Shown piece by piece: positions 1-64,000 of a stretch of 64,000 nucleotides of DNA. The translations under genes were made by a program, and so were the position numbers. The notes beneath the pieces were generated by a model. That model was given only the letters and a program-made list of their open reading frames with translations, searched no databases and was not told the origin of the DNA. Numbering within the stretch: position 1 is the first letter of the stretch; every line of letters starts with the position of its first letter. Source of the DNA: Candidatus Porisulfidus sp. TsSOB (GTDB lineage Bacteria > Pseudomonadota > Gammaproteobacteria > Poriferisulfidales > Poriferisulfidaceae); the NCBI GenBank assembly GCA_002631715.1, contig MRSX01000001.1, forward strand, positions 48,057 through 112,056, given 5' to 3'.

Positions 1-1132
1 GAGTCGACAGCGTCAGCCCGGCCATGGCCGAGTGGAGATTGGCTCCGTCGATGCGCAGGGTCGCGGTCGCCGCGTGGACGGTTACGGTCTCGCGACCGCG
101 GAGCAGTTCGATCTCCACTTCTCGACCAGCACGCAGCAAGCCCAGCACATTGCGCATGTCCTTGACATCACGGATCTCTTCACCATCAATGCGCACCAGA
201 ATGTCTCCCGGGACAATTCCGGCCTGGTCGGCCGGCGATCCTTCCACCACTTCGGTGATGACAACGCCCTCAGTTTGTTTGAGACCGAATGCTTCCGCCA
301 GTTCCGGGGTCATGGCTTGGGCTTGTACCCCGAGTTGGCCGCGCTGTACTTGGCCGAATTCGGTCAATTGGTTGGCTACTTGGAGCACCATGTGGATGGG
401 GATCGCGAAGCCAATCCCGATATTGCCGCCGGACCGGCTCAGGATCGCGGTATTGATACCGACCAGTTCGCCTCGCAAGTTCACCAGGGCGCCGCCGGAA
501 TTTCCAGGGTTGATAGAGGCGTCAGTCTGGATGAAGTCCTCGTAGCCGTAGTTGTCGAATACGCCGCTGCGGCCCAGCGCGCTGACGATCCCGGAAGTTA
601 CGGTCTGGCCTAAGCCGAAAGGGTTGCCGATCGCCACGACGAAATCTCCGACTCGGAGTTGCTCGGAATCGGCGAATGGCAGGCTAGTCAGGTCCTCGGC
701 CTCGATGCGCAGCATGGCCACATCCGTTTCGCTGTCCGAGCCGATCAATTCAGCCTTGATTTCACGCCCGTCGCTCAGGGCCACCGTGATGTCATCCGCT
801 CGCGCGATCAGGTGATGGTTGGTGACGACATGGCCTTTTTCCGCATCCAGGATCACGCCGGTACCGAGACCTCGTCGTACTCGTTTTCGAGTTTGCTGGC
901 CGGGCAGGCCGAAAAAATGCTGGAAAAAGGGGTCTCGGAACAACGGGCCCGTGCGCACCACCTCCTCGTGGGCGGTGGAAATATTGACGACCGCCGGCAC
1001 GGTTTTTTCGAGCATCGGGGCCAGCGAAGGCAGTGAATCCTCACTGCCTTCCCAGGGGAATGCCGCCCAGGCGGGCAGGGTGAGGATGGCTGCAAGTGGG
1101 AGTATGGGCGCGATGCGAGACAGAGAAAGCAT
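1..1132 (-). CDS. DegP/HtrA-family periplasmic serine protease (partial; C-terminal PDZ region runs off the window start)
   Basis: Reverse-strand translation from ATG at 1132 gives a signal peptide (MLSLSRIAPILPLAAILTLPAWA) followed by the trypsin-like core, including GDFVVAIGNPFGLGQTVTSGIVSALGR. No stop within the window, so it is absent from the ORF track. The + strand ORFs 24..613 are its antisense shadow. Confidence 0.85.
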   Translation of the reverse strand, partial: MLSLSRIAPILPLAAILTLPAWAAFPWEGSEDSLPSLAPMLEKTVPAVVNISTAHEEVVRTGPLFRDPFFQHFFGLPGQQTRKRVRRGLGTGVILDAEKGHVVTNHHLIARADDITVALSDGREIKAELIGSDSETDVAMLRIEAEDLTSLPFADSEQLRVGDFVVAIGNPFGLGQTVTSGIVSALGRSGVFDNYGYEDFIQTDASINPGNSGGALVNLRGELVGINTAILSRSGGNIGIGFAIPIHMVLQVANQLTEFGQVQRGQLGVQAQAMTPELAEAFGLKQTEGVVITEVVEGSPADQAGIVPGDILVRIDGEEIRDVKDMRNVLGLLRAGREVEIELLRGRETVTVHAATATLRIDGANLHSAMAGLTLST

Positions 1133-1269
1133 GACCCGGAAAGTATACCCCGTTCGGATGATTTTCGTCTTGTTATTTGGTCGGTTTAGGGGGTGTCGAC
1201 CTAGTAAGGAATCATGGCGACATCAGGCTGTTTCAGGGTTTGTGTGCAGTCATTGGCCGACTGCATGTC

Positions 1270-1360
<91 letters not shown>

Positions 1361-1380
1361 GGGATTCCTCCGGCGGAAAC

Positions 1381-1713
1381 CTAGGCTTTTTGGATGTCGC
1401 CCGTTCCCGCCATCGGGGGCAGATACGTGACGTTTCCTTCGGCCTTGCGAATTTCGCCGGCCCCCGCTTTCTCCACCTCGTCGATACGCATGACCGAGTG
1501 CATCGGGATATAGGTCCGGGGGACGGACTCAAATTCAGCCTTCAGCCGCTCTTCACTCGGGTCGACCACCACTTTCGCCTTCTCGCCGAAAATGATCCCT
1601 TCGATGACGATAAAGCCATACAGGTCGGAGGAGTAAACGTGCTCCGCATAGATCTCGTAGATTTCCCCGTTGGAGAAGAAAATCACTTTGTAGATCGGCT
1701 CTGGCTCTTGCAT
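1381..1713 (-). CDS. conserved hypothetical protein (DUF1820-like small protein)
   Basis: 110-aa ORF with the pattern IYKVIFFSNGEIYEIYA...VVVDPSEERLKAEF...IPMHSVMRIDEV, typical of a conserved small proteobacterial family. Family assignment is from memory. Confidence 0.55.
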   Translation of the reverse strand: MQEPEPIYKVIFFSNGEIYEIYAEHVYSSDLYGFIVIEGIIFGEKAKVVVDPSEERLKAEFESVPRTYIPMHSVMRIDEVEKAGAGEIRKAEGNVTYLPPMAGTGDIQKA

Positions 1714-1757
1714 GATACTACCGTGATCGGGGAATAATGATTATAACAAGACCGCCG

Positions 1758-3101
<1,344 letters not shown>

Positions 3102-3124
3102 GGCGCACCCTTGGCCGAAGGCCG

Positions 3125-4444
3125 TTAAAACTGCTCTTCTTCGGTAGACCCGGTCAGTGCCGTGACGGAAGACTGTCCGCCCTGGATGACGGTGGTCACG
3201 TCATCGAAGTAGCCGGCTCCGACTTCCTGCTGGTGGCTGACGAACGTGTAGCCCCGGTCTGCCGAAGCGAACTCCGGCTCCTGGACTTTCTCCACGTAGT
3301 GCTTCATGCCTTCCTCGCCCGCGTAGTCGTAGGCGAGGTCGAACATGTTGTACCACATGCTGTGGATGCCGGCCAAGGTGATGAACTGGTATTTATAGCC
3401 CATCGCCGACAGCTCGCGCTGGAACTTGGCGATGGTTGCATCGTCCAGGTTCTTCCGCCAGTTGAAGGAGGGAGAGCAGTTGTAAGCCAGTAACTGATTT
3501 GGGTATTCTTTGCGCAGGGCTTCCGCGAACGCCTTGGCGAATTCCAGATCCGGCGTGCCGGTCTCGCACCAGACCAGGTCCGCATAAGGAGCGTACGCCA
3601 GACCGCGCGAGATGGCCTGGTCCAGACCGTTGCGTACACGGTAGAAACCTTCAGAGGTCCGCTCGCCGGTCAGGAAAGGCTTGTCGTTCTCGTCGAAGTC
3701 GGAGGTCACGAGGTTGGCGGCTTCCGCATCAGTGCGCGCCAGTACCACGGTAGGGACGCCCATGACGTCGGCGGCCAATCGGGCCGCGACCAGTTTCTGG
3801 ACGGCTTCCTGAGTTGGCACCAGCACTTTCCCGCCCATGTGCCCGCACTTCTTGACGGCGGCCAACTGGTCCTCGTAGTGAACCCCTGCGGCACCGTTGT
3901 TGATCATATTTTTCATCAACTCGAAAGCGTTGAGTACGCCGCCGAATCCGGCCTCGGCGTCCGCCACGATCGGAGCGAAATAGTCGACGAATTCCTCATC
4001 GCCGGGGTTGACGCCGCGCGACCACTGAATCTCGTCCGCGCGCTTGAACGCGTTATTAATGCGGCGTACCACGGTCGGCACCGAATCGTAGGCATACAGG
4101 GACTGATCCGGGTACATGGTCTCGGATGTGTTGGCGTCAGCGGCAACCTGCCAGCCGGACAGGTAGATGGCCTCGATGCCGGCCTTGACCTGCTGCACCG
4201 CCTGCCCGCCGGTCAGGGCGCCGAGGCAGTTGACATAGCCTTTGCGTGCATCACCGTTGACCAGGCGCCAGAGTTTCTCAGCGCCTTCCGTCGCGTTGGT
4301 GTTGGCGGGCACGCGCGAACCACGCAGGCGTACAACATCTTCCGCTGTGTAGCCGCGACGCACGTCGCTCCACCGGGGGTTGGTATCCCAGTCTTTCTGC
4401 AGGGCTTCAATCTGTTTTTCTCGATCCACTTGAGAGGTCCTCAT
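3125..4444 (-). CDS. aceA: isocitrate lyase
   Basis: 439 aa. [18 protein letters not shown] active-site region, full-length ICL. Confidence 0.95.
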
Positions 4445-4582
4445 CTCATTGATTAGGGCAACCTCGCCCGGCGCGATGCCAAATCGCGAACCCGGAAAAG
4501 GCTAACCGGACAATTTTAACAGAAAAAGAATTAATCGACTTCGAAGATCGATGCTCTGATCTCGGGTTTTGGGCCTTTTCAT

Positions 4583-4611
4583 TTGACAGCCTTGGGTGGG
4601 GGTGCGACAAT
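4583..4611 (+). promoter_or_regulatory. candidate sigma70 promoter of the tRNA-Gly/Cys/Leu operon
   Basis: TTGACA at 4583-4588, a 17-bp spacer, then GACAAT at 4606-4611, about 14 bp before tRNA-Gly position 1. Confidence 0.3.
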
Positions 4612-4624
4612 TCTGCCGCTCGGA

Positions 4625-4700
4625 GCGGGAATAGCTCAGTTGGTAGAGCGTAACCTTGCCAAGGTTAAGGTCGCCGGTTCGAACCCGGTTTCCCGCTCCA
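4625..4700 (+). tRNA. tRNA-Gly (anticodon GCC)
   Basis: GCGGGAATAGCTCAGTTGGTAGAGCGTAACCTTGCCAAGGTTAAGGTCGCCGGTTCGAACCCGGTTTCCCGCTCCA. 76 nt with a canonical cloverleaf. Confidence 0.9.
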
Positions 4701-4738
4701 GTTCCCACCGCAGTTTGATCGCCGGGTCAGGGCAGCAG

Positions 4739-4813
4739 GGGCTGAGTGGCAGAGTGGTTATGCAGCGGCCTGCAAAGCCGTGGACGCCGGTTCGATTCCG
4801 ACCTCAGCCTCCA
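4739..4813 (+). tRNA. tRNA-Cys (anticodon GCA)
   Basis: GGCTGAG...GCGGCCTGCAAAGCCGT...GGTTCGATTCC...CTCAGCCTCCA. Acceptor stem GGCTGAG/CTCAGCC, anticodon loop CUGCAAA. One mismatch in the T stem. Confidence 0.8.
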
Positions 4814-4847
4814 ATTCTTTCTCTCTTTACACTATGATAGGTGCGCT

Positions 4848-5149
4848 GCGGGCGTGGCGGAACCGGTAGACGCTGCGGACTTGAGGCCATTGAGTGCTCT
4901 TCGGGAAACCGGGGATGCAGAACTGCTCAAATTCGGGGAACCCTGTGAAATGGCGATCCCGAGCCAAGCCCGGGAGGGGACTTCCGGGAAGGTGTAGAGA
5001 CTAGACGGGCAGCGCCTAAGGTCGGACGGCTAAGGCGAAGGGATAGTCCGGACCACAAACGCCGCACAGCGGCGGCGGCGAAAGCCGTAGTTGGTGCGAA
5101 AATCCGCTGGGCTTTGCCCGTGGGGGTTCGAATCCCTCCGCCCGCACCA
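4848..5149 (+). tRNA. tRNA-Leu (anticodon UAA) split by a group I intron. Exon 1 is 4848-4882, exon 2 is 5099-5149.
   Basis: The 5' segment GCGGGCGTGGCGGAACCGGTAGACGCTGCGGACTT matches the acceptor, D-arm and anticodon 5' stem of type II tRNA-Leu. The 3' segment AAAATCCGCTGGGCTTTGCCCGTGGGGGTTCGAATCCCTCCGCCCGCACCA gives the anticodon 3' stem (TCCGC pairs GCGGA), a variable-arm hairpin, the T-arm, a 7-bp acceptor perfectly complementary to GCGGGCG, a discriminator A and CCA. The joined exons give an 86-nt tRNA with loop CUUAAAA. Gly-Cys-Leu order mirrors E. coli glyW-cysT-leuZ. Confidence 0.8.
4883..5098 (+). ncRNA. group I self-splicing intron (IC3-like, tRNA anticodon-loop type)
   Basis: Inserted between U34 and A35 of the UAA anticodon. 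The 5' splice site follows U (exon ACUU can pair with intron GAGU to form P1 with a U-G wobble) and the intron ends in G (omega-G 5098). Core elements: GGGAAACC, AAATTCGG, R-like GGTGTAGAGACTAGACGG and S-like GAAGGGATAGTCCGG (P7 pairing GACTA/TAGTC), then P9-type GC hairpins (CGCCGCACAGCGGCG; GGCGAAAGCC). About 216 nt. Confidence 0.75.
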
Positions 5150-5243
5150 TATCCCCCTGAAAACCGCATGAAAACAGGCCTTTCTGCTATACTCTGCCGA
5201 CTCAATAGGGCTGGAAGCGAACGGTAATTTCGTCGCTAACGCC

Positions 5244-6164
5244 ATGATTCGAAAGATTTTTACGGGCCGCCCGAACTTCATGATGCTGCAGGCGGGTGTT
5301 GCCCTGGCCCTGTTCGCCGCCTTGCTGTACTGGCAAAGGGCGATTCTGGTCGAGGTCTACTGGGGACCTTTGGCGACGCAACTCGGCATGGTCGTCAATG
5401 GCGTCATCGGGGTGTTGTTTCTGGTGGCGTTGGCCCGGGTCTTCTACCTGTTGTTCGCCTACACTCGCGAAGGTCGCGCCATTGCCCTGTTTGAGGAGCA
5501 AGTGGATTTCGGCCTGACCGAAGCCGGTATCGAAAGCCTGTCCGAATCCCTGATCGTGCAGCGTTACCGCGTCCTGCAGCAAGGCCAGTCGGAACTGGAC
5601 CGGCCCCAGCAGGCGGCTTTGTCGGCCATCCTGCTGAATCAGGAGATGACGCGTCTCGGCCTGATTCGCCTGATACAGAGCTTGCTGATCCTGCTCGGCG
5701 TATTCGGGACGGTTGCGTCGTTGTCCTTGGCCCTGGTCGGGGCTTCCGACCTGCTGTCCTTCCCGCAGAACGGGGGCGGCATCAGCCTGGTGGTTCACGG
5801 GATGGCGACCGCGCTCTCCACTACGATGACCGCCATTGCTGCTTATCTGGTGCTGACGCTCATCTTTTCCCGACTGGTGGCGAGCCAATCCAGCGTGTGC
5901 CAGCAGATTGAATTGTTGACCCTGCGCCGGTTGCTGCCGCTGGTGTCACGCGAAGGTGGAAACTTGGCCCATACCCTGGCACTCAGGTTGAAAGACCTGA
6001 ATGAAGTGGCCATCGCCTTGGCAGAGGTCCAGGACCGCCTGACTCCCCACCTTGAGGCCATGCGTCACGAGAGGCACGTGCAGAACGAACACAGTAAAAA
6101 ATTGATGGAAGCGCTGCAAAGCGTTGACAAGACCCTGAGGAAGGGCTTCCGGTTGGACCAGTAA
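5244..6164 (+). CDS. MotA/TolQ/ExbB-family proton-channel protein (4 predicted TM helices)
   Basis: 306 aa. Two N-terminal TM helices, a ~90-aa loop, then TM3-TM4 carrying the family signature GVFGTVASL...GMATALSTTMTAIAAYLVLTLIF (cf. TolQ GLFGTVWGI...GIAEALIATAIGL). Helical C-terminal tail. Confidence 0.7.
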   Translation: MIRKIFTGRPNFMMLQAGVALALFAALLYWQRAILVEVYWGPLATQLGMVVNGVIGVLFLVALARVFYLLFAYTREGRAIALFEEQVDFGLTEAGIESLSESLIVQRYRVLQQGQSELDRPQQAALSAILLNQEMTRLGLIRLIQSLLILLGVFGTVASLSLALVGASDLLSFPQNGGGISLVVHGMATALSTTMTAIAAYLVLTLIFSRLVASQSSVCQQIELLTLRRLLPLVSREGGNLAHTLALRLKDLNEVAIALAEVQDRLTPHLEAMRHERHVQNEHSKKLMEALQSVDKTLRKGFRLDQ

Positions 6165-6169
6165 GGACC

Positions 6170-7069
6170 ATGATCGGCGGCCAATCCTCGTTTCCCGACT
6201 ACGCCTCCCATCTCTCCTCGATCAACGAGGAGAACTTCTGGCCGTCCTTCACCGACATCATGATGGTCGTGGTCATCGTGTTCCTGCTGTCCAGCACGGT
6301 CGCCGTACTGCACAACTGGGACCTGTCCAGGCAAGTCCAGGAAACGGCTGCACTTGAGCAGCAGGCCAGGGAAAGGGCGGAAGATCTGAACCTGCGCCGT
6401 ATGCTGCTTCAGCTCGAGTTGGAGGAGATGCAGGGCCGCATGGAGAAGACCCGTGAGGCACTGGAGGCCAAGACCGGCCAGTTGGAGAAACGGGAGGAAG
6501 ATCTGGCCGGTGCGCAGGGCGCGTTGGCCGAGCAGCAGACGCAGCTGATGGATATGCAGGAGGAATATGCGCGCGTACAGACGGAAATGAAGATGAATCA
6601 GGATGTAAGCGCGGAGCGCGAACTGGAACTGCTTGAGGTGCAGCAGCAGTTGGAGAAGATGCGAGAGGAAAGTGTGCTGCATGAGCAGATGTACGTCGAG
6701 GTCGAGAAACAACAGCGGCAGACTCGAGAGGAACTGGAACTCCTGCAGAAGGAGTACGAGGAGATGGGTGAGAAATACGCGGCGCTGTCCAAACCGGCCC
6801 GCAGTCCCATGGGCAAGGTGGTGGCCGCCGTTCGCCACCGGAAGGTGGATGGGCAGCCGTCATTCATGCTTAAGCTTCCGGACGCCCAGCAATTCGAATC
6901 TATCGGCCAGGAGGAAATGCACCAGGCCCTGTCGCGACTCAAGGAGGAACACGGGGATAAGCTGTTCGTTCGGATCGTAATCCCGATGGACAGCAATCTG
7001 ACCTATCAGGAAGGCTGGGAGTTTTCGCTGGACCTGCTGAGGCGCTACGATTACTACTATGCGGATTGA
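6170..7069 (+). CDS. MotB/ExbD/TolR-like membrane anchor fused to a ~150-aa coiled coil and a C-terminal domain of unknown function (no OmpA/PG-binding domain)
   Basis: 299 aa. N-terminal NEENFWPSFTDIMMVVVIVFLL matches the MotB/ExbD plug-TM with the conserved protonatable Asp. Residues ~50-200 are heptad-rich (QQARERAEDLNLRRMLLQLELEEMQGRMEKTREALEAKTGQLEKREEDLAGAQGALAEQQTQLMDMQEEY...). A ~100-aa globular tail ends in YDYYYAD. Start is 6 bp after the upstream stop with RBS AAGGAC. Confidence 0.6.
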   Translation: MIGGQSSFPDYASHLSSINEENFWPSFTDIMMVVVIVFLLSSTVAVLHNWDLSRQVQETAALEQQARERAEDLNLRRMLLQLELEEMQGRMEKTREALEAKTGQLEKREEDLAGAQGALAEQQTQLMDMQEEYARVQTEMKMNQDVSAERELELLEVQQQLEKMREESVLHEQMYVEVEKQQRQTREELELLQKEYEEMGEKYAALSKPARSPMGKVVAAVRHRKVDGQPSFMLKLPDAQQFESIGQEEMHQALSRLKEEHGDKLFVRIVIPMDSNLTYQEGWEFSLDLLRRYDYYYAD

Positions 7070-7189
7070 AAGGGCAGTCGCTCGGCCATGTGCAGCAACC
7101 GGAATCCGCTTGAAACGGCAGGGGCAAGCCCCATATTAATCGGCGACGCCTGAACTCCCGTACACGACAAGAAAGAGAGGAGCACTCAT

Positions 7190-8116
7190 ATGTCCGGGTC
7201 TGTTGTGATTGAAAATCTGGTCAAGATCTACGGTGACCTGCATGCCGTGGACGACTTGAGTTTTGAGGTCGGATCTGGCGAGGTCTTGGGTTTTCTTGGA
7301 CCGAACGGTGCAGGAAAGTCCACGACCATGAAAATCATCACCGGCTTCCTGCCGCCGACTTCGGGCCGCGTGACGGTTTGTGGCCACCCGGTCGAGACAC
7401 AGCCGGAGGCGGCCAAGAGATGCCTGGGCTATTTGCCGGAGGGCGCACCGGCGTACAGCGAGATGACGCCGTGGCAGTTCCTGAATTTCGTGGCAGACAT
7501 CCGTCGACCCGAAAATCGTCGAGAGCGACTGGACTGGGTCATCGGGCAGCTGGGGCTGGAGCCCGTGCTGCACCGCCCGGTCGACACCCTGTCGAAAGGA
7601 TACCGCCGCCGGGTTGGCCTGGCGCAAGCCATGCTGCACGACCCGCGCGTGCTGATCATGGATGAACCGACCGACGGACTGGATCCGAACCAGAAGCGCC
7701 AGGTGCGCGACTTCATCAATGAGATGGCGAAAGACAAGACCATCATCATTTCGACGCACATTCTCGAGGAGGTCGAGGCCATCTGCACGCGGGCCATCAT
7801 TGTTTCCTCCGGCAAGATCCTGGTCGACGAAACCCCCGAGGAGTTGCGCCGCCGTTCCCGGTACTGCAATGCCGTCACGGTTCAGGCAGAGTTGAAGGAA
7901 CCGGTGCGCACCGCGCTCGGCGAACTCGAAGACGTCGCGGTCGTGGAGCCGGAGCGCAACCAGGGTCTGACCCTGATCCCCCGGCCCGGTTGCACGCTGG
8001 AAGGCGCGGTCCGCGATGTCCTGTTGCGGCATAACCTGAAGGAAGTTCCGTTGCACATCCAGGCCGGGCGGCTGGACGACGTGTTCCACACCCTGACTCA
8101 TAACGTCCATGAATAA
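7190..8116 (+). CDS. ABC transporter ATP-binding protein (GldA-like)
   Basis: 308 aa. Walker A GPNGAGKST, signature LSKGYRRRVGLA, Walker B LIMDEPTDGLD. Confidence 0.9.
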   Translation: MSGSVVIENLVKIYGDLHAVDDLSFEVGSGEVLGFLGPNGAGKSTTMKIITGFLPPTSGRVTVCGHPVETQPEAAKRCLGYLPEGAPAYSEMTPWQFLNFVADIRRPENRRERLDWVIGQLGLEPVLHRPVDTLSKGYRRRVGLAQAMLHDPRVLIMDEPTDGLDPNQKRQVRDFINEMAKDKTIIISTHILEEVEAICTRAIIVSSGKILVDETPEELRRRSRYCNAVTVQAELKEPVRTALGELEDVAVVEPERNQGLTLIPRPGCTLEGAVRDVLLRHNLKEVPLHIQAGRLDDVFHTLTHNVHE

Positions 8117-8843
8117 CTTGATCGCGATTCTGCGCCGGGAACTGGTGGGCTATTTCCAGACGCCGGTCGCCTATGTCTTCATCATGATCTTCCTCCTGCT
8201 GTCCGGGACGCTGAGTTTCTATCTGGGAAATTTCTACGAGCGTGAGCAGGCGGACTTGGGCGCATTCTTCACATTTCATCCCTGGTTGTACTTGTTTCTG
8301 GTCCCGGCCATCTCCATGCGCCTGTGGGCAGAGGAGCGAAAGACCGGCAGCATCGAACTGCTGATGACGCTCCCGGTGACCGTGTCGCAGGCGGTACTCG
8401 GGAAGTTTCTGGCAGCTTGGATCTTCACCGGCATCGCGTTGTTCCTGACGTTCCCGATTTGGCTCACGGTCAACTATCTGGGCGATCCGGACAACGGCAT
8501 CATCTTGGGCGCCTACCTGGGCAGTTTCCTGATGGCAGGCGGGTTCATGGCCATCGGTGCCTGTATTTCCGCGACCACGCGCAACCAGGTCGTGGCATTC
8601 ATCCTCAGCCTGGTGACTTGCTTCCTCTTCCTGTTGAGCGGCTTTCCGCTGGTACTGGACTTCTTCCAGTTGTGGCTTCCGCAGCCGGTCGTCGATGCCA
8701 TCGCATCGCTTAGCTTTCTGACTCACTTCTCCTCGATCAACAAGGGCGTGATCGACCTGCGGGATCTGTCCTACTTCGTGATCCTGATCTCGGTCTGGCT
8801 GTACGCCAACATGATCGTGGTCCGAGCCCGCAAGGCAGCATGA
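8109..8843 (+). CDS. ABC-2 family transporter permease
   Basis: 244 aa, 6 predicted TM helices. Overlaps the upstream ATPase stop (translational coupling). Confidence 0.8.
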   Translation: MNNLIAILRRELVGYFQTPVAYVFIMIFLLLSGTLSFYLGNFYEREQADLGAFFTFHPWLYLFLVPAISMRLWAEERKTGSIELLMTLPVTVSQAVLGKFLAAWIFTGIALFLTFPIWLTVNYLGDPDNGIILGAYLGSFLMAGGFMAIGACISATTRNQVVAFILSLVTCFLFLLSGFPLVLDFFQLWLPQPVVDAIASLSFLTHFSSINKGVIDLRDLSYFVILISVWLYANMIVVRARKAA

Positions 8844-10723
8844 ACGGCTCGAATAGAAAGACCTATACGGCGGCAGGGCTCGGCCTGTTGGCCGTGCTGT
8901 TTGTCTCTTCCATCATGTTGAGCAATCTGGCCTTGGACAACATGCGGCTGGATCTGACCGAACAGAAGCTCTACACCATGAGCGAGGGAACCCTGAAGGT
9001 AATCGACAGCATCCAGCAGCCGATCAACCTGTACCTGTTCTTCTCGGATCGGGCCAGCGCAGAAAACGCCCCCCTGCGCAACTACGCCCGGCGGGTTCGG
9101 GAACTGCTGGAAGAGTATACGTATTATTCGGACGGTCGGCTGATCCTGCACGTGATCGATCCGGCGCCGTATTCGGAAGAGGAAGACCGGGCGACGGAGT
9201 TCAATTTGCAATCGCTCCCAATGCAAGGCGGCGACAAGTTGTATTTCGGCCTGGTTGGCACGAATGTGGTGGATGACGTCGAAGTCATCGAATTCTTCCA
9301 GCCGGACCGCGAGGCCTTCCTTGAGTACGACATCAGCCAGTTGATCTATGCCCTGACGAATCCGGCGAAGCCCGTGGTGGGAATCCTTACCGGCCTGCAG
9401 GTATTCGGCGGGTTTGACTTGGCAAGCCAGCAATCCACGCCCCAGTGGGCGATCCTCGACCATATCGAACGACTGTTCGAGGCCCGCCAGATCGACATTG
9501 AAGCTGGGGTGATCGACCCGGACATCCGGATCCTGATGCTGATTCACCCGAAGGACCTGTCCGAGAAAATGCTGTATGCGGTGGACCAGTTCCTGATGCG
9601 TGGGGGACGGCTAATGCTGTTCGCCGACCCGTATGCGGACAAGGACCCCATGTTCCAGGATGCCAGCAATCCTCCGGATTCGGGCGGAATTCAGGCCTCC
9701 GAAATCGATCGGTTGCTGGATGCGTGGGGGCTTGAGATCGGCATGGACGCGATCGTGGCCGACCGAGCCTTGGCCCTGCCGGTGCAGAGCCCGAATGTCC
9801 AGCGGCCGGTTCGCCATGTCTCGTTCATCGGGCTTGACGAGGAAGGAATCAACAAGGACAACCTGATCTCCGCCCAGCTGTCCCGGGTAACGTTCGCGTT
9901 CGCGGGTCAGATCAAGAAGACGGACGCGTTCCAGGGTGAGTTCGAGCCGCTCTTGTACACGTCGGAGGATTCCGGAGAGATTCCGAAGCCGCGCTACCGA
10001 CACCTTCCCGACCCGACTGCCTTGCTGGAGTGGTTCGAACCCGGTAATACCCCCCTGACGCTGGCTGCTTGGGTGCGGCTGCAGCCGGACAGCATGTTCC
10101 CGGAGGGCCCGCCTGAGGATGCGGCGCCGCCTGCGGACGGCCATTTGGCTGAGGCACGGGAGGTGGTCGACGCGATCGTGGTTGCGGATGCCGACATGCT
10201 GTCGGATACCTTGTGGGCGCGGGTGCAGAACTTTTTTGGGCAGCGGATCGTACAGGCTTGGGCCAGCAACGGCGATTTCATTGTCAACGCACTGGAGAGT
10301 CTGGCTGGCAGCGGCGACTTAATCGGCTTGCGGGGTCGTTCCGAATTTGCGAGACCGTTCCATGTGGTCGAACAACTGCGGCGACAGGCGGAGCAACGGT
10401 TCCATGTCAAGGAGGAAGAGCTCCAGCAGCGGCTGCAGGAGGCGGAGGAAAACATCGGCCGGATCCAGCAGCTGAGACAGGAAGGGGAGCAGAGCCTGTT
10501 GACGGAGCAGCAGCGTGCTGAAATCGAGGCTTTCCAGCAAGAGCGGTTACGGGTACGCCGTGAGTTGCGCTCGGTTCGACACGAACTGGATCGGGATATC
10601 GAACACCTCGGCTTCGTCCTGCGCCTGATCAATATCTGGCTGGTTCCAGTCTTGGTCACGATGGCTGCAGTCGGTCTGTGGCTGTTTCAGCGCCGGCGCC
10701 GTTCCCGGAGGGCGACCTCATGA
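8840..10723 (+). CDS. GldG-like ABC-type auxiliary component (ABC_transp_aux family)
   Basis: 627 aa. N-terminal TM, large periplasmic domain, C-terminal TM with coiled coil. Typical partner of the preceding ABC pair. Confidence 0.7.
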   Translation: MNGSNRKTYTAAGLGLLAVLFVSSIMLSNLALDNMRLDLTEQKLYTMSEGTLKVIDSIQQPINLYLFFSDRASAENAPLRNYARRVRELLEEYTYYSDGRLILHVIDPAPYSEEEDRATEFNLQSLPMQGGDKLYFGLVGTNVVDDVEVIEFFQPDREAFLEYDISQLIYALTNPAKPVVGILTGLQVFGGFDLASQQSTPQWAILDHIERLFEARQIDIEAGVIDPDIRILMLIHPKDLSEKMLYAVDQFLMRGGRLMLFADPYADKDPMFQDASNPPDSGGIQASEIDRLLDAWGLEIGMDAIVADRALALPVQSPNVQRPVRHVSFIGLDEEGINKDNLISAQLSRVTFAFAGQIKKTDAFQGEFEPLLYTSEDSGEIPKPRYRHLPDPTALLEWFEPGNTPLTLAAWVRLQPDSMFPEGPPEDAAPPADGHLAEAREVVDAIVVADADMLSDTLWARVQNFFGQRIVQAWASNGDFIVNALESLAGSGDLIGLRGRSEFARPFHVVEQLRRQAEQRFHVKEEELQQRLQEAEENIGRIQQLRQEGEQSLLTEQQRAEIEAFQQERLRVRRELRSVRHELDRDIEHLGFVLRLINIWLVPVLVTMAAVGLWLFQRRRRSRRATS

Positions 10724-11748
10724 ACCGTCGCGAATTGAACATCTTGGCGATCCTGACTGGGATCGTGTTGCTCTTGACTGCCGCGATGTACAACATCCGT
10801 TACCAGTCTGGCGACCAGGAATACATCGGGAGCTTGTGGCTTGAGAATCTCGATATCAACTCCGTCACCCGCATCGACGTCACCGGGCCGGGGAATATGC
10901 CGCAGGTCGCCTTGGAGCGTCGCCCGGAAGGGTGGGGAGTGGTGCAGCGTCAGCACTATCCTGCGAATGTAGGCGCCATCCGCAGCCTGTTGCTGGACTT
11001 GTCGGAAGCAAAACTGCTTGAGCGCAAGACCCATGATCCGGCGCAACATGCCCAGTTGGGCTTGGGCGGAATCGAACGGCTCGAGGCAAAAGGGCAGCAG
11101 GTTACGCTTCACTCAGCGGAAGGTGCTCAGTCGGTTCGCATTGGCGCGACCCCGGATGGGCGCAGCGCCACTTATGTACGAAATGCCGACGACGATCAGG
11201 GCTGGCTTGTGGATCGGACATTCACGATCCCAAGCGAACCACGACGCTGGCTCGACCCGGAGTTGCTGGATATCGGAATGGAGCAGATACAACGGATGGA
11301 AGTCGTGCACCCGGATGGAGAAAGGATCGAAGGGCAACGGGCGGAAGAAGCCGCGGACGTGAAATTCACTGTGCTCAACCTCCCCGAAGGCGCGACGCTG
11401 AAAAACGAGTACGCACTCAGCCGGATGGCCAGCGCCATTGCCAGCCTGTCGCTAGAGGATGTCATGCCGGCATCCCAAGCCGAGGTTTACCTGGAAGACG
11501 CGGCCCAAGCCCGGTACGAGTTCTATCAGGGCTACAGCCTGGAAGCGCGCTTGTTCCCAGTGGATGTGGAACGGTATGCACGCTTTACGGTGCACTTGGG
11601 AGAGGACATGAGCGACGAAGACCGTACCCGGGCGAGCATGCTTGCCCGGCATCTTGAGGGCTGGGCATTCCGAATCCCGTCTTTCGCCCATGACAGCATG
11701 GCACTGCGTTGGGCCGATATTCTGGAGGGAGGCGAGGAGCCCGAGTAA
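10720..11748 (+). CDS. DUF4340-like protein (usual fourth gene of GldG-type ABC clusters)
   Basis: Start taken at MNRRELNILAILTGIVLLL (signal anchor), overlapping the gldG-like stop (ATGA). 342 aa. Confidence 0.55.
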   Translation: MNRRELNILAILTGIVLLLTAAMYNIRYQSGDQEYIGSLWLENLDINSVTRIDVTGPGNMPQVALERRPEGWGVVQRQHYPANVGAIRSLLLDLSEAKLLERKTHDPAQHAQLGLGGIERLEAKGQQVTLHSAEGAQSVRIGATPDGRSATYVRNADDDQGWLVDRTFTIPSEPRRWLDPELLDIGMEQIQRMEVVHPDGERIEGQRAEEAADVKFTVLNLPEGATLKNEYALSRMASAIASLSLEDVMPASQAEVYLEDAAQARYEFYQGYSLEARLFPVDVERYARFTVHLGEDMSDEDRTRASMLARHLEGWAFRIPSFAHDSMALRWADILEGGEEPE

Positions 11749-11749
11749 T

Positions 11750-14225
<2,476 letters not shown>

Positions 14226-14233
14226 CTTCCGTT

Positions 14234-16537
14234 TTGAAGAAAAAAACTCCCAAGCGCCCCAAGCAACAGGATTCGCAGCCGCCCCGTATGTCTCCGGTGT
14301 TCCGCGAGGGCGCGTTGCTCGTCTTCACGGCCTTGGCCGTCTACCTGCTGGTCGCACTGATCACCTATCACCCGGATGACCCGAGTTGGTTCGATACCGG
14401 GGACGGGAATATCCGGAACGCAGCTGGAAAGGTGGGCGCAATCGTGGCCGACCTATTACTGTATTTGTTGGGCTACATCGCGTATCTGGTTCCATTCATG
14501 CTGGGATACCACGGGTGGCTTCTATACAGCCAGAAGGCAATCCCAGAGGATGTGAAGAAACTCGGCTGGGGCTTGGCTGCGTTGCGTTGGGGTGGATTCT
14601 TCATGACGTTGATGGCGGCCTGTTCCCTGATTGGCATCTATCTGCTGGCACCGACTTTGCCAACTGGTAGTGGTGGATTGGTTGGAAAGGGAGTCGCGGG
14701 CGGATTTGTCGCGGCATTTAGCGAGGTGGGCGCGACGGTGCTACTGCTGGCGCTGCTGCTCGTCGGCACCACCCTGTGGACCAGTTTTTCGTGGCTGAAA
14801 GTCGTGGATCTCACCGGCAAGTTCGCTTGGGATGCAGGCTCTGCCATCATTGCGGGGATTCAGCGTATTCAGGAATATTTCTCCGGGCGTCGAGATCGCC
14901 AGCAACGGGAAGAAAAGCGGAAGCGGACAAAGGAGAAAAGGGCGTCCAAGAGCCCCACCCGGATCGAACCCAAGATCCAGATCGAGGCCGACGCCAAAAG
15001 GCAAGCGAAAGAAAAGCAGATTTCTTTGCTGCCCGCTAGCGGCACTAAGGAGTTGCCACCGCTCGATCTGTTGGATGAACCCATGGAAGGGAGCATGGGA
15101 TATTCTGAGGAAACTCTCAGCAATATGTCGAAACAGATTGAAATTAAAATGGAAGAATTCAAGGTCGATGTCACGGTAGTAGCCGTGACACCCGGCCCGA
15201 TCGTGACTCGTTTCGACTTGGAGCCGGCTCCGGGAGTGCGAGGCAGCAAGATCAGCAGTTATGCGAAAGATTTGGCGCGTTCGCTGTCCGTGGTCAGCGT
15301 TCGCGTGGAAGAAGTGGTCGAGGGGAAATCGGTGATCGGCCTGGAAGTGCCGAACGAGGATCGCGAAATGGTGATGGCCAGCGAGATCCTGCGGTCGGCC
15401 GCATTCAGCCAATCCCCGTCCTTGCTGACGCTGGCGCTTGGCAAGAGCATCAACGGCGAACCGGTGGTCTGCGATCTGGCGAGCATGCCGCACCTCCTGG
15501 TGGCCGGGACAACCGGTTCCGGCAAGTCGGTGGCGATCAACGCCATGATCTTGAGCTTGCTGTACAAGGCTTTGCCGAAGGACCTGCGGTTGATTCTGAT
15601 CGATCCGAAGATGCTGGAACTCGCCATTTATGAAGGCATTCCTAATTTGCTGACCCCGGTGGTCACCAATATGGGACAGGCGGCCCGGGCCCTGTTGTGG
15701 TGCGTGGGTCAGATGGAGCGACGCTATACGGTCATGTCGAGATTGGGTGTACGTAACTTGAACGGTTACAACCGAAAGATCGAAGAAGCGGCCAAGAACA
15801 AGGAACCCATCCCGGATCCAACATACGAGAGCCTTGGCGAGGAAGATGAGGCGCCACCGTTGGAACACCTGCCTCATATCGTGGTCGTGATTGATGAATT
15901 CGCGGACATGATGATGGTTGCCGGAAAAAAGGTCGAGGATTACATCATCCGCTTGGCACAGAAGGCCCGTGCTGCCGGTATCCATCTGATTCTCGCCACA
16001 CAGCGCCCGACGCGAGAAGTGATCACCGGCTTGATCAAATCGAATATCCCCGCCCGCATCTCTTTCCGGGTTGCCTCGCAGATTGATTCGCGCACGATTC
16101 TGGATCAGGGCGGGGCGGAACAATTGCTGGGTCATGGGGACATGCTGTTCCTGGATTCAGGCGAGACGCTGCCCAAGCGAGTCCACGGTGCATTCATTTC
16201 GGACGATGAGGTTCGTCAGGTTGCTAAATACCTGCGCGAGCACGGCGGCGAGCCCGACTATCTGGAAGAAGTCACACAAGAAGAAACTACCGTCTCAATT
16301 CCCGGGCTGACTGAGGAAAATGATGAGGAGGGCGCGGAAGATCCGCTGTATCAAGCGGCAGTGGAAATTGTGCGCCGAGATCGGAAAGCCTCCGTCTCGT
16401 ACCTACAGCGACGCCTCAAGGTCGGCTACAACCGTGCGGCCCGGATGATCGAGGAAATGGAGGCCGCGGAGATTATCGGTGCGGTGCAGCCGGGGGGTGC
16501 CCGCGAGGTGCTTCTGCCTCCGCCTGACGAATCGTGA
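14234..16537 (+). CDS. ftsK: DNA translocase FtsK
   Basis: 767 aa. N-terminal TM helices, Pro/Gln/Lys-rich linker, motor domain with GTTGSGKSV Walker A, C-terminal gamma (winged-helix) domain. TTG start in track; an internal ATG at 14288 is an alternative. Confidence 0.95.
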   Translation: MKKKTPKRPKQQDSQPPRMSPVFREGALLVFTALAVYLLVALITYHPDDPSWFDTGDGNIRNAAGKVGAIVADLLLYLLGYIAYLVPFMLGYHGWLLYSQKAIPEDVKKLGWGLAALRWGGFFMTLMAACSLIGIYLLAPTLPTGSGGLVGKGVAGGFVAAFSEVGATVLLLALLLVGTTLWTSFSWLKVVDLTGKFAWDAGSAIIAGIQRIQEYFSGRRDRQQREEKRKRTKEKRASKSPTRIEPKIQIEADAKRQAKEKQISLLPASGTKELPPLDLLDEPMEGSMGYSEETLSNMSKQIEIKMEEFKVDVTVVAVTPGPIVTRFDLEPAPGVRGSKISSYAKDLARSLSVVSVRVEEVVEGKSVIGLEVPNEDREMVMASEILRSAAFSQSPSLLTLALGKSINGEPVVCDLASMPHLLVAGTTGSGKSVAINAMILSLLYKALPKDLRLILIDPKMLELAIYEGIPNLLTPVVTNMGQAARALLWCVGQMERRYTVMSRLGVRNLNGYNRKIEEAAKNKEPIPDPTYESLGEEDEAPPLEHLPHIVVVIDEFADMMMVAGKKVEDYIIRLAQKARAAGIHLILATQRPTREVITGLIKSNIPARISFRVASQIDSRTILDQGGAEQLLGHGDMLFLDSGETLPKRVHGAFISDDEVRQVAKYLREHGGEPDYLEEVTQEETTVSIPGLTEENDEEGAEDPLYQAAVEIVRRDRKASVSYLQRRLKVGYNRAARMIEEMEAAEIIGAVQPGGAREVLLPPPDES

Positions 16538-17175
16538 TGGCGTCTCCGGCAGTCCGATCCCTGGTCTTTGCCGGCCTATTCGGACTGGTCGCAATTCAGG
16601 ATGTGCCAGCGACTCCGGAAAGTGAGCTTGAGCGGTTTTTCGAACAGACTCAGTCCCTGACGGCATTTTTCCAGCAGGAAGTCTGGTCGGCGGACGGGGA
16701 ACTCCTGTCCTCCGGGCATGGCGACATGAGCCTGTTGCGTCCGAATTTCATGCGCTGGAATTACCGGGAGCCCGAACCCCTGATCTTGGTTTCCGATGGT
16801 GTCAATTTCTGGTCTTATGATCCGATTCTTGAGCAGGCTACCGTCGCGCGGGTGGAAGACGCTCTAAACGATACGCCGCTTTCGGCTTTGCTCGGCTCGC
16901 GGGTCTTGGAAGATCTGTTCACGGTCAAGCGCACCCAGCAACAGGACGGGATCGATTGGGTTGTGTTGCAGTCTCGGGCAGGTGCTGCACGGCCAGTTGA
17001 GCTTTTGATCGGTTTGCGTTCGGGCACGCTGGAACGCTTGCACTTCGTCGATCAGTTCGGGCAGGAAGTACAGGTCCGGTTCGAACAGGTGCAGGTGAAT
17101 CCTCCCCTGCAGCCGGAATCCTTTTCCTACCAGCCGCCACGAGGCACGGATATTCTTGGCACGCCGACTCAATGA
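16534..17175 (+). CDS. lolA: outer-membrane lipoprotein carrier protein LolA
   Basis: 213 aa with signal peptide. LILVSDGVNFWSYDPILEQATV aligns with E. coli LolA [21 protein letters not shown]. ftsK-lolA-rarA synteny. Confidence 0.85.
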   Translation: MMASPAVRSLVFAGLFGLVAIQDVPATPESELERFFEQTQSLTAFFQQEVWSADGELLSSGHGDMSLLRPNFMRWNYREPEPLILVSDGVNFWSYDPILEQATVARVEDALNDTPLSALLGSRVLEDLFTVKRTQQQDGIDWVVLQSRAGAARPVELLIGLRSGTLERLHFVDQFGQEVQVRFEQVQVNPPLQPESFSYQPPRGTDILGTPTQ

Positions 17176-18500
17176 GTGAACTGTTCGATTCGAGAAAAGA
17201 ATTCCGCCCGTTGGCGGATCGGATGCGTCCACGGAGTCTGGAGGAATTTGTCGGGCAACAGCACCTGCTTGCAGAAGGACTGCCTCTGCGGCAGGCGGTC
17301 GAGGCTGGAAAACTTCACTCCATGGTGTTCTGGGGGCCTCCGGGCACGGGCAAGACCACGCTGGCAAAACTGATTAGCCGATACGCCGAGGCCCGGTTCG
17401 TCAGTCTCTCAGCCGTACTGGCCGGAGTCAAGGAAATCCGCGAGGCGATCACGGAAGCCCGGTTGGCCCAGGATCGCGATCAGCAGGCTACCGCGCTGTT
17501 CATCGATGAGGTCCATCGTCTCAACAAGGCGCAACAAGATGTGTTTTTGCCGCATGTCGAGGATGGGACGATCTACCTGCTCGGCGCAACAACGGAGAAC
17601 CCTTCGTTCGAACTCAACAATGCATTGCTGTCCCGTGTCCGTGTCTATGTCCTGAAAATGCTCGAGAAAGAGGATTTAGCGCAATTGCTTGAGTGGGCGC
17701 TGACGGACGAAGAGCGGGGTGCGGGCACCCGCCCGGCTACGTTGGAAGACGATGCGCGCGACTTGATGATTCAGGTGGCGGATGGCGACGCACGTGTTTT
17801 GCTAAATCTGCTGGAGATCGGCTTGGACCTTGCGCCGGAGCAGGAGGGAAAGAAAGTCATCGATGCGGCGATCATGCAGCAGGTCGCAGGGCAGGGCACT
17901 CGGCGTTTCGACAAGGGAGGAGAGTATTTTTACGACCAGATATCCGCGCTTCACAAGTCGGTGCGAGGGTCCGATCCGGATGCTGCCCTTTACTGGCTAT
18001 GCCGTATGCTGGACGGGGGCTGTGACCCTCGGTATATCGCCCGGCGCGTGGTACGGATGGCAAGCGAGGACATCGGAAACGCCGCCCCACAGGCACTCAA
18101 CCTGTGCCTGTCCGCCTGGCAGGCCTATGAGCGACTGGGTTCTCCCGAAGGAGAATTGGCCATCGCATCGGCAGTCGCCTATCTGGCTTGTTCACCTAAA
18201 AGCAATGCGGTGTACACGGCTTACAAGGCGGCGATGGAACAGGCCAAGAAATCGGGCACCTTGGAAGTCCCGATGCACTTGCGCAATGCCCCGACCCAAC
18301 TGATGAAGGATCTGGGTTATGGGAAAGACTATCAATACGCACACGACCACGAGGACGGGTACGTGACCGACGAAGTCTATCTGCCCGAGTCCTTGCAAGG
18401 CATGTCGTTCTATTTTCCCGTCGACCGGGGCCACGAGAAGGCAATCGGGGAGTGGCTGCAGAAGATCCGGGAAAGTGCACGCCGGCGTTCGGCCAATTGA
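17172..18500 (+). CDS. rarA: replication-associated recombination protein A (MgsA/RarA AAA+ ATPase)
   Basis: 442 aa. GPPGTGKTTLA Walker A, FIDEVHRLNK sensor, RarA C-terminal domain. Confidence 0.95.
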   Translation: MSELFDSRKEFRPLADRMRPRSLEEFVGQQHLLAEGLPLRQAVEAGKLHSMVFWGPPGTGKTTLAKLISRYAEARFVSLSAVLAGVKEIREAITEARLAQDRDQQATALFIDEVHRLNKAQQDVFLPHVEDGTIYLLGATTENPSFELNNALLSRVRVYVLKMLEKEDLAQLLEWALTDEERGAGTRPATLEDDARDLMIQVADGDARVLLNLLEIGLDLAPEQEGKKVIDAAIMQQVAGQGTRRFDKGGEYFYDQISALHKSVRGSDPDAALYWLCRMLDGGCDPRYIARRVVRMASEDIGNAAPQALNLCLSAWQAYERLGSPEGELAIASAVAYLACSPKSNAVYTAYKAAMEQAKKSGTLEVPMHLRNAPTQLMKDLGYGKDYQYAHDHEDGYVTDEVYLPESLQGMSFYFPVDRGHEKAIGEWLQKIRESARRRSAN

Positions 18501-18545
18501 GGGCGGCCCGGAAGCGGAAGCGCCCGGGCCTTGGTAGAATCGAGA

Positions 18546-18974
18546 TTAGTCGCTGGTTTCTGGCGTGAAAGGATCCACGGGATTGCCGGCTTCAACCCAG
18601 GCTCTGAATCCCCCGGCCATATGCTTAACGTTTTCGAAGCCCATCTGCTTGAGCGTGTTGGCGGCCAATGCCGAGCGGCCGCTGGTCCCGCAATACAGGA
18701 TCAGGTTCTCGGCTTGAGCGAAGATCGGCAGATGCTTCGGCGAAGACGGGTCGGCATAGAATTCCAGCATGCCGCGCGAGGCATGGTGCGCACCGGGCAC
18801 CGTACCGGTTTGGGCCAGTTCATTCTGGTCGCGCACGTCGATGACGGCGACGCCAGGCTCGTTCAGGGCCTGAGCGACGGCCGCGGCGGAGACTTCGTCG
18901 ACCTGGTCGACGGCCTCGGACAGCATTTCCTTGAATCCTCGCTTGATTTGTACAGGCATGGTATGTCCTCCCAA
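18546..18974 (-). CDS. single-domain rhodanese-like sulfurtransferase
   Basis: 142 aa. Active-site loop LYCGTSGRS with catalytic Cys. Start may be the internal MPVQ at 18959. Confidence 0.8.
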   Translation of the reverse strand: MGGHTMPVQIKRGFKEMLSEAVDQVDEVSAAAVAQALNEPGVAVIDVRDQNELAQTGTVPGAHHASRGMLEFYADPSSPKHLPIFAQAENLILYCGTSGRSALAANTLKQMGFENVKHMAGGFRAWVEAGNPVDPFTPETSD

Positions 18975-19024
18975 GCCAAATGTCGTGCAAACTATCGTAA
19001 CGCATCATGCGGCAGGAGGGTTTG

Positions 19025-20095
19025 ATGGGGACCAGTCCTTTGGAGCTTCCTTTGGGTTCACTGATCGTGGACGTGTCTGGGAAGGAGTTGGGGCCCGAGG
19101 ACCGCGAGATTCTTGCTCACCCCCTGGTTGGGGGTCTGATCCTGTTTACACGGAACTACGAATCTCCCGAGCAACTCGAGGAATTGATCCGGCAAGTCCA
19201 TCAGATCCGGACGCCGGGTCTGGCGGTCTGCGTGGATCAGGAAGGCGGGACAGTCCAGCGTTTCCGGAAAGGGTTTACGCGCCTGCCGGCCGCCCAGGCG
19301 CTCGGCAAACTGTACCGCCGGGACCGGGAGCATGCCTACCGGGCCTGTACGTTGATGGGCTGGTTGATGGCAGCCGAATTACGGGCGGTCGGCGTGGACA
19401 TTTCGTTCGCTCCCGTGGTGGACCTGAACTGGGGGACCAGCGAGGTCATCGGCGGACGAGCCTTCCATCGGAATCCGTACACCGTTTCCGAACTGGCTTC
19501 TCGTTACATTGCCGGCATGCACCAAGCCGGGATGAAATCGGTTATCAAGCATTTCCCGGGGCATGGGCACGTGCACGAGGATTCGCACAAGGATATGCCA
19601 GTCGACAAGCGCGGTTTTCAGGAAATCCAGGGCGAGGATCTGGTTCCATTCGAACACTTGGGGTCGGCCTACGGCGAAGGAGTGATGACGGCCCACATCA
19701 TCTTCCCGGAGGTGGACGAGGTTCCAGTCACTTTCTCGCACAAATGGCTACAGCGCATCTTGCGCGGCCAGATGAGTTTTCCCGGGGTGGTGTTCAGCGA
19801 CGACCTGAACATGCACGCGGCCCACTTGCACGAAGACATCGAATCCCGGGTGCGTGCGGCATTTCAGGCGGGCTGCGACGTGGCGCTGCTGTGCAATAAT
19901 CGCCCGGCAGTCAACGAAGTGCTGGATCACTTGAAGGAATACCATAATCCGGTGGCCAGCCTGCGTCTGTTCCGAATGCGTGGTGCCCCGGAAGCCGAAC
20001 CGCTCAAGGGTTTGCACCAATTGCCAATGTGGAAAGAAGCGGTGGAATTGGCGGTTCGTTATGCTGAAGAGGACGAATTGGAGTTGAATTTATGA
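19025..20095 (+). CDS. nagZ: beta-N-acetylhexosaminidase NagZ
   Basis: EDREILAHPLVGGLILFTRNY, VDQEGGTVQRF, KHFPGHG motifs collinear with E. coli NagZ. Start set at MGTSPLEL by homology (track ORF begins at 19007). Confidence 0.9.
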   Translation: MGTSPLELPLGSLIVDVSGKELGPEDREILAHPLVGGLILFTRNYESPEQLEELIRQVHQIRTPGLAVCVDQEGGTVQRFRKGFTRLPAAQALGKLYRRDREHAYRACTLMGWLMAAELRAVGVDISFAPVVDLNWGTSEVIGGRAFHRNPYTVSELASRYIAGMHQAGMKSVIKHFPGHGHVHEDSHKDMPVDKRGFQEIQGEDLVPFEHLGSAYGEGVMTAHIIFPEVDEVPVTFSHKWLQRILRGQMSFPGVVFSDDLNMHAAHLHEDIESRVRAAFQAGCDVALLCNNRPAVNEVLDHLKEYHNPVASLRLFRMRGAPEAEPLKGLHQLPMWKEAVELAVRYAEEDELELNL

Positions 20096-21165
20096 TCGAA
20101 CAGTGGTTTGAGATCGGCCAGGCACATCTGGGGCAAGGAGGGGTGTCTCAAGTGCTCCTGCTATTGGGCGGGGCACTGGTAGCGAGCGTTATCGGGCGTT
20201 GGCTTTTGAACATTCTGCAACGCGGCGCACAACGCACGACCTACCTCATGGATGACGCCGTGCTGAGTTCGGCATCCAGGCCCGTGCAGGCCTTGATCTG
20301 GTTCATCGCGCTGACGCTGATTGTTCAGTTGCTGTTGGGAGAATCCTCTTTCGCATCCTGGCTGCCGAAGATTCAGAGAGCAGGGGTTTTCCTGATTCTA
20401 GGGTGGTTCCTGTTCTCGCTCATCCGCGACTACAGTGCCGAAGCACGCCAGCGAGCCCGAGCTGGAGGCAAGGAACTGGATGAGGATTTGCATCTGGCGG
20501 TCGCCCGGACCCTGCAGGCCGCCATCGTCGTGCTTGTCGGCATGGGCTTGCTTCAGACCTTCGGCGTGAGCATCGTGGGCCTCCTCACGTTCAGCGGGGT
20601 TGGCGGTTTGGTCGTGGGGTTCGCGGCCAAGGACATGCTTGGAAACTTCTTCGGCGGCTTGATGCTGCACATGGATCGTCCGTTCAAGACCGGTGACTGG
20701 GTTCGCTCCCCGGACCGCGATATCGAGGGGACTGTCGAAAGAATCGGATGGCGTCAGACCTTGATCCGGACTTTTTCAAAAAATGCCCTGTACATCCCGA
20801 ACGGCATGTTCCTGAACATCGTGATCGAGAATCCGAGTCAGATGTCTCACCGGATGATCAAGGCAGTCATCGGGCTCCGCTACGACGACCTGGGGAAGAT
20901 GAAGACGATCGTCGACGAAGTGCAGGCGTTGCTGGAGGGATCGCCGGATATCGATCAAGAAATGCCAGTGTTGGCCCGCTTCGACATGTTCAACGATTCC
21001 TCGGTGGATTTCTTCATCCAGTGCTATACCCCCGAGGTCCATCGCGCGGAATACACCCGGATCAAGCAGAATCTCCTGCTCGCGGTAGCGGAAATCGTGG
21101 AACGGCACGGCGCCGAGATTGCGTTCCCGACGCGAACGCTGCACGTGCAGTCGCAGTCCGGCTGA
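20092..21165 (+). CDS. mechanosensitive ion channel, MscS family
   Basis: 357 aa. 3 N-terminal TM helices and the MscS core GNFFGGLMLHMDRPFKTGDWV...GTVERIGWRQTLIRT. Confidence 0.85.
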   Translation: MIEQWFEIGQAHLGQGGVSQVLLLLGGALVASVIGRWLLNILQRGAQRTTYLMDDAVLSSASRPVQALIWFIALTLIVQLLLGESSFASWLPKIQRAGVFLILGWFLFSLIRDYSAEARQRARAGGKELDEDLHLAVARTLQAAIVVLVGMGLLQTFGVSIVGLLTFSGVGGLVVGFAAKDMLGNFFGGLMLHMDRPFKTGDWVRSPDRDIEGTVERIGWRQTLIRTFSKNALYIPNGMFLNIVIENPSQMSHRMIKAVIGLRYDDLGKMKTIVDEVQALLEGSPDIDQEMPVLARFDMFNDSSVDFFIQCYTPEVHRAEYTRIKQNLLLAVAEIVERHGAEIAFPTRTLHVQSQSG

Positions 21166-21176
21166 GACCGGAAGAA

Positions 21177-21899
21177 TCAGCGCGCCGAACTGGTGGCGCG
21201 GGTGGTTCGACTCGCCTCGAGATCGAGCGGGTCCTCTTCGACCGGCGTGACCTGTGTAAGAACCCCGAGCAAGGGGTGATCCATGTAGTTGAGGTCGCCG
21301 GAACGGAGCTTGCGGTTGACCTGGAGTAGCAAGCCGTCTGATCCAGCGGATTCTCCGTCGAGGTCCGAGGTTGTGGCGGGATAGTGATACAGCAGATTCA
21401 GATCGATCTGCAAGAACTGTTCCTTGGACAGTCGCAGGCTTCCGTCCAGTGCCGGGGCATCCGGGGATGCCTCTGAAAACGCTTTTCCGTTGGTCAGGCG
21501 GACCGGGTGGGCTTCGTCCGGGTGCGAGGCCGGTTGCTGCCAGGCGGCGTGGTGGAGGATCCGGTATTGCCCGGATTTTTCCAGTCGGATCCGTTCCCCT
21601 ACCATGGGTTGTCGGAGTTCATTGAGGCGCAGGTATCCGCTCAGGCATTCCGCAACTTCTTCTTCAGACAGGAAACGTCGTATAAATTCAGCCCCCGATC
21701 GTGCAGGGAGACAGAAATACTGGCGGAAATCCACCGCTTGGTCCAGTTCCATGTCGGGAACCGATTCAAAATGCTGGACCTGGTCCGTGGATTCGGCGGG
21801 TTGCATGAATATGAGGATTTCCACGCGATAAAGGTCTTCAGCCCAGCCCGCGGCAGGCAGGAGCGCAAGAGTCAGGAACCAAGCAGAAATCTTCCTCAT
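21177..21899 (-). CDS. CsiV-like periplasmic protein (conserved partner of mfd)
   Basis: 240 aa with signal peptide then YRVEILIF motif. Lies immediately downstream of mfd, the usual csiV position. Family call from memory. Confidence 0.5.
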   Translation of the reverse strand: MRKISAWFLTLALLPAAGWAEDLYRVEILIFMQPAESTDQVQHFESVPDMELDQAVDFRQYFCLPARSGAEFIRRFLSEEEVAECLSGYLRLNELRQPMVGERIRLEKSGQYRILHHAAWQQPASHPDEAHPVRLTNGKAFSEASPDAPALDGSLRLSKEQFLQIDLNLLYHYPATTSDLDGESAGSDGLLLQVNRKLRSGDLNYMDHPLLGVLTQVTPVEEDPLDLEASRTTRATSSAR

Positions 21900-24800
21900 G
21901 CGGCCTCGCGGGTTTCAATGCGGTGCGTCAGGCCGCGGATGGCATGGATCCGATCTTCTAGGGTCGGCATGTCCAGTTCGAAGTGAAGGCGCATTTTGTT
22001 GTCCAGGCGGTAGCGGTGGGACGAGTCCTCGATGATCCGGACGACGGATTCCGGCTCCGGGCCGGGATCGCCGAACGTGATCCGGCCTTCGTGCCGGGTC
22101 AGTTGTATTTTACGGAGAAATTCAAATGTCGTAATCTCCAGCTTCAGGCGGGTGATGGCGAACAGGTTGGCGACTGCCTGCGGCAGCGTTCCAAAACGAT
22201 CCACCATCTCGACCTGCAGGTCGTCGAGTTCCGCTTCGGAAGTCGCACCGGCAATCCGCTTGTAAAGCGTGAGCCGAAGATAGACGTCGGGGAGGTAGTC
22301 ATCCGGAATCAACGCCTGCAGACCCAGGTCGATTTCAGGCCCGTGCTCGAGTGGCTTGTCGATCTCAGGTAGCGCCCCTTTCTTCAGGGTGTCTACCGCG
22401 CGCTGCAGCAGGCGGTGGTATAGCGCGAATCCGATCTGCTGGATCTGGCCACTCTGTTCTTCGCCCAGCAGTTCGCCAGCGCCGCGAATTTCAAGATCTT
22501 GAGTCGCCAGCATGAAGCCGGAACCAAGTTCTTCCATGGCTTCGATGGCTTCGATCCGTTTCTTCGCATCAGGGGTCATGATTTGCAGGGGCGGACAAGT
22601 CAGGTAAGCGTAGGCGAGGTGGTGTGAGCGCCCGACCCGGCCGCGCAGTTGATGCAACTGGGCCAGCCCGAAATGATCCGCGCGATTGATGATGATGGTA
22701 TTGGCGGTCGGGATGTCAATGCCGTTCTCGATGATCGTGGTGCAGACCAGGATGTTGAACCGCTGGCGATAGAAGTCACGCATGACGGCTTCCAGTTCAC
22801 GTTCCCGCATCTGCCCGTGCGCAACTCGCACTTCGGCCTCTGGAACGATTTGCTGCATGGTTTCGGCGGCTTGATCGATCGAAGCAGTTCGGTTGTGCAG
22901 AACATAAATCTGCCCGCCCCGTTTCAGCTCGCGCAGGCAGGCCTCCCGGATCTGCTGTTGGTTCCATTGGGTGACGTAAGTCTTGATCGCATGTCGATGG
23001 GCAGGCGCGGTAGCGATGATCGAGAGGTCTCGAAGACCGGACAGCGACATGTTCAGGGTGCGGGGGATCGGGGTGGCGGTCAGGGTCAGCAGGTTGGTCC
23101 GGGCCCGCAGCGCTTTCAACTTTTCCTTGTGGCGTACGCCGAAGCGTTGCTCTTCATCAATGATGACCAGCCCAAGGTTGTGGAATTTTACGTCGTCCTG
23201 CAGCAGTCGGTGCGTGCCGATGATGATGTCCAGTTTCCCCTCGGCGAGATCAGCCAGAATGCCGGCCTGTTCCCGGGAAGTCCGGAAGCGGGAGATTGCT
23301 TCGATCCGGACAGGCCAATCGGCAAACCGATCGCGAAAAGTCTTGCCGTGCTGTTGGGCAAGCAGGGTGGTCGGGGTCAAGACGGCGACCTGGAAGCCGT
23401 TGAAGGCGGCGACGAAAGCAGCTCGCATCCCGACCTCGGTTTTTCCGAAGCCGACATCGCCGCAGACAATCCGATCCATGGGCGAATCGCTTTCCAGGCC
23501 TTCCAAGACTTCTCGGATGGCTTGCGCTTGGTCTGGGGTTTCGTCGAAAGGGAAGGCCGCTTCGAATTTCGGGTAATCCGACGGGATTTTGAGTGTGCAC
23601 CCGCCCTGCGCATTGCGACGGGCTTGAACCTCCAGCAACTCCGCTGCCGCATCGTAGGCGCGTTTCGCAGCCCTGTGCTTGATTTTCTGCCATTGATCCC
23701 CGCCCAGAGAATGCAGCGGCGCGTCTTCCGGATCCGCTCCGCTGTAGCGGGTAATCCGATGCAACTCCATGATCGGCACGTACAGCCGGTCCGTGTCGGC
23801 GTACTGGATGAGCAGAAACTCCTGCTCGATTCCGTCGATTTCCAGCTTGCGCAACCCTTGGTAGCGGCCGACACCATAGTCTTCATGAACCACTGGACTG
23901 TCGTGCTTGAGGTTGGCAAGCTCGGACAGGATGGCCTTGGGATCTCTTCGGCTCCGCTGGCGGTGTTGCTGGGGGGTGCGGTCCGGGAACAGATGAGACT
24001 CAGGAATAATCGCAATCCCGGCCTCGGGAAGCTCGAAACCCTCTTCAATGTCCGCGACCGCCAGCGCCAGATCCGGTTCCTGCCGAAGGAAGTCTTCCCA
24101 GCCTTCCATGGGCTTGACCTGGATATTCAGGGCTCCCAGGCGCTCCTTCAACTGTTCGCGCCGTCCCGGAGAGTGAGTCGTGAACAGGATTCTCCGTGAA
24201 GAGGAGGAGAGGAATTGGCGCAGGGCACGGGCGGGGGCCTTGTCCTGTGGCCGCACCTTGAGTTCCGGGAGCGCGCGTGAGGAGTAGTTGAAGGTAGTTT
24301 TTTCTGACTGCTTCTCGTGTTCGAAACGGTTGAGATCCAATCGCGGGTAATCTGCCAGGGCTTCCTGAAATTCGGATTCGCTCAGGTACAGCGTTGAAAC
24401 CGGCAAAGGCGGGTGCTCAACGTCGTGAAGCCGACTTTCGCAACGGATCTCGATCTCGCTCAGGGTTTGGGCTGCGGCATCGTCCACGTCTTTCCAGCAC
24501 ACGATGGTGGTTTCAGCGGGCAGGTAATCGAAAAGGCTGGCTGTTCCCTCGAAGAACAGGGGCAGGTAGTATTCAATGCCGACAGGAACGATCGCGTCGC
24601 TGATATCCCGATAGATGGGACTTTGCGACGGGTCAATATCAAATGCCCTGCGAAAATTCTTCCGAAACCGCTCGATGGTCTCTGGATCAAGCGGAAACTC
24701 TCGGGCCGGAAGAATATCCAAATGTTCGATCCGGTCGGTCGAGGTCTGACGTTCGGGATCGAACATGCGGATTGAATCGATGCAGTCGTCGAGGAAATCG

Positions 24801-25366
24801 AGTCGGCATGGAGACTCGGATCCCATTGGAAAGAGGTCAAGCAACGACCCGCGCACGGCGAATTCTCCTGGAGCCACGACTTGGGAGCAGTTCTGGTAAC
24901 CAGCCGAGTCCAGGCGCTGGCGCAACTGTTCAATTTCGATTTTGCCGCCGGTGGAAAGGGTGGTCGTTTGGCGGTGAACATGATCGGGTGGACACAGGCG
25001 TTGCAGCAAAGTGGGGGCGGATGTGATCAGCAGGCTGTTTGCCTTCCGGGTTTGGAGACAGTGGAGTGTCCGCAGGCGCTGAGAGATGATCTCGCTATGC
25101 GGCGAGGTCAAATCATAGGGCAGGGTCTCCCAGTCGGGGAACGACAACAAAAGGTCCGTCTGTGGGCCGAGAAAAAACCGGCATTCGACTTCCAGCGCGA
25201 CCTGAGCGGCGATGTCGGGGGCGACGACCAGAGTGAGGCCAGAGTTCCGGCGGGTGAGTTCGGAAATGGCCAAGGCGCGGGCCGCGCCATACAGTTGCCC
25301 ACAACCTAGGCGAGAGCCGGAAGCGGGAAGTGGAGGGAAATTAAGCACGAGAAGCGGGAAAGACAA
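21896..25366 (-). CDS. mfd: transcription-repair coupling factor Mfd
   Basis: 1156 aa. UvrB-homology N-terminus, RNAP-interaction domain, DEAD/DEAH translocase motifs (GDVGFGKTEVA, DEEQRFGV), TRG motif, C-terminal D7. Confidence 0.95.
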   Translation of the reverse strand: MSFPLLVLNFPPLPASGSRLGCGQLYGAARALAISELTRRNSGLTLVVAPDIAAQVALEVECRFFLGPQTDLLLSFPDWETLPYDLTSPHSEIISQRLRTLHCLQTRKANSLLITSAPTLLQRLCPPDHVHRQTTTLSTGGKIEIEQLRQRLDSAGYQNCSQVVAPGEFAVRGSLLDLFPMGSESPCRLDFLDDCIDSIRMFDPERQTSTDRIEHLDILPAREFPLDPETIERFRKNFRRAFDIDPSQSPIYRDISDAIVPVGIEYYLPLFFEGTASLFDYLPAETTIVCWKDVDDAAAQTLSEIEIRCESRLHDVEHPPLPVSTLYLSESEFQEALADYPRLDLNRFEHEKQSEKTTFNYSSRALPELKVRPQDKAPARALRQFLSSSSRRILFTTHSPGRREQLKERLGALNIQVKPMEGWEDFLRQEPDLALAVADIEEGFELPEAGIAIIPESHLFPDRTPQQHRQRSRRDPKAILSELANLKHDSPVVHEDYGVGRYQGLRKLEIDGIEQEFLLIQYADTDRLYVPIMELHRITRYSGADPEDAPLHSLGGDQWQKIKHRAAKRAYDAAAELLEVQARRNAQGGCTLKIPSDYPKFEAAFPFDETPDQAQAIREVLEGLESDSPMDRIVCGDVGFGKTEVGMRAAFVAAFNGFQVAVLTPTTLLAQQHGKTFRDRFADWPVRIEAISRFRTSREQAGILADLAEGKLDIIIGTHRLLQDDVKFHNLGLVIIDEEQRFGVRHKEKLKALRARTNLLTLTATPIPRTLNMSLSGLRDLSIIATAPAHRHAIKTYVTQWNQQQIREACLRELKRGGQIYVLHNRTASIDQAAETMQQIVPEAEVRVAHGQMRERELEAVMRDFYRQRFNILVCTTIIENGIDIPTANTIIINRADHFGLAQLHQLRGRVGRSHHLAYAYLTCPPLQIMTPDAKKRIEAIEAMEELGSGFMLATQDLEIRGAGELLGEEQSGQIQQIGFALYHRLLQRAVDTLKKGALPEIDKPLEHGPEIDLGLQALIPDDYLPDVYLRLTLYKRIAGATSEAELDDLQVEMVDRFGTLPQAVANLFAITRLKLEITTFEFLRKIQLTRHEGRITFGDPGPEPESVVRIIEDSSHRYRLDNKMRLHFELDMPTLEDRIHAIRGLTHRIETREAA

Positions 25367-25369
25367 AAA

Positions 25370-25396
25370 CGGGGGCCACTAAGGCCCCCGCGTTTT
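25370..25396 (-). terminator. rho-independent (bidirectional) terminator after fccB
   Basis: CGGGGGCC-ACTAA-GGCCCCCG perfect 8-bp GC stem flanked by A-run (25365-69) and T-run (25393-96). Sits only ~5-25 nt upstream of the mfd start. Confidence 0.45.
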
Positions 25397-25425
25397 GAGG
25401 TTTGGCGGGTTCCGCCCTGACGGGG

Positions 25426-26712
25426 TCAGGCGAACATGTCTGCCACGATGTTGTTGTACCAACTGTACGCATACTGAACCTCGCGGGCCAGCATTTCGTC
25501 CGAAGCGTCCGAGGGCGTCAAGCCTCCGGCCACCTTGGCGACCTTGCTCTTGTCCTCCGCCAAGCGGTAAACCGCCGCAACCGAGATGCCGTAATCCGGC
25601 GCAATCAGGCTGTAGCAGGTGTTGACATAGGATGGCGTGCCTGGCTCCTCGTCAGCCAACATGGCGACGACTGCTGCCGCACAGACTTTCCCTTCGGAAT
25701 TGGCCGCGTATCCGGATTTCGGCAACCCGGTGGCGATGCTGGCATCACCGATGACGTGCACGCCTGGCACCAGTTTCGATTCGAAAGTATCGAGATGGAT
25801 CGGGCACCACCCAGAGTCATCGGCCAACCCGGCCGCCAGCGCAATCTGTCCCGCGCTTTGCGGTGGGATGACGTTGATCACCGCACCTTCGTGGGTGTCG
25901 CCGAATTCGGTGGTCACCGTCATGTCGGCGGTATTGACCTCGGCGATGCCCCCGGCAGTGTCGGTGCCGGAGACCCATTCGATCATGCCGTCGTAGCGGC
26001 GCTCCCAGCCCTGCGTGAACAGGCCCATCTTCGAGAACTTGTCCTTGGCGTCCAGCACCAGGATTTTCGAATTCGGCTTGTTCTCCTTGAAGTAATGGGC
26101 GACCTGGCAGACTCGTTCGTAGGGTCCGGGAGGGCAGCGGAACGGGTTGCCGGGTGGGCAAATGATGAATGTGCCGCCGTCGTCCATGGCTTCGAGTTGG
26201 CTGCGTAGCAGCGCCGTTTGCGGGCCGGCCTTCCAGGCGTGGGGCATGGCTTCGGCTGCCGCCATGTCGTAACCTTCGATCGCATCCCACTTCAGGTCGA
26301 TGCCGGGGCTGACGACGAGCCGGTCGTACGGGAAGCTGTCCCCGCCTTCGGTCGTGACGGTGCGCGCATCGGTGTCCACTCCCGTGGCCTTGGAATGCAC
26401 CACTTGGATGCCGTGGTTTGCCAAGCCTTCGTATCCGTGGCGGATGGTCGAGATGTCTCGACCGCCGCCGATGACCTCGTTGCTCATGAAACAGGTGTAG
26501 TAGTGGTCGTTCGCTTCGATCAGGGTGACGTTAATGCTGGGATCCGCCAGCTTGACGTGTTTCGCTGCGACCGCGCCAGCCGCGCCACCGCCAATCACCA
26601 CCACATTCTTGTTACCGCCGAGGGCAAGCTGGGGGAAGCTCATCCCGATCGTGCCTACGGCCGCGATGCCGCCGGTCGCTTTCAGGAAGCCGCGTCTTGT
26701 CAGGGTTGTCAT
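25426..26712 (-). CDS. fccB: flavocytochrome c sulfide dehydrogenase, flavoprotein subunit
   Basis: 428 aa. Tat signal [27 protein letters not shown]-binding [16 protein letters not shown] flavoprotein fold. Downstream of a dihaem cytochrome c gene. Confidence 0.85.
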
Positions 26713-26731
26713 GATCTTCTCTCCTCCGCGA

Positions 26732-27409
26732 TTACCGCTGGCTGGCGTAGTAGTTGATGAGAGCCGTAAGGCCGCCCTCGCCCTCGGTTTCCATGACTTC
26801 TTTAAGTCGGGATTTCATCTTCTTCGGCATTCCTCGTGCGCCGCCGTGGAAGTCGGCGAGGCTGTATTGCAGGTAATACTTCCATTGCCCTGCAAGCGGA
26901 ACCATGTCGTCGATAGTGGATCGCCCGCCTTCTTCGTGACATTTCTCGCAGTTGTCCGAATGCAGGGCCTCACCCGTGCTCGCAAGTTCTGCGTCGAACT
27001 CTTGGGTCGCCAAAAAGACAGGCTTGTCGGCGAAATAATGGGCCATGGCCTTGATCTCGTCCAAGGTGTAGCCAGAAGCAATCCGATCCATGATCGTGCC
27101 GTGGCGGGCAAAGACTTCCACATCTTCAAGTTCGGGGTCGGATGCGGCTTCTGCTTCGGCTGCGTCCAGATCCTGACCGTGCTTGTAGGAAAGCATGGCG
27201 CCGATGAAGTAAACCGCCGGAAGCCCCGCTAGGGAGGGCGTCGCCGGACCCACGCTTGCGCCGCCAGGGCCGTGGCAAGCCACGCATGCGCCGGTCAGCA
27301 TCTCGATCGATGCCATCGGTGCGTCGCCTCCGTGTTCGTCCGCATGCAAGGCCGGCGGCAGCATAAGGGCGCTGGCTAGAATGGCTAGAGAAATGAATCG
27401 CGAATGCAT
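26732..27409 (-). CDS. fccA: flavocytochrome c sulfide dehydrogenase, dihaem cytochrome c subunit
   Basis: 225 aa. Signal peptide and two CxxCH haem sites ([15 protein letters not shown]). Confidence 0.75.
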
Positions 27410-27615
27410 TGAATCTCCTCCTGCAAAGGTCTAGGGACACCCCGTTACTGCATTTCGGGCAAGTATCCTAACACAACAACAGGGCCCCCCGAGGCTGGGG
27501 CGAAATTCTTTCTGAGGAGGGCGGTGGCTTTGAATTTCTTTGCCTGGAAAAGGCCCTGAAACCGGGCAAAATCCCGCGCGTATTTGCCTCCGCCGCGTGC
27601 GTCGAGAAGGCTAAA

Positions 27616-28188
27616 TCAGTCCTTCGCCGCGACCGGGCGTCTCGGCATCTTGTGTGCGACGCCCTTGTGGCACTCGATGCAGGTCTTGCCGCGCATCGGG
27701 GCCCGGTGATGCTTCTTGCGCGCGCTGCGATCCTGCTCGTCGAGGTCCATGGCCTCGTAGGTATGGCAGCTTTGGCATTCCCGGGAATCGTTGGCCTTCA
27801 TCCGCTCCCAGACCCGGCTGGCCATGTGCCAGCGGTGCGCCTCGAATTTCTCGGCCGTGTCGATGGTTCCCATCAATTCGCCCCAGACATCACGCGCTGC
27901 GATCAGCTTGGCGCCGAGTTTGGGAATGAGCGACTGCGGTACGTGGCAATCGGCGCAACTGGCGCGAACCCCAGACACATTCTTGAAATGGATGGAGTCC
28001 ATCCACTCTGCCTCGTTCCACTGCATGGAGTGACAGGAAGTGCAGAACTCCGTAGTATTGGTCGCATCCAGTACCATAGAGGCACCCATGGAGCCTGCGA
28101 ACCCGACCGCGACCAGTATGATTGCCGCCGCCGCTGAGACCGTTTTCCACATGCGACTCACTTTACTGGCAACCGCTTTACCTGTCAA
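27616..28188 (-). CDS. NapC/NirT-family membrane-anchored tetrahaem cytochrome c
   Basis: 190 aa. N-terminal TM anchor and four CxxCH motifs (CTSCH, CADCH, CQSCH, CIECH). Confidence 0.8.
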   Translation of the reverse strand: MTGKAVASKVSRMWKTVSAAAAIILVAVGFAGSMGASMVLDATNTTEFCTSCHSMQWNEAEWMDSIHFKNVSGVRASCADCHVPQSLIPKLGAKLIAARDVWGELMGTIDTAEKFEAHRWHMASRVWERMKANDSRECQSCHTYEAMDLDEQDRSARKKHHRAPMRGKTCIECHKGVAHKMPRRPVAAKD

Positions 28189-28202
28189 AACCGGAGAGAG
28201 GC

Positions 28203-28784
28203 ATGCTTGAAGCGCGCGGGCTTGGCTGCCGCCGGGACGGACGATCTCTGTTCGAAAACCTCTCGTTCAAGGTCGAGGCCGGGCAACTGTGGTTGGTGCG
28301 TGGCGCCAACGGCAGCGGCAAGACTTCGCTGCTGAGGATCCTGGCAGGCCTGTCCCCGGCCGAACAGGGAGAGCTGGTCTGGCAAGGGGAGCGTGAGCCG
28401 GTGCTGTGGGTCGGTCATCGGGTGGCGGTCAGTGCCGGCCTGACGGCTCACGAGAACCTGGAGTTCATGGCGGCTCTGGAGGGGGACGAGGCCGGGGCAT
28501 CGGCTGCAGCGCTCGAAGCGGTGGGGCTTGGCGCCTTCTCTGAAACGCGCGCGGGACGCTTGTCGGAGGGGCAGGCCAGGCGCGTTGCGCTGGCCCGGCT
28601 GGCATTCAGTACCCGTCGGCTTTGGTTGCTGGATGAACCCTTGACCTCATTGGACGAGACCTCGGTGAACTGGTTCGAGACCCAAGTGCACCGGCAATTG
28701 GATCGGGGCGGGGCGGTCGTGATGGCGACGCATCGGGAAATTTCGGACTCCCTGCAGGGCTGGACCCTGCAACTCGGCGCATGA
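28203..28784 (+). CDS. ccmA: cytochrome c biogenesis ATP-binding export protein CcmA
   Basis: Start taken at MLEARGL (track ORF 28122 is an upstream extension). Walker A GANGSGKTSLL, LSEGQARRVALA. Confidence 0.85.
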   Translation: MLEARGLGCRRDGRSLFENLSFKVEAGQLWLVRGANGSGKTSLLRILAGLSPAEQGELVWQGEREPVLWVGHRVAVSAGLTAHENLEFMAALEGDEAGASAAALEAVGLGAFSETRAGRLSEGQARRVALARLAFSTRRLWLLDEPLTSLDETSVNWFETQVHRQLDRGGAVVMATHREISDSLQGWTLQLGA

Positions 28785-29452
28785 TGGGGCGGGCGTTTGC
28801 TGCCGTTTTCCGGCGTGAGCTCCGACTGGCATGGCGGCGACGGGGCCAGTTGCTGCAGCCACTCGTGTTTTATGCCCTGGTGATGCTGCTGTTTCCGCTT
28901 GGGGCGGGGGCGGATCTGGCGCTGTTGGGGCAGGTTGCGCCGTCCTTGCTTTGGGTTGCCGCCCTGCTGGCGGTCCTGTTGGCCCAGGGAACGCTTTTTT
29001 CGGCCGACCTCGAGGAAGGCGGCATCGAGTTATGGGTGACCAGTGGGGTATCATTGGGCTGGCTGGCTCTGGCGAAACTGATCGCGCATGCGATGATCGT
29101 TTCGTTGCCGCTCATCCTGGTCGGTCCGGTGTTGGCCGGATGGCTGGGCCTCCGCGGCGAGGCGCTTTGGGTGCTGGCCGTCTCGATGGCTCTGGGCATG
29201 CCCGTGCTGTGCTGGATCGGCGCGCTGGGTGCGGCGCTAACCCTGGGCCTGCCGCGCGGCGGGATCTTGCTGGCGCTGATCGTGCTGCCGCTTTACATTC
29301 CGGTGCTGATGTTCGGCGCCGGAGCCGTACACGCGGCAGTGGACGGGCGGCCTGCCGACGGAGCCTTGCTGCTGCTGGCGGGGTTGCTGTTCCTGGGTGT
29401 GAGCCTGGCTCCGATCGCAACCGCGGCCGCATTGCGTGTCAGTCAGGAATAA
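28781..29452 (+). CDS. ccmB: haem exporter protein CcmB
   Basis: 223 aa, 6 TM helices, overlaps ccmA stop. Confidence 0.85.
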   Translation: MMGRAFAAVFRRELRLAWRRRGQLLQPLVFYALVMLLFPLGAGADLALLGQVAPSLLWVAALLAVLLAQGTLFSADLEEGGIELWVTSGVSLGWLALAKLIAHAMIVSLPLILVGPVLAGWLGLRGEALWVLAVSMALGMPVLCWIGALGAALTLGLPRGGILLALIVLPLYIPVLMFGAGAVHAAVDGRPADGALLLLAGLLFLGVSLAPIATAAALRVSQE

Positions 29453-30194
29453 CATTATGTTTCATAGATTTACAGCACTTTCTTCACCCCGGCACTTCTA
29501 TGCGATTGCCAGTGCTTGGTTGCCATGGCTTTCTGTGCTGACCGCGCTCGGTTTTGCCGTGGGTCTGTATTGGGGGTTGGTCGTCGCGCCGCCCGACTAC
29601 CAGCAAGGTGAGGCATACCGCATCATCTACGTTCATGTCCCGTCGGCCTGGCTGTCGCTGATGGTTTACACAGTGATGGCGGGGGCCGGTCTGGTGGCCT
29701 TGGTCTGGCATGTGAAACTGGCCGAGATTGCGGTCTATGAGTGCGCAGTGCTTGGCGCCTGGTTCACGGCGCTGGCACTCGGTACCGGCATGCTGTGGGG
29801 CAAGCCGATGTGGGGCACTTGGTGGCAGTGGGGGGATGCCCGCATGCTGTCGGAGTTGATCCTGCTGTTCCTCTACATCGGCGTGCTGGGCCTGCACAAC
29901 GCTTTTGCGGACTCCCGCAAGGGCGCACGGGTGGCAGCCGTGCTTGCCTTGGCCGGAATTGTCAACATCCCGATCATCCATTACTCCGTGGAGTGGTGGA
30001 ACACCTTGCACCAAGGGGCGACAGTAACCCGCTTCGACAAGCCGGCGGCACATTCCAGCATGCTTTGGCCGCTGTTGTTCATGGGCACGATGTTCATCCT
30101 TTATTTCTCGACGGTTCTACTTGCGCGTATCCGGGTGCGCATCCTGGAGCAGGAGGCGGACCGGCAGTGGGCCGAGGAGGTGCGGCGTGGCTGA
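29436..30194 (+). CDS. ccmC: haem exporter protein CcmC
   Basis: 252 aa. Trp-rich WWD motif GKPMWGTWWQWGDARM. Confidence 0.9.
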   Translation: MSVRNNIMFHRFTALSSPRHFYAIASAWLPWLSVLTALGFAVGLYWGLVVAPPDYQQGEAYRIIYVHVPSAWLSLMVYTVMAGAGLVALVWHVKLAEIAVYECAVLGAWFTALALGTGMLWGKPMWGTWWQWGDARMLSELILLFLYIGVLGLHNAFADSRKGARVAAVLALAGIVNIPIIHYSVEWWNTLHQGATVTRFDKPAAHSSMLWPLLFMGTMFILYFSTVLLARIRVRILEQEADRQWAEEVRRG

Positions 30195-30204
30195 ATTCCT
30201 GGCA

Positions 30205-30339
30205 ATGGGCGGCTATGCGTTCTTCGTGTGGGGCGCCTACGGACTGGTGGCGGTTGTGCTGATCGGCAATGCCGCTGTACCGTGGTGGCGGCACCGGCGG
30301 CTCAGGAACAAGGGCAGCGGGCAAGGGAAAGCCCACTGA
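30205..30339 (+). CDS. ccmD: haem exporter protein CcmD (small)
   Basis: MGGYAFFVWGAYGLVAVVLIGN matches the CcmD consensus. Start uncertain (track ORF begins at 30121). Confidence 0.6.
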   Translation: MGGYAFFVWGAYGLVAVVLIGNAAVPWWRHRRLRNKGSGQGKAH

Positions 30340-30388
30340 ACGACGGCATCCAGCCCCCCGGAACCACAACCTTCGTTAAAATGGCGCC

Positions 30389-30838
30389 ATGAATGCCCGC
30401 CAGAAACGCCGTCTTGGCTTGGCCGTGGCCGTTTCCGTCGGGGTCGCCGCCGGAGTGGCGCTGATGCTGTACGCCTTCCAGCAGAACCTGCTGTATTTCT
30501 ATAGCCCTTCGCAGGTCGCCGCCGGCTTGGTGGAACCGCAGACGACATTCCGCCTCGGAGGCCTGGTGGCCCAAGGCAGCGTGCAGCATGAGACCGGTTC
30601 GATGGAGGTTCGCTTCGCGTTGACCGACGGGGCGCATAGCCTGCCGGTGCACTACAGTGGCCTGCTGCCGGATCTGTTTCGCGAAGGGCAGGGCATCGTC
30701 ACCCTGGGTCGGCTGAACGAAGCCGGGGTGTTTGTGGCTCAAGAGGTGTTGGCCAAGCACGATGAGAACTATATGCCGCCGGAAGTGGCGGAGGCTTTGA
30801 CCGAAGCGGGGCAGGCCCCGGTCGGGATCTCCTGGTGA
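30389..30838 (+). CDS. ccmE: cytochrome c-type biogenesis haem chaperone CcmE
   Basis: 149 aa. Signal anchor, LAKHDENYMPPEV haem-binding region. Confidence 0.9.
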   Translation: MNARQKRRLGLAVAVSVGVAAGVALMLYAFQQNLLYFYSPSQVAAGLVEPQTTFRLGGLVAQGSVQHETGSMEVRFALTDGAHSLPVHYSGLLPDLFREGQGIVTLGRLNEAGVFVAQEVLAKHDENYMPPEVAEALTEAGQAPVGISW

Positions 30839-32790
30839 TTCCCGAACTCGGCCATTTCGCCCTAGTCCTGGCCTGTGTGCTGGCGGCACTGCAGGCATTT
30901 CTGCCGGGTCTGGGAACCCAGCGGGGCAACCCGACCTGGATGCGCAGCGCCTCTTCGCTGGCGCTGGGCCAGGGAGTCCTGGTGCTGCTCGCCTACCTCG
31001 CGCTGACCTGGGCCTTCATCGAACACGATTTTTCCGTTCGCTACGTCGTCAACAACTCCAACACGGAACTGCCGCTGGCCTACCGGATTTCCGGTGTGTG
31101 GGGTGGACATGAAGGCTCCCTGCTGCTGTGGTCCCTGGTCCTGTCGGCCTGGACCGTCGCGGTGGTCGCGCTGAGTCGTCGGCTCCCCATGCTGTTCCGG
31201 GCGCGCGTGCTGGCCGTGCTGGGGTTTGTCAGCCTCGGGTTCCTCGCTTTCATGCTGGCGACCTCCAATCCGTTCGATCGCCTGATTCCCCCGGCCATGC
31301 AGGGACGCGACCTCAACCCGCTTCTGCAGGATCCGGGCCTGGTGATTCATCCGCCGATGCTGTACATGGGCTACGTCGGGTTCGCGGTGGCCTTCGCGTT
31401 CGCCATCGCGGCGTTGTGGGGCGGCCACCTGCACGCGGCTTGGGCGCGCTGGACGCGTCCTTGGGTGACTGCGGCCTGGATGTTCCTGACCCTCGGTATT
31501 GGCCTTGGCAGCTGGTGGGCCTACCATGAGCTCGGTTGGGGCGGCTGGTGGTTCTGGGACCCGGTGGAAAACGCCTCGTTCATGCCCTGGCTGGTCGGGA
31601 CCGCACTGATTCATTCTCTGGCGGTCACCGAAAAGCGCAATACCTTCAAGCGCTGGACCGTGCTGCTGGCGCTGCTGGCGTTCTCCCTGAGCCTCCTCGG
31701 GACCTTTCTGGTGCGATCCGGAGTGCTGGTGTCGGTGCATGCGTTTGCGAACGATCCCGCCCGAGGGGTGTACATCTTGGGATTCCTGGCGGTGGTTGTC
31801 GGCGGCGGGCTGACCCTGTACGCGACGCGCGCCCACCACATCGAGAGCCCGGGTCACTTCGAATTGCTTTCCCGGGAAACCCTGCTCTTGTTCAACAACG
31901 TGTTTCTGCTGATCGCCACGTTTGCCATCCTGCTTGGAACCCTGTACCCGTTGATCGTGGACGTCCTCGGGTTGCCCTCCATGTCGGTCGGCCCGCCGTA
32001 CTTCAATCTCGTATTCCTGCCGTTGATGCTGCCGCTGTTGTTCCTCGCCGCAATCGGGCCGATCTCACGTTGGAAAAAGACCCGGGCCCGCGAACTGCTG
32101 CGCCGGCTTCAGGTGCCGCTGATACTGGCGCTTGCGCTAGGCACCGCCGTCCCGTGGGCGGTTTTCGGCTCCACGTCGGCCTTGGTATTGGCGGGGACCA
32201 TGCTCGGGGTCTGGTGCATTTCCGGGACGCTGACGGCGTTGTGGCGGCAGTTCTCCCGCATGCGGCGCGGCACCAGCGCTGGCTATAGCCTGCGGCGCTT
32301 ACCCCGGCACATGATCGGCATGACCTGTGCGCATGCCGGACTTGGTGTGATTGCGCTTGGCATTGCGTTCACGACGGCGTTCTCGGTGGAGCGGGAGCTG
32401 GTAATGAACGAAGGTGACAGGGTTGCGTTCGCGGAGCATGAATTCGTGTTCCATGGCGTGCGCGAGGTGGACGGGCCGAACTACCAGGCCCAGCAGGGAC
32501 ACCTTTCCGTCTACCGGGAGGGTGAATTGATAGCGGAACTGCGACCGGAAAAACGCACCTACCTCGTGCAGTCGTCACCGATGACCGAAGCCGCCATCCA
32601 CTCGACGGTTTGGCGCGACATATACGCGGCGCTTGGGACAGGCCAGCCCGGTGGAGGCTGGGGGGTTCGGCTGTACGTCAAACCGTTCATCCAATGGCTG
32701 TGGGGCGGTGCGTTGCTGATGGCGTTCGGCGGATTGTTGGCGCTGTCGGACCGTCGTTACCGCTATCGGCGCGGGAGGGTGCGGGCATGA
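30835..32790 (+). CDS. ccmF: cytochrome c-type biogenesis protein CcmF
   Basis: 651 aa polytopic protein, WWD-type motif WGGWWFWDPVENAS. Confidence 0.95.
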   Translation: MIPELGHFALVLACVLAALQAFLPGLGTQRGNPTWMRSASSLALGQGVLVLLAYLALTWAFIEHDFSVRYVVNNSNTELPLAYRISGVWGGHEGSLLLWSLVLSAWTVAVVALSRRLPMLFRARVLAVLGFVSLGFLAFMLATSNPFDRLIPPAMQGRDLNPLLQDPGLVIHPPMLYMGYVGFAVAFAFAIAALWGGHLHAAWARWTRPWVTAAWMFLTLGIGLGSWWAYHELGWGGWWFWDPVENASFMPWLVGTALIHSLAVTEKRNTFKRWTVLLALLAFSLSLLGTFLVRSGVLVSVHAFANDPARGVYILGFLAVVVGGGLTLYATRAHHIESPGHFELLSRETLLLFNNVFLLIATFAILLGTLYPLIVDVLGLPSMSVGPPYFNLVFLPLMLPLLFLAAIGPISRWKKTRARELLRRLQVPLILALALGTAVPWAVFGSTSALVLAGTMLGVWCISGTLTALWRQFSRMRRGTSAGYSLRRLPRHMIGMTCAHAGLGVIALGIAFTTAFSVERELVMNEGDRVAFAEHEFVFHGVREVDGPNYQAQQGHLSVYREGELIAELRPEKRTYLVQSSPMTEAAIHSTVWRDIYAALGTGQPGGGWGVRLYVKPFIQWLWGGALLMAFGGLLALSDRRYRYRRGRVRA

Positions 32791-33305
32791 TGCGCGGTTG
32801 GCTGGCGGTGGTCCTGTTTGCGGGACTGGTCGTCATGCTGGCGATCGGCCTGACCCGTGACCCGTCGCGGGTCAGTTCGCCACTGGTCGGTTTGCCGGTT
32901 CCAGCCTTTCAGGCGGAACGTCTGAACCTGGCCGAAGAGAAATTCGATTCCGCAGCGCTCCGCGGCGAATGGAGCCTGCTCAACGTCTGGGCCAGTTGGT
33001 GCACCACTTGCCTGGAAGAGCACGAACTGCTGATGCGCCTGTCGCAGCAGTTGGCACTGTACGGGATCAATCACCGGGACACGCGTGATGAAGCCCAGAA
33101 CTGGCTGCAGGTCTACGGTAATCCGTATCGTTCCAGCGCCTTCGACGAGCATGGCGAAGTGGGGATCGAACTGGGCGTCTACAAGGTCCCGGAGACGTTT
33201 CTGCTGGACCCGGACGGCGTGATCCGCTACAAGCACATCGGCGCATTGGACGAGAAAGCCTACCGGGAAGAGATCCTGGCGCGCATCCGCGGAGAGAGGT
33301 CATGA
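32787..33305 (+). CDS. ccmG: thiol:disulfide interchange protein CcmG/DsbE
   Basis: Start at MMRGWLAV (track 32610 is an extension into ccmF). Thioredoxin motif WASWCTTC. Confidence 0.9.
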   Translation: MMRGWLAVVLFAGLVVMLAIGLTRDPSRVSSPLVGLPVPAFQAERLNLAEEKFDSAALRGEWSLLNVWASWCTTCLEEHELLMRLSQQLALYGINHRDTRDEAQNWLQVYGNPYRSSAFDEHGEVGIELGVYKVPETFLLDPDGVIRYKHIGALDEKAYREEILARIRGERS

Positions 33306-33742
33306 AGCGGGTCACGGCCTGGGGGTTCTGCCTGCTCTTCATGGGCAGCGCATGCCTGGCTGCCGACGAGACGGGCGACGAGCGATACCAGGCGCTCCTG
33401 TACGAACTGCGCTGCCTGGTCTGCCAGAACCAGTCGCTGGCCGACTCCGATGCGGAGCTGGCGGGCGACCTGCGTAAGCGCGTTCGGGACCTGATCGACC
33501 AGGGCATGACTGATAAACAGATCATTGAACACCTGCAGGCGCGCTATGGTGACTTTATCCTGTACCGACCCCCGTTTGCCTGGCGAACGGTCGCCCTGTG
33601 GATCGGACCGTTCGTGCTGCTGGCTCTCACCGCCTGGCTGTTGCTGCGACGCATCCGGCGCAGGCACGCGCGGGCATCCGGCGGTTTGTCGGACGCAGAG
33701 CGTGAACGGCTTGCAAAAGCCTTGAAGCGGGGTGACGACTGA
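33302..33742 (+). CDS. ccmH: cytochrome c-type biogenesis protein CcmH
   Basis: 146 aa. LRCLVCQNQSLADS motif and a C-terminal TM. Confidence 0.85.
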   Translation: MKRVTAWGFCLLFMGSACLAADETGDERYQALLYELRCLVCQNQSLADSDAELAGDLRKRVRDLIDQGMTDKQIIEHLQARYGDFILYRPPFAWRTVALWIGPFVLLALTAWLLLRRIRRRHARASGGLSDAERERLAKALKRGDD

Positions 33743-34929
33743 TGTGGGGGTTCTTCGCAGGTTGCTTTGCGTTGTTGGCGTTGACGCTGATCTTCGTGCT
33801 CTATCCCTGGTGGGCAAAGCGGCGACCGCGCTCCGAGTCCATGCGCGACATCCTGACTCACGCCTACAACCTCCGCCGAAACGAATTGCAGCAGGATGTC
33901 GAGATTGGCTGGCTTTCGCCGGAGTTGTTCGGCGAGGCCGAGGCGGAATTGGACCGCAGCCTCCTCGAAGATGTAGAAGAAGTCGGTGAGGGTGCCATCG
34001 AACCTGCGAGGCAGAAAGGACGAACTGCGGTCTGGCTTGCACTTGGCGTGGTGGTCGTCAGCATTGGTCTCATGTTGGCGTCCAGCGAACTGACGCGTTT
34101 CGCGATATTCGGCGGCGCGCCGGACTCGACCGAACAGATAGAGACACTGCATGAACGCCTGCTTCGACAGGTCGACGAGAGCCCTCAGGAAGCGAATGCC
34201 TGGGCGGAACTTGGAGATTTTTACCGGGAGCAGGGGCAAGGGCCGGAGGCGGTGAGCGCATGGATGCATGCCAATGCCTTGCTGGAATATTCGGATCCCT
34301 CGGCGCTTGTGGCGCTGGCGGATGCGATGGCGATGGCGGGCGGAGACTGGTTCTCGGACGAGGCCATGGGATACCTGTCGCGGGCGCTGGATTTGGACCC
34401 GGCTCACCAGAAAGCCCTTTGGCTGTTCGGCTGGGCGTCCTGGCAGAGAGAGAATGCGGAAGCAGCGGTTCAGTCCTGGGAACGGCTGCTTATGGTCTTG
34501 CCAGCAGAAGAGGAGGGCGTCCGTGCAATGGTCGAGAATTGGCTGGACGAAGCTAGGCGCGAAGCTGGTGAACCCGAGATTGGCCCCTCCTTGCAGGTGG
34601 AAGTGGCGCTGGATCCGGCATTTGTGGAAGCCTTCGACCCGGACGCAACCCTGTTCGTATACGCGCGCCGCATTGACGGGCCGCCCATGCCGCTTGCGAT
34701 CTGGCGCGGCGTGGCCAGTGAATTCCCGGTGCAGGTGGTGCTGGACGACACCCTGGCAATGATGCCGGAGATGAACTTGTCCAAGGCTCGCGAAGTCATA
34801 GTGGTGGCACGCATCAGCGAAAGCGGGCAGGCGGAGCGGCAAAGCGGCGACCTGATCGGGGAAGTCGGGCCGGTGGCTGTCATCCCCAACGCGATGACCC
34901 AAGTGACGATCGACCAGCGTATCCCGTGA
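33742..34929 (+). CDS. ccmI: cytochrome c-type biogenesis protein CcmI (TPR)
   Basis: 395 aa. N-terminal TM, TPR-like repeats, last gene of the ccm operon. Confidence 0.7.
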   Translation: MWGFFAGCFALLALTLIFVLYPWWAKRRPRSESMRDILTHAYNLRRNELQQDVEIGWLSPELFGEAEAELDRSLLEDVEEVGEGAIEPARQKGRTAVWLALGVVVVSIGLMLASSELTRFAIFGGAPDSTEQIETLHERLLRQVDESPQEANAWAELGDFYREQGQGPEAVSAWMHANALLEYSDPSALVALADAMAMAGGDWFSDEAMGYLSRALDLDPAHQKALWLFGWASWQRENAEAAVQSWERLLMVLPAEEEGVRAMVENWLDEARREAGEPEIGPSLQVEVALDPAFVEAFDPDATLFVYARRIDGPPMPLAIWRGVASEFPVQVVLDDTLAMMPEMNLSKAREVIVVARISESGQAERQSGDLIGEVGPVAVIPNAMTQVTIDQRIP

Positions 34930-36176
34930 GTCTCCCGGTCCCTCTCTACATCGGCCTGCGTTACCTTCGGGCACGCCACCGGCATCGTTTCATCTCTTTC
35001 ATCTCGCTGGTCTCAACGCTGGGCATCGCGCTGGGATTGACCGCGGTGATCGCCGTGATGTCGGTCATGAACGGATTCCATACCGAGATTCGGGACCGGT
35101 TGCTGGGCATGGTGTCCCACATCAGCATCAGCGAAGCGGACCGAAAGTTGCAGGACTGGCGCGGGCTGGCGGAGCAATTGACGCAGTACCCGGAGGTGGT
35201 CGCGAGCGCACCGTTCATCGAAGGCCAGGGGATGCTGCTTTACCGAGACCGTGTGAGCGGGGTCGGGCTGCGAGGCATGTTGCCGACGCTGGAAACAGAA
35301 GCTTCCCGAATTGCACAGCATATGACCCGAGGCACCTTGGATCGGCTGGAACCGGGCGCATACCGGATCGTTCTGGGCGATGAACTGGCCCGGCATTTGA
35401 ATGTCCGGGTGGGCGATCAGGTAACCCTGATCGTGCCGCGGGCAGCCAGCACTATTGCCGGACTTCTCCCCAAATTCCGCCGTTTCGAGGTCGTCGGAAT
35501 CTTTGATCTCGATATGCGGAGCTACGATCGGCACCTGGCCTTGGTCCACCTGGAGGATGCCCGGCAGGCGCTGGCGCTGGGCGAAGGGGAAGTCGGCGGC
35601 CTGAAAGTTCGCCTCCAGGACTTGTTCAAGGCGCCGTGGCTGGCTGACCGGTTTCGAGAAGAGCTGGACGGGCGTTACTGGGTACTGGATTGGTCGGATC
35701 TGGACAACGGCTTTTTCAAGGCAATCCAGATGGAAAAAACCATGCTGTTTCTTCTTCTGATGCTGATTGTGCTGGTGGCGGCGTTTAACATCATTTCTGC
35801 GCTATTGATGACGGTGCTGGAAAAGCGCGCTGATATCGCCGTACTGCGTACCTTGGGCATGACCCAGCGAGGGACCCTCCAAGTCTTCCTGCTGCAAGGC
35901 TTGACGATCGGCCTTGGGGGCACGGCGCTGGGAGTCGGCGGGGGAGTGGCCTTGTCCTACAATCTTCAGGTGGTCGTTGGAGCGATAGAAAAAGTCTTTA
36001 GTTTCAAGGTCTTTTCGCCGGAAGTTTATTACATTAGTGAGATCCCGTCGCAATTGCTCTGGGAAGACGTGGTGATTGCGGCAGTGGCCTCGATTCTCCT
36101 GTCCGTGATTGCTGCCGTCTATCCGGCGCGCAAGGCGTTGCAGGTCATGCCGGCCGAGGTGTTGCGCTATGAGTGA
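34926..36176 (+). CDS. lipoprotein-releasing system permease LolC/LolE family
   Basis: 416 aa. FtsX-like permease with a large periplasmic loop, followed by lolD. Confidence 0.85.
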   Translation: MSLPVPLYIGLRYLRARHRHRFISFISLVSTLGIALGLTAVIAVMSVMNGFHTEIRDRLLGMVSHISISEADRKLQDWRGLAEQLTQYPEVVASAPFIEGQGMLLYRDRVSGVGLRGMLPTLETEASRIAQHMTRGTLDRLEPGAYRIVLGDELARHLNVRVGDQVTLIVPRAASTIAGLLPKFRRFEVVGIFDLDMRSYDRHLALVHLEDARQALALGEGEVGGLKVRLQDLFKAPWLADRFREELDGRYWVLDWSDLDNGFFKAIQMEKTMLFLLLMLIVLVAAFNIISALLMTVLEKRADIAVLRTLGMTQRGTLQVFLLQGLTIGLGGTALGVGGGVALSYNLQVVVGAIEKVFSFKVFSPEVYYISEIPSQLLWEDVVIAAVASILLSVIAAVYPARKALQVMPAEVLRYE

Positions 36177-36873
36177 TACCGAACTGCGTTGGAGTGATTC
36201 CGTGCTGCGTTGCTCTGGGTTGGCCAAGTCGTTTGGTTCTGGAGAGGTGCAAGTCGATGTCTTGTGTGATCTGGAGTTGGAGGTTGCTCGGGGCGAGAGC
36301 GTGGCGATTGTTGGCGCTTCCGGGTGCGGGAAAAGCACTTTGTTGCACTTGCTTGCGGGCCTAGACCGGCCTGACGCGGGCGTTGTCGAGGTTGGCGGCC
36401 GTCGAATCGACACGCTGGCTGACTCGGAACAGGCGCAATTGCGCAACCGAAGCCTAGGCTTCGTGTACCAGATGCACCACCTTTTGCCCGAATTCTCGGC
36501 ATTGGAGAATGTCACCATGCCGCCGTTGATCGGAGGAATGTCGGTCGAACAGGCCTGCGAGAAAGCGACGGAACTGTTAAAGCGGGTGGATATGGAAGAT
36601 CGGTTACAGCATCGCCCGGGAGAATTGTCCGGAGGAGAAAGACAGCGAGTGGCGGTGTGTCGCGCGCTGGTCATGGATCCGGATGTCGTTCTGGCCGACG
36701 AGCCGACTGGGAATCTTGATCCTCATACAGCGCACGAGGTATTCGACCTGATGAAGCAACTGAATGCTGAGCGCGGAATTGCACTGGTGCTAGTGACGCA
36801 CGACGAAACCTTGGCGAAAACCATGCAGACGGGCTATCGCTTGTCGGAGGGGCGGGTTGTCAGGGAATGGTGA
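36169..36873 (+). CDS. lolD: lipoprotein-releasing system ATP-binding protein LolD
   Basis: Start at MSDTELRW. Walker A GASGCGKSTLL, signature LSGGERQRVAVCRAL. Confidence 0.9.
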   Translation: MSDTELRWSDSVLRCSGLAKSFGSGEVQVDVLCDLELEVARGESVAIVGASGCGKSTLLHLLAGLDRPDAGVVEVGGRRIDTLADSEQAQLRNRSLGFVYQMHHLLPEFSALENVTMPPLIGGMSVEQACEKATELLKRVDMEDRLQHRPGELSGGERQRVAVCRALVMDPDVVLADEPTGNLDPHTAHEVFDLMKQLNAERGIALVLVTHDETLAKTMQTGYRLSEGRVVREW

Positions 36874-36917
36874 GAGCCTTCTACGGGGCTGAAGAGAATA
36901 GTTAGATCCCTCTTAAC

Positions 36918-37133
36918 CTAATTACGTAGGCCTGCCTTGACTTTATCCCAAGGCAACGTAGAGTCGCTTGAATCTTGAAGTCGTGCGGAGACTACCGCGA
37001 GGTCTTCGTCATCTTCAAAATATTGCCTGATTGCTTGCCGGATAACTTCTGATCGGCTGCACTGGGCCTGATTCGCTATCGAATCCAGCGCATCAATATA
37101 TGAGTTAGGCAGGGAGATAGTAATCTTAGGCAT
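36918..37133 (-). CDS. ribbon-helix-helix (CopG/ParD-like) DNA-binding protein, orphan antitoxin-type
   Basis: 71 aa. MPKITISLPNSYIDALDSIANQAQCSRSEVIRQAIRQYF is a classic RHH N-terminus. Confidence 0.65.
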   Translation of the reverse strand: MPKITISLPNSYIDALDSIANQAQCSRSEVIRQAIRQYFEDDEDLAVVSARLQDSSDSTLPWDKVKAGLRN

Positions 37134-37174
37134 GGCAAGTTTCGCAGTTTTAAAAATTGATATATAACATTTAG

Positions 37175-37633
37175 TTAGTTGACAATTTCCTCGATTTTTT
37201 TTGCGAGTGAGGCAGGAGGCAGGATCGGGATAGGGAATGTTTCCGCCAAGGTGAGCAGATCCTTGTCGCCGGTAACCAGTGCATCGGCCTCGGCAGCTTT
37301 TGCCAAGGCCAGAAATGGAAGATCAAGCGGGTCCCGACAGTGGGGCAGGTCGCTCACATGTGGCACTGTGATGGTTTCACACCAAGGCAGGTAACTCCCT
37401 AGAAGTTTTTCGATCTCAGTATCAACCAAATGGAATTTCGGGTAAGCCAGCACATTGATTAGTTCCGTCGTAGTGTCGCGACTTGCCAAGGGGCGAACAG
37501 TGCCCGATTGCCAAGCCTTGCGAAGCCACGCCAAGGATCCCGTAGGATGTAAAAGAGACGAGAGCAAGACGTTGGTGTCGAGGACGAGACGCAATGGGGG
37601 CATCAAGTTTTCCTGGATTTGGATCGTGCCCAA
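37175..37633 (-). CDS. PIN-domain toxin (VapC-like)
   Basis: LRLVLDTNVLLSSL N-terminal PIN acidic motif, DKDLL near the C-terminus. The likely true start is MPPLRL at 37603, overlapping the upstream antitoxin stop. Confidence 0.75.
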   Translation of the reverse strand: MGTIQIQENLMPPLRLVLDTNVLLSSLLHPTGSLAWLRKAWQSGTVRPLASRDTTTELINVLAYPKFHLVDTEIEKLLGSYLPWCETITVPHVSDLPHCRDPLDLPFLALAKAAEADALVTGDKDLLTLAETFPIPILPPASLAKKIEEIVN

Positions 37634-37881
37634 GACACGGCATCGGCGATATCCTGATCCGTGATCCCCAAATCGGCCAATTTGGAGCGTACCGTATCGG
37701 CATTGTCGAAAGGTACGGGCGCCAAAACAATACGGCCATTGTCATCGGTGACATTGAAATATTCCGTTCCTGGATAGGCCGACAATATGGCTTTGGGTAT
37801 GGTCAACTGGTTTTTTGATGTCAATTTTGCGAGCATGGAAAGCACCAAAGTAAGGAAACAAGGAAATATTTTATTCTGCAA
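37603..37881 (-). CDS. AbrB/MazE/SpoVT-type antitoxin (VapB-like)
   Basis: 92 aa. LAKLTSKNQLTIPKAILSAYPG swapped-hairpin motif, directly upstream of and overlapping the PIN gene. Confidence 0.7.
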   Translation of the reverse strand: MQNKIFPCFLTLVLSMLAKLTSKNQLTIPKAILSAYPGTEYFNVTDDNGRIVLAPVPFDNADTVRSKLADLGITDQDIADAVSWARSKSRKT

Positions 37882-37946
37882 CAGGTTTGAGTCAATAGGC
37901 TACCTCTCTAGCTAGACAGAAATAGACTTGTGTTACAGCTTGATCT

Positions 37947-38597
37947 TCACAGGTGATCTTGAATTTCTTTCTCTAGAACAGGCAATAACTCTTTCTCAAA
38001 CCAAGGGTTTTTCTTCAACCAACCGTTATTCCGCCAAGACGGGTGCGGCAGGGGAATCTTCCCCGAGGGAAGGAATTCTTCCCAAGCGGCCACGTTGGCG
38101 GTCAGGGAATCGCGACACTGCGTGCCCAAGTGCCAGCGCTGTGCGTGGTAGCCGATCAACAGGAAAAGCTTCAGCTGCGGCATGGCGGAGAACAAGCGTT
38201 CGTGCCATTGCTCGCTGCAAATCCGCGGGGGCGGCAAATCCGCTCCGCGGTGGTCCTGTCCGGGAAAGCAGAACGCCATCGGCATGGTGACGATGCGCTT
38301 GGTATCGTAAAACTGATCCCGATCCACGCCCATCCACTCGCGCAGGCGCTTTCCGGAAGGGTCATTGAATGGCAGCCCGCTCCGGTGCACATGCGTGCCG
38401 GGCGCCTGGCCGCACACGCAGATCCGTGCCGTGGTGGACAGCCTTGCCACTGGCCTCGGCGCATGTCCATGCAGTTCGAAGTCTTCTGCGCACGATGAAC
38501 ACTGGCGAAGCGACTGGGCGAGACGCAGCAGGCGGTTGCGTGGCGCCGACCTTGCTCCAGGGGCCACATGCACCCCGGTGGAGCACGTGGAAGTCAT
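37947..38597 (-). CDS. uracil-DNA glycosylase superfamily protein (family 4-like)
   Basis: Start at MTSTCS (the first 189 codons of track ORF 37947..39164 are a spurious extension). Motifs GQAPG and HPSWRN match UDG motif A/B. Confidence 0.7.
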   Translation of the reverse strand: MTSTCSTGVHVAPGARSAPRNRLLRLAQSLRQCSSCAEDFELHGHAPRPVARLSTTARICVCGQAPGTHVHRSGLPFNDPSGKRLREWMGVDRDQFYDTKRIVTMPMAFCFPGQDHRGADLPPPRICSEQWHERLFSAMPQLKLFLLIGYHAQRWHLGTQCRDSLTANVAAWEEFLPSGKIPLPHPSWRNNGWLKKNPWFEKELLPVLEKEIQDHL

Positions 38598-38602
38598 TCT
38601 GC

Positions 38603-39175
38603 CTACTTCTCCAGGATGTCGTGCAGGACTTTTTCGACCCTGCGCTTGTGCCGGGTCTGCCAGATACGGACCACATACCACCGCCAGTACAAAAGGATAG
38701 TCCAGTAGCTGATGGCCGCGCCGATGGCGCCGCAGATCAGGGATCCGACGAGCAAAGGCAAACCGACGACATATAACTCCTCGGTAAACCAAGCCCAGGA
38801 CCACTCGAACGCGAAATGCTGAGGGGGAATGTTGAGCACCCAGCTGCCGACGAGATAGCCGGTGAGAAAGATCGGGGGGATGGTGAGGGGGTTGGTGATC
38901 CAGACCAACAGCACAGCGAGAGGCAGGTTGGAGGCGAACACGATGGCCAGCGCGGCCGCCACAACCATCTGTCCTGGAATGGGAAGGAATGCGCAGAACA
39001 CCCCGATGGCAAACGCCCGAGCCACCGAACGGCGGTTGAGGTGCCACAGGTTGTCCTTCAATGCCGCCGAACCGAACAGGCGAAGGGTCTGGTGCTCCCT
39101 GACCCGATGGAAGTGCGGAAGATATTTCTGTATAACCTTGCGTGCCATCGTGGTTGCAGGGCAATTGAGGAACAC
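38603..39175 (-). CDS. DUF2062-family membrane protein
   Basis: 190 aa, multiple TM helices. Family call from memory. Confidence 0.55.
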   Translation of the reverse strand: MFLNCPATTMARKVIQKYLPHFHRVREHQTLRLFGSAALKDNLWHLNRRSVARAFAIGVFCAFLPIPGQMVVAAALAIVFASNLPLAVLLVWITNPLTIPPIFLTGYLVGSWVLNIPPQHFAFEWSWAWFTEELYVVGLPLLVGSLICGAIGAAISYWTILLYWRWYVVRIWQTRHKRRVEKVLHDILEK

Positions 39176-39222
39176 CTAATACTCTACAATAATTTGTTCA
39201 ATTTCGCTGATTTACACCCTCG

Positions 39223-39840
39223 ATGCTGGATCTGATACAGGCCGGAGGCTGGGTGATGCTGCCTATCTTGGTGTGCTCCATCCTGGCGTTGGCCATCATT
39301 TTGGAGCGCAGCTGGGCTCTGCGGCAGAGCCAAGTGATGCCGGATGGCTTGCTGGCGCAGGTGCGAGCCTGGTTGCAGCAGGATGCGTTGGATGGGGATC
39401 GCCTTGATGCATTGCGCAACAGTTCGCAATTGGGACGTGTATTGGCGGCCGGCTTGAGTCTCCACCAGCAAACGCTGGAGGAGCGTAAGACGGCGGTTGA
39501 GGATGCAGGCCGCCGGGGTGCGGTCGAGCTGGAACGTTTCTTGGCGGCGCTGGGCACCATCGCGATGATTTCTCCCTTGCTGGGTCTTCTGGGGACGGTT
39601 TGGGGGCTTATCGTCGTGTTCGATCAGATCATGACGACGGGACTAGGGCAGCCGTCGGACCTGGCCGGAGGCATCGCACAGGCGCTGATTACGACTGCGG
39701 CTGGCTTGGCCGTGGCGATTCCGGCCGTGATCTTCCACCGCTTTTTTCAACGCAAGGTTGCCGTGCTGGTTTCCCAAATGGAATCGGTGGCGCACCAGCT
39801 GATGGATGTGTTGCAGCAACGCGAGCAGGAGACACCGTGA
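39223..39840 (+). CDS. MotA/TolQ/ExbB proton channel (ExbB/TolQ-type)
   Basis: 205 aa. LGLLGTVWGLIVVF...GIAQALITTAAGLAVAIPAVIFHRFF family signature. Confidence 0.85.
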   Translation: MLDLIQAGGWVMLPILVCSILALAIILERSWALRQSQVMPDGLLAQVRAWLQQDALDGDRLDALRNSSQLGRVLAAGLSLHQQTLEERKTAVEDAGRRGAVELERFLAALGTIAMISPLLGLLGTVWGLIVVFDQIMTTGLGQPSDLAGGIAQALITTAAGLAVAIPAVIFHRFFQRKVAVLVSQMESVAHQLMDVLQQREQETP

Positions 39841-40250
39841 AGTTCCAGATTCGCCAGGAAGATACTCTTTCGATCCCGCTGACGCCGCTGGTCGATGTCG
39901 TGTTCCTGTTGCTACTGTTCTTTATGCTGACCACGACATTCAGCCAACTCGATTTCCTGAAAATCCAGTTGCCGCAGGGTGAAGCTGAAGCGGCCGGCAC
40001 CGAAGTGCGCATCAACCTGGCCATTGATGCAATGGGCGACTATTACCTGAACGGACAACTCCTTCCAGACGAACCCGAAGCTTTGGCGGCACAGTTGCGC
40101 GTCGCGCTCGCGGAGCAACCAGACGCGGCGGTCTATATCTACGCCCATGCGCTGACGCCGCACCAGTCGGTCGTGTACCTGATGGCGCAAGCCCGGGGAC
40201 AGGGCGTGCAGCAAATCCGGGTTGCAACAATGGGCGAACGCTTGCCATGA
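39837..40250 (+). CDS. ExbD/TolR biopolymer transport protein
   Basis: GTG start overlapping the exbB stop. IPLTPLVDVVFLLLLFFMLTT TM with conserved Asp. 137 aa. Confidence 0.8.
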   Translation: MKFQIRQEDTLSIPLTPLVDVVFLLLLFFMLTTTFSQLDFLKIQLPQGEAEAAGTEVRINLAIDAMGDYYLNGQLLPDEPEALAAQLRVALAEQPDAAVYIYAHALTPHQSVVYLMAQARGQGVQQIRVATMGERLP

Positions 40251-43099
40251 ACGAGACCGCACGCCGTTCCGGCATGGACATTTACCGGCAGTTGCTGCGG
40301 CTGGCCCTGAAGGGTCAGGCGGGCATTCTGGCGTTGGCGGTGCTGGGTATGGTGATGGAGGCCGCGACGGGCCCCGCGTTGTCCGCACTGATGAAACCGA
40401 TCCTGGACGGCGCGATCGTCGAGCAGCAGCCGGATGTCATTCGCTGGGTGCCGCTGGCCCTGATCGGGATTTTCGTGCTGCGGGCGGCCGGCTCGTATCT
40501 CAGCGCATCCTGCATGGCGCAGATCGGTGCGCGCCTGGTTCGGGACTTGCGGCGGAAAATGTTTGCGCGTCTGCTCGAATTCCCGGCAGAGATCCACGAC
40601 CATACCGCTTCCAGTGATTTCCTGGCATGCATCACCAGTCACGTCGGGGGCGTGACCACGGCGGCATCGAAAAGCCTCACCATCCTGATCCGGGACAGCC
40701 TGATGGTGATTGGTCTAATCGGCTGGATGCTGTACGTGAGCTGGATTCTGACGGTGGCCTTCCTGGCAGCCGTCCCGGTATTCGCCTGGCTGATTCCCAG
40801 CAGCAATCGGAGAATCCGGAAGCTTAGCCACCGCATGATGGAGGCGCTTACCGCGACTGTGCAGAACGCCCAGGAGGTGATTCAGGGCTACCGGGTTGTG
40901 AAGGTGTTCCAAGCCGAGAAGATGGAGAAAACACGTTTCGATGAGACGACCGAACATTTCCGGAAGCGAGACGTCCGCACGCAGCAGATGTCGGCTCTGG
41001 TGTCTTCGGTCATCATGCTGCTGGTCGGGTTGGCCTGGGCCGGCATCGTTTACCTGGTAACGCTGGAAGGGGTGCTCAGCACCATTACGGTCGGCGGATT
41101 CGTGTCGTTCATGTTCGCCATGTTGATGCTGTTGGCTCCGGCACGCAACCTGGTGCAGGTCAATACCCGGTTGCAGCAGAGCATCGCTGCCGGGCAACAG
41201 GTCTTCCAGATGCTGGACACCCCGACGGAGCAGGATCAGGGCGAACATTCCAAGCAGGACCTGCAGCATTCAATTGTCTATGATCGGATCAGCTTGCGTT
41301 ACCGCAATGCGGACCGTGAAGCACTTCACAATGTCTCGCTGACGATCCGACGTGGCGAGACCGTCGCCTTGGTCGGGCGCTCCGGCTCCGGCAAATCTTC
41401 GCTGGCTAACCTGTTGCCGCGTTTCTATGCTCCGCAGAGCGGGGAAATCCGGATTGACGACATTTCAATCAACGATCTGAAACTGTCCGATCTGCGCGGG
41501 TTGATCAGCTACGTGGGACAGAACGTGGTGCTGTTCAACGACACGGTACGCAACAACATCACCTATGGAGTGGACCCGGACCAGCAGCACGACCTGGAGC
41601 AGGCGCTGCGAAGCGCGCATGTCGACGAGTTCGTGGACCGCCTGCCGCAGGGCTTGGAGACCATCATCGGGGAAGGGGGTGTACAGCTTTCGGGGGGCCA
41701 GCGGCAGCGCTTGGCCTTGGCTCGGGCTTTGTACAAGCGGGCTCCAATCCTGATCCTAGACGAGGCAACCTCGTCGCTGGACAGTGAATCCGAGCGGTAC
41801 GTGCAGGACGCTTTGGACAAGATCATGGAAGTCTCCACTACCCTGATCATCGCGCATCGACTGTCGACGGTGGAACGGGCGGACCGGATCGTCGTCCTGG
41901 ATCAGGGCGAGGTTGTCGAGCAGGGCACGCATGAGGAGTTGATCCAGAGGAACCAGGTCTACAGGAAGCTCTACCAGCATCAATTCCAGGATGTGGGGAT
42001 CGTGGAGGAGCGTCCACCTCGCCGTGGGGAGTTGCTGGAGGAGGAGAGCACCCGGCATCAGTCTTGGATGACGCGTTTTGCCGAGAGCGTCTGGTACGAG
42101 GACAGCCGCTGGGTGTGGGCCTTGCGGCCATTGGGTTGGCTGTATCGCACCGGTGTGTTCCTGCGGCGGGTCTGGCGCCGTTGGCTCAATCGACCGCCTG
42201 CCTTGCCCGTGCCTGTGGCGGTGATCGGCAACCTGAGCGTCGGAGGCACCGGGAAAACTCCTCTGGTGGTCTGGCTTGCGCTCCGGCTTCGAAGTCTGGG
42301 GGTTTCAGTCGGGATCGTGTGCCGGGGTTACCGGGGCGACAGTCCAACCTGGCCCCGCGAGGTTGATGCCGTGACCAGCCCCGATGAAGTCGGGGAGGAA
42401 GCGGTTCTGATTGCGGCACAGACGGGCTGTCCCGTGTTTGCGGGACCGGACCGGGTTGCTGCCGCGCAGGCACTCTGCGAGCGGCATACCGTCAGCATCA
42501 TCCTCTCGGATGACGGGTTGCAGCATTTGGGTTTGTCACGGCAGATCGAAATTCTGGTGGTAGATGGCAAACGCCGGCACGGCAACGGCCTGTGCCTGCC
42601 TGCCGGGCCGCTGAGAGAACCGCTTGGACGCGCACGTCTGGCTAATTGGACCCTGGTGCACGGAGGAGATCCGGAACCGGGAGAACACCGGTTCGACTTG
42701 CAGGTGAAGCACCTGCGCTCCTTGCTTGACGGCAGTACGGCCCCGCTGTCCAGCCTTGCAGGGCAGACCGTGCATGCGGTCTGCGGGATCGGGAATCCGG
42801 ACCGGTTCCTGGAATCCTTGGCCAGCGCCGGGATCGACGCGATTCCGCACATCTACGAGGATCATCATGCTTTCCGAGTTGGTCAACTCGACTTCGCGGA
42901 CGGTCACGCGGTTGTCATGACGCCCAAGGATGCGGTCAAGTGCGAGCGTTTTGCCCGTGAACGGTGGTATTCTTTGGAGGTCGACGTGGCGCTGGAACCG
43001 GCTGTCGCCGAGGAAATCATCGGCGGCGCGCAACGCGCCATTGAGGAAAACCGAAAGGCCAAGGCACTGGATACCTTGGATGCCGAGGCGGGAACATGA
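40247..43099 (+). CDS. lipid A export ABC transporter MsbA fused in frame to tetraacyldisaccharide 4'-kinase LpxK
   Basis: 950-aa continuous ORF. Residues 1-~585 are an MsbA-type exporter (6 TM; GRSGSGKSSL, LSGGQRQRLALARAL, ILILDEATSSLD; ends KLYQHQFQ). A ~20-aa linker follows, then from MTRFAESVWYEDSRW a complete LpxK domain (VPVAVIGNLSVGGTGKTPLVVWLA P-loop). No stop codon between the domains. Confidence 0.85.
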   Translation: MNETARRSGMDIYRQLLRLALKGQAGILALAVLGMVMEAATGPALSALMKPILDGAIVEQQPDVIRWVPLALIGIFVLRAAGSYLSASCMAQIGARLVRDLRRKMFARLLEFPAEIHDHTASSDFLACITSHVGGVTTAASKSLTILIRDSLMVIGLIGWMLYVSWILTVAFLAAVPVFAWLIPSSNRRIRKLSHRMMEALTATVQNAQEVIQGYRVVKVFQAEKMEKTRFDETTEHFRKRDVRTQQMSALVSSVIMLLVGLAWAGIVYLVTLEGVLSTITVGGFVSFMFAMLMLLAPARNLVQVNTRLQQSIAAGQQVFQMLDTPTEQDQGEHSKQDLQHSIVYDRISLRYRNADREALHNVSLTIRRGETVALVGRSGSGKSSLANLLPRFYAPQSGEIRIDDISINDLKLSDLRGLISYVGQNVVLFNDTVRNNITYGVDPDQQHDLEQALRSAHVDEFVDRLPQGLETIIGEGGVQLSGGQRQRLALARALYKRAPILILDEATSSLDSESERYVQDALDKIMEVSTTLIIAHRLSTVERADRIVVLDQGEVVEQGTHEELIQRNQVYRKLYQHQFQDVGIVEERPPRRGELLEEESTRHQSWMTRFAESVWYEDSRWVWALRPLGWLYRTGVFLRRVWRRWLNRPPALPVPVAVIGNLSVGGTGKTPLVVWLALRLRSLGVSVGIVCRGYRGDSPTWPREVDAVTSPDEVGEEAVLIAAQTGCPVFAGPDRVAAAQALCERHTVSIILSDDGLQHLGLSRQIEILVVDGKRRHGNGLCLPAGPLREPLGRARLANWTLVHGGDPEPGEHRFDLQVKHLRSLLDGSTAPLSSLAGQTVHAVCGIGNPDRFLESLASAGIDAIPHIYEDHHAFRVGQLDFADGHAVVMTPKDAVKCERFARERWYSLEVDVALEPAVAEEIIGGAQRAIEENRKAKALDTLDAEAGT

Positions 43100-43116
43100 G
43101 CGGGAGTCAAGAATAG

Positions 43117-43314
43117 ATGGACAAAAGACTGCTGGATATCCTTGTTTGCCCGGTCACCAAGGGTCCGCTGCTGTACGACCGTGAGCAGCAGGAACTGATT
43201 TCGGTGTCGGCGCGCCTGGCCTACCCGGTGCGCGATGACATTCCGGTCTTGCTGGAGGAAGAGGCGCGCGGCCTGTCGGAAGAGGAATACCAGCGCTACC
43301 GGCATGATTCATGA
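43117..43314 (+). CDS. Trm112/YcaR-family small protein (UPF0434)
   Basis: 65 aa. [47 protein letters not shown]. Conserved between lpxK and kdsB as ycaR in E. coli. Confidence 0.8.
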
Positions 43315-44039
43315 GCCAGCCTTTCCATGTGGCGATTCCGGCGCGGAGTGCGTCGACGCGACTGCCGAACAAACCGTTGCTTGAAATCGCCGGGAAACCG
43401 ATGCTGCAATGGGTTTTTGAGCACGCCCGGCAGAGCGGAGCCGCTTCGGTTGTGATTGCGGCGGGAGACGAAGCGGTGGCTGACTGCGCCCGCTCGATTG
43501 GCGCGCCGGTCTGGATGACGCGCCCGGATCATCCGAATGGGACAGCCCGCTTGGGTGAATTGCTGGAACACCTGGACTGGGATACGGATGCGATCGTGGT
43601 TAATGTGCAGGCAGACGAGCCGATGCTCCCGCCCGCCCTGATCGCCCAGGTGGCCGGGAATCTAGCCGCGCGAGACGAAGCCTTCGCGGCGACTCTATGC
43701 GAACCCCTCGATGAAGGGGATTGGGATCGCGCCCAGGTCGTCAAGGTTTGGCGGGACGAGGAAGGATACGCCGAAGGATTCAGTCGGGCGCCCCGGCAAA
43801 TCGAGGAAGCGCGTTGCCAGCGCCATCTGGGGATTTATGCCTATCGTGCGGGCGGGCTTGCCCGGTATGTCAAGTTGCCTCCGGCACCGCAAGAACTGGA
43901 GGAATCGCTGGAACAGTGCCGGATGCTCCACCATGACCTTCGCGTCCATGTTGAGCCGGGTGTCGAAGCGACATCACCGGGCGTGGATACACCCGAGGAT
44001 CTGGCGCGGGTGCGCGCCGCGATGGAGGCCTTGGCATGA
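43311..44039 (+). CDS. kdsB: 3-deoxy-manno-octulosonate cytidylyltransferase
   Basis: 242 aa. [26 protein letters not shown]-terminus, CMP-Kdo synthetase fold. Confidence 0.9.
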
Positions 44040-44431
44040 ATGCCGGCAAACGTGCATTGCTGCTGGTCGCGCACGGTTCGCGCCTGCCGGAAGCCAATAC
44101 CGAAGTGGCCGAGCTCACCGATCGGCTGCGCGAAGCATCCGGTGACCGGTATGAGATCGTGACGCATGCTTTTCTCGAAATTGCCGAGCCGGACATTCCG
44201 ACGGGAATTGACGTTTGTGTTGCACAGGGTGCGGCACAGTTATGGGTTCTGCCGTATTTCTTGGCTGCGGGCCGTCATGTCCGCGACGACGTTCCAGCCT
44301 TGCTGGATCAGGCGCGTGAGCGGCATCCTGAGGTACTCATAAACCTGTGCACGCATCTGGGTGCGGAGGCCAGTTTGCCCGAGTTGCTATTGCAACTGGC
44401 CGAGGGTGTTCCGCCTGAAAATGGCATGTGA
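44036..44431 (+). CDS. CbiX/SirB-type small chelatase
   Basis: 131 aa. LLLVAHGSRLPEAN and C-terminal His region. Overlaps kdsB stop. Confidence 0.55.
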   Translation: MNAGKRALLLVAHGSRLPEANTEVAELTDRLREASGDRYEIVTHAFLEIAEPDIPTGIDVCVAQGAAQLWVLPYFLAAGRHVRDDVPALLDQARERHPEVLINLCTHLGAEASLPELLLQLAEGVPPENGM

Positions 44432-44471
44432 CCCCTTATAATGCCGCGTCCGACTCATTGCAAGGATTGCC

Positions 44472-45731
44472 ATGTTTAAAAAAGACCTGACCATTGCCGG
44501 ATTCGATCCGGAGGTCTCTGCCGCGATGGAGGCGGAACGTCGCCGTCAGGAAGAACATATCGAACTGATCGCCTCCGAGAACTACACCAGTCCGCGAGTC
44601 CTGGAAGCCCAGGGGTCGGTGCTGACCAACAAGTATGCGGAAGGTTACCCCGCCAAGCGTTACTACGGGGGATGCGAGCATGTGGACGTGGTCGAGCAAC
44701 TGGCGATCGACCGTGCCTGCGAGTTGTACAAGGCAGATTACGCCAATGTGCAGCCACACGCCGGGTCCCAGGCGAATGCGGCGGTGTATACCGCGCTGCT
44801 GCAACCGGGCGACACCCTGCTTGGCATGGCCTTGGCTCACGGCGGGCACCTGACGCATGGCTCCCATGTCAACTTTTCCGGACAGAACTACAACGCGGTT
44901 CAGTACGGGCTAAACCCGGAGACCGGGGAGGTGGACTACGAGCAGGTGGAACAATTGGCTGCCGAGCACCGTCCCAAGATGATCGTGGCCGGGTTTTCCG
45001 CTTATTCGCGGGTCATGGACTGGCAGCGCTTCCGCGACATCTCCGATTCCGTTGGGGCCTTGCTGATGGTCGACATGGCGCACGTCTCGGGGCTGATTGC
45101 CGCAGATCTCTACCCGAGCCCGGTACCGGTCGCCGACGTGGTGACCTCCACTACCCACAAGACACTGCGCGGACCCCGCAGTGGGTTCATCATCGCCCGC
45201 GAAAACGAAGAGATCACCAAGAAGATCAATTCCATGGTGTTTCCTGGAATGCAGGGTGGCCCGCTGATGCATGTCATCGCGGCGAAGGCGGTGGCGTTCC
45301 GCGAGGCTGCCCAGCCCGAGTTCAAGGAATACCAGTGCCAGGTATTGGCCAACGCCAAGGCGATGGCCGAAGTCTTCATCGAGCGCAACTACAAGGTCGT
45401 CTCCGGCGGAACCGACGACCACCTGTTCCTGGTCGACTTTATTGCCCAGGAACTGACCGGAAAGGAAGTCGACGCTGCACTGGGACGGGCTCACATCACG
45501 GTGAACAAGAATACCGTTCCCAACGATCCGAAGTCGCCGTTCGTCACCAGCGGCATCCGGGTCGGCACACCCGCGGTCACGACCCGGGGCTTCCAGGAGG
45601 ATGAATGCCGTACGCTGGCTGGCTGGATGTGCGACATCATCGACAACTTGGGCGACGAATCCGTGATTGACCGCGTGCGCGGGCAGGTGCAGGAAATCTG
45701 CGCGCGCTATCCGGTGTACGAGGCCGACTAA
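44472..45731 (+). CDS. glyA: serine hydroxymethyltransferase
   Basis: 419 aa. PLP site [16 protein letters not shown], full-length SHMT. Confidence 0.97.
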
Positions 45732-45772
45732 CCGGCCTCGGGCCAGGGAGCGGGAGCACTGCCGAGGAGATC

Positions 45773-46312
45773 GTGCGCTGCCCGTTCTGCAAACACGGCG
45801 ATACCCAGGTCCTGGATTCCCGGCCGGTGGGTGGGGGCGATCAAGTGCGCCGCCGCCGGCAATGCCTGAACCCGAACTGCGAGCAGAAGCGTTTCACGAC
45901 TTACGAGCGGGCGAAGCTGAAGCTCCCGGATGTCGTGAAGAAGGGGCAATCGGTCCCACAGGCTTTCGATACCGAAAAATTGACATGGAGCATCGAGATG
46001 GCATCGCGCAACCGGCCCGTCAGTTCGGACGCGATCGAAGAGATGGTCCAGAACGTCTGCGACCGGGCGCGCTCCTACCCGAGCAGGAGCATCTCGAGCC
46101 GGACGATCGGGCTATGGGCGATCGACGAGTTGCGCGAGCGGGATCAGATCGCCTGCATCCTGTATGCCTCGGTGTTCGAGGAAATCACCACGATCGAACA
46201 GTGGCGGCAGTTGCTGGAACGCGAGGCCAATGCGCTACCGGAATCGGCCAGGCGCAAACAGTTGGACTTGTTGAGCAGGGAAGAGACTCCGGACGACCTT
46301 CCACCGCCATGA
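45773..46312 (+). CDS. nrdR: transcriptional repressor NrdR (with ~25-aa C-terminal extension)
   Basis: MRCPFCKHGDTQVLDSR zinc ribbon, ATP-cone. First gene of the rib operon. Confidence 0.9.
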   Translation: MRCPFCKHGDTQVLDSRPVGGGDQVRRRRQCLNPNCEQKRFTTYERAKLKLPDVVKKGQSVPQAFDTEKLTWSIEMASRNRPVSSDAIEEMVQNVCDRARSYPSRSISSRTIGLWAIDELRERDQIACILYASVFEEITTIEQWRQLLEREANALPESARRKQLDLLSREETPDDLPPP

Positions 46313-47424
46313 CGGTGCAGGAGACGGACGCACGCTTCATGGAAGAAGCGCTGGAACTGGCGGAGCAAGGCCGCTATACCGCATCCCCCAATCCCTGTGT
46401 CGGGTGCCTGGTGGTGGCTGATGGCACCGTGGTCGGGCGGGGGTTTCATCGCCGCGCTGGAGAACTTCACGCTGAACCGCAAGCCTTGACGGAGGCGGGG
46501 GACCGGGCGCGCGGAGCCACGATGTATGTGACGCTCGAGCCCTGTGCGCATCAAGGACGCACGGCTCCGTGCGTGTCGGAGATCATTGCCGCTGGCATCG
46601 GGCGAGTCGTGTCTGCCTGCGAAGACCCCAACCCCCAGGTGGCTGGACGCGGCCACGGGATGCTGAGGGAAGCGGGCATTGAATGCGAGGTGGGAATCGG
46701 GGCCGAACGAACGCGGGCACTGAACCGGGGGTTTTGGAAACGCATGACGACTGGGCGGCCTTGGGTCTGTGTCAAGCAGGCGATGAGCCTGGATGGCGGG
46801 ACGGCGCTGGCCGACGGGCACAGCCAATGGATTACAAGTCTGGAGGCACGCGCCGATGTGCAGTGGCAACGGGCTCGAAGCGGAGCGGTGCTGTCGACGG
46901 CTGCGACCGTAGGCCGGGACGATGCCCGACTTAACGTTCGCCTGAAAGCACAGGTGTTGGGTGTTGACCAGGTCCGCCAGCCATTGCGGGTCATCATGGA
47001 CCGGAAAGGAGAACTGTCGAACGATCTTTCCCTGTGGTCGGTGCCGGGACCCTGCGTGGTTTACACCCTGGACGAGCATGCCGAAAAACTCCAGACGGCC
47101 ATTCCGCCTGAAGCGAAAATCCAGACGGTGCAGGCTGGCGGAAAGGGGCTGGATCTCGCAGCGGTGCTGTCGGGGTTGGGCACGGACTACGAAATCAACG
47201 ATATCTTGGTCGAAGCGGGCGCGAAATTCGTTGGTGCACTGATCCAGGAAGATCTAGTCGATGAGATGGTGGTCTACATTGCACCCCGCTTGCTGGGTGC
47301 GGATGCCGCGCCCTTGGCGGAACTGCCGCCGGCCGAAGACCTTCCGGAACGCTTGGGCTGGATGCTGCAGGATGTCCGTGCATTGGGCCCTGATGTCCGC
47401 ATCACCTACCATCGGAGCCACTGA
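46309..47424 (+). CDS. ribD: bifunctional riboflavin biosynthesis deaminase/reductase RibD
   Basis: Start MTVQETDARFMEEAL overlapping the nrdR stop (ATGA). Deaminase HAEPQAL...PCAHQGRTAPC zinc site and reductase domain. Confidence 0.9.
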   Translation: MTVQETDARFMEEALELAEQGRYTASPNPCVGCLVVADGTVVGRGFHRRAGELHAEPQALTEAGDRARGATMYVTLEPCAHQGRTAPCVSEIIAAGIGRVVSACEDPNPQVAGRGHGMLREAGIECEVGIGAERTRALNRGFWKRMTTGRPWVCVKQAMSLDGGTALADGHSQWITSLEARADVQWQRARSGAVLSTAATVGRDDARLNVRLKAQVLGVDQVRQPLRVIMDRKGELSNDLSLWSVPGPCVVYTLDEHAEKLQTAIPPEAKIQTVQAGGKGLDLAAVLSGLGTDYEINDILVEAGAKFVGALIQEDLVDEMVVYIAPRLLGADAAPLAELPPAEDLPERLGWMLQDVRALGPDVRITYHRSH

Positions 47425-47425
47425 A

Positions 47426-48031
47426 GTGTTCACGGGCATCGTCGAGGCGCGGGGTCGGGTAGAAGCCGTGGGAGACACGGAGTTAGGGAACTCCATGCGC
47501 ATCCGGCATCCAGGACAGGGCCGCCTGCAGGGAATTCGATCGGGCGACAGCATTGCCGTCAGCGGAGTCTGCCTGACCGCTTGCGCGGTGGAAGAGGGAT
47601 TCTTTAGTGTGGATCTCAGTGAAACGACACTCGAGCGCACGACGCTGGGCAACTTGAAAGTTGGGAGCGAAGTCAACCTGGAACCAGCCTTGCGCGTCGG
47701 CGAGCCAATGGGCGGGCATCTCGTGAGCGGGCATGTCGATGCGGTGGGCACGATCGTGGCGATCGAAGCAGAGGGCGATTGCAGTCGGACAGAGGTGGAG
47801 GCTCCGGCGGAAGTCCACCGCTATTTGGTCCCGCGCGGCTCGATCTGTGTGGATGGCGTCAGCCTGACCGTTACCGATGTTGGGGCGAACACATTCAGCG
47901 TCACGCTGGTCCCGCACACCCGTGCCGTCAGCTTGGCGGGCGATTACCGCGCCGGCATCCAAGTCAACCTGGAAGTTGATATGCTGTCAAGATATCTGGA
48001 ACGCCTTCTCGAGGAGCGCGACCGGCCATGA
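47426..48031 (+). CDS. ribE: riboflavin synthase alpha chain
   Basis: GTG start VFTGIVEARG 1 nt after the ribD stop. Duplicated lumazine-binding repeats. Confidence 0.85.
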   Translation: MFTGIVEARGRVEAVGDTELGNSMRIRHPGQGRLQGIRSGDSIAVSGVCLTACAVEEGFFSVDLSETTLERTTLGNLKVGSEVNLEPALRVGEPMGGHLVSGHVDAVGTIVAIEAEGDCSRTEVEAPAEVHRYLVPRGSICVDGVSLTVTDVGANTFSVTLVPHTRAVSLAGDYRAGIQVNLEVDMLSRYLERLLEERDRP

Positions 48032-49131
48032 ATTTCAATACGACCGAGGAATTGATCCAGGAACTGAGGGCCGGGCGGATGATCGTGCTGGCCGACGACG
48101 AGGCCCGAGAGAATGAAGGGGATCTGGTCGTGGCGGCTTCGCTGGTGACGCCGGAGCACATCAATTTCATGACCCGGCATGGACGTGGCCTGCTGTGTCT
48201 GGCAATGACCCGGGAACGTTGCCAGCAACTGAATTTGCCGCTGATGGATCCGACCACAGATGAGGCGCATCGCACCAATTTCACGTTCACCATCGACGCA
48301 CACGAGGGCATTACCACGGGTGTGTCGGCGCATGACCGGGCCACCACGATCCGGGCGGCTGTCGCGACAGACGCCCGGCCGGGCGACATCCTGCAGCCTG
48401 GACATTTGCAATGCCTGATGCAACAGCCCGGGGGTGTCCTGACTCGTGCCGGACATACGGAAGGCGGGTGCGATCTGGCGCGGCTGGCCGGCTTGGAGCC
48501 GGCTGCCGTCATCGTGGAGATCCTGAATGAGGATGGCACGATGGCACGACGCCCGCAGCTGGAAGAGTTGGCCGAGGAACACGGCCTCAAGATCGGCACG
48601 ATCGAGAACCTGATCCGCTATCGGGTCGAGCGCGAACCGACCGTGCGGCGCGGCGCCAGTTGCCACTTGCCAACCGACTTTGGAGAATTCGAATTGATTG
48701 CCTACGAGGACCTGACAGTTGACACGGTGCACCTGGCATTGGTCGCCGGGCCACTGGATCCGCAGAAAGCGGCACTGGTGCGCGTGCATGTGCAGAACAC
48801 GCTCAGCGACGTGACCCTGGCTTCAGTGCCGGATCTGGGTTGGCCGCTTCGTGACGCACTGCAGCGGATTGCTTCTGAGGGCCAAGGGGTGGCGGTGATT
48901 CTGCGCTGGCCCGAATCGCCACCGCGTTTGCTGGAACGTGTCCGGATGTTGCACAATAGTCCTGAGCCGGCTCGCACCCGGGCCGTCCCAACGGATCGAC
49001 GAGTGCTGGGGGCGGGTTCACAGATCTTGGCCGACCTTGGAGTTCGCCAGATGCGTTTGATGAGCGCGCCTCAGGTGTTCCACGGTCTGGGCGGGTTCGG
49101 ACTTGAAGTTGTGGAGCATATTGAGCAGTGA
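48028..49131 (+). CDS. ribBA: bifunctional 3,4-dihydroxy-2-butanone-4-phosphate synthase / GTP cyclohydrolase II-like (RibBA)
   Basis: 367 aa. DHBP synthase N-terminal half (ENEGDLVVAAS...HTEGGCDLARLAG) plus a GCHII-like C-terminal half. Confidence 0.9.
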   Translation: MNFNTTEELIQELRAGRMIVLADDEARENEGDLVVAASLVTPEHINFMTRHGRGLLCLAMTRERCQQLNLPLMDPTTDEAHRTNFTFTIDAHEGITTGVSAHDRATTIRAAVATDARPGDILQPGHLQCLMQQPGGVLTRAGHTEGGCDLARLAGLEPAAVIVEILNEDGTMARRPQLEELAEEHGLKIGTIENLIRYRVEREPTVRRGASCHLPTDFGEFELIAYEDLTVDTVHLALVAGPLDPQKAALVRVHVQNTLSDVTLASVPDLGWPLRDALQRIASEGQGVAVILRWPESPPRLLERVRMLHNSPEPARTRAVPTDRRVLGAGSQILADLGVRQMRLMSAPQVFHGLGGFGLEVVEHIEQ

Positions 49132-49706
49132 CGGATTCCTTGCCGCATTACGATCAGATTCGTGACCCGGACGAGAAACGGGCACTGGCCGACCGGGGGC
49201 TGGACTTCGCGCTGGTTGCTTCTCGCTTCAACGAGCCGATCGTCAACCGGCTGATCGAAGGTGCGGCTGCCACCTTGGTAGCGCGCGGGGCTGACATCAA
49301 GAATATCGACCTGATTCGAGTTTCTGGCTCGTTCGAATTACCGGGCACGGCACGGCTGTGTGCGGATACGGGACTGTATGACGCCATCATTGCGCTGGGT
49401 TGCGTTATTCGGGGGGAGACTCCACACTTCGACTACGTGGCCTCCGAATGCGCACGGAACCTCGCGCACCTTGCTCGACAGGAAGACGTGCCGATCCTGT
49501 TCGGCGTGCTGACGACCGACACCCGGGAGCAGGCCGATCAGCGTTCAGCCCTGTTCGACGATTGGCAGGACCCGTCGCCCAGGATGGAAGGTGGGCGAAA
49601 GGTCAGCAACAAAGGAGCCGAGGCGGCGGTGGCGGCACTGGAAATGATTGAAGTGTTTACTGAGATCATGGAGGATATCGACGACGATGACGACGATGAT
49701 GACTGA
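49128..49706 (+). CDS. ribH: 6,7-dimethyl-8-ribityllumazine synthase with unusual poly-Asp C-terminal tail
   Basis: 192 aa. Lumazine synthase core (FALVASRFNEPIV, SGSFELPG, NKGAEAAVAALEMIEV) followed by EDIDDDDDDDD-stop. Confidence 0.85.
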   Translation: MTDSLPHYDQIRDPDEKRALADRGLDFALVASRFNEPIVNRLIEGAAATLVARGADIKNIDLIRVSGSFELPGTARLCADTGLYDAIIALGCVIRGETPHFDYVASECARNLAHLARQEDVPILFGVLTTDTREQADQRSALFDDWQDPSPRMEGGRKVSNKGAEAAVAALEMIEVFTEIMEDIDDDDDDDD

Positions 49707-50157
49707 GCTTCCCTCATCGTCGGAAACTGACCGGGCCGAACATCGCGGCCGACATTGGGCCCGACGTTTGGCGCTGCAGGCCCTTTACCAGTGGGACATA
49801 TCGGGAGAAGAGATTTCCGGGTTACTTGACCAGTTTTCCCGAAAGGACGATATCCTGCGGGCCAATACCCAGTATTTCGAGCAGTTGGTGCGAGGGGTTG
49901 TGGCACATGAAGCGGACCTGTGCAAGCAGTTGACTCCGATTCTAGACCGGCCAATCAAGCGCCTTGACCCGGTGGAACGGACAGTCCTTCGTTTCGCCTG
50001 CTACGAACTGGCGCACTGCCGGGAAGTACCGACGGCCGTAATCCTGTCCGAGGCGACCCGGCTAGCCGGGAAGTTCGGAACGGATAAGGGGAGCAAGTAT
50101 GTCAATGCGGTACTGGATCGGGTGGCGGTCGACCTGCGCAAGGCCTGTGCCGCCTGA
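49687..50157 (+). CDS. nusB: transcription antitermination factor NusB
   Basis: ARRLALQALYQW...FACYEL...KFVNAVLDRVA. Start ambiguous (ATGs at 49687/49696/49699) and overlaps the ribH 3' end. Confidence 0.85.
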   Translation: MTTMMTELPSSSETDRAEHRGRHWARRLALQALYQWDISGEEISGLLDQFSRKDDILRANTQYFEQLVRGVVAHEADLCKQLTPILDRPIKRLDPVERTVLRFACYELAHCREVPTAVILSEATRLAGKFGTDKGSKYVNAVLDRVAVDLRKACAA

Positions 50158-50211
50158 ATTCAGGTCCGGCTCGGCCTAATCGGTTCTCCGCTACGCCAGA
50201 TAGGTTTTGGC

Positions 50212-51159
50212 ATGGACGAAGATACGCTGATCCAGCGGTATTTCAGCTTTGATGCGGATTCGCCGGGCTTGATCCAGGGGCCTGGAGATGATGCGGCGTT
50301 GTTGAAGTTGCCGCCGGAAACTTGCGCGATCAGTACCGATCTGTTTCTGCAGGGAGCGCACTTCGACCCGGGGGATGATCCTGCCGACCTCGGACATAAG
50401 GCGCTAGCAGTTAATCTCAGCGATCTAGCAGCGATGGGTGCCACTCCGGTGTGCTTTACGCTTGGTCTCGCCATGCCGCGCATCGACGAAAGCTGGATCG
50501 CTGGCTTTAGTGAAGGAGTTAAAGGCCTTGCGCGGGAATATGGGGTTGCGCTGGCTGGGGGAGATCTGTCGCGAGGAGAACTTGGGGTTTGTATCACGGT
50601 CATTGGGACGCTGGAAGGAGATACGCCGGCCCTACGGCGCGATGCGGCGATGGTCGGAGATAGGATCGGAGTAACCGGAACAGTCGGAGATGCCGCCTTG
50701 GCTCGTCTATATCCGGACCGGGCTGGGCTGGAGAGTTGCCGCGAGCGACTGTATCGCCCACGACCGAGGGTGGAATTCGGTTGCAACATCCGTGGACATG
50801 CCCATGCGGCGATGGATATCTCGGACGGTGTCTTGAAAGACTTGGGAAGATTGCTCAAGGCGAGCGGAAAGGGTGCTTTGGTGGAATTGATGGAAATTCC
50901 GCTATCCAAGCCGGTTGCCGACGAACGGACAAAGAGCGGGGATTGGTTCTCGATTCTGGGAGGGGGCGAAGATTACGAGTTGGTATTCACGGCTCCGGAG
51001 TCCGAGTGGGAAGACATCCAGAGAATCGGGCATCAACTCGGTGTGCCAATTAGCAGTATCGGGATAGTTGATGGTGATGACGGCTTGAGATTGACCGAGA
51101 AGGGTGAATCGGTTCCATTACCATCGCAGCTCGGCTACGACCATTTCGGCGGTGCCTAA
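50212..51159 (+). CDS. thiL: thiamine-monophosphate kinase
   Basis: 315 aa. AIR-synthase-related fold (GPGDDAALL, DLAAMGATP). Confidence 0.9.
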   Translation: MDEDTLIQRYFSFDADSPGLIQGPGDDAALLKLPPETCAISTDLFLQGAHFDPGDDPADLGHKALAVNLSDLAAMGATPVCFTLGLAMPRIDESWIAGFSEGVKGLAREYGVALAGGDLSRGELGVCITVIGTLEGDTPALRRDAAMVGDRIGVTGTVGDAALARLYPDRAGLESCRERLYRPRPRVEFGCNIRGHAHAAMDISDGVLKDLGRLLKASGKGALVELMEIPLSKPVADERTKSGDWFSILGGGEDYELVFTAPESEWEDIQRIGHQLGVPISSIGIVDGDDGLRLTEKGESVPLPSQLGYDHFGGA

Positions 51160-51165
51160 CGAAGC

Positions 51166-51636
51166 ATGCGTATCACTTGGCAGGGCTTGACCGTTTTTCT
51201 AGCAACTGGCTTCGGGGTGGGCTATTGCCCGAAAATTCCGGGCACCGTCGGGACTCTCTTGGGGGCGGTACTCTACTTTGGGTTGTCTGCGCATCCTTGG
51301 TCTCTCTACGTGCTGGTGCTGGGGATCATGCTGGTAGTTGGAGTCTGGTTGTGCGAGCAGGCGGTGGAGACTTTCGGAGACCCTGATCCCAAAGAAGTCG
51401 TGTGGGATGAAATGACCGGTTATCTAGTCGCCATGGCGGCGGCACCGCGTAGCTTGGCCTGGGCGGTTGCGGGGTTCGTGCTTTTTCGTTTTTTCGACAT
51501 CGTCAAACCAGGACCCGTAGGTTGGGCAGACCGTCGATTCAGCGGAGGGGTCGGCATCATGTTGGACGACTTATTCGCGGGAATCCTGACATTGTTTGTG
51601 CTTGGAATAGCTGAATGGATTTTGAAGATGGTCTGA
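51166..51636 (+). CDS. pgpA: phosphatidylglycerophosphatase A
   Basis: 156 aa. MVTGYLVAMA...FRFFDIVKPGPVGWADR. Confidence 0.85.
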   Translation: MRITWQGLTVFLATGFGVGYCPKIPGTVGTLLGAVLYFGLSAHPWSLYVLVLGIMLVVGVWLCEQAVETFGDPDPKEVVWDEMTGYLVAMAAAPRSLAWAVAGFVLFRFFDIVKPGPVGWADRRFSGGVGIMLDDLFAGILTLFVLGIAEWILKMV

Positions 51637-51639
51637 GCT

Positions 51640-51861
51640 GCGCCGTACATGCAAGAACAAAATGTAAAAATGGATAAATTGTCTAGAATCCTCCTATAAA
51701 ATATTGAAATAATAGTATTTATATTAAAACAACGCCGTTTTTTAGCCCTCAGAATGAGGAAAACACCTAGGGGATTCTAAAGACTATCCCGTGTGCTGGA
51801 GCAGCGTTTTGGTTGGTCTTGTCCCCGGCCAGTGATACCATCGCAGCCAGTTTTTTGATGC
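51640..51861. other. strongly AT-rich intergenic patch
   Basis: AAATGTAAAAATGGATAAATTGTCTAGAATCCTCCTATAAAATATTGAAATAATAGTATTTATATTAAAACAA. Roughly 25-30% GC over ~120 bp in an otherwise ~63% GC window. Confidence 0.5.
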
Positions 51862-52950
51862 TTGTCTGGCAACCTCGTGAATCCGACCGAAAGTCCTGTC
51901 CAATGGACCTACCGAAAAGGCCGTGGTGCGATCAGCAACCCGACGGGACGCTATGAGTTGGAACAGATCGAATTCCAACACGATGGCCGCGAATATGAGG
52001 CAGAAACCCTCGAGACACGCTACTTCGACGCTCCGGCAAAAAGCCTGATTAATTACAACCAATCGCCCGACATCGCGCTGGACCGTTCCATCAATCCCTA
52101 CCGCGGCTGTGAGCATGGCTGTGCGTACTGTTTCGCACGGCCCAATCACGCTTACCTGGGGTTGTCGCCTGGTTTGGACTTCGAAACCCAAATCTTCTGC
52201 AAGACGAATGCCGCGGAAATTCTGGAGCATGAACTTCAGGCTTCCCGCTATCGGTGCGAGACGATCGGCCTTGGCTACAACACGGATGCCTACCAGCCAA
52301 TCGAACGCCAACTCAAGATCACCCGGTCCATCCTCGAAGTTCTGCGGAAATTCCGCCATCCGGTCTCGGTCATCACCAAATCCTCCCTGCTTGAGCGGGA
52401 TATGGATATCTTGCAGGACATGGCCCGGGACGGCCTCGCAGAAGTGGTTGTCTCCGTCACGACGCTGGATGCGAAGCTCAGCCGAATCCTTGAACCCCGT
52501 GCCGGGGCGCCTCATTCGCGGATTGCACTGGTAGGGGCGTTGTCACAGGCGGGGATTCCGGTTGGTGTTCTAGCGGCGCCAATGATTCCGTTCCTGAACG
52601 ACGGTGAACTGGAGGACATTATTAAGACCGTGGCGGAAGAGGGCGCTTACTGTGCCGGATATGTAGTCCTGCGTCTCCCGCATGAACTGAAGCAATTGTT
52701 CCGGGAATGGCTTGAGCAACACGTTCCGGAACGAGCCGAAAGAATCATGAATACGGTTCGCAGCCTCCACGGTGGGGTTGACTACGATCCCGAATTCGGG
52801 CGCCGCCTGAGCGGGCAGGGAGAATTTGCTCGACTGCTTCGCCAACGTTTCACGCTGGCCTGCAAGCAGCATGGATTGGATGGACAGCGCCATTCGCTGC
52901 GGACGGATCGATTCCGCGTGCCGTCCGATCAGGCGAATCTGTTCGAGTAA
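51862..52950 (+). CDS. radical SAM protein, PA0069/SplB-like family
   Basis: 362 aa. CxxxCxxC cluster motif CEHGCAYCFAR. Confidence 0.8.
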   Translation: MSGNLVNPTESPVQWTYRKGRGAISNPTGRYELEQIEFQHDGREYEAETLETRYFDAPAKSLINYNQSPDIALDRSINPYRGCEHGCAYCFARPNHAYLGLSPGLDFETQIFCKTNAAEILEHELQASRYRCETIGLGYNTDAYQPIERQLKITRSILEVLRKFRHPVSVITKSSLLERDMDILQDMARDGLAEVVVSVTTLDAKLSRILEPRAGAPHSRIALVGALSQAGIPVGVLAAPMIPFLNDGELEDIIKTVAEEGAYCAGYVVLRLPHELKQLFREWLEQHVPERAERIMNTVRSLHGGVDYDPEFGRRLSGQGEFARLLRQRFTLACKQHGLDGQRHSLRTDRFRVPSDQANLFE

Positions 52951-52960
52951 GAGACTGGCT

Positions 52961-53506
52961 GTGGTTTCGTCCCGCGCAACCCTCCCGGATTACGTCGATT
53001 CCGGTCTGCGCGTCCTGTCGGTAGGGCTTAATCCTTCTCTCATTTCGGTCCGCGAGGGCTTCTATTTTGCCAATCCGCGGAATCGTTTCTGGCGAGCCTT
53101 CGATGAATCGGGATTAGCCGAATCTCAGGGCGAACCCTCGCAGTCGCGCCACCGGGTGCTGCTGGAGCAGGACCGGATCGGATTTACCGACGTGGTCAAG
53201 CGGCCCAGCCGGCAGGGGCATGAATTGCGGGCTGGAGATTTCCGGCGCGATGCGCCGCGCCTGCTACAGTTGATCGAAGAAATCCAGCCAACCTGGGCTT
53301 GGTTTCATGGCAAGCAGGCGTATCGTCATTTTCTGAAATACGCTCTTGCCCTGTCCCCCAGAGAGATCCGCTGGGGATTGCAGTCTCGAATGATTGGGGA
53401 GGTGCGCGTGTATGTCACACCTAACCCAAGTCCAGCCAACGCCGCTTATTCGCTGGCCGACCTCCGACGTCGCTATCGCCGCTTGGCACGCCATGCCAAT
53501 GCATAA
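52961..53506 (+). CDS. mug: G/T-U mismatch-specific DNA glycosylase (Mug family)
   Basis: GLRVLSVGLNPSLISVREGFYFANPRNRFW matches the Mug N-terminal motif (E. coli GLRVVFCGINPGLSS...FAHPANRFW). Non-ATG start (GTG 52961) just after the radical SAM stop. Confidence 0.7.
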   Translation: MVSSRATLPDYVDSGLRVLSVGLNPSLISVREGFYFANPRNRFWRAFDESGLAESQGEPSQSRHRVLLEQDRIGFTDVVKRPSRQGHELRAGDFRRDAPRLLQLIEEIQPTWAWFHGKQAYRHFLKYALALSPREIRWGLQSRMIGEVRVYVTPNPSPANAAYSLADLRRRYRRLARHANA

Positions 53507-54305
53507 ACTCAAATATGCTCTTGTCGCGGTGTTGTGGCTTTCGGCCGCTTCGGCCGAGACCTTGCCCCCACCGCAGGAAATCGCGTTTACCGCACCGGTT
53601 TATCAATCCGAGGACACTATTGAACTGACCGCCTACCTGTATCGGCCAGAGGGGCAGGGTCCGCATCCGGCTATCGTGGATCTGCATGGTTGCAACGGAA
53701 TCTGGCCGGTGCGTTCGCGACCTTGGCTCGAACGCTATCTCAACTGGGGCTTCGCAGTCCTGCAGGTCGACAGTTTCGGTCCTCGCGGACAAGACAACAT
53801 CTGTGCAAGCCTGTTTGCCATTCCGACTTGGCAGCGGGCCCGGGATGCGCATGCAGCGAAGCGGTGGCTGTTCAAGCAGTCTTGGGTGGCTGATCAAGAA
53901 ATCTACCTGACCGGGTTCTCGCACGGTGCGACGACGGTCCTGCTTGCTTTACACGATGACTTGAATTCAAAACAGCCGTTTGCGGGAGCGATCGCAGTCG
54001 CGCCCTGGTGTCTGGATCAGTTCGGAAATTCGCACACGGATCTGCTGATCCTGATCGGCGGGCAGGATCAATGGACGCCGGCACAGCGTTGCCGGGTGAT
54101 GATCTCGGTTCGCCCCGAACGGGTCGAACTGGTGATCTACGAACATGCTTATCACAGCTTCGACGCACCGGGTGTCGATAGCATCTATCTAGGACAGCGG
54201 GTGGCGTTCGATGCTCAGGTCGCCCGAGACGCGAGGCATCGAGCGCGAGAGTTTTTCAGGGAACGGGTGGGGGCGCATCTGCGCCGAGGAGAACTACTGC
54301 GCTGA
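53499..54305 (+). CDS. dienelactone hydrolase family protein (secreted)
   Basis: Start MHKLKYALVAVLWLSAASA overlaps the mug stop (ATGCATAA). DLHGCNG, GFSHGA nucleophile elbow. Confidence 0.7.
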   Translation: MHKLKYALVAVLWLSAASAETLPPPQEIAFTAPVYQSEDTIELTAYLYRPEGQGPHPAIVDLHGCNGIWPVRSRPWLERYLNWGFAVLQVDSFGPRGQDNICASLFAIPTWQRARDAHAAKRWLFKQSWVADQEIYLTGFSHGATTVLLALHDDLNSKQPFAGAIAVAPWCLDQFGNSHTDLLILIGGQDQWTPAQRCRVMISVRPERVELVIYEHAYHSFDAPGVDSIYLGQRVAFDAQVARDARHRAREFFRERVGAHLRRGELLR

Positions 54306-55022
54306 GACGATCTTCTGCAGGGGGTAGTAAAGTCCGAAGTGATCGCCAGTGATGTGCAGATGCAGGGTGTCGTTCTGAGCCTGGGTGTCCCCGACATGAG
54401 CCATCCCGGCGTAGTGACCGTCCGCGGTACTGCAGGAGGCGAGTTCCAAGTTCACGTTCAGGGCATTGATGTTGGGACGAATCTTCTCGAGGGTTCCATA
54501 GTAATTGCACCCGGTGCTGTCCGTCCCTTTGATTTCGCCCGTTGGCATCACGTTTATGCTGATGCTTAGTTGATCCGAGATATACTCCCACAGCCCTGCG
54601 AGTTCGGCGACATCGATCACGCGCTCGAACAGCGGATCGTAGTTCAGTGTCAACGTGCCGGTGTCCTCGCCTGTGGTCAAGTACTGAGCGGTAATCACGG
54701 AGGCCTGTTCACTTACCGCTCCGTTCAGTTGCACGGTTCCAAACAAGGAACCGTCGCGGATGTACATTGACATGTTGGAGTGGTAAGTCTGTTCATCGCC
54801 GACCACGGTGCCACGATAGACCACGTTGGAACTGACGCTATAGGCCGAGACAATTCCGCCCACGTACAGCGCGGTAAAGTCGTAAGGTCCCCGGCCTTTA
54901 ATATCGAATTCGCCACTCCACAGCCCGTCCAGAACCTGCGGTGCGGAATCATCTGCGGCGAAGGCGGAAAGGCTTGTGGCCAGCATCAGGGCACCAAGCC
55001 AGGCAATCGGTTTTCTATCCAT
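54294..55022 (-). CDS. secreted hypothetical protein
   Basis: Start at MDRKPIAWLGALMLATSLSAFA (signal peptide). Start codon overlaps the stop of the upstream membrane-protein gene (TGATG). Confidence 0.5.
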   Translation of the reverse strand: MDRKPIAWLGALMLATSLSAFAADDSAPQVLDGLWSGEFDIKGRGPYDFTALYVGGIVSAYSVSSNVVYRGTVVGDEQTYHSNMSMYIRDGSLFGTVQLNGAVSEQASVITAQYLTTGEDTGTLTLNYDPLFERVIDVAELAGLWEYISDQLSISINVMPTGEIKGTDSTGCNYYGTLEKIRPNINALNVNLELASCSTADGHYAGMAHVGDTQAQNDTLHLHITGDHFGLYYPLQKIVSAQ

Positions 55023-55564
55023 CAATAATGTTGCGTGGGAAGCAGACCGCCGGAAGGCTGGCTGTTTTGGAGTAGCCGTAAAAGGCCGAACAAGGCAATC
55101 CCGAACAGCAGAGTGGCGATCAGCGTATGGTGAAAAAATGGAATTGCGGCCACATAGCAGGCGAGCAGCCCGGTTGTAGTCATCGGATAAAAATCGCCCT
55201 GCAGCCAAACTGCGAAGTTGGTCAGCAGGAAGAACAGCGCAGAGCCGGAAACGCCAGCTCCCAGAGTGGTCAGCACGCCAGGAGGGCTAAGCATCCAGCG
55301 GCCGAGCCCTACGCACAGGGCGACGGCTAGGTAGACGGCCCAGACCTGGTCATGGAATCCCAGCACCAGGTCTCCGGCGGCCATGCCAAGCAGTGGGATC
55401 AGCAGGGTGTGGGAAGGGCGCGCGTACAAGACACCGCAAAAGATCGCGACGGCAAGCACGGGAGTAAAGTTCGGGGGGTGTGGGATGAGTCGGGAGAAGA
55501 CGATCAGGAGGATCAGTCCGACGGCGATCCATGCGCCTTGTTGCCTGCGTAAGAGTGTTTGCAT
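55022..55564 (-). CDS. hypothetical polytopic membrane protein
   Basis: 180 aa, ~5-6 hydrophobic helices. Translationally coupled to the downstream secreted-protein gene. Confidence 0.5.
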   Translation of the reverse strand: MQTLLRRQQGAWIAVGLILLIVFSRLIPHPPNFTPVLAVAIFCGVLYARPSHTLLIPLLGMAAGDLVLGFHDQVWAVYLAVALCVGLGRWMLSPPGVLTTLGAGVSGSALFFLLTNFAVWLQGDFYPMTTTGLLACYVAAIPFFHHTLIATLLFGIALFGLLRLLQNSQPSGGLLPTQHY

Positions 55565-55637
55565 GGCGGCAGGGATTTTACCTTATTGCGGATTGACACT
55601 TGCTTGCCGAACAGAGAAAATAACCCGCCACGGTGGC

Positions 55638-55713
<76 letters not shown>

Positions 55714-55834
55714 ACCCTCTCCGGATGAATCAACTCCACCGCCCCAGGCGCGGGGCTGACTTCGCCTGTGGCCGGTTTTGGCATAATAAACTTGAATTTT
55801 TCCCTGCCTGCCACTTCAAGTTTTCTCGTGCACG

Positions 55835-56212
55835 ATGCTGCCTGAGCACCCTGTATCGCCTCATCTGCAGATCTATCGCCTGCCGCTGGCGGCGGTTTTA
55901 TCGATCAGCCATCGCATCACGGGCGTATTGCTGACGGCTGCTGCGGTCGCGTTGGCTTTCCTGGTTGCGGCAGCGGCCTATGCGCCGGCCCTCTGGCAAA
56001 TCGCCATGGCGGGGTTGCAGCATCCGCTGGGACAGGTCGTGCTGATCGCCTGGACATTCGCGTTGGCATTCCACTTGTGCACCGGAATCCGGCACTTGGT
56101 CTGGGATGCCTGCATTGGGCTCAGCATGCCGGCCGTGCAGGCAAGCAACTGGCTGGTCTTGGCAGGGTCCACCACGCTGACGATCGCCGTCTGGACTTGG
56201 ATCTGGGCATGA
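55835..56212 (+). CDS. sdhC: succinate dehydrogenase cytochrome b556 subunit
   Basis: 125 aa. SPHLQIYRLPLAAVLSISHRITG. Confidence 0.85.
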   Translation: MLPEHPVSPHLQIYRLPLAAVLSISHRITGVLLTAAAVALAFLVAAAAYAPALWQIAMAGLQHPLGQVVLIAWTFALAFHLCTGIRHLVWDACIGLSMPAVQASNWLVLAGSTTLTIAVWTWIWA

Positions 56213-56547
56213 GCGGGCCCGGCGCGGCACGGCGGCACTGGTGGTTGGAGCGGATCACCTCGGTCGCGTTGATTCCCCTGTCGGTTTGGCTGATCTACTC
56301 CTTGGGCAGCGGAAATTTGGCGGATCTGGCCCATTTTGGGCAATGGGTCGGGCAGGGCGGCACAGTCCTCTGGCTGGGTCTGTTCTTCCTGGCATCGCTC
56401 TACCATGCCAAACTCGGTCTTGAAGTCATCATCGACGACTATGTCAGCAATCCGGGCTGGAACCGCAGCGTACACCGCTTGGCCCAACTGATCCTCTTCC
56501 TTTCCCTTGTCGCTGCCTTTGCGGGAATCTCGCATTTCTTGACATGA
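56209..56547 (+). CDS. sdhD: succinate dehydrogenase hydrophobic membrane anchor
   Basis: Start [19 protein letters not shown] overlapping the sdhC stop. 112 aa, 3 TM. Confidence 0.8.
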
Positions 56548-58334
56548 CTGACGCCTACAAACTGGTCGAGCATCACTACGATGTCGTGGTTGTCGGTGCC
56601 GGCGGGGCTGGCCTTCGTGCAACTTTGGGCATGGCCGTGAAGGGTTTATCGACCGCCTGCATCACAAAGGTGTTTCCGACTCGCAGCCACACGGTCGCCG
56701 CGCAGGGCGGAGTCAGTGCGGCGCTTGGCAACATGGGGCCGGACGATTGGCGCTGGCACATGTACGACACGGTCAAGGGTTCCGACTGGCTGGGCGATCA
56801 GGATGCCATCCAGTACATGTGCCGCGAGGCGATTCCGGCCATTATCGAACTGGAGCATTACGGAGTCCCGTTTTCGCGGACGGACGAAGGCAAGATCTAC
56901 CAGCGTCCCTTCGGCGGCATGACGACGCATTTCGGCGAGGGGATCGCACAACGCACCTGCGCTGCTGCAGACCGAACCGGCCACGCCATCCTGCATACGC
57001 TGTATCAGCAGTCTCTCAAGCATCAGGCCCAATTTTTCATCGAATACTTCGCCATGGATCTGGTTATGGACGACGACGGCCGGTGCTGCGGTGTAGTCGC
57101 TTGGGATCTCGCAACCGGGGAATTGCATCATTTTCACGCCCACACGGTGTTGCTGGCGACGGGGGGATACGGGCGCACCTATTTCTCCTGCACTTCGGCA
57201 CATACCTGCACCGGGGACGGCAACGGCATGGTGCAACGCGCCGGGCTGCCCCTGCAAGACATGGAATTCGTGCAGTTCCATCCGACCGGCATTTACGGCG
57301 CCGGCTGCTTGATCACGGAGGGAGTACGGGGAGAAGGAGGTTACCTGACCAACAGCAAGGGTGAACGTTTCATGGAACGGTACGCGCCGAATGCCAAAGA
57401 CTTGGCGTCGCGTGACGTGGTGAGCCGCTCGATGACCATCGAGATCAATGAAGGACGGGGCTGCGGCTCTGAAGCGGACCACATCCACCTGCACCTGGAG
57501 CACCTCGGTGCCGACGTCATCAAGGAACGTCTGCCCGGTATCGCGGAATCGGCACGCATCTTCGCCGGGGTCGACGTGACTCGTGAGCCGATCCCGGTCT
57601 TGCCGACGGTGCACTACACCATGGGCGGCATTCCGACTAACTACAAAGGCGAAGTGGTGACGGTGCGAAACGGGGACCCGGATGCGGTGGTGCCGGGATT
57701 GATGGCCATCGGGGAGGCGGCTTGCGTTTCGGTACACGGGGCGAACCGCTTGGGTTCCAACTCTTTGCTGGACTTGGTTGTCTTTGGCCGTGCGGCGGCC
57801 ATACGGGCAACGGAACTCATTACGCCGGGCGGCTCCCACCCGGAAGCGCCTCCCTCGGCGGTGGAACGGATCCTGGATCAGTTCGACAAGGTTCGTCACG
57901 CCAATGGCGGCACTCCGACCGCGCAACTCCGTCTGCAACTTCAACGCGTCATGCAGAAGCACGCGGCAGTGTTCCGCACCGGTGAAACGCTGAAGGATGG
58001 CCTGGAGCAAGTCCGGGTCGCGAATCAGGCTTTCGGCGACATTCAAGTCAGCGACCGATCCATGATATGGAATACCGATCTTGTCGAGACCTTGGAATTG
58101 CAGAACCTGCTGCCGCAAGGACTGATGACGCTGGAATCCGCGTTGAATCGCCTGGAGAGCCGCGGCGCCCATGCCCGGGAAGACTACCCGGAACGCAATG
58201 ACGATGAATGGATGAAGCACACGGTTTGCTGGTACGGCGAACAGGGGTCATGCCGCATCGAATACCGGGATGTCCACATGCATACCTTGGATGACGAGGT
58301 GGAAGTGATTCCGCCGAAAGCCCGCGTATACTGA
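56544..58334 (+). CDS. sdhA: succinate dehydrogenase flavoprotein subunit
   Basis: 596 aa. [14 protein letters not shown] site, [10 protein letters not shown] covalent-FAD His region. Confidence 0.97.
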
Positions 58335-58353
58335 CACGAGCAAGAACCGGATC

Positions 58354-59136
58354 ATGGCTCAATTCACTCTTCCTGCCAACGCGGTCGTTCGCAAGGACGG
58401 GCACCGATATCCGGCGCCGTCGGGTGCCGAAAATGTGCGGTCGTTCCAGGTCTACCGCTACGAGCCGGACGAAGGGGAGAACCCAAGGCTGGATCACTAC
58501 GAAGTGGATCTGGACCAGTGCGGCCCGATGATTCTGGACGTGCTCATCAAGATCAAGAACGAGGTCGATCCGACCCTGTCGTTCCGCCGTTCCTGCCGCG
58601 AGGGAATTTGCGGTTCCTGCTCCATGAACATCAATGGGCGCAACACCTTGGCCTGCACCTGTGGGGTGGACCAGTTCAAGGGGGACATCCGGATCTATCC
58701 GCTGCCTCACATGCCGGTGGTCCGAGACCTGGTGACGGACCTGTCGGGGTTCTACCGGCAGTATGCCGCCGTAGAGCCGTGGCTGAAGAATGGCGCAGAC
58801 GAACCGGAACGCGAACGCTTGCAGCAAAAAGAGGACCGTGCCCGGTTGGATGGCCTGGAAGAGTGCATCCTGTGCGCCTGCTGTTCCACCAGTTGCCCGA
58901 GCTACTGGTGGAATCCGGACAAGTACTTGGGGCCGGCAGCCTTGCTGCAGGCATGGCGCTGGCTCGCGGACAGTCGCGACCAGGCGACGGACGAACGGTT
59001 GGAGTCCCTGGAGGATGCCTTCAAGCTGTACCGTTGTCACACGATCATGAATTGCACCCAGACCTGTCCCAAGGGGCTGAATCCTGCGCGGGCCATCGCC
59101 GAAATCAAGAAAATGGTGGCCTTGCGCAAGTCCTGA
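58354..59136 (+). CDS. sdhB: succinate dehydrogenase iron-sulfur subunit
   Basis: 260 aa. [15 protein letters not shown] [2Fe-2S], [12 protein letters not shown] and [13 protein letters not shown] clusters. Confidence 0.97.
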
Positions 59137-59137
59137 C

Positions 59138-59386
59138 ATGTCGGAGCAGGACCGGTTGCGTTGGCACTGCCGGCGCGGCACTCGGGAGTTGGATCTCATG
59201 CTGATGCGGTATCTGGATCAAGAATATCCTCGGGCCTCCACCGCCGAGCGCGCGGCATTCGCGCGGCTACTGGAATGCCCGGACCCCGAACTCCAGGAAA
59301 TGTTTCTGGGGGCACAAGCCGCCCCGGATCCAGAGATGGAGTCGGTCGCTCGGAAAATACGCACAGGCACGCCGGATCATGACTGA
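59138..59386 (+). CDS. sdhE: FAD assembly factor SdhE (YgfY/DUF339)
   Basis: 82 aa. RLRWHCRRGTRELDLMLMRYLDQEY. Confidence 0.8.
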   Translation: MSEQDRLRWHCRRGTRELDLMLMRYLDQEYPRASTAERAAFARLLECPDPELQEMFLGAQAAPDPEMESVARKIRTGTPDHD

Positions 59387-59846
59387 ATTCTCCACATCTC
59401 TAGCCACCACCCCGCAACCTGCCGCGTTGATCGCGCTCTACGACGTCAACTATCAGTGCCTGCTCGCCCTGTGCCCGTCGCTGCGCAACCCCGCCATGCA
59501 GCCTCATTCGTATCTCGATGACTCCCTGCCGGACCAACCCCCGCTTCAACTGGTGTTCTACGAGCACACTCGGCATACGGCCACGCTTGGTTTGGCCTGC
59601 CGCCGGGACGGGGAGGGGGCGGAATTCCTGCCGGATGTCCAATTGCGCCTGTACCGGGACTCCCGGCAAGTCGAACTGCTCGCCCATCACGGGGTTTCGT
59701 TGCTCCCGGGTCGGATTCCGGAAGGAAGCTCTCGGACGGAATGGCTGTCTCGCCGCTATTCCGGCAACCGATTTCTGTTCGACTGGTTGCGGGATTGCCT
59801 CCGACGGGGCTATCATTTAGCGCCTCATTCCGGACGCCTTGCATGA
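59379..59846 (+). CDS. hypothetical soluble protein in the ygfX position downstream of sdhE
   Basis: 155 aa, no TM helices. Overlaps sdhE and metX by 4-8 nt. Confidence 0.45.
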   Translation: MTEFSTSLATTPQPAALIALYDVNYQCLLALCPSLRNPAMQPHSYLDDSLPDQPPLQLVFYEHTRHTATLGLACRRDGEGAEFLPDVQLRLYRDSRQVELLAHHGVSLLPGRIPEGSSRTEWLSRRYSGNRFLFDWLRDCLRRGYHLAPHSGRLA

Positions 59847-60994
59847 CTCACCCCGATTTCCAGCCTTGCGCGCATAACCGTACGCCGCCGGCTACCCGCA
59901 TCCTCGATCTGCCGGGAGACTACGGACAAACCGATTTTGTGATGCGCCGCGGCGGCCGCCTCGCCCAGGTTCAAGTCGGTTATGAGACTTGGGGCACCCT
60001 GTCGCGCAATCAGGATAACGCCATCCTGATTTTCACCGGGCTGTCCCCGACCGCCCATGCCGCATCCAATGAAGAAGACGATACGGCTGGCTGGTGGGAG
60101 TACATGGTCGGGCCAGGCAAGGCGATCGACACGGATCGGTTTTTCGTGGTCTGCGTCAACTCTCTGGGCAGCTGCTTTGGTTCGACGGGACCTTCCTCCT
60201 GCGATCCGGTGACTGGCCAGCCTTATGGCGGGAGCTTCCCGGAACTGTCGATCGAAGACATTGCGAAGGCCGGGCACCATGCCATGCGCGAACTGAGCGT
60301 GGATCACGTCCACACCGTCGTCGGTCCCTCCATGGGCGGCATGTCTGCGTTGGCCTATGCGCTGCAGTACCCGGATGAGTTGGACTATCTTCTGGTGATT
60401 TCAGCGGCCTGCCGGGCTTTGCCATTCACGATTGCGGTGCGGTCGTTGCAGCGGGAGATCATTCGCTGCGACCCGGACTGGAAGGGCGGAAACTACGAAC
60501 TGGATGCAGAGCCGCTGTGCGGGATGCGCTTGGCGCGGAAGCTCGGCCTGATGTCCTATCGGGCGGCCCAGGAATGGCGGCAGCGCTTCAATCGAGCCCG
60601 GGTACCGGAGCACCGTGCCTCGGATGACATGTTCGGTGTCGAGTTCGAAGTGGAGTCCTACCTCGAATACAACGCGCAGAAATTCATCGGCACGTTCGAC
60701 GCCAACAGTTATTTATATCTGTCCCGGGCGATGGATCTGTTCGATGTCGCTGAGCATGGCGGCACGGTTAATGCTGGGCTGGCCCGGGTCCATGTGCGCA
60801 AGACTCTGGTAATTGGTGTGGAGAGTGACATTCTCTTCCCGCTTGAGCAGCAGAAAGAAATCGTAGCCGGCTTGCAAAAGGCGGGACGCGAAGCCGAACT
60901 GGTCGTGCTCCCGTCCATCCAGGGTCACGATTCGTTCTTGGTCGATGCGGAACGCTTCTCGCCCGTCGTACAGGAGTTTTTTGCCGGGATTTGA
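59843..60994 (+). CDS. metX: homoserine O-acetyltransferase
   Basis: Start MTHPDF. Alpha/beta hydrolase with GPSMGGMSA nucleophile motif. Confidence 0.9.
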   Translation: MTHPDFQPCAHNRTPPATRILDLPGDYGQTDFVMRRGGRLAQVQVGYETWGTLSRNQDNAILIFTGLSPTAHAASNEEDDTAGWWEYMVGPGKAIDTDRFFVVCVNSLGSCFGSTGPSSCDPVTGQPYGGSFPELSIEDIAKAGHHAMRELSVDHVHTVVGPSMGGMSALAYALQYPDELDYLLVISAACRALPFTIAVRSLQREIIRCDPDWKGGNYELDAEPLCGMRLARKLGLMSYRAAQEWRQRFNRARVPEHRASDDMFGVEFEVESYLEYNAQKFIGTFDANSYLYLSRAMDLFDVAEHGGTVNAGLARVHVRKTLVIGVESDILFPLEQQKEIVAGLQKAGREAELVVLPSIQGHDSFLVDAERFSPVVQEFFAGI

Positions 60995-61001
60995 GCCGGG
61001 A

Positions 61002-62288
61002 TCAGCCGCGCTGGTCGAGCGCGACGTAGTCTCGCTGGGTGTGTCCGGTATACAGTTGGCGGGGGCGACCGATCCGGAACTGCTTGTCCGTCATCATTTC
61101 GAGCCAGTGTGCAACCCAGCCCGATGTTCGGGCGGTGGCGAAGATGACCGTGAACATGTCCAGGGGAATCCCCATGGTCCTGAGGATAATGCCCGAATAG
61201 AAATCGACGTTCGGGTACAGTTTGCGAACCACGAAGTATTCGTCGTTCAAGGCTGCCTGCTCCAAGGCCATGGCGGTTTCCAGGAGTGGGCAGTTCGGAT
61301 TGCCTTCCCCGTGCTTCTCCAGCAGGTTGTAGCAGATTTTTTGGATTAGCTTCGCGCGCGGATCGTAATTCTTGTAGACCCGGTGCCCGAAGCCCATCAA
61401 GCGGGTATGGCTTTCCTTGTTCTTGGTCTGCTCGACGTATTCCTCAACCGAAACATCCGAAGCATGAATTTCTTCCAGCATCTGGATTACGGCCTCGTTG
61501 GCGCCGCCGTGAGACGGCCCCCAAAGCGTTGCCACGCCTGCGGCGACGGCTGCGACCGGGCTGGTCTCGGAACTGCCGGACAGTCGGACCGTGGACGTAG
61601 AAGCATTCTGTTCGTGGTCGGCATGCAGGAGGAACAGGATGTCCATGGCGTGCGAGAAGAGAGGCTCGGGCTCTGATCCGAACATCATGTAGAGGAAATT
61701 GGACGTAAAGTCGAGTTCCGGGTCGGGGTCGACGGGATCTTGGCCGGTTCGGTAGCGATATCCGAGCGCCGCCAGTACCGGGACCTGCGCAATCAACCGC
61801 CGCGCCATGCGCTGGCGGTACGCCTCGTCGAACACGTCTAGTTCGGAATGATAGATCGAAGCGAGATGAGCCAGCCCGGCCATCAGCATGGCCATCGGAT
61901 GGGCGTCTTTCTCGAAAGCCTGCATGAGTTCCCACGAACCATTGGGAATCTTTGTTTCCGACTTGATTTCTTGAGTGAATGTATCCAACTGGTTTTGTGT
62001 CGGAAGTTCGCCGTTGAGCAGCAGGTAGGCCGTTTCAATATGATTGCCGGATTCCGCAAGCTGTTCGATCGGATAGCCCCGGTAGCGCAGAAGGCCGAGG
62101 TCTCCGTCGATGTAGGTGATCTGGCTCCGGCAGCTGGCCGTGGAGACGAATCCGGGATCCAGCGAAAAATAACCCCGTTTCTTGTACAGATTGCTGATGT
62201 TGACCGCCGCCGGCCCTTCGGTCGACTCAGCGATCGATAATTCGACTTCCTTCCCGCCGTTGGTCAATTTGATTTTTCGCTCGGGCAT
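61002..62288 (-). CDS. gltA: citrate synthase (type II)
   Basis: 428 aa. GFGHRVYKNYDPRA catalytic His motif. Confidence 0.95.
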   Translation of the reverse strand: MPERKIKLTNGGKEVELSIAESTEGPAAVNISNLYKKRGYFSLDPGFVSTASCRSQITYIDGDLGLLRYRGYPIEQLAESGNHIETAYLLLNGELPTQNQLDTFTQEIKSETKIPNGSWELMQAFEKDAHPMAMLMAGLAHLASIYHSELDVFDEAYRQRMARRLIAQVPVLAALGYRYRTGQDPVDPDPELDFTSNFLYMMFGSEPEPLFSHAMDILFLLHADHEQNASTSTVRLSGSSETSPVAAVAAGVATLWGPSHGGANEAVIQMLEEIHASDVSVEEYVEQTKNKESHTRLMGFGHRVYKNYDPRAKLIQKICYNLLEKHGEGNPNCPLLETAMALEQAALNDEYFVVRKLYPNVDFYSGIILRTMGIPLDMFTVIFATARTSGWVAHWLEMMTDKQFRIGRPRQLYTGHTQRDYVALDQRG

Positions 62289-62452
62289 AAATATTCCAAA
62301 TCCAACACCCTTCGCGCATTTTCGACCTACGCGAACTTCTGGACTAGATTTTGGAAAAGTTATTTTACACGCAACAGGTTACATTCTGTTGAATGTCCGC
62401 TGCGCGGGAAGATTCAGCCAGGCGGAATGAGGGCGAAGATCAAACCCTGCTT

Positions 62453-62968
62453 TTACAGCAGTGTTCGGACAAAAGTTGCAATGGCAGGGGGGTCGTTCAG
62501 GTCGAGATGCGGCAGCGTCAGCCCGGCTGGAGGGGGCGCATCGGTCGCCAAGGCGATGATGTTGGAATCATCCGGATACAGGTACGGATGCCCCAGATCC
62601 GGCCGGCACAGTTCGATTTTTGGGAACGCTTCGCGTTTGAAGCCCTCCACCAGGATCAGGTCAAGTGATGCGGCATCCAGTTTCGGCAGAAGCTGGGCGA
62701 GGGTCATTTCCTCTTCATCCTCGCCCAGTTCATGCATCAAGGCCCAGCGGCGGCCCGAAGAAATCAGCATTTCCCTAGCCCCCGCCTTGCGCAGCCGGTA
62801 GCTGTCCTTTCCTGGCTGGTCCACGTCAAACGCGTGGTGGGCATGCTTGACCATACCGATGCGCAATCCTTGTTCGACCAGAATCGGCACCAACCGGGTC
62901 AGCAACTCGGTTTTCCCGGTCCCGCTGAAGGCCGCGAAACCCAAAAGGGTGGGAGATTGAGAGCCCAT
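62453..62968 (-). CDS. mobB: molybdopterin-guanine dinucleotide biosynthesis adaptor MobB
   Basis: 171 aa. P-loop FSGTGKTEL. Confidence 0.85.
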   Translation of the reverse strand: MGSQSPTLLGFAAFSGTGKTELLTRLVPILVEQGLRIGMVKHAHHAFDVDQPGKDSYRLRKAGAREMLISSGRRWALMHELGEDEEEMTLAQLLPKLDAASLDLILVEGFKREAFPKIELCRPDLGHPYLYPDDSNIIALATDAPPPAGLTLPHLDLNDPPAIATFVRTLL

Positions 62969-63585
62969 CAGAGCGTCAATTCCTCGTGGGTGTTGATGTT
63001 TCGGAATTCATCGGAGTTTTCGAAAGAGACCTCCTCGAAGCCCTGTGCGCCATAGAATTCATCAATTTTACGCCCGCCGCGGCGGAGAAAATCGTTCAGG
63101 GCATCCGAAAGATCAGAGTGCAGCACTGCAAAGACCGGCTGCAGGCGCCCGGCGCAACTTGCCACGGTGATTCGGGTTCCTGTCTGCGCGAAGGGAGAGG
63201 CGAGTTTGGCTGCCAGGTTCGGACCGATCTCCGGGCTGTCGCAGGGGACGCAGAGCAGCAGTTCCGTTCGAGCCGCACGCAGTCCGGCGAGAATGCCGGC
63301 AAGCGGCCCTAGAAAACCGTCCTCCGCATCCGCGATCACGGGGTGACCAAACTGCGCGTACTGGTCGTGGCTGCGGTTGGCGTTGATCAGAATGGCCTGA
63401 ACTTGTGGTTCGAGGCGCTCAAGGACATGGGCGATCAATGGACGCCCTTGGTAGGGGATCAGCCCCTTGTCCTGTCCGCCCATGCGGCGTGCCATGCCAC
63501 CGGCAAGGATCATGCCGGTCAGCGGAGGAGACTGAACTGAGGGTGCGGACATGGCGTCATCGAAACGTTTGTCGGACTGGTTCAT
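62968..63585 (-). CDS. mobA: molybdenum cofactor guanylyltransferase MobA
   Basis: GMILAGGMARRMGGQDKGL N-terminus collinear with E. coli MobA. Start uncertain (MNQSDK at 63585 or MSAPS at 63552); the track ORF extends spuriously to 63969. Confidence 0.8.
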   Translation of the reverse strand: MNQSDKRFDDAMSAPSVQSPPLTGMILAGGMARRMGGQDKGLIPYQGRPLIAHVLERLEPQVQAILINANRSHDQYAQFGHPVIADAEDGFLGPLAGILAGLRAARTELLLCVPCDSPEIGPNLAAKLASPFAQTGTRITVASCAGRLQPVFAVLHSDLSDALNDFLRRGGRKIDEFYGAQGFEEVSFENSDEFRNINTHEELTL

Positions 63586-63650
63586 TGTACGGGGGAGGCG
63601 CGGGCTGCGGGTTATACTGGAATCCCGTCGAGAACGAACCTGCTGGCACC

Positions 63651-63974
63651 ATGAGCACCACTTCCGACATTTCCGAGAACCAGCGCGAGGCGATCGAGGC
63701 GGCCGTCTATCGGCGCCTTGTCGAACACCTGAGAAGCAAGCCCGAAGTCCAGAATATCGACTTGATGAATCTGGCGGACTTCTGCCGGAACTGTCTTTCC
63801 AAGTGGTACGTGGCCGCGGCAGAAGAGCGAGGCCTTGAACTGGATTACGATGCGGCCCGGGAAATCGTCTACGGCATGCCGTATGCCGACTGGAAGGCCC
63901 GATACCAGAAAGAGGCCACTCCGGAGCAAATGGCTGCATTCGAAGCCAGGGAAAAGGCCAAACAGGCATCCTGA
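63651..63974 (+). CDS. DUF1244-family small protein
   Basis: 107 aa. NIDLMNLADFCRNCLSKWY motif. Family assignment from memory. Confidence 0.55.
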   Translation: MSTTSDISENQREAIEAAVYRRLVEHLRSKPEVQNIDLMNLADFCRNCLSKWYVAAAEERGLELDYDAAREIVYGMPYADWKARYQKEATPEQMAAFEAREKAKQAS

Positions 63975-64000
63975 TCCATCATGGGCGCGGAACTGGGCGA

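Follow-up and report, generated by a model that had tools for sequence, protein, structure and literature searches.

Near the beginning of the window, i.e. the whole stretch of 64,000 nucleotides that was analysed, two halves of a tRNA-Leu gene stand 216 nt apart. This arrangement raises the question of whether the halves belong to one gene interrupted by a group I intron and, if so, how the intron would be removed and how it relates to the introns already known from bacterial tRNA genes. Our analysis indicates, with a probability of about 0.93, that the third gene of a tRNA cluster is split at U34/A35 by a 216-nt IC3 intron of the Leu.3Ug class, which would be spliced as proposed below. The gene anatomy, the splice-site nucleotides, the full helix set, the evolutionary conservation and the family placement are directly established. 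The cluster is composed of the following features.

4583-4611, plus strand: sigma-70-like promoter candidate, TTGACA/17 nt/GACAAT, with TG ahead of the second hexamer (consensus match only)
4625-4700, plus strand: tRNA-Gly(GCC), first gene of the cluster (ARAGORN; Rfam tRNA, 71.4 bits)
4740-4813, plus strand: tRNA-Cys(GCA), second gene of the cluster (ARAGORN; Rfam tRNA, 60.7 bits)
4848-4882, plus strand: 5' exon of tRNA-Leu(UAA), with the acceptor 5' strand, D arm, anticodon-stem 5' strand and C32 U33 U34 (ARAGORN in intron mode, in-silico splicing, covariation)
4883-5098, plus strand: group I intron of IC3 type, 216 nt, without ORF, omega-G at 5098 (Rfam RF00028, P1-P9 map, covariation, identity to Ncf2.Leu.3Ug)
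5099-5149, plus strand: 3' exon of tRNA-Leu(UAA), with A35 A36 A37 A38, anticodon-stem 3' strand, long variable arm, T arm, acceptor 3' strand, A73 and CCA (ARAGORN; covariation)

When introns are allowed, ARAGORN reports 4848-5149 as tRNA-Leu(taa), 86 nt after splicing, with a 216-nt intron given as 'gactt-Intron-aaaat'. This call agrees exactly with the earlier note, which had described the third gene of a Gly-Cys-Leu cluster as a tRNA-Leu(UAA) gene split at U34/A35. Reading of the sequence gives a 5' half that ends in ...GGACTT and a 3' half that starts with AAAATCCGC and ends in CCA. The intron site lies between U34 and A35, with a U before the intron and a G at its end, and at the 5' splice site U34 (4882) serves as U(-1). 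From the halves spliced in silico, ARAGORN makes a clean tRNA-Leu(UAA) call, in which the acceptor stem has 7 bp, the variable arm is long and the 3' end is CCA, and the product has every feature of the canonical type II tRNA-Leu(UAA) cloverleaf. All exon helices covary in an alignment of 64 homologues, with 90-100% of the cells paired. The gene is missed by default ARAGORN and by Rfam at the gathering score, which call only tRNA-Gly(GCC) and tRNA-Cys(GCA) nearby, and standard annotation would therefore show a genome lacking tRNA-Leu(UAA). Weak Rfam matches to mascRNA, tRNA-Sec and Plastid-psbI-rps4 were dismissed, as they cover nothing but two arms of the 3' exon, the variable arm and the T arm. 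The promoter candidate matches the consensus at 10 of 12 positions, and tRNA-Gly starts 14 nt downstream of it. The order Gly(GCC)-Cys(GCA)-Leu(UAA) is also found in two gammaproteobacterial loci (L059 and L069), and presumably corresponds to glyW-cysT-leuZ of E. coli.

The insert is a genuine group I intron of a known kind. The earlier note had likened it to an IC3 intron, that of Azoarcus tRNA-Ile, and had proposed both a covariance-model search and a P1-P9 map of the 216 nt. The search yields a full-length match to Rfam Intron_gpI (RF00028) at 4873-5061 (+), model positions 1-253, with 39.3 bits and E values of 1.1e-8 for the local stretch and 1.6e-6 window-wide; the match is far beyond chance, though it stays under the curated gathering score of 50. 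This low score is attributed to the composition of the seed set: the 12 Rfam seeds used in Williams 2020 (bioRxiv 10.1101/2020.01.27.920355) included nothing bacterial, and the working cut-off there was about 18-20 bits. The mapping bears out the IC3 type in full, as a complete P1-P9 fold of IC3 type could be drawn in which all 88 proposed pairs are standard in the window sequence, with no mismatch. Its elements are the following.

4880-4894, plus strand: P1, exon C-U-U plus intron G-A (4880-4884) with U-U-G-A-G (4890-4894) (drawn fold, covariation)
4898-4915, plus strand: P2, a 7-bp hairpin with a GAAA tetraloop (L2) (drawn fold, covariation, MFE fold)
4923-4928, plus strand: P3 5' strand CUGCUC, partner 5007-5012 (drawn fold, covariation)
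4933-4962, plus strand: P4 (4933-4938/4957-4962) around a short P5 (4942-4943/4952-4953), with J4/5 and J5/4 (drawn fold, covariation)
4963-4993, plus strand: P6 (4963-4965/4991-4993) and the P6a hairpin (4969-4988) (drawn fold, covariation; MFE fold for P6a)
4997-5003, plus strand: P7 5' strand, G, bulged A, GACUA, partner 5044-5049 (drawn fold; Williams SS_cons)
5007-5012, plus strand: P3 3' strand GGGCAG (drawn fold, covariation)
5013-5037, plus strand: P8 hairpin, CGCCU.AG ... CU.AGGCG (drawn fold, covariation)
5044-5049, plus strand: P7 3' strand UAGUCC, after the conserved J8/7 AAGGGA (5038-5043) (alignment, drawn fold)
5052-5095, plus strand: P9 three-way junction of P9 (5052-5055/5092-5095), P9a (5060-5074) and P9b with GAAA (5075-5088) (drawn fold, covariation; MFE fold for P9a and P9b)

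The helix layout agrees with the curated Williams SS_cons. The core strings quoted in the earlier note (GGGAAACC, AAATTCGG, GGTGTAGAGACTAGACGG and GGGATAGTCC) are all present, corresponding to L2/P2, J3/4-P4, J6/7-P7-J7/3-P3 and J8/7-P7. The pairs of P1 are C-G, U-A, U.G, G.U and A-U, the wobble U4882.G4892 marking the 5' splice site. For P10, inspection by eye gave no convincing pairing of the 3' exon (AAAAUC) with the L1 loop (GGCCA). The single-sequence MFE fold recovered only P2, P6a, P9a and P9b (z-score -2.63), and was not used for the core map because the P3/P7 pseudoknot is beyond what it can represent.

Homologues were gathered by scanning species-representative genomes for an exact 20-mer, which returned at least 120 loci in a sample that is neither complete nor unbiased. 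Among the matches listed, at least 73 tRNA-Leu(UAA) genes are split at U34/A35 (56 of them proteobacterial), in Alpha-, Beta- and Gammaproteobacteria, Acidobacteriota, Bacteroidota, Binatia and others. The introns of these matches are 202-336 nt long, placing the 216 nt of the window at the short end. A blastn comparison of window positions 1-12000 with 120 loci detected no similarity beyond the tRNA region.

Across 64 homologues, 93.9% of the cells pair, compared with 82.1% in shuffles and 33-44% when the partners are slid. Compensatory changes occur in 53 of the 88 pairs, and none of 500 shuffles reaches any observed measure. All 64 homologues have the splice-site U.G, P1 cells are 98.4% paired and two other P1 pairs carry compensatory changes. 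Such changes are seen in 7 of 7 pairs of P2, whose loop positions G58, A60 and A61 are invariant, and in 3 of 6 pairs of P3, which is 99.7% paired and reads CCGCUC/GGGCGG in one relative (L123). P4 is 100% paired and mostly invariant; P5 has only 2 bp in the drawn fold, one of which is G-C instead of C-G in 15 sequences. Compensatory changes further affect 6 of 7 pairs in P6a, and 3 of 4, 6 of 6 and 4 of 5 pairs in P9, P9a and P9b, respectively. The 4-bp foot of P8 is well supported (3 of 4 pairs with compensatory changes), whereas the distal P8 pairs as drawn are not conserved, being unpaired in 27-44 of the 64 sequences. The invariance of the P7 5' strand is uninformative because this strand lies within the 20-mer used to gather the homologues; the P7 3' strand, outside the search pattern, is invariant in 64 of 64. 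By homology, P7 would be the guanosine-binding helix, in a pseudoknot with P3. The joining strands J3/4, J6/7 and J8/7 are invariant in the alignment, and all are present in the window intron.

These elements make up a group I core, with P3-P8, the P3/P7 pseudoknot, the P4-P6 stack and conserved J3/4, J6/7 and J8/7. The omega-G is G5098, directly 5' of the 3' splice site, and a terminal G is likewise found in all of the at least 73 homologues. The core is compact and has no P5abc, P2 and the P9 domain are GNRA-capped, and the intron is kin to the IC3 introns of Azoarcus and Synechococcus; the IC3 assignment is made by features and sequence kinship. According to Williams 2020, Leu.3Ug (CUU/intron/AAAA) is one of four classical types of bacterial tRNA intron, all of which are labelled IC3 in a group I intron database. 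The window intron has this CUU/n...g/AAAA form at U34/A35, with junctions CTT/...G/AAAA that are identical in at least 73 homologues. Its identity is 76-88% to nine seeds of the Williams alignment over aligned positions, and 80-89% to many homologues. As the earlier note had held, it is too small for a homing endonuclease: the 216 nt are wholly taken up by ribozyme helices, and endonuclease genes have been reported only within tRNA introns of >500 bp (PMC13011429).

Comparison with known introns places it further. Ncf2.Leu.3Ug, a Williams 2020 seed of the class outside cyanobacteria, is 87.9% identical to the window intron over aligned positions. The two share the host tRNA, the CUU/intron/AAAA point, U(-1), omega-G, the helix set and the P9 junction with its GCGAAAGC hairpin, and differ only by sequence changes in peripheral loops (L1, the P5 loop, P6a, L8 and P9a). 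The cyanobacterial/plastid trnL(UAA) intron (Anabaena/Nostoc PCC 7120, Synechococcus, Sel1.Leu.3Ug) has the tRNA, the 34/35 site and the IC3 core in common with the window intron, but the identity to Sel1.Leu.3Ug is 75.9% aligned and 63% overall. At J6/7-P7 the cyanobacterial intron has GCAGAGACU and the window intron GUAGAGACU; the P3, P8 and P9 sequences are also unlike, and the cyanobacterial P5 and P6 extensions are longer and AU-rich. Judged by its sequence, the window intron is grouped with proteobacterial, not cyanobacterial, tRNA introns.

The Azoarcus intron, 65% identical overall, is likewise IC3 and has the core strings CAAAUUCGG, GAGCCAAG, AAGGUGUAGAGACUAGACGG and AUAGUCC. Both are compact, GC-rich, ORF-less ribozymes of the anticodon loop with GAAA on P2 and in the P9 domain. 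However, the Azoarcus intron resides in another tRNA, after loop position 5 rather than 3 (34/35) in the Williams numbering, its P5 and P8 contain CCUAAG...UAUGG motifs and its P9 is simple, whereas the window intron has a minimal P5 and a branched P9/P9a/P9b. We take these Azoarcus motifs to be the 11-nt tetraloop receptor. The proteobacterial 'Leu.3Cg' introns in tRNA-Leu share the tRNA position and have a related core and P9 domain (Bba346.Leu.3Cg, 76% identical aligned and 68% overall), but carry C(-1) in a P1 C-G pair, in contrast to the canonical U(-1).G wobble of the window intron. There are 72 Leu.3Cg cases (Williams 2020), which may or may not be able to splice.

Three closer relatives, with ICD 89-94% identical, have the same Gly-Cys-Leu synteny and introns of 216-217 nt with compensatory substitutions, and the intron is also retained in Ca. 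Porisulfidus (a scan match). Exact-sequence look-ups with two flanking ORFs, ICL and ICD, gave no match, and the organism was placed by homology: the ICD identity is 94% to MAGs and 83% to Ca. Porisulfidus. Within this gammaproteobacterial lineage related to Ca. Porisulfidus, the intron appears to be vertically inherited.

These data bear on whether the intron could be a decayed, splicing-incompetent relic in a tRNA pseudogene, with UUA decoded by another copy of tRNA-Leu(UAA). The Rfam score under the gathering score might be taken in this sense, but it is accounted for by the seed set without bacterial sequences. All core elements and both exons are intact with zero mismatched pairs, each of the invariant positions (J3/4, J6/7, J8/7, U.G and omega-G) is retained, and the intron has been kept with compensatory substitutions in the three relatives and in Ca. 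Porisulfidus. We therefore consider a relic very unlikely.

An active Leu.3Ug intron would operate as follows, self-splicing and tertiary contacts being inferred from characterised homologues. The cluster would probably be transcribed from the promoter-like site at 4583-4611. Exon C32-U33-U34 would pair with the internal guide of the intron to form P1, placing U34 in the U.G wobble at the 5' splice site, and the core would fold through the P3-P7 pseudoknot, P4-P6 and P8. By homology to Azoarcus, the GAAA tetraloops of L2 and L9b probably dock on helical receptors, located in P8 and P5. The first attack, after U34, would be made by an exogenous guanosine in the P7 site; G5098 would then take its place there, and the 3'-OH of U34 would attack after G5098. 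Joining of the exons would give the 86-nt tRNA-Leu with the anticodon loop CUUAAAA. The anticodon stem, built by both exons, probably helps to align the splice sites, as in Anabaena pre-tRNA-Leu, where self-splicing depends on the exon-exon anticodon stem (Zaug et al. 1993, as listed in the references of PMC3984707).

A variant of this mechanism is that the architecture is catalytically sound, yet splicing in vivo needs a host protein, either an RNA chaperone or a tRNA-binding factor. It could be suggested by the very short P5, the lack of an evident P10 and the misfolding of the Azoarcus ribozyme, which is helped by chaperones according to work cited in PMC3984707. Against these points, the close IC3 tRNA introns of Azoarcus and Anabaena/Nostoc need no protein for self-splicing in vitro (PMC3984707, PMC13011429), self-splicing of the Nostoc PCC 7120 tRNA-Leu intron having been demonstrated by experiment (PMC13011429), and the GC-rich helices, the two GAAA tetraloops and the MFE z-score of -2.63 suggest a stable fold. 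Protein dependence thus seems slightly less probable still than decay, and the intron is, by analogy with these homologues, probably self-splicing. That the tRNA halves and spacer are degenerate fragments brought together by chance or rearrangement and never joined has nothing in its favour beyond the silence of default tRNA finders, and is effectively refuted by the intron-mode call, the covariation and the syntenic relatives, as the halves make a perfect cloverleaf, the spacer amounts to a complete group I ribozyme and the identical arrangement is found in at least 73 species-level genomes and again in those relatives.

The split tRNA-Leu(UAA) gene is less exceptional than had been supposed. 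The earlier note regarded tRNA group I introns as rare outside cyanobacteria, which is contradicted by Williams 2020, where about 80,000 genomes yielded 5292 intron-split tRNA genes, by the 2026 survey in PMC13011429 and by the at least 73 split genes listed here. In that survey, 34/35 is a common site in tRNA-Leu, and Pseudomonadota introns are found mainly at 33/34, 34/35 and 36/37. The earlier note's restriction of proteobacterial cases to tRNA-Ile and tRNA-Arg does not hold either, given the Leu.3Ug class and the 56 proteobacterial split genes among the matches listed. Catalogues already contain Leu.3Ug introns at this position from many proteobacteria as well as from other bacteria, and the find is genuine but ordinary; its scientific significance is small because thousands of the class have been catalogued and a published reference is 88% identical. 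The practical lesson concerns annotation, in that such genes can be recovered with intron-aware ARAGORN -i, tFind or the gpI_bact_tRNA model.

As to the host, the window encodes an FccB-like sulfide dehydrogenase at 25426-26712. From this gene and the nearest named relative, Ca. Porisulfidus, a sulfur-oxidising context is plausible, and the genomes of the lineage appear to be small, judging from the largest contigs of relatives (1.6-2.0 Mb). The nearest neighbours of the gammaproteobacterial copies are alphaproteobacterial in exons and intron alike, and exon and intron identities are correlated with r = 0.59. One might speculate that the split gene is the sole tRNA-Leu(UAA), making UUA decoding reliant on guanosine-dependent self-splicing and perhaps subject to a regulatory checkpoint, and, separately, that tRNA-Leu and its intron move between bacterial classes as one cassette; we consider the two together unlikely. 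The locus adds a data point on the stable inheritance of an intron in a gammaproteobacterial lineage that is related to Ca. Porisulfidus and probably sulfur-oxidising.

The tRNA-Leu(UAA) gene of the window is split by a 216-nt insert, which we consider a genuine IC3-type group I intron, probably self-splicing (probability roughly 0.93). The gene and its surroundings are laid out as follows.

1758-3101, minus strand: isocitrate dehydrogenase (ICD), NADP-type, flanking the tRNA cluster
3125-4444, minus strand: isocitrate lyase (ICL), flanking the tRNA cluster
4583-4611: candidate sigma-70-like site just upstream of tRNA-Gly (TTGACA, 17 nt, GACAAT, with TG before GACAAT), a consensus match only
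4625-4700: tRNA-Gly(GCC), called by default ARAGORN and by Rfam at the gathering score
4740-4813: tRNA-Cys(GCA), called by the same two
4848-4882: tRNA-Leu 5' half, ending ...GGACUU, read from the sequence
4883-5098, plus strand: the intron
5099-5149: tRNA-Leu 3' half, starting AAAAUCCGC, with CCA at the end, read from the sequence
5244-6164: MotA/ExbB-like protein, flanking the tRNA cluster

Near 4625-5149, default ARAGORN and Rfam at the gathering score call only tRNA-Gly and tRNA-Cys; tRNA-Leu and its intron are missed. When introns are allowed, ARAGORN returns an 86-nt tRNA-Leu(taa) whose ends fall exactly on 4848 and 5149. Its intron is 216 nt long, and the junction 'gactt-Intron-aaaat' places the insertion between U34 and A35, as the earlier note had proposed. 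In-silico splicing of the two halves that the note matched up yields a type II tRNA-Leu(UAA) of canonical form: its acceptor stem has 7 bp, its variable arm is long and it ends in CCA. Under permissive filters, a search with Rfam RF00028, the group I model, aligns its positions 1-253 to 4873-5061 and scores 39.3 bits, with E = 1.1e-8 for the local stretch and 1.6e-6 for the whole window. The covariance-model check suggested in the note thus gives a match well above chance. It falls short of 50, the curated gathering score, so the default Rfam run shows nothing here. The sigma-70-like site is consistent with a single transcription unit for the cluster.

Separately, Rfam reports a 'Plastid-psbI-rps4 3'UTR' at 1273-1325 (plus strand; 45.9 bits, gathering score 68, E 1.4e-6), antisense to tRNA-Ser(GGA) at 1270-1360, with a weak match also antisense to the tRNA-Leu T arm. 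We rejected it as a real element; the model is almost certainly catching a tRNA-like stem-loop.

The structure was drawn on the window sequence with two guides, the IC3 architecture and the curated consensus structure that Williams 2020 (bioRxiv 10.1101/2020.01.27.920355) gives as supplementary material.

4880-4884 with 4890-4894: P1, with U4882.G4892 at the splice site
4898-4915: P2, GAAA loop
4923-4928 with 5007-5012: P3
4933-4938 with 4957-4962: P4
4942-4943 with 4952-4953: P5, short
inside 4963-4993: P6 and P6a
4997 and 4999-5003 with 5044-5049: P7, bulged A, pseudoknot with P3
5013-5037: P8
5052-5055 with 5092-5095: P9, branched P9 domain
5060-5074: P9a, branch of the P9 domain
5075-5088: P9b, GAAA loop, branch of the P9 domain
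5098: omega-G

The group I core and the P1-P9 map anticipated in the note are therefore complete, and 88 of 88 pairs are standard, tRNA helices counted in; no P10 could be drawn on the window structure. Ribozyme helices fill all 216 nt, leaving no space for an endonuclease gene, which bears out the view that the intron is too small to carry one. The single-sequence minimum free energy fold recovers P2, P6a, P9a and P9b (z-score -2.63).

A single scan of a species-representative genome collection with the 20-mer AAGGTGTAGAGACTAGACGG (J6/7, P7, J7/3, P3) found at least 120 loci, and ARAGORN in intron mode was run on 121 matches listed from them. Among these, 73 are tRNA-Leu(UAA) genes in which, as in the window, the intron immediately follows the first base of the anticodon; the others are mostly tRNA-Arg(CCU/UCU), tRNA-Met/Ile2(CAU), tRNA-Thr and a few more, and 15 of the 121 stretches, many at locus edges, gave no intron-containing call. 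The junction CTT|N...G|AAAA is present in all 73 listed tRNA-Leu homologues, whose introns span 202-336 nt (median 235). Going by the record titles, their hosts are Alphaproteobacteria (41 genomes), Acidobacteriota (14), Betaproteobacteria (6), unclassified proteobacteria (5), Gammaproteobacteria (4), Bacteroidota (2) and Binatia (1), and the cultured ones include Sphingomonas canadensis FWC47, Reyranella soli NBRC 108950, Carnimonas nigrificans ATCC BAA-78, Microbulbifer sp. TYP-18 and several Bradyrhizobium, Burkholderia and Paraburkholderia strains. The closest intron among the matches listed is from a 'Ca. Porisulfidus' MAG (89% identity); the next two are those of Halioglobus (84.5%) and Sphingomonas canadensis (83.5%). 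One proteobacterial MAG contig (L009) carries the 20-mer twice on opposite strands about 480 bp apart, at 5652-5671 (plus) and 6129-6148 (minus); one copy lies within a split tRNA-Leu(UAA), and around the other ARAGORN called no tRNA.

The window structure was projected onto an alignment of the window pre-tRNA with 63 listed homologues (64 sequences). Standard pairs occupy 93.9% of cells, versus 82.1% in column shuffles and 33-44% with the 3' partners slid by 1-3 columns, a control over which real pairing is favoured because the structure was drawn on one aligned sequence. None of 500 shuffles reached the observed value on any of five measures. Both sides change in 53 of the 88 pairs; compensatory changes are dense in P2 (7/7 pairs), P6a (6/7), P9a (6/6), P9b (4/5), P9 (3/4) and P3 (3/6), and the exon helices have them too. 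All 64 sequences keep the U.G wobble at the 5' splice site. The invariance of the P7 5' strand and part of P3 is partly ascertainment, as they sit in the search 20-mer, though the P7 3' strand UAGUCC is invariant outside the pattern; the distal P8 pairs as drawn are not conserved across the 64 sequences. The anatomy of the window intron and its conservation are thus shown. The intron is structurally intact and evolutionarily maintained, within a functional-looking tRNA-Leu(UAA) gene.

Catalysis and tertiary contacts we infer from characterised homologues, and the proposed mechanism is standard group I chemistry. P1 would offer U34 in the U.G wobble, and an exogenous guanosine bound in P7 would attack the phosphate after U34; G5098 would then take over the same P7 site, and the 3'-OH of U34 would attack after G5098, ligating the exons into the 86-nt tRNA with the loop CUUAAAA. 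Docking of the GAAA tetraloops L2 and L9b on P8 and P5 probably holds the fold together, as it does in the Azoarcus ribozyme, for which crystal structures of intron-exon complexes are cited in PMC3984707. The exon-exon anticodon stem probably stands in for a strong P10, as in the Anabaena pre-tRNA (Zaug et al. 1993, as cited in PMC3984707). The tRNA-Leu intron of Nostoc PCC 7120 splices in vitro (PMC13011429).

ICL and ICD are adjacent and co-oriented beside the tRNA cluster, and proteins 87-94% identical to ICD occur in ENA and NCBI assemblies, with one further match at 83%. Three closer relatives (L121-L123) share the ICL-ICD-DUF1820 synteny and the Gly-Cys-Leu order; at the site used in the window, each has an intron of 216-217 nt whose differences are compensatory, as in P3 (CUGCUC/GGGCAG in the window, CCGCUC/GGGCGG in L123). 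The intron therefore appears to be vertically inherited in this lineage, its structure, on this comparative evidence, being under selection. The spacer from tRNA-Cys to the split tRNA-Leu measures 34 nt in the window, 440 nt in L123 (about 1724-2162, with a called 49-aa ORF), ~1.3 kb in Ca. Porisulfidus (L069:281-1544) and ~2.4 kb in Halioglobus (L059:755-3116); as read from these loci, the differences are insertions into, or losses from, the cluster. About 7.6 kb downstream of it lies a TnpB/IS605-family element, a 470-aa ORF at 12781-14193 (plus strand) with HTH_OrfB_IS605, OrfB_IS605 and Cas12f1-like TNB domains. The host had been called a sulfur-oxidising proteobacterium, which is plausible given the use of Ca. 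Porisulfidus as outgroup to the sulfur-oxidising SUP05 clade (PMC9123188) and a flavocytochrome-c sulfide dehydrogenase flavoprotein at 25426-26712 (minus strand; FCSD_central, FCSD-flav_bind), which is consistent with a sulfide-oxidising lifestyle.

In a nearest-neighbour analysis of the alignment, the introns do not group by host class, and exon and intron identity are correlated (r = 0.59). The gammaproteobacterial Carnimonas and Microbulbifer copies (L063, L090) fall among alphaproteobacterial ones, exons and intron alike: their exons are 94-97% identical to those of alphaproteobacterial L008, L066 and L006, with which their introns share a long P5 extension (GCUAA...CAUGC type). The pattern is a hint, and no more because the sequences are short and the sample biased, that tRNA and intron have occasionally moved between classes together as one locus. 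Such whole-locus transfer has already been suggested for cyanobacteria (Rudi et al. 2002, as cited in PMC3984707).

The window intron is 87.9% identical at aligned positions (83.9% overall) to Ncf2.Leu.3Ug, the first row of the Williams seed alignment, versus 75.9% (63.4%) to cyanobacterial Sel1.Leu.3Ug, 83.6% (65.3%) to Aol6.Ile2.5Ug of Azoarcus and 76.2% (67.9%) to Bba346.Leu.3Cg. By these identities it belongs with the non-cyanobacterial tRNA-Leu group, and import from cyanobacteria, to whose representative it is less similar than to Ncf2.Leu.3Ug, is rejected. The earlier note had regarded such introns as rare outside cyanobacteria and the proteobacterial cases as confined to tRNA-Ile and tRNA-Arg. 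Neither statement survives: at least 73 same-site genes are listed across proteobacteria, Acidobacteriota, Bacteroidota and Binatia, and Williams 2020, surveying ~80,000 bacterial genomes, found group I introns in 5292 tRNA genes; Leu.3Ug (CUU/a...g/AAAA) is among the four IC3 settings named there as classical, and 72 proteobacterial Leu.3Cg variants are reported as well. Likewise, tRNA-Leu 34/35 is described as a common, well-characterised site, Pseudomonadota introns lying mainly at 33/34, 34/35 and 36/37 (PMC13011429). Both statements match what was published in the 1990s and, given this catalogue and site statement, are out of date. The intron is an ordinary, already known member of a catalogued class; in practice it serves mainly to remind annotators that split genes of this kind escape tRNA finders and Rfam run with default settings.

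Follow-up and report, generated by a model that had tools for sequence, protein, structure and literature searches.

Two adjacent genes on the forward strand of the window (the whole stretch of 64,000 nucleotides that was analysed) encode an uncharacterised relative of the proton-driven Ton, Tol and flagellar-stator motors, and the same two genes are also predicted by public pipelines. Genes for tRNA-Gly and tRNA-Cys lie upstream of gene 1, together with a third tRNA, tRNA-Leu(UAA), which is split by a group I intron and was missed by ARAGORN. The host is diderm, with LolA, LolC/E-type and MsbA-LpxK genes within the window. The features of the locus are as follows.

5185-5193, + strand: TGCTATACT, extended -10-like element ~50 bp upstream of gene 1, candidate own promoter
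5244-6164, + strand: gene 1, 306-aa A subunit of the MotA/ExbB/TolQ superfamily
5637-5912, + strand: gene 1 channel core, residues 132-223 (TM3, periplasmic loop, TM4), from the Pfam range and invariant columns
5964-6149, + strand: gene 1 C-terminal cytoplasmic helix, residues 241-302, an AF2 helix with the G-F-R-L motif at its end
6162-6169, + strand: gene 1 stop TAA overlapping an AAGGA Shine-Dalgarno sequence, then a 5-bp spacer before gene 2
6170-7069, + strand: gene 2, 299-aa B subunit, ExbD/TolR-like with inserted coiled coil
6233-6310, + strand: gene 2 trans-pore TM helix, residues 22-47, from invariant columns, the ExbD alignment and the ZorB1 match
6254-6256, + strand: Asp29 codon of gene 2
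6311-6784, + strand: continuous heptad coiled coil of gene 2, residues ~48-205, ~23 nm if extended
6791-6805, + strand: K-P-A-R-S junction motif at the rod/head border, residues 208-212, with P209, A210 and R211 invariant
6806-7066, + strand: predicted TolR/ExbD-fold head, residues 213-299 (strand-strand-strand-helix-strand-helix), invariant D-Y-Y at its end
7190-11748, + strand: GldG-type ABC-2 transporter, adjoining gene 2 downstream

The overlap of stop codon and Shine-Dalgarno sequence and the 5-bp spacer suggest translational coupling of the two genes. Homologues of gene 1 and gene 2 stand side by side on the same strand in all 80 of 80 homologous loci, with intergenic gaps that range from -32 to +79 bp and lie mostly between -8 and +7 where ORF calls allowed measuring, and the pair is an obligate, always-paired unit. 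The possible own -10 (TATACT, 5188-5193) pointed out in the initial annotation is present, and the TGCTATACT element is conserved 3' of tRNA-Leu in Porisulfidus loci (alignment columns ~790-803), which supports it as a candidate promoter of the pair; a consensus promoter scan called no full -35/-10 site there.

Gene 1 and the Asp-bearing helix of gene 2

Gene 1 matches the Pfam family MotA_ExbB (PF01618) over residues 132-223 at 25.5 bits, a marginal score against the gathering cut-off of 22.9 bits, and a PF01618 match is not on record for many of its homologues. This score above the cut-off and four hydrophobic segments (residues ~13-33, 45-72, 140-165 and 185-210) agree with the initial assignment to four-TM MotA/TolQ/ExbB channels, and an N-in charge bias predicts that the N- and C-termini are both cytoplasmic. 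ExbB and TolQ have a topology of three TM segments, whereas gene 1 has a fourth, N-terminal one. Structure comparison reveals the A-subunit fold, a long TM with a cytoplasmic helical bundle, and the fold search ranks ExbB first and ZorA second. As in MotA/ExbB/TolQ channels, in which the channel threonines face the Asp of the B subunit, a conserved Thr is present in each of the last two TM helices: G152-V-F-G-T156 and T193-T194 are invariant among 31 aligned homologues, and hhalign places T156 on T148 and T194 on T181 of ExbB, in a weak match (E 7.8e-4, probability 25%). Further conservation is seen in the cytoplasmic C-terminal region of ~95 aa, where G301, F302, R303 and L304 are nearly invariant in the homologue alignment. 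The gene 1 family HMM run against PDB sequences gave only helical noise for the C-terminal helix and did not find the PDB entries for ExbB/TolQ, and a profile search with the gene 1 alignment returned, among the matches listed, only in-family proteins.

Gene 2 has a single TM segment by hydropathy (residues 22-52), and this N-proximal helix carries an Asp, as in ExbD/TolR. The motif W24-P-S-x-T-D29 (WPSFTD) is invariant, Asp29 being so in 34 homologues, and hhalign places D29 on ExbD D25 in a weak match (E 1.2e-4, probability 54%); the MotB/ExbD-type plug helix with conserved Asp recognised at the outset is thereby borne out. The His-containing SHLS motif is absent from the helix. Similarity to ExbD in sequence stays under the Pfam cut-off, with 14.2 bits against 25.4 for ExbD/TolR (PF02472), in the TM region only, and the NCBIfam model ExbD_1 scores 12.8 against a cut-off of 152.95, while the PADLOC model ZorB1 matches at 2.7e-6, likewise in the TM region only.

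Coiled coil and head domain of gene 2

From residue ~48 to ~205 the heptad register of gene 2 is constant throughout, and between residues 51 and 205 there are 34 Glu, 22 Gln and not one Pro, in keeping with the long heptad-rich coiled coil described initially. The short linker between TM and head seen in ExbD/TolR (proteins of ~130-150 aa) is not found here: Asp29 and the head are 180 residues apart, and across the family this spacing ranges from 124 to 415. It equals 5 modulo 7 in 212 of 246 distinct sequences, with a second class at 2 modulo 7, equal to one 4-residue stutter, and the main heptad phase holds 25 of the 57 distinct length classes (p 6.7e-8). A spacing shared modulo 7 argues for a continuous, parallel, in-register rod, and steps of single heptads (180, 187, 194, 201, 208, 215, 222) point to a parallel homodimer; in a hairpin, lengths would have to change by 14 residues at a time. 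The commonest rod lengths in the family equal 23-28 nm, and a heptad-quantised rod is consistent with the TolA/TonB-like reach built on a MotB-type anchor that had been envisaged; in some members the rod reaches up to ~58 nm, more than any periplasm is wide, and an orientation at right angles to the membrane can therefore not hold throughout the family. Any stable coiled coil is expected to be heptad-quantised, and the quantisation is therefore no proof of torque transmission.

Beyond the K-P-A-R-S motif and the invariant G215 just past it, the C-terminal ~90 residues model confidently as a periplasmic domain of the TolR/ExbD type, ending in RRYDYYYAD as first reported. On the strength of this model the head appears to be a TolR-like alpha/beta fold and not a new one, and its initial description as an unrecognised fold has to be given up. 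The strand-strand-strand-helix-strand-helix fold is common, and the likeness to TolR comes from the fold search alone: sequence profiles retrieve no TolR/ExbD, nothing meaningful was returned for the head by an HMM search against PDB sequences or by hhalign against E. coli TolR, and the family profiles fail to retrieve canonical ExbB/TolQ/ExbD/TolR by sequence. A search for OmpA-family matches in gene 2 (E <= 1) found none, so the reported lack of an OmpA/peptidoglycan-binding domain holds, and with its Asp-bearing TM, its long coiled coil and a composition that is not Pro-rich the B subunit is indeed non-canonical. Residues 22-187 match the NCBIfam model of the PRK09039 type at E 1.1e-4 (22 bits against a cut-off of 305), a match that may be driven by composition only. 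This 'peptidoglycan-binding protein', with a MotB-like TM, a coiled coil and an OmpA-like C-terminus, is arranged much as gene 2 is, a TM followed by a coil and by a head of the wall-binding type; its head, however, is OmpA-like, whereas that of gene 2 is predicted to have the TolR fold.

Distribution and neighbourhood of the pair

No third conserved gene was found within ~10 kb across the 80 loci. With the threshold relaxed to E 1e-3, every other neighbour family is still confined to 12 or fewer of the 74 loci, and no additional component that is small or evolves fast came to light. The pair is surrounded by housekeeping genes that differ from lineage to lineage (ThiC, cystathionine beta-synthase, ferrochelatase, mnmE/mnmG and others of the kind), a TonB/TolA-like gene lies beside none of the 80 loci, and no homologues were found in plasmid and phage collections. 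The tRNA cluster and the GldG-type ABC system adjoin the pair only in the host genus, Ca. Porisulfidus, and tRNAs are missing from the four loci checked in other lineages. As an isolated pair, it occurs in Pseudomonadota and Desulfuromonadales, has at least 516 carrier genomes, is kept even by Ca. Porisulfidus, whose genomes are small (chromosomes of 1.6-2.0 Mb), and has homologues in sequences labelled scaly-snail endosymbiont and Ca. Thiodiazotropha. The initial annotation had itself treated conservation at this locus in relatives as evidence against its interpretation, and within Porisulfidus such conservation is what is seen, synteny being preserved in each of the six further genome loci retrieved, at identities as low as 48%. 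The pair is thus a chromosomal core gene pair, and not a phage-defence module or the accessory module that its position after a tRNA operon had been thought to indicate.

The analysis establishes that both proteins belong by fold to the motor family, that the Asp and Thr residues are conserved, that the pairing is obligate, that the rod is quantised in heptads and that the context is one of chromosomal housekeeping genes. The pair is very probably a divergent motor pair of the ExbB/ExbD type with a B subunit extended by a coiled coil. Of the initial interpretation as a whole, the A+B pair of stator/Ton/Tol type with its non-canonical B subunit stands, and the new head fold, the Zorya or accessory module and the coupling to the ABC system do not. 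No Pfam or NCBIfam model describes such a design, and no description of a coiled-coil ExbD/TolR was found in the literature searched, in accordance with the claim that the architecture is undescribed.

Proposed mechanism and its alternatives

We give an even chance to the reading that the pair makes up a self-contained '5:2' motor, of the same class as MotAB/ExbBD/TolQR and driven by the ion-motive force (pmf), in which the B subunit also serves as the shaft or tether that spans the periplasm. In this model the ring in the membrane would be built from gene 1, with its ExbB-like fold, four TM segments and both channel threonines kept, and the central dimeric axle from gene 2, with the Asp29-bearing helix inside the gene 1 ring; the stoichiometry would be A5B2. 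The Asp29 helix would run unbroken into a dimeric coiled coil, parallel and in register, with ~155 residues (~23 nm) and carrying the TolR-fold domain at its tip, and this rod, presumably periplasmic and extended, would be long enough for most or all of the Gram-negative periplasm and would fix the helical phase between Asp helix and head. Since the pair is not accompanied by a third, TonB/TolA-like protein, the B subunit is taken as the trans-periplasmic element. TolR engages peptidoglycan, and the B subunit may hold or turn its head on a ubiquitous envelope partner, either peptidoglycan or an outer-membrane component, so that protons flowing at the inner membrane would drive force generation, rotation or a pmf-dependent tether across the envelope. 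The physiological output is probably envelope maintenance. More tentatively, and with rather less than even confidence, the pair could represent a third way, arrived at independently, of coupling energy across the envelope: a minimal machine of two proteins whose ExbD/TolR-type axle has become a rigid, heptad-phased coiled-coil drive shaft that delivers pmf-driven rotation or tension to the wall or the outer membrane without a TonB/TolA-like transducer.

A different use of the same parts, which we think unlikely, would be a peptidoglycan-anchored stator with cytoplasmic or inner-membrane output in the manner of MotAB or ZorAB, in which rod and head anchor the axle, the gene 1 ring rotates and the GFRL helix drives a partner. 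The TolR fold of the head, which binds the wall in TolR (5BY4), would suit such a stator, as would the conserved ~95-residue cytoplasmic C-terminus with its near-invariant GFRL and the second place of ZorA in the fold ranking; yet MotB and TolR reach the wall by linkers much shorter than a rigid rod of 23-28 nm, no cytoplasmic partner gene is conserved nearby, and the cytoplasmic part of gene 1 is no bigger than that of ExbB. It is also improbable that we are dealing with an ordinary Ton/Tol-type paralogue whose coiled coil is just an elongated ExbD linker and which supplies energy to a TonB- or TolA-like transducer with its gene at another locus. With ExbB as the top fold match and a TolR-fold head, and with tonB often unlinked from exbBD (PMC12204202), such a partner gene may lie elsewhere in the genome, beyond the ~10-kb neighbourhoods, but none accompanies any of the 80 loci, the linkers of canonical ExbD/TolR are short (PMC9389320), the extra N-terminal TM sets gene 1 apart from ExbB/TolQ, and the family profiles pass the canonical proteins by.

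The two remaining readings, both raised by the initial annotation, were rejected. A Zorya-like or other antiphage or accessory module inserted beside a tRNA operon is highly improbable: ZorA-ZorB is a 5:2-class relative whose ZorB TM is the best sequence match for the gene 2 helix, the PADLOC matches, though weak, include ZorA1 (2.9e-4) as well as ZorB1, ZorA is among the top fold matches and tRNA genes lie directly upstream, but the long cytoplasmic coiled coil on ZorA, the wall-binding ZorB, the effectors and the defence island that mark Zorya are missing here, neither ZorC/D/E nor any other third gene is conserved, and the housekeeping neighbours, the plasmid and phage collections devoid of homologues, the Porisulfidus synteny and the tRNA-free loci of other lineages all speak against it. 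Equally hard to credit is an energiser of the adjacent GldG-type ABC-2 transporter, which does follow the pair immediately on the same strand within the window; among the loci analysed this adjacency is limited to those of Porisulfidus type, the 120-bp gap between the two units holds a sigma-70-like site (7110-7137), and ABC transporters run on ATP.

The preferred reading, a B subunit acting as its own shaft, can be set beside known systems. Compared with ExbB-ExbD/TolQ-TolR, the pair inserts ~155 or more coiled-coil residues between TM and head and has no TonB/TolA, Pal or TolB gene linked to it. GldM is considered to be a shaft that crosses the periplasm, and the likeness to GldL-GldM/PorL-PorM is that the inner (B) dimer forms a long and fairly rigid periplasmic shaft of its own, with a separate transducer unneeded (PMC9389320). 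This likeness is one of functional analogy only: gene 2 shows no match to the GldM/PorM family and no detected relationship in sequence or fold to the GldM shaft, which consists of globular domains and not of a coiled coil, GldL has two TM segments against four in gene 1, and GldLM belongs to large T9SS gene sets of Bacteroidota, unlike the isolated pair. TolQ-like motors with an Asp-bearing axle fused to the transducer have been predicted in the TPH-vWA proteins (PMC12204202). There, too, a TolQ-like gene accompanies an Asp-bearing trans-pore helix protein with its own periplasmic effector domain, and a separate TolR/ExbD or TonB/TolA is missing, but the effector is a vWA domain and the gene pairs are heterologous, in contrast to the single B gene, coiled-coil rod and predicted TolR-fold head described here.

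How 5:2 motors make ion flow do work at a distance from the inner membrane remains debated for Ton, Tol and gliding, and this two-gene system may do without a third transducer. With an axle that is a simple coiled coil changing by whole heptads, it would be an unusually clean model, in which rod length and phase are engineerable, shaft rotation could be directly readable and the TolR-like head is a defined endpoint. It would further indicate that extension can turn the ExbD/TolR scaffold into a transducer, adding to the recently predicted axle-transducer fusions, and for annotation it means that at least several hundred species carry two 'hypothetical proteins' that form a motor pair.

The gene pair and its products

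The two reading frames of the initial annotation were borne out at the same positions, both on the forward strand:

5244-6164, + strand: gene 1 (A subunit), ORF call, 306 aa
6170-7069, + strand: gene 2 (B subunit), ORF call, 299 aa

Public pipelines call both ORFs identically in three independent contigs. As read from the sequence, an AAGGA Shine-Dalgarno overlaps the gene 1 stop codon and is followed by a 5-bp spacer to the gene 2 ATG. The gene 1 homologue lies directly upstream of the gene 2 homologue, on the same strand, in 80 of 80 fetched loci, with a gap of mostly -8 to +7 bp where ORF calls allowed measurement.

Gene 2 has a single membrane helix; W24, P25, S26, T28 and D29 are invariant among 34 homologues, and hhalign places D29 on ExbD D25 (E 1.2e-4), while the top sequence match of the membrane region is that of ZorB (2.7e-6). 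No OmpA-like domain was detected in gene 2, as the initial annotation had stated, and the C-terminal fold that it left unrecognised can be corrected: the last ~90 residues, modelled from a 26-sequence alignment (pLDDT 88.3, pTM 0.77), show a strand-strand-strand-helix-strand-helix topology, which in the model is a TolR/ExbD-fold head. The most fitting description of gene 2 is an ExbD/TolR homologue whose membrane helix and periplasmic domain are set apart by a long inserted coiled coil.

Gene 1 matches Pfam MotA_ExbB over residues 132-223, at 25.5 bits against a cut-off of 22.9, and hydropathy gives four membrane segments, with an N-in, C-in topology suggested by the basic N-terminus and the K/R-rich composition of the last ~95 residues. 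Its AF2 model, from 31 homologues, reaches pLDDT 79.5. The invariant motifs G152-V-F-G-T156 and T193-T194 align, if weakly, with the ExbB segments holding T148 and T181. The family HMM retrieved no ExbB, TolQ or MotA from PDB sequences, and the gene 1 family is thus very divergent in sequence.

A rod that changes length by heptads

One heptad register runs throughout gene 2 residues about 48-205, and residues 51-205 are free of proline and rich in Glu, Gln and Leu; in sequence, the coil shows little conservation. For 246 distinct sequences of the family, rod length was measured as the distance between the membrane Asp and the Pro in the invariant K-P-A-R-S junction. This distance spans 124-415 residues (median 194) and equals 5 modulo 7 in 212 of the 246, the populated lengths being 159, 166, 173, 180, 187, 194, 201, 208, 215, 222 and onward; a further 14 sequences form the second class, at 2 modulo 7, i.e. 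one 4-residue stutter. With each length value counted once, 25 of 57 share the 5-modulo-7 phase (binomial p 6.7e-8). Insertions and deletions are therefore tolerated almost only as whole heptads, which indicates a rod that would be continuous and keep its helical phase from the Asp helix to the head; steps of single rather than paired heptads likewise indicate a probable parallel homodimeric coil, not a hairpin. For the protein in the window, a distance of 180 corresponds by computation to about 154 helical residues beyond the membrane, or about 23 nm, and the commonest length classes to 23-28 nm, comparable to the width of the Gram-negative periplasm. The earlier idea of a coiled coil with periplasm-long reach is strengthened by this heptad-quantised rod.

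Distribution and genomic setting

A pattern scan with one genome per species found a relative in at least 516 species. The best matches are 'Candidatus Porisulfidus' assemblies (93-96% identity), and the remaining carriers belong to Gammaproteobacteria (Thiotrichales, Ectothiorhodospiraceae, Sedimenticolaceae), Zetaproteobacteria and Desulfuromonadales. Chemosynthetic lineages that oxidise sulfur or iron, and symbionts, account for many carriers in the homologue lists, among them Ca. Porisulfidus (sponges), Ca. Thiodiazotropha, the scaly-snail endosymbiont, Sedimenticolaceae and Zetaproteobacteria. A head-domain profile matched only 377 clusters among 1.84 billion representative proteins, the domain being C-terminal in 150 of the 150 best matches listed; the gene 1 profile matched about 2,000 90%-identity clusters, nearly all labelled hypothetical and including scaly-snail endosymbiont and Ca. 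Thiodiazotropha proteins.

No conserved third gene was found: with the threshold relaxed to E 1e-3, the most frequent neighbour family still reaches only 12 of 74 loci. What flanks the pair is of housekeeping type and differs by lineage (ThiC, cystathionine beta-synthase, ferrochelatase, glycerate kinase, HemN, RimO and mnmE/mnmG, among others), and searches of 72,556 plasmids and 50,697 phage records gave no match to gene 2. These observations speak against the Zorya or defence reading of the initial annotation; housekeeping neighbours, missing plasmid and phage matches and genus-wide conservation are characteristic of a core pair passed on vertically, not of a mobile or defence module.

Within Porisulfidus the whole locus arrangement persists even where protein identity falls to 48%. 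Upstream of gene 1 lie tRNA-Gly(GCC) and tRNA-Cys(GCA), together with the following features, and an ABC operon follows gene 2:

~4848-5149, + strand: tRNA-Leu(UAA) with group I intron, third tRNA of the cluster; exons read by eye, not called by ARAGORN
4873-5061, + strand: group I intron (Rfam Intron_gpI), 39.3 bits, below the gathering score of 50, E 7.4e-8
5185-5193, + strand: TGCTATACT, extended -10-like element between tRNA-Leu and gene 1, from sequence reading and an alignment of Porisulfidus loci
7190-11748, + strand: four-gene ABC-2 system (ATPase, ABC-2 permease, GldG-like protein, DUF4340 protein)

The intron, of about 210 nt, splits tRNA-Leu(UAA) between U34 and A35, the insertion site of the cyanobacterial and plastid tRNA-Leu intron, whereas here it occurs in a gammaproteobacterial symbiont of sponges; all six other Porisulfidus loci retain both exons and intron, with paired changes in some stems. 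The TATACT noted earlier at 5188-5193 is present, with TGC just before it. In the alignment, TGCTATACT is kept in Porisulfidus loci, including one with a gene 2 at just 48% identity, and a second conserved element, CACTATGAT, lies 5' of tRNA-Leu.

All six Porisulfidus loci carry the tRNA cluster, and four loci from other lineages lack it; being genus-specific beside a vertically inherited pair, the cluster does not favour an accessory module attached to a tRNA operon. Energising of the ABC system, whose GldG-like ABC_transp_aux/DUF7088 protein ends in a coiled coil and a TM segment, fares no better, since the operon adjoins the pair, among the loci analysed, only in those of Porisulfidus type and is separated from gene 2 in the window by 120 bp with a sigma-70-like site at 7110-7137. 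The neighbourhood survey thus gave tRNA and ABC associations confined to the genus. Elsewhere in the window, a 470-aa TnpB/IS605 OrfB-type protein (12781-14193, + strand; HTH_OrfB_IS605, OrfB_IS605 and Cas12f1-like TNB domains) lies between a thioredoxin reductase-like gene and ftsK, and a 950-aa single ORF (40247-43099, + strand) joining an MsbA-type ABC exporter (ABC_membrane, ABC_tran) to a complete LpxK domain (tetraacyldisaccharide-1-P 4'-kinase) looks like a fusion of msbA with lpxK.

Probable motor core and proposed output

The pair very probably represents a divergent family of 5:2 motors, the MotAB/ExbBD/TolQR class in which a ring of A subunits surrounds a B-subunit axle, with a novel B-subunit architecture. 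Conserved Asp and Thr residues, a ring subunit resembling ExbB and the obligate pairing of A with B together point to a pmf-driven 5:2-type motor, its stoichiometry predicted, as the most likely core. The coiled-coil/TolR-head type is not mentioned in a recent survey that predicts analogous axle-transducer fusions with vWA heads (PMC12204202), nor described in the MotAB/GIT classification (PMC12505986) or in the 5:2 review; of the initial interpretation, the undescribed architecture and the reach are supported, and the Zorya, accessory-module and ABC readings are not.

The point of difference from described systems is the output. Ton and Tol bridge the periplasm with a third protein, TonB or TolA, whereas no third protein is linked to the pair in this family; a Ton/Tol-like paralogue whose transducer is encoded elsewhere is a further, less likely alternative. 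The flagellar stator and Zorya fix their B subunit to the wall and deliver their output in the cytoplasm; the main rival is a wall-anchored stator in which the conserved cytoplasmic GFRL helix of gene 1 would be the output. GldLM uses the B subunit as the shaft that crosses the periplasm (PMC9389320). The lack of a linked third protein, together with a long phase-locked rod bearing a TolR-type head, favours by analogy a GldM-like logic on an ExbD/TolR scaffold, in which the axle itself would act as transducer. That no partner gene travels with the pair would then be accounted for by a partner common to every host, the TolR-type head engaging peptidoglycan or an outer-membrane component present in all of them.
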